From Selaginella moellendorffii (lineage: Eukaryota; Plantae; Lycopodiophyta), in the NCBI RefSeq assembly GCF_000143415.4, contig NW_003314355.1, forward strand, positions 1 to 25,270: DNA of 25,270 bases. Direction: 5' to 3'. The stretch's first letter is position 1; every line of letters starts with the position of its first letter. This document shows positions 1-25,270 of the stretch, piece by piece. The notes under the pieces were generated by a model. The model was given only the letters and a program-made list of their open reading frames with translations, ran no database searches and was not told the origin of the DNA. The translations under genes and the position numbers were made by a program.

Positions 1-367
1 TCCAGCACATGTGTTGCACCACAGCAATAGGTGTGCAGCCCTCTACCAAAGGCACACACCACCCCACATCAGGAGGATTAACTGCCAGCCAGCCCACCAC
101 CACCGCACGCAAAGATCCGAGTCTCCCGGCTTTCACCAGGACCCGTCCCAATGCGCATTGTGGTGGCGAGCAGGGAGTGTGATGTTGCAGGTAGCAAAAG
201 CAGAGCCACGAGCCAAAGCCAGAAGCCAAAGCCCACTTTGAGCTCGCCCCGCACGCAGTATACCACGTGAAGAGCACTCGCTCGCCCGGATTCGGACCCG
301 GACTCGGACTCCGAGTTCAACTCGGACTCCACCTCGGCTACCCGACCTCCAACACCCACACTATCCC
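1..367 (-). other. Probable start of the 5' external transcribed spacer of the next rDNA unit; includes a CCGAGT-type hexamer run (~292..350)
   Basis: GC-rich sequence immediately downstream of the predicted start site; GGACTC/CCGAGT hexamer periodicity; no credible ORF. Confidence 0.5.
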
Positions 368-482
368 TACTATACTTTTGGAACCCCCCACAGCCCCCCC
401 CTCCTGGGAGACACACGCTTTGGGCTTTCACCCCACAGCATGTATTAGTGTTCGGGCTTAGAATCTGGAAGTGCTGCGACTT
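343..482 (-). promoter_or_regulatory. RNA polymerase I promoter / transcription initiation site of the next rDNA unit (TATAGTAGGG at 374..365, predicted +1 A at 368)
   Basis: The minus strand reads CAAAAGTATAGTAGGGATAGTG, matching the plant Pol I initiation consensus TATA(G)TAGGG. It has the same orientation as the 45S cistron and lies at the distal end of the IGS. An upstream block GGGGTGAAAGCCCAAAGCG (434..416) recurs in the 3'ETS subrepeats. Confidence 0.75.
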
Positions 483-677
483 CTGCAACATCAACAATGA
501 AAAAGTGGTCATTTTTTCTTACTTTTTTTTTTCGAGTGTCACAAGACGACTCCTAGGAGCGGATGACACGTGGCACACTGTTCATGCCATGTAACATGTG
601 CCGTTTTTAGTGGTTTTTCAAGGTAAGAGTCACGTGACATATTTCGAGCTTGGTGTCATGGTAGTAAATGTAGTGTT

Positions 678-1117
678 GCCAACTCATATTTCGGCTAAAG
701 TTGGATGTTTTTGAGTTGTTTTTTTTCGTAGTAACTTATATCGCCACGTGTTATTCCACGTGCTCTAAAGATGGCACACGGGCTCAATGTATGGAACGCA
801 ACACTATGCCATGTGCAAGTGTAGGGTTTAGGGTTTAGGGTAGGGTAGGGTTTGCCACGTGGCATACATTTTGAGCAATTTATATGCCATGAGCTATACC
901 TTTTAGAAGGTGGCATTCAGACGGATGGTTTGGATGAGGTGGCATGCCACGTGGCATACTTTTATGTACTTATAGCATGCCACGTGGCAAACCCTTGGAG
1001 AGGTGGCATCTTGGAGGTTGCATGCCACGTGGTAAACCCTTGGAGAGTTGGTACCTATGGATGCCACATGGCAAACCCTTGGAGAGGTGGCATCTTGGAG
1101 GTTGCATGCCACGTGAC
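678..1117. repeat. 440-bp inverted duplicate of 10092..10531 (CACGTG-rich IGS repeats)
   Basis: Reverse-complement match with coordinate sum 11209; ORFs 695..916(-) and 10293..10514(+) translate identically. The copy ends exactly at the 5' LTR start (1118). Confidence 0.95.
822..853 (+). repeat. Short interstitial telomere-like tract (TTTAGGG/TAGGG); mirrored at 10356..10387
   Basis: TAGGGTTTAGGGTTTAGGGTAGGGTAGGGTTT contains plant telomere / telo-box units. Confidence 0.7.
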
Positions 1118-2263
1118 TGTCGCGCATGTGACTTCGGGTATCGAAAGTTACCTGTCGGCTAGTCCTTACGGACACTCTTACCTTACTGCCACGATGGCAG
1201 GAGGTCGGTATTGCTGGTTCCCTTTATTAGCCCCTCTTGTTCAAGTGTTAGTTTACTGGGCTTAGCACCTGTACTTAGCCAGATGGACATAAGGTAGGAA
1301 CTCCTATGTGTTTCTAGCTGAGCATACTCGGCCTGGCTTTTTAGTTCTCTTTTGCTCTGTCTTGCACTGGCTTGACAAGAACCCTCGCGTATTGAGATTG
1401 GTCCCTCAATATCGCTACATGATAGCTTACCGTGTCTGCCAAACACCCTCGCTATCATGCCCTTTGTGTTAGTCTCATTTCGGTCCCAAATACTATTTAT
1501 GGAAAGTGTCTAGATTTGCTCATTTGGCATATCTACGGAATGTAGAGATCGTCCTGAACACAATGGTGTTCGTCCCGTGTCCAAATTCGCAATCTAAAGA
1601 CATTCCATATTTAGTAAGTTTCGAGCTTGTCCCAGAGACTAACTCCTGATACTAAGGGAGGCTTGGGGTGAAAGCCCAAAGCATGTGTTCCTCAAGGGGG
1701 GGGGGGCTATGGGGGGTTCCAAATGTATAGTAGGGATAGTGGGTAGGTCGGGCATGGCCGACCAACCTGAGGCATAGTCTAGCTCCCGCTTGCGTGCCTG
1801 TCCTTGTTCTGCGTCCGGCTTGGGTCTAAGCCCAAGTTCCATTCCATGCTAGTTGGTGGAGTACCCATATCCTCGCGTTAGGCCACCGGTATGCCGAAAT
1901 AGCGCCAGACTCCGTTTGGCTCCGTTTTGCGTGCTGGTTCTGGCATTGGTATGCTGGTTGCTCCAGGATTGTTCCAAGTCGCTCCGGGCCCCTGTCCCTT
2001 CGCTCCTTGGGCTTTATGCTCGGGAGTTACTCCGTGGTTCGGTTCCATCACTCCTTGGCTCCATGCTTGGGAGTTTGGCACCGTTCATTCGTTCAGTGGC
2101 CCAAGGCCCTGAACCTCGGGTTCCTATGGACACGTGGCATGGACACGTGGCATGTGACACGTGGCATCTGTCACGTGGCACAAAGAGGGTTTAGGTTCCG
2201 CTTCGTGGTGTTATCCTATGGTAAATCACCATAGGATAAAGGGTCAAAACCACGTGCGCTACA
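1118..2263 (+). repeat. 5' LTR, copy 1 (1146 bp)
   Basis: Direct repeat of 7250..8393; about a dozen differences by eye; followed by the PBS. Confidence 0.95.
1615..1761 (+). promoter_or_regulatory. rDNA Pol I promoter homolog inside the LTR (TATAGTAGGG 1726..1735); equivalent motifs at 7856..7865, 11154..11163 and 17260..17269
   Basis: Collinear with the reverse complement of 343..482: GGGGTGAAAGCCCAAAGC, G-run, GGGGGGTTCCAAA, TATAGTAGGGATAG, AGGTCGGG, at nearly the same spacing from +1. Confidence 0.8.
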
Positions 2264-2265
2264 TT

Positions 2266-2276
2266 TGGTATCAGAG
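2266..2276 (+). other. Primer-binding site, initiator tRNA-Met
   Basis: TGGTATCAGAG begins 2 nt after the LTR's terminal CA. Confidence 0.92.
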
Positions 2277-5200
2277 GATGAGTCTCAGCGAGTACTATTC
2301 AATGAGATTGGGCAACTAGTCTCGTTGCATACGCAGAGATGAAAACGATGATCCGAGTGGGTACACGTTTTGGTGTAAAGGCTTCGCAATCGTTCCTTGG
2401 GATAGGTTTTGGGTTACCTTGTTGTACCTTATGATGTGAGCTTGCGCTTGGGCTTATAGGATGGTTTGGAGATGTTCCGTTTGCATGAGTTTGAGCTTGG
2501 GCTCGTGAGTGAGGCGCATTAGCAACTCAAGGTTGCACTTTGAGTTGGCAGGATTAATGTTAGCCTATCGTTGGTTCCATGAGTTATTCCTTGTACCATG
2601 GGTGAAAGCAAACCTACCTGGGTTTGCTATGAGTGGCAAATAGGCTGGTCCGTAGCTGTTTAGCACGGCACTAGTGGATCCTTCCTAGGCATGATTATAA
2701 GTGGATCAATCAAGACTATAAGGGAATAGTCTATTGGTTCAAGTAATTATCGCCGTGCTCTCTCATAAACTTTTCTTTGATTGAACTGAAGGCAGTGCGA
2801 AAGCAAGCTTGAGGTTTGGTCAAAGATGAGACCGAAAAGAGAGTCATCGAGGACGGAGGATCAAATACGTAAATCATTTTCTCTTCTTGGAGAGATGATT
2901 TGCAACGAGGTGTTAACTCATTGCTTGTGTTCACATAATGCAATCAAGAGTCCCTACCTTGATGCATGTTGGAAATGATGGTCTTACAAATGGTGAGTTA
3001 TGGGATGGATAGTGGTGTAACACTAAACCATTTTGTCTAGGCTCGCTATTGGAAGACTTGGGTTGCAATGCTCAATTCTTTTCTGGGGAACCTTGCTATT
3101 GCTCCTTGAGTAGCTTGGTGTTGGATTAGTGTTGAGTTTGGTCGGAAAGAGAGTGGCATGAGCTTGTTCGTGTTGTGAACAAAAGTTAGTGGTGTTGGGT
3201 GTCGTAAACCTCTATTGGTGGAGTGTGGCATTTATGTTGCATTTTGTCGAATCGAGTTGGCATTTGATACTCACATAAACGTTTGAAGTAATGACATAGG
3301 CATTGCTCATTGTGTTACTCAATTGATGATCAAGTCATTGTGATTATATATCATATCCATGTGATAATGAGCAATGTGTTTACGAAGTTGCTTGGATAAA
3401 TGATGATCAACCCCAAAGTGGTTGGTGGAGAAGCTAGTCTACTTGCACGAAGTAGCATTGTAGTAGCTTTGACTGGATTCTCAATTGTGGTCCATTATGC
3501 TAAGCTTATGTTGGTACCTTGTTTCCTTGAGGGTTTGCCCATAAGGTGTTGGGAATGGGTTGTAGCATTCATTTGCTATAGCTCATCTGTTGATCCGTTA
3601 GCACTTGGAGTAGATTATTGGATGGAGAAGGTGTGAGGTTGATGCATTGATATCGCTAGCACTTGTGTTAGTGGAAGTGGCATTGTTGATTCGAGTGATG
3701 AGGAATTTTCCTTAGAGCTTGATTTTCCATGTCATTTTTCTTGTTAGTGTTTTGGCTTCACATTGGATCTTGAAGGTGGTTGAAGAAGAGTGGTAGTGCA
3801 ATGTGGATATCCGATGATGTGGTCTTTGTGATCAAGCCTTGGATGCTCATTTTGCACTTTGCGGATGTCGGTGTTGGATATCGGTTAAATGGGCAAAGAT
3901 GTTCGATGCTTAAGCATATTGTTGGTCATGAGAACTTGTGTTGAGGTGAACCTATGTGAAGTTGTTAGTAGGAGGAAGTTGGTTGAGTCTTGAAAGTTTG
4001 CATTCCTGGACTGAGAGTCATTCTTTCTCTAGGATGGGAAATTTTCCACAAATTTTCTTAGATTTTTCCAATGGCTAATCTGTTGGTCACTTTGCTCGAA
4101 AACCATTCCATTTTCGAAAGCCAGTACAAACTAGTGAAGGGGTTGGAGTTGACTTCGGTTGGCTTAGATCTTAGTAGGTAGTTTGTATGATGCGACCCGA
4201 AAGGGATGCTAACTTTTGGGGCTAAAGCAATTGAGTTGGATAGAGTCTGGAGTTGATGTAGAAAAGTGGCCGTTGCGCTTTTCTAAGAAAGGTGACTCTT
4301 GTGCCTTTCTTTTGTAGCATTATGCTCGGTGGCAGGTTGCACCTTGCATTTCGCTAAGACTCTATGAGAGTAGTGAGCTCTCACTGATCTTGACTTAGTC
4401 TTGGTAGCCCTGCACCTTGGCTGAAGATGGTGATGTCCAACTTAGTTGTTTGAGGTTGAGATGTTGGTACCCGTACTATAGCTTTGTCTATGAGGAGGTT
4501 GTGTACCGATATGAGTCCATCTCATGGTCTTCACTTTAGTTTCGACTGAGTGTTGATCACATAGCTAGCCTCTTCAAGGCATGCTCAGAGCTATTGACTA
4601 AATGCATTAGTGAGCTTATGGCGGTTGAATTGGATTCGAGTGGTCATTTGATTTGTGCTTGTTTATGAACTTTTATCTCGTACCTGGGGTATTATGTTCA
4701 TGTTGGACAAGTATGTAACTCGATGACATGAGTTAGTGTTTGGGTCTTGTGAAGGCAAGTTGAGGGGTGATTGTTAGTTGCTTTGCGACTAGTGATTACT
4801 TGTAGACTTCATCAAGGACTGTTGACACTTGCTTTGCTCGATGATGATTTAGCAGTGATGGGCTTGCTTTACCAGGTGGTGTTGCGGAGGATCATGTCGT
4901 TAGACTTACATGAGTTTTCATGTTGGCTTGTCGACTCTACCTCTGTCGATATCATTTGGTTACGTCTAGTCCGTAGTGTTGGATTTCATTGAGTCTTGGA
5001 CGTGGTGAATCACTCCTTGATGATATGTATCTGAAACTGAGTATTGCTGAAGGATTGGTCTTGGATACACACTAAGGTATCTTCGACTGTGGTTAGCTTG
5101 GTTGCTAGAAAGTTTTGAGTGGTGATTCACTCTAGCTTTCTTCTAGCTTTGTCCTGATGTTGATGGCATTAAAGTGATGCCTTGTCATTGATGTTGTTGA

Positions 5201-7236
5201 CATTGAGATTCGAGTGAAATGAGATATCCTTCCAAGGATTGATATTGAGTTTCATTAGTCCTGATGATAATAGTGTTGATGATTTGGCTTTAGCTTTGTG
5301 TTGTTAGCATTCATGCATTTGCTAGTTAACAACTATATTGACGTTCAAATGAACTGAGTGGCAAGTTGAGTTAGTTGTGTTCTAGACGAGATTATTTAGT
5401 AGAGGATTGAGCTTTAGCTTTTCCTTGAAAAGTGATTTAGTCGTGGATTATGCTAACTCTACAAGAGGAAGAAGAGTTAGTGATCGATATTAGAATGTTG
5501 AGTCCTTGCTGGATTTGAGTTGGAATATAGCGATCATTAATGATTCTTTTTGAGCTTGTTATGAAGTGAGTTACGTCTTGCTATAGATGGATTCATGGAG
5601 GATCGTTTGATGATCACTTGTTAAACATAGCTTCGTTATGCTTAGCTTTTGGATTGATGCAGAAATGCTCTTCATTAAGCTTTGGCATTATGAAGTTTGG
5701 CTTATGGATGTGTTGAGGAAGATATTGTGGGTTGCACCATGATTTCTTCTTTAGCATTGAAGTTAGCTTCTATGAGACTCGTGATCATTATTAGGCAAGA
5801 CTTAGTTATAGGCTTCTTCGAGCTTTTGGTTCTTGAGTTTTGTGCTCATTGTTCCATTTGTTAGAAGTTGTTGGGGAAGGCATTTTTGGCTCATTAGCTT
5901 CGATATTGAAGTTAGTATTTGCATCTAGCAATCATTGGTGATGATTGACTATCATCTGGGATAATTGATTATCTTTGTCAGAGGTTTTGCTTGATTATCG
6001 TTGATCTAGATTGATTCGCTATTCTTCGGGATGGTGGATTCCTTCTTAGACGATGATTTTGCATCTCTTTATTGATGGGATGATTGATGATCTTTCATGA
6101 TGGTTAGTTGTTCTTTTTGATGGCTTATGGCTTTTCACAATACCACATATTCTTTGTGGTTTGCTCTGGATTGGTCTCTTGGGTTTGAGACATCCGTAGA
6201 TGTTGCTAACACTTGCTTAGGCAACTTGAGTTCCTTCGTGTTGTTGGCTGGGATCTATTCGGATTGGCTAGTGTAATGGTTAATATGAACAAGCGTTTGT
6301 TTGCTTTGCAACATTCATTTTGTTCTGTTGATTATTGCTCGAAGTTAGTTCTCATAGATTAGGATGTTATTTCCTTCGGGTGATACATTCGCGAGCATTG
6401 TGCTTGTTAGTCAACGATACTTTGTGTTCTTTGAGTTGTGTTTTGTGAGTTGTTTGGCATGCTATCAGCCATTTTCGGTAGTTAAGTTTTCTCATTGAGT
6501 TTACTTGATGATATACTTGCTATTGAATTTTGTTAGATGGTGAATTCTATGTTTTCCACTGATAGTGATCTTGGTGGTTCTTATACTATAATACTCGTTT
6601 ATCGGATGATAACTTACTTGGAATACTTTTGTGTTCTAATCTAAGCTTTATTCACTGATAATTAAATCTCTAAGATATCATTGTTTATGACTTTGATATG
6701 TCCATATATATTGATCTTTGAGTTTGGGCCAGTATAGGCAGACTGGCTTCGGCACTTCGTGTGCATGTTGAAATCTCTAGTCATGGGGTAGCTACTGTCG
6801 ACTGGTCACATAACCCGCCTCTTTGTCGATGTTCCTTGTTCTGTGAAAGGGCGTGACCGTGTAAACAACTCTAAACTGCCTGTTGACAGTAGTCTATCTA
6901 AACCTTACCGACGGGTTTGGTTTCTTTGCTCAGGAGGGTTGGGGCCTCTGGCTTCTCTCTCTATGTCTCTGCGGGCAGGGCATATCACACTTTTGTAGCT
7001 GGGTGACACCCAGAGCAGCAAGGGTGGCTGATTCTGTTGGTCATTTCCTTGTCAGCGACGGCTGGAAGGTGTCTGAGCTGGTAGCGCATCCGCGTTAGAC
7101 AAAGAGGTTGCCCCCTTAACTCATTTAAGTTGGTGCATTTCTCACATAGTGTGAGTACCGTGAACTTTTTTCTGGAGTTGTTTCCTTGGCGGTATTCTAG
7201 ACTCGAGTGTGCATCGACGAGGACGTCGATCTTCCC

Positions 7237-7249
7237 AAGGGGGGGAGAG
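7237..7249 (+). other. Polypurine tract, copy 1
   Basis: AAGGGGGGGAGAG lies immediately before the 3' LTR's TG. Confidence 0.92.
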
Positions 7250-8393
7250 TGTTGCGCATGTGACTTCGGGTATCGAAAGTTACCTGTCGGCTAGTCCTTA
7301 CGGACACTCTTACCTTACTACCACGATGGCAGGAGGTCGGTATTGCTGGTTCCCTTTATTAGCCCCTCTTGTTCAAGTGTTAGTTTACTGGGCTTAGCAC
7401 CTGTACTTAGCCAGATGGACATAAGGTAGGAACTCCTATGTGTTTCTAGCTGAGCATACTCGGCCTGGCTTTTAGTTCTCTTTTGCTCTGTCTTGCACTG
7501 GCTTGACAAGAACCCTCGCATATTGAGATTGGTCCCTCAATATCGCTGGATGATAGCTTACCGTGTCTGCCAAACACCCTCGCTATCATGCCCTTTGTGT
7601 TAGTCTCAATTCGTCCCAGATGCTATTTATGGAAAGTGTCCAGATTTGCTCATTTGGCATATCTACGGAATGTAGAGATCGTCCTGAACACAATGGTGTT
7701 CGTCCCGTGTCCAAATTCGCAATCTAAGGACATTCCATATTTAGTAAGTTTCGAGCTTGTCCCAGAGACTAACTCCTGATACTAAGGGAGGCTTGGGGTG
7801 AAAGCCCAAAGCGTGTGTTCCTCAAGGGGGGGGGGGCTATGGGGGGTTCCAAATGTATAGTAGGGATAGTGGGTAGGTCGGGCATGGCCGACCAACCTGA
7901 GGCATAGTCTAGCTCCCGCTTGCGTGCCTGTCCTTGTTCTGCGTCCGGCTTGGGTCTAAGCCCAAGTTCCATTCCATGCTAGTTGGTGGAGTACCCATAT
8001 CCTCGCGTTAGGCCACCGGTATGCCGAAATAGCGCCAGACTCCGTTTGGCTCCGTTTTGCGTGCTGGTTCTGGCATTGGTATGCTGGTTGCTCCAGGATT
8101 GTTCCAAGTCACTCCGGGCCCCTGTCCCTTCGCTCCTTGGGCTTTATGCTCGGGAGTTACTCCGTGGTTCGGTTCCATCACTCCTTGGCTCCATGCTTGG
8201 GAGTTTGGCACCGTTCATTCGTTCAGTGGCCCAAGGCCCTGAACCTCGGGTTCCTATGGACACGTGGCATGGACACGTGGCATGTGACACGTGGCATCTG
8301 TCACGTGGCACAAAGAGGGTTTAGGTTCCGCTTCGTGGTGTTATCCTATGGTAAATCACCATAGGATAAAGGGTCAAAACCACGTGCGCTACA
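7250..8393 (+). repeat. 3' LTR, copy 1 (1144 bp)
   Basis: TGTTGCGC...GCGCTACA; direct repeat of 1118..2263. Confidence 0.95.
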
Positions 8394-8584
8394 AAAACAC
8401 GCGATTTTTCACGAAAAGTCGGGGAGGTACCCCACATTTTGCAGCGCGCGTTTTGGGCCCCAAAACGCGGTCTTCGTGAATTGTTGGGGAGGTACCACAT
8501 GTCCCGCGGGCGTGCTTTTTGGCGCCCAGAAAGAACACGGGATTGTGGAGGTACGCTGCAGCTTTGGATCAAGCTGCCCCACAC

Positions 8585-8589
8585 TATAA
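8585..8589 (+). promoter_or_regulatory. TATA-like element about 30 nt upstream of the 5S gene
   Basis: TATAA at -31 to -27, the usual position for plant 5S upstream TATA elements. Confidence 0.55.
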
Positions 8590-8615
8590 GAGTAGGGGGA
8601 GTGTGAAATATTTCA

Positions 8616-8734
8616 GAGTGGGTTCAAACCGTGACTATGGCACTGGATCCCATCAGACCTCCAAAGTTAAGCGTCCCTGGGCTTGAATAGTACTGGGCTG
8701 GGTGACCACCCGGGAAGTCCAAGTGACCCCCTCT
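8616..8734 (+). rRNA. 5S rRNA gene (divergent), linked to 45S (L-type arrangement), on the opposite strand
   Basis: Aligns without gaps to the plant 5S consensus (GGATCCCATCAG..CTCC..AGTTAAGCG..TGGGC..TAGTACT..TGGGTGACC..GGGAAGTCC). Helices I, II, IV and V are kept by compensatory changes. A T-run follows. Confidence 0.88.
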
Positions 8735-8746
8735 TTTTGTTTTTTT
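8734..8746 (+). terminator. Pol III terminator T-run
   Basis: TTTTTGTTTTTTT directly follows the 5S 3' end. Confidence 0.8.
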
Positions 8747-9019
8747 CATTACAAGTCATTTATTTTTGTAAGATCACTGTTTTAATATATAAACTTTGAG
8801 TATTTTTCCATAGCATATAAGTGTATGGTCCTTAAATACTACTTACAATTGTCAATGTAAGGTGTGTTTGCCAAATTGTGTCATTAGTTAGTTATTAACT
8901 AGGATATAAGTCACAAAGAATGTGTTGTGACTGTCACCACGTGGCATGGCAAGCAAGTCCAAACATATGTATTTCACATGGCATACAAGGACGCTAAACT
9001 CTAACTATGAGAACAAGCC

Positions 9020-9228
9020 AAAGGGCATGCCACGTGTCAATGTGACACACATTGAAAACCATAAAACTCACCAAAGCACATGCCACGTGTCAATGTGGCA
9101 CACATTGAAAACCATAAAACTCTGAGCACAAACCAAAGTGCATGCCATGTGTCAATGTGGCACACATTGAAAACCATAAAACTCTATGAGATCAAACCAA
9201 AGGCCATGCCACGTGTCAAAATAAAACT
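9020..9228. repeat. IGS subrepeat, ~53-64 bp, about 3.5 copies (ATGCCACGTGTCAATGTGGCACACATTGAAAACCATAAAACTC)
   Basis: Units are anchored at 9031, 9084, 9146 and 9210. The full copies contain the hairpin TCAATGTG-N3-CACATTGA. Confidence 0.9.
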
Positions 9229-9826
9229 CGGATATATCCAGGGCCAGACACATCTGGGGCCCGGCATATCGGGTGCCCGACATGTACGGGGCCCGACATA
9301 TCGGGTGCCCGACATGTCCGGGGCCCGATATATCTGGGGCCGGATATATCGGGGCCCGGACATGTCTGGGTGCCCGATATGTCCGGGGCCAGACATATCG
9401 GGTGCCCGACATGTCCGGGGCCGGATATATCGGGGCCCGGACATGTCTGGGTGCCCGATATGTCCGGGGCCAGACATGTCCGGGGGCCCGACATATCGGG
9501 TGCCCGACATGTTCGGGGCCGTAGATATCGGGGCCCGGACATGTCCGGGGCCCGACGTATTGGGTGCCCGACATGTCCGGGGCCCGATATATCTGGGGCC
9601 CGGACATGTCCGTGGCCCGACATGTCCGGGGCCCGACATCTCTGGGGCCCGACATATCGGGTGCCCGACATATCCGGGGCCCGACATGTCCGGGGCCGGA
9701 TATGTCGGGGCCCGGATATGTCTGGGTGCCCGACATGTCCGGGGCCCGATATATCTGGGGCCGGACATATCGGGTGCCCGACATATCTGGGGCCCGACAT
9801 GTCCGGGGCCCGACATATCCAGGGCC
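9229..9826. repeat. GC-rich quasi-palindromic minisatellite of ~15-17 bp modules (GGGCCCGACATGTCC / GGGTGCCCGACATATC)
   Basis: Continuous array of alternating GGG(T)GCCC and GACATGTC/GATATATC palindromic cores; produces long spurious ORFs on both strands. Confidence 0.93.
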
Positions 9827-9879
9827 TGAGGTATGCCACATGGCATACAAGTGCAGAAGAGGTACCTTCCAATGTCATG

Positions 9880-25270: not shown

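Follow-up and report, generated by a model that had tools for sequence, protein, structure and literature searches.

Organization of the rDNA unit and its spacer

The analysed window, a stretch of 25,270 nt, is one rDNA unit of Selaginella moellendorffii. Rfam searches placed the 18S (24255-22441), 5.8S (22119-21966) and 26S (21793-18405) rRNA genes on the minus strand and, because of this placement, positions 1-18404 were taken as the intergenic spacer, which runs leftwards to the promoter of the next unit. Within the spacer lies a 5S rRNA gene (8616-8734, Rfam score 90.9 bits) on the plus strand, opposite to that of the 18S-26S genes, with the sequence TATAAGAG located ~30 nt upstream of it.

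Several repeats are found in the spacer. A GC-rich tandem array at 9231-9826 consists of ~37 copies of the 16-nt unit ATATCCGGGGCCCGAC and shows higher-order periods of 32 and 97 nt. Positions 678-1117 and 10092-10531 form a 440-nt inverted repeat (99.8% identity), which encloses the retroelement referred to below as element A, the 5S gene and the 16-nt array, and whose right copy runs on into four 84-nt subrepeats (9901-10232). This inverted repeat may stem from a recent duplication in inverted orientation, from an inversion or from an error of assembly. Short runs resembling plant telomeric sequence (GGGTTTA and variants) are present in both of its arms, at 826-850 and 10357-10388, in the spacer subrepeat region. 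Downstream of the 26S gene, imperfect long repeats extend over 17798-18320 with motif copies 241 nt apart (17811 and 18052), and a 22-nt sequence is repeated 2.3 times at 18263-18313.

Two LARD-like LTR retrotransposons in the spacer

This one spacer contains two non-coding LTR elements, A (7276 nt) and B (7251 nt), both antisense to the rRNA genes and therefore read here on the plus strand. The LTR boundaries were set by a direct-repeat search combined with blastn. In element A, the 5' LTR (LTR1, 1118-2263) is 1146 nt long with TG..CA ends, and the 3' LTR (LTR2, 7250-8393) differs from it by 12 substitutions and two gap columns. In element B, the 5' LTR (LTR3, 10547-11691) and the 3' LTR (LTR4, 16652-17797) are separated by three substitutions and one gap column. 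The lengths of the four LTRs range from 1144 to 1146 nt, and the value of 1145 nt given in the initial annotation should read 1146; all four begin with TGT(C/T)GCGCA and finish with TGCGCTACA. Each LTR also carries, ~25 nt before its end, the equivalent of a near-perfect hairpin, TATCCTATGGT-AAATC-ACCATAGGATA, which is located at 2211-2239 in LTR1.

Reading of the sequence next to the LTRs identified the signals expected for reverse transcription. The primer-binding site (PBS) TGGTATCAGAGG starts 2 nt past the 5' LTR on the plus strand (2266-2277 in element A, 11694-11705 in element B), and we take it to be a match to the 3' end of the initiator tRNA-Met, the usual primer-binding site. The polypurine tract (PPT) AAGGGGGGGAGAG directly adjoins the 3' LTR on the same strand (7237-7249 and 16639-16651, respectively). 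Element B is flanked by a perfect 5-bp target-site duplication, CCGAG, at 10542-10546 and 17798-17802, and its flanks rejoin into a repeat of the region downstream of the 26S gene, which identifies this element as a true integration. No target-site duplication was found around element A, where GTGAC on the left (1113-1117) faces AAAAC on the right (8394-8398). Given this lack of a duplication and the greater divergence of its LTRs (12 versus three substitutions), element A is probably a recombinant of two insertions from which the intervening DNA was lost.

The internal region of element A (2264-7249, plus strand) comprises 4986 nt of non-coding sequence rich in G+T, and that of element B (11692-16651, plus strand), also non-coding, shares 94-95% identity with it. 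Between the two elements, identity is ~95% for LTRs and internal regions alike, compared with 99-99.7% for the LTR pair within each element. No open reading frame longer than 78 amino acids is present on either strand of the internal region, and searches of positions 1100-8420 found neither tRNAs nor Rfam families, the only match (snoZ247) being sub-threshold with an E-value of 0.61. A protein homologue search with the LTR open reading frame at 1853-2191 gave no match, and a contig search for further family members with this frame and that at 1186-1458 (minus strand) returned no record. Both internal regions show a pronounced strand bias (2401-6600 and 12001-16200), with a GC skew of mostly +0.2 to +0.36 and an AT skew of -0.1 to -0.39; the sense RNA would therefore be rich in G and U. 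On their structural features, elements A and B are classified as non-autonomous, LARD-like LTR retrotransposons.

A copy of the rRNA gene promoter in the LTRs

Comparison of the LTRs with the spacer by blastn revealed one significant match, in which LTR positions 515-644 align with spacer positions 468-334 on the minus strand (78-79% identity over 137-138 columns, E-values from 1.5e-23 to 7.7e-25, or ~3e-23 for 78% over 138 columns). This match is shared by all four LTRs and is the sole significant similarity between LTR and spacer. Its spacer side (334-468, minus strand) was assigned as the homologous segment of the rDNA gene promoter from blastn, from the alignments and from the boundary of RNA-seq coverage presented below. 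The corresponding blocks are located on the plus strand at 1632-1761 in LTR1, 7762-7891 in LTR2, 11061-11189 in LTR3 and 17167-17295 in LTR4. The putative gene start is the A preceding GGG in TATAGTA-GGG, at position 368 on the minus strand, and its equivalents in the four LTRs are the plus-strand positions 1732, 7862, 11160 and 17266. In the 3' LTR of element A, this start-like site lies ~750 nt upstream of the 5S gene and on the same strand.

The similarity is concentrated in discrete blocks. The initiator TATAGTAGGG is identical in the gene promoter and in all four LTRs, and it fits the TATA..A-GGG type of initiator present in most plants (PMC4043768). A block at -66 is identical across 25 nt in LTR2, LTR3 and LTR4 and has one mismatch in LTR1; its sequence GGGGTGAAAGCCC begins at -66 in the spacer as well as in LTR3 and LTR4, and one nucleotide further upstream (-67) in LTR1. 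The start-like A is located 615 nt into the 1146-nt LTR, and the orientation of the block is that of the element, from PBS to PPT. These results agree with the initial annotation, which had described a block collinear with the spacer in all four LTRs, a spacing of -66 in the spacer and -67 in the LTR, and a mid-LTR position in the sense direction of the element. The shared blocks that it had listed, CCAGA..CTAA..ACTAA, TGGGGTGAAAGCCCAAAGCGTGTGT, a G-run, GGGGGGTTCCAAA(A/T)GTATAGTAGGGATAG and GGTCGGG, were likewise all found in the alignment. Its span of 1615-1761 was slightly generous at the 5' end, with significant similarity starting at ~1632.

The alignment of 120 columns has 96 matches; its 24 mismatches cluster so as to leave three perfect runs between them, of 25, 25 and 15 nt. 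When mismatches are placed at random, about one arrangement in 10,000 contains three runs of such length (P ~1e-4). The clustering of mismatches, together with the preserved spacing, suggests that gene promoter and LTR share protein-binding sites, and that the LTR block is not a uniformly decaying copy. A signal of selection was also sought within the window by comparing the two elements, which differ at 4 of 130 block positions versus ~3% in the rest of the LTR, one hypervariable patch aside. This comparison gave no such signal, the divergence of the block between A and B being close to that of the remaining LTR. The selection on the block proposed earlier is thus not supported within the window, although the clustered mismatches fit constraint on discrete sites.

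At the sequence level, the LTR module is demonstrably a copy of the host rRNA gene promoter, extending from approximately -100 to a point between +12 and +25, and there is good support for an LTR family having captured a Pol I promoter. A scan of metagenome contigs with the core initiator pattern produced no matches. The 18-mer GGGGTGAAAGCCCAAAGC occurred in metagenome contigs at 14 loci, none of them accompanied by TATAGTAGGG; these occurrences were taken as chance matches and were not used.

Pre-rRNA start and RNA on the elements

Three stranded RNA-seq runs from the same species were mapped on positions 1-3000, using ~9.2 million reads each (~12% of each run, 27.6 million reads in total). 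All 85 mapped reads fell on positions 1 to ~432 in the orientation of a minus-strand RNA. The depth was 4-17 on positions 1-300, 2.6-4.2 on 301-400 and 0-0.3 on 401-500, with zero coverage beyond. [quoted passage not shown] Minus-strand coverage stops between ~370 and 430, one read reaching ~432. A pre-rRNA start at ~368, as predicted earlier, agrees with this boundary, though with so few reads not to the nucleotide; a start elsewhere, which the initial annotation had named as grounds for refutation, is thus not indicated. Since the block in the spacer is where coverage of the pre-rRNA sets in, the segment copied in the LTRs is the real gene promoter. The RNA data also provide read-based support for the position of the pre-rRNA start in S. 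moellendorffii.

On positions 500-3000, which include LTR1 and the first 740 nt of the internal region, none of the 27.6 million reads mapped, a weak negative result since the libraries were probably poly(A)-selected. In the same libraries, the 5'ETS, an unstable and non-polyadenylated Pol I product, was sampled at ~230 reads per kb. From zero reads over 1.9 kb of the element, we estimate that element RNA amounts to less than ~1% of the 5'ETS per base. The transcription of the element by Pol I that had been put forward in the initial annotation thus found no support in these reads, with none on the LTR or internal region against 85 on the 5'ETS, and the element copies are silent in the RNA-seq samples examined.

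One additional run was available as contigs (X1, its type guessed as RNA) and contained LTR contigs with a depth of ~8 versus ~1990 for the ETS. These LTR contigs were rejected as evidence of expression: they equally cover untranscribed spacer subrepeats, they skip positions 1622-2117, and contigs cannot show transcription starts. They could represent DNA carry-over. The deep 5'ETS contig of this run (4-268, depth ~1990) ends at position 268, 100 nt short of the predicted start, which could reflect an early processing site or a mere contig break.

A second spacer-like module in the LTRs

Approximately 400 nt downstream of the start-like site, each LTR contains a tandem array of the 14-nt unit GACACGTGGCATGT, repeated 3.8 times on the plus strand (2129-2180 in LTR1, recurring at 8259-8310, 11557-11608 and 17663-17714). 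The motif CACGTGGCA occurs 42 times in the window versus 0.22 expected, and GACACGTGG 18 times versus 0.11 expected. Beyond the LTRs, motif sites are located at 565-1115, 8938-9217 and 9881-10356, which include the spacer subrepeats upstream of the promoter, as well as at 17811-17819 and 18052-18060. The copies downstream of the 26S gene are in the rRNA sense, and the arrays, present in every LTR, are in the element sense. This array may set the R/U5 boundary as a Pol I stop or factor-binding site; equally, it may be a G-box/ABRE-type Pol II array or just a further exchanged piece of spacer. To our knowledge, no Pol I terminator has been defined in this species, which counts against the Pol I mechanism proposed below. 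The CACGTGGCA copy at 565-575 was considered as a promoter-proximal terminator and set aside as weak, the orientation of GACACGTGG there being opposite to that of the copies downstream of the 26S gene.

Origin of the promoter module

Each of the long repeats downstream of the 26S gene contains one decayed promoter paralogue in the rRNA sense. The first (17959-18052, minus strand) shares 70% identity over 105 columns (E-value 1.7e-8), and it keeps GGGGTGAAAGCCCAAAGCG and lacks the initiator; the second and weaker one was located by alignment within ~18170-18320. The gene promoter and these spacer paralogues (SP1, SP2) have in common the -66 block, the TGTCTCCC(A/T)GG spacer and a segment from +15 to +35, and the latter two are absent from the LTR. 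Conversely, the G-run, TTCCAAA and the initiator are near-perfect in the LTR but absent from the paralogues, so that the core from -35 to +12 is retained in the LTR and missing from the spacer's own paralogues.

The presence of its own decayed paralogues in the spacer identifies the promoter as an old rDNA resident. These older paralogues of the gene promoter, together with the plant-wide type of its initiator, make it most likely that the module came from the rDNA. It is simpler to suppose that the LTR captured the module from a working promoter, and later conversion between neighbouring LTRs and the promoter may have taken place.

Proposed mechanism and alternative explanations

We tentatively propose that the module captured from the rDNA in these LARD-like LTRs drives transcription by Pol I, a reading that we regard as quite possible, though short of probable. 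The orientation of the module and its place 615 nt into the LTR fit a U3/R boundary, which initiation at the conserved A would put at this position. In permissive cells, Pol I would begin at this A and generate an uncapped full-length element RNA, and it would be processive enough for the 7 kb required. The lack of a cap would be no handicap, because the elements are non-coding. The GACACGTGG array ~400 nt downstream would be a candidate end-of-transcript signal or a shared factor-binding site. The element RNA would then be reverse transcribed from the tRNA-primed PBS, and the product integrated by the proteins of an autonomous partner. Transcription by Pol I combined with mobilization in trans is plausible for a non-coding element with a fitting architecture and a processive polymerase. 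In its fullest form, the proposal would define a 'p1' class of LTR retrotransposons with a portable Pol I promoter, in which the GACACGTGG array, as a Pol I stop or factor-binding site, sets R/U5, uncapped 7-kb RNAs are nucleolar and mobilized in trans, and the LTR copy tracks the host promoter as Cassandra tracks 5S; taken as a whole, this extended version appears rather unlikely.

Alternatively, the block might be a passenger gained by recombination or template switching and spread with the LTR family, Pol II transcribing from another site in the LTR and the block having no promoter role. The CACGTGGC repeats are classic G-box/ABRE-type Pol II elements, which fits this explanation, as does the TATA-like CTATTTATGG at 1491-1500, upstream of the block. 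The RNA-seq reads are in line with it in that they revealed no LTR-initiated RNA, but no Pol II transcripts were seen in them either. The block is also conserved between A and B no better than the rest of the LTR, and mostly neutral reshuffling of rDNA modules in transposable elements is the expectation of a 2024 review (PMC10946416). However, a passenger would not be expected to show block-wise conservation with exact spacing, an initiator that the spacer paralogues have lost, and a mid-LTR position in the sense orientation, and we consider this explanation somewhat unlikely. A role in targeting or chromatin, which we find improbable, would have the block, and perhaps the CACGTGGCA array, bind Pol I factors without serving as the promoter of the element; its DNA or cDNA would be drawn to the nucleolus and insert into rDNA spacers as a safe haven, or it would escape or attract rDNA-type silencing. 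Consistent with such a role, this one spacer received the same family twice, each time antisense to the rRNA genes, and element B shows a clean 5-bp duplication inside a spacer repeat. Against it, units that bear insertions assemble more easily than uniform ones, so this enrichment may be an assembly bias, and the choice of integration site is normally set by the integrase of the partner rather than by DNA internal to the LTR.

The flow of sequence might also have been reversed or be continuing, with the LTR having seeded or overwritten the rDNA promoter region, or with local gene conversion keeping both alike. Pol I promoters evolve fast, which would suit this scenario, and the elements share an array with the promoter at distances of 1-17 kb; the perfect 25-nt runs could be conversion tracts. 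The CACGTGGCATG motifs common to the spacer subrepeats and the LTR indicate that sequence moved between them at least once more. On the other hand, the gene promoter has features of SP1 and SP2 that are absent from the LTR (TGTCTCCC(A/T)GG and the +15 to +35 segment) and thus belongs to an old rDNA lineage, conversion presupposes homology and therefore cannot explain the origin, and the initiator is of the plant-wide type (PMC4043768). We accordingly give reversed or continuing flow a low probability. Finally, the repeats could be non-mobile, representing ordinary duplications of spacer promoters or an assembly artefact. Plant spacers often contain duplicated and even inverted start-site motifs (PMC4043768), the 440-nt inverted repeat (99.8%) is odd, and element A has no target duplication. 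This explanation is nevertheless largely refuted, and very improbable in our judgement: the LTRs have TG..CA ends, with a PBS 2 nt past the LTR, a PPT adjoining the 3' LTR and, in element B, a perfect CCGAG duplication; the elements are 95% alike compared with 99-99.7% for their own LTR pairs; and independent public contigs include pieces of the LTR.

Use of Pol II is established for LTR retroelements, and captured Pol III promoters for a few miniature members. A family that had captured a Pol I promoter would complete this set. If the proposed Pol I transcription is true, long non-coding retroelements can evade Pol II-based control via the strongest and most processive promoter of the cell. 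The module would then be a natural portable Pol I promoter from an early vascular plant, relevant to Pol I specificity, to rDNA silencing and to the export of nucleolar RNA into virus-like particles. Should the module be inert, the presence of four inverted promoter copies within this one spacer would still matter for antisense transcription and for how interrupted rDNA units are silenced.

Comparison with known systems

We found no LTR family described as carrying a Pol I promoter in the open-access literature, and the initial annotation likewise knew of none, although such an absence is not proof. A 2024 review of rDNA and transposable elements (PMC10946416) names only 5S (Pol III) promoters for LTR elements and TRIMs, a SINE with 28S fragments, and Pokey with its spacer repeats. 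Pol I is not mentioned by Kojima 2024 (PMC10886601), who sorts such elements into a Pol III and a Pol II class, and the link between spacer repeats, satellites and LTR elements reported for tomato (PMC2679016) does not concern the promoter. As far as we searched, an LTR family with a mid-LTR copy of the host Pol I promoter, conserved in blocks and in the sense orientation, is therefore undescribed.

Among mobile elements associated with rDNA, the piggyBac element Pokey of Daphnia (PMC3849761) is similarly tied to rDNA and carries spacer-derived repeats with a proposed role in transcription. Unlike elements A and B, Pokey is a DNA transposon, and its captured spacer subrepeats are internal rather than a core promoter and start site in a terminal repeat. 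The non-LTR retrotransposons R1 and R2 are also rDNA-resident retroelements and depend on Pol I transcription, but they have no promoter of their own and are located in the 28S gene, where they are co-transcribed with the pre-rRNA; elements A and B would have a portable Pol I promoter and are antisense in the spacer. Plant spacer promoters and inverted start-site motifs (PMC4043768) likewise provide extra copies of the gene promoter within the spacer. In contrast to these, the four copies described here are inside LTRs and inverted relative to the genes, they have kept the initiator, and element B is bounded by a target duplication.

In their overall structure, elements A and B resemble LARDs, with a PBS, a PPT, a 5-bp target duplication and long LTRs around a multi-kb internal region without coding capacity. 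Transcription of LARDs is assumed to start from ordinary Pol II promoters in the LTR, and in this respect the two elements would differ. We know of no LARD with a host rDNA promoter in its LTR, and found none.

A close parallel may be drawn with Cassandra TRIMs, which reportedly go back to work of Kalendar et al. in 2008. Transcription from the captured promoter has been demonstrated for Cassandra, whereas for elements A and B it is a proposal. Together with Ajax and Helenus ('TRIMp3', Kojima 2024, PMC10886601), Cassandra TRIMs are non-autonomous elements that have a PBS and a PPT and carry a copy of a host RNA-gene promoter in the LTR, as do elements A and B. In both groups, conservation peaks at the promoter motifs and mobilization in trans is presumed. 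The captured promoters of Cassandra and TRIMp3 are internal Pol III promoters of 5S or tRNA genes, in contrast to the upstream Pol I promoter of the 18S-5.8S-26S unit in the Selaginella elements, whose LTRs lack 5S and tRNA sequences (Rfam; 5S only at 8616-8734, outside the elements). Cassandra and TRIMp3 elements also do not exceed ~1.3 kb, a limit ascribed to Pol III, compared with 7.3 kb for elements A and B. From these sequence comparisons, the family is most fittingly placed among the non-autonomous LTR elements that have captured a host RNA-gene promoter.
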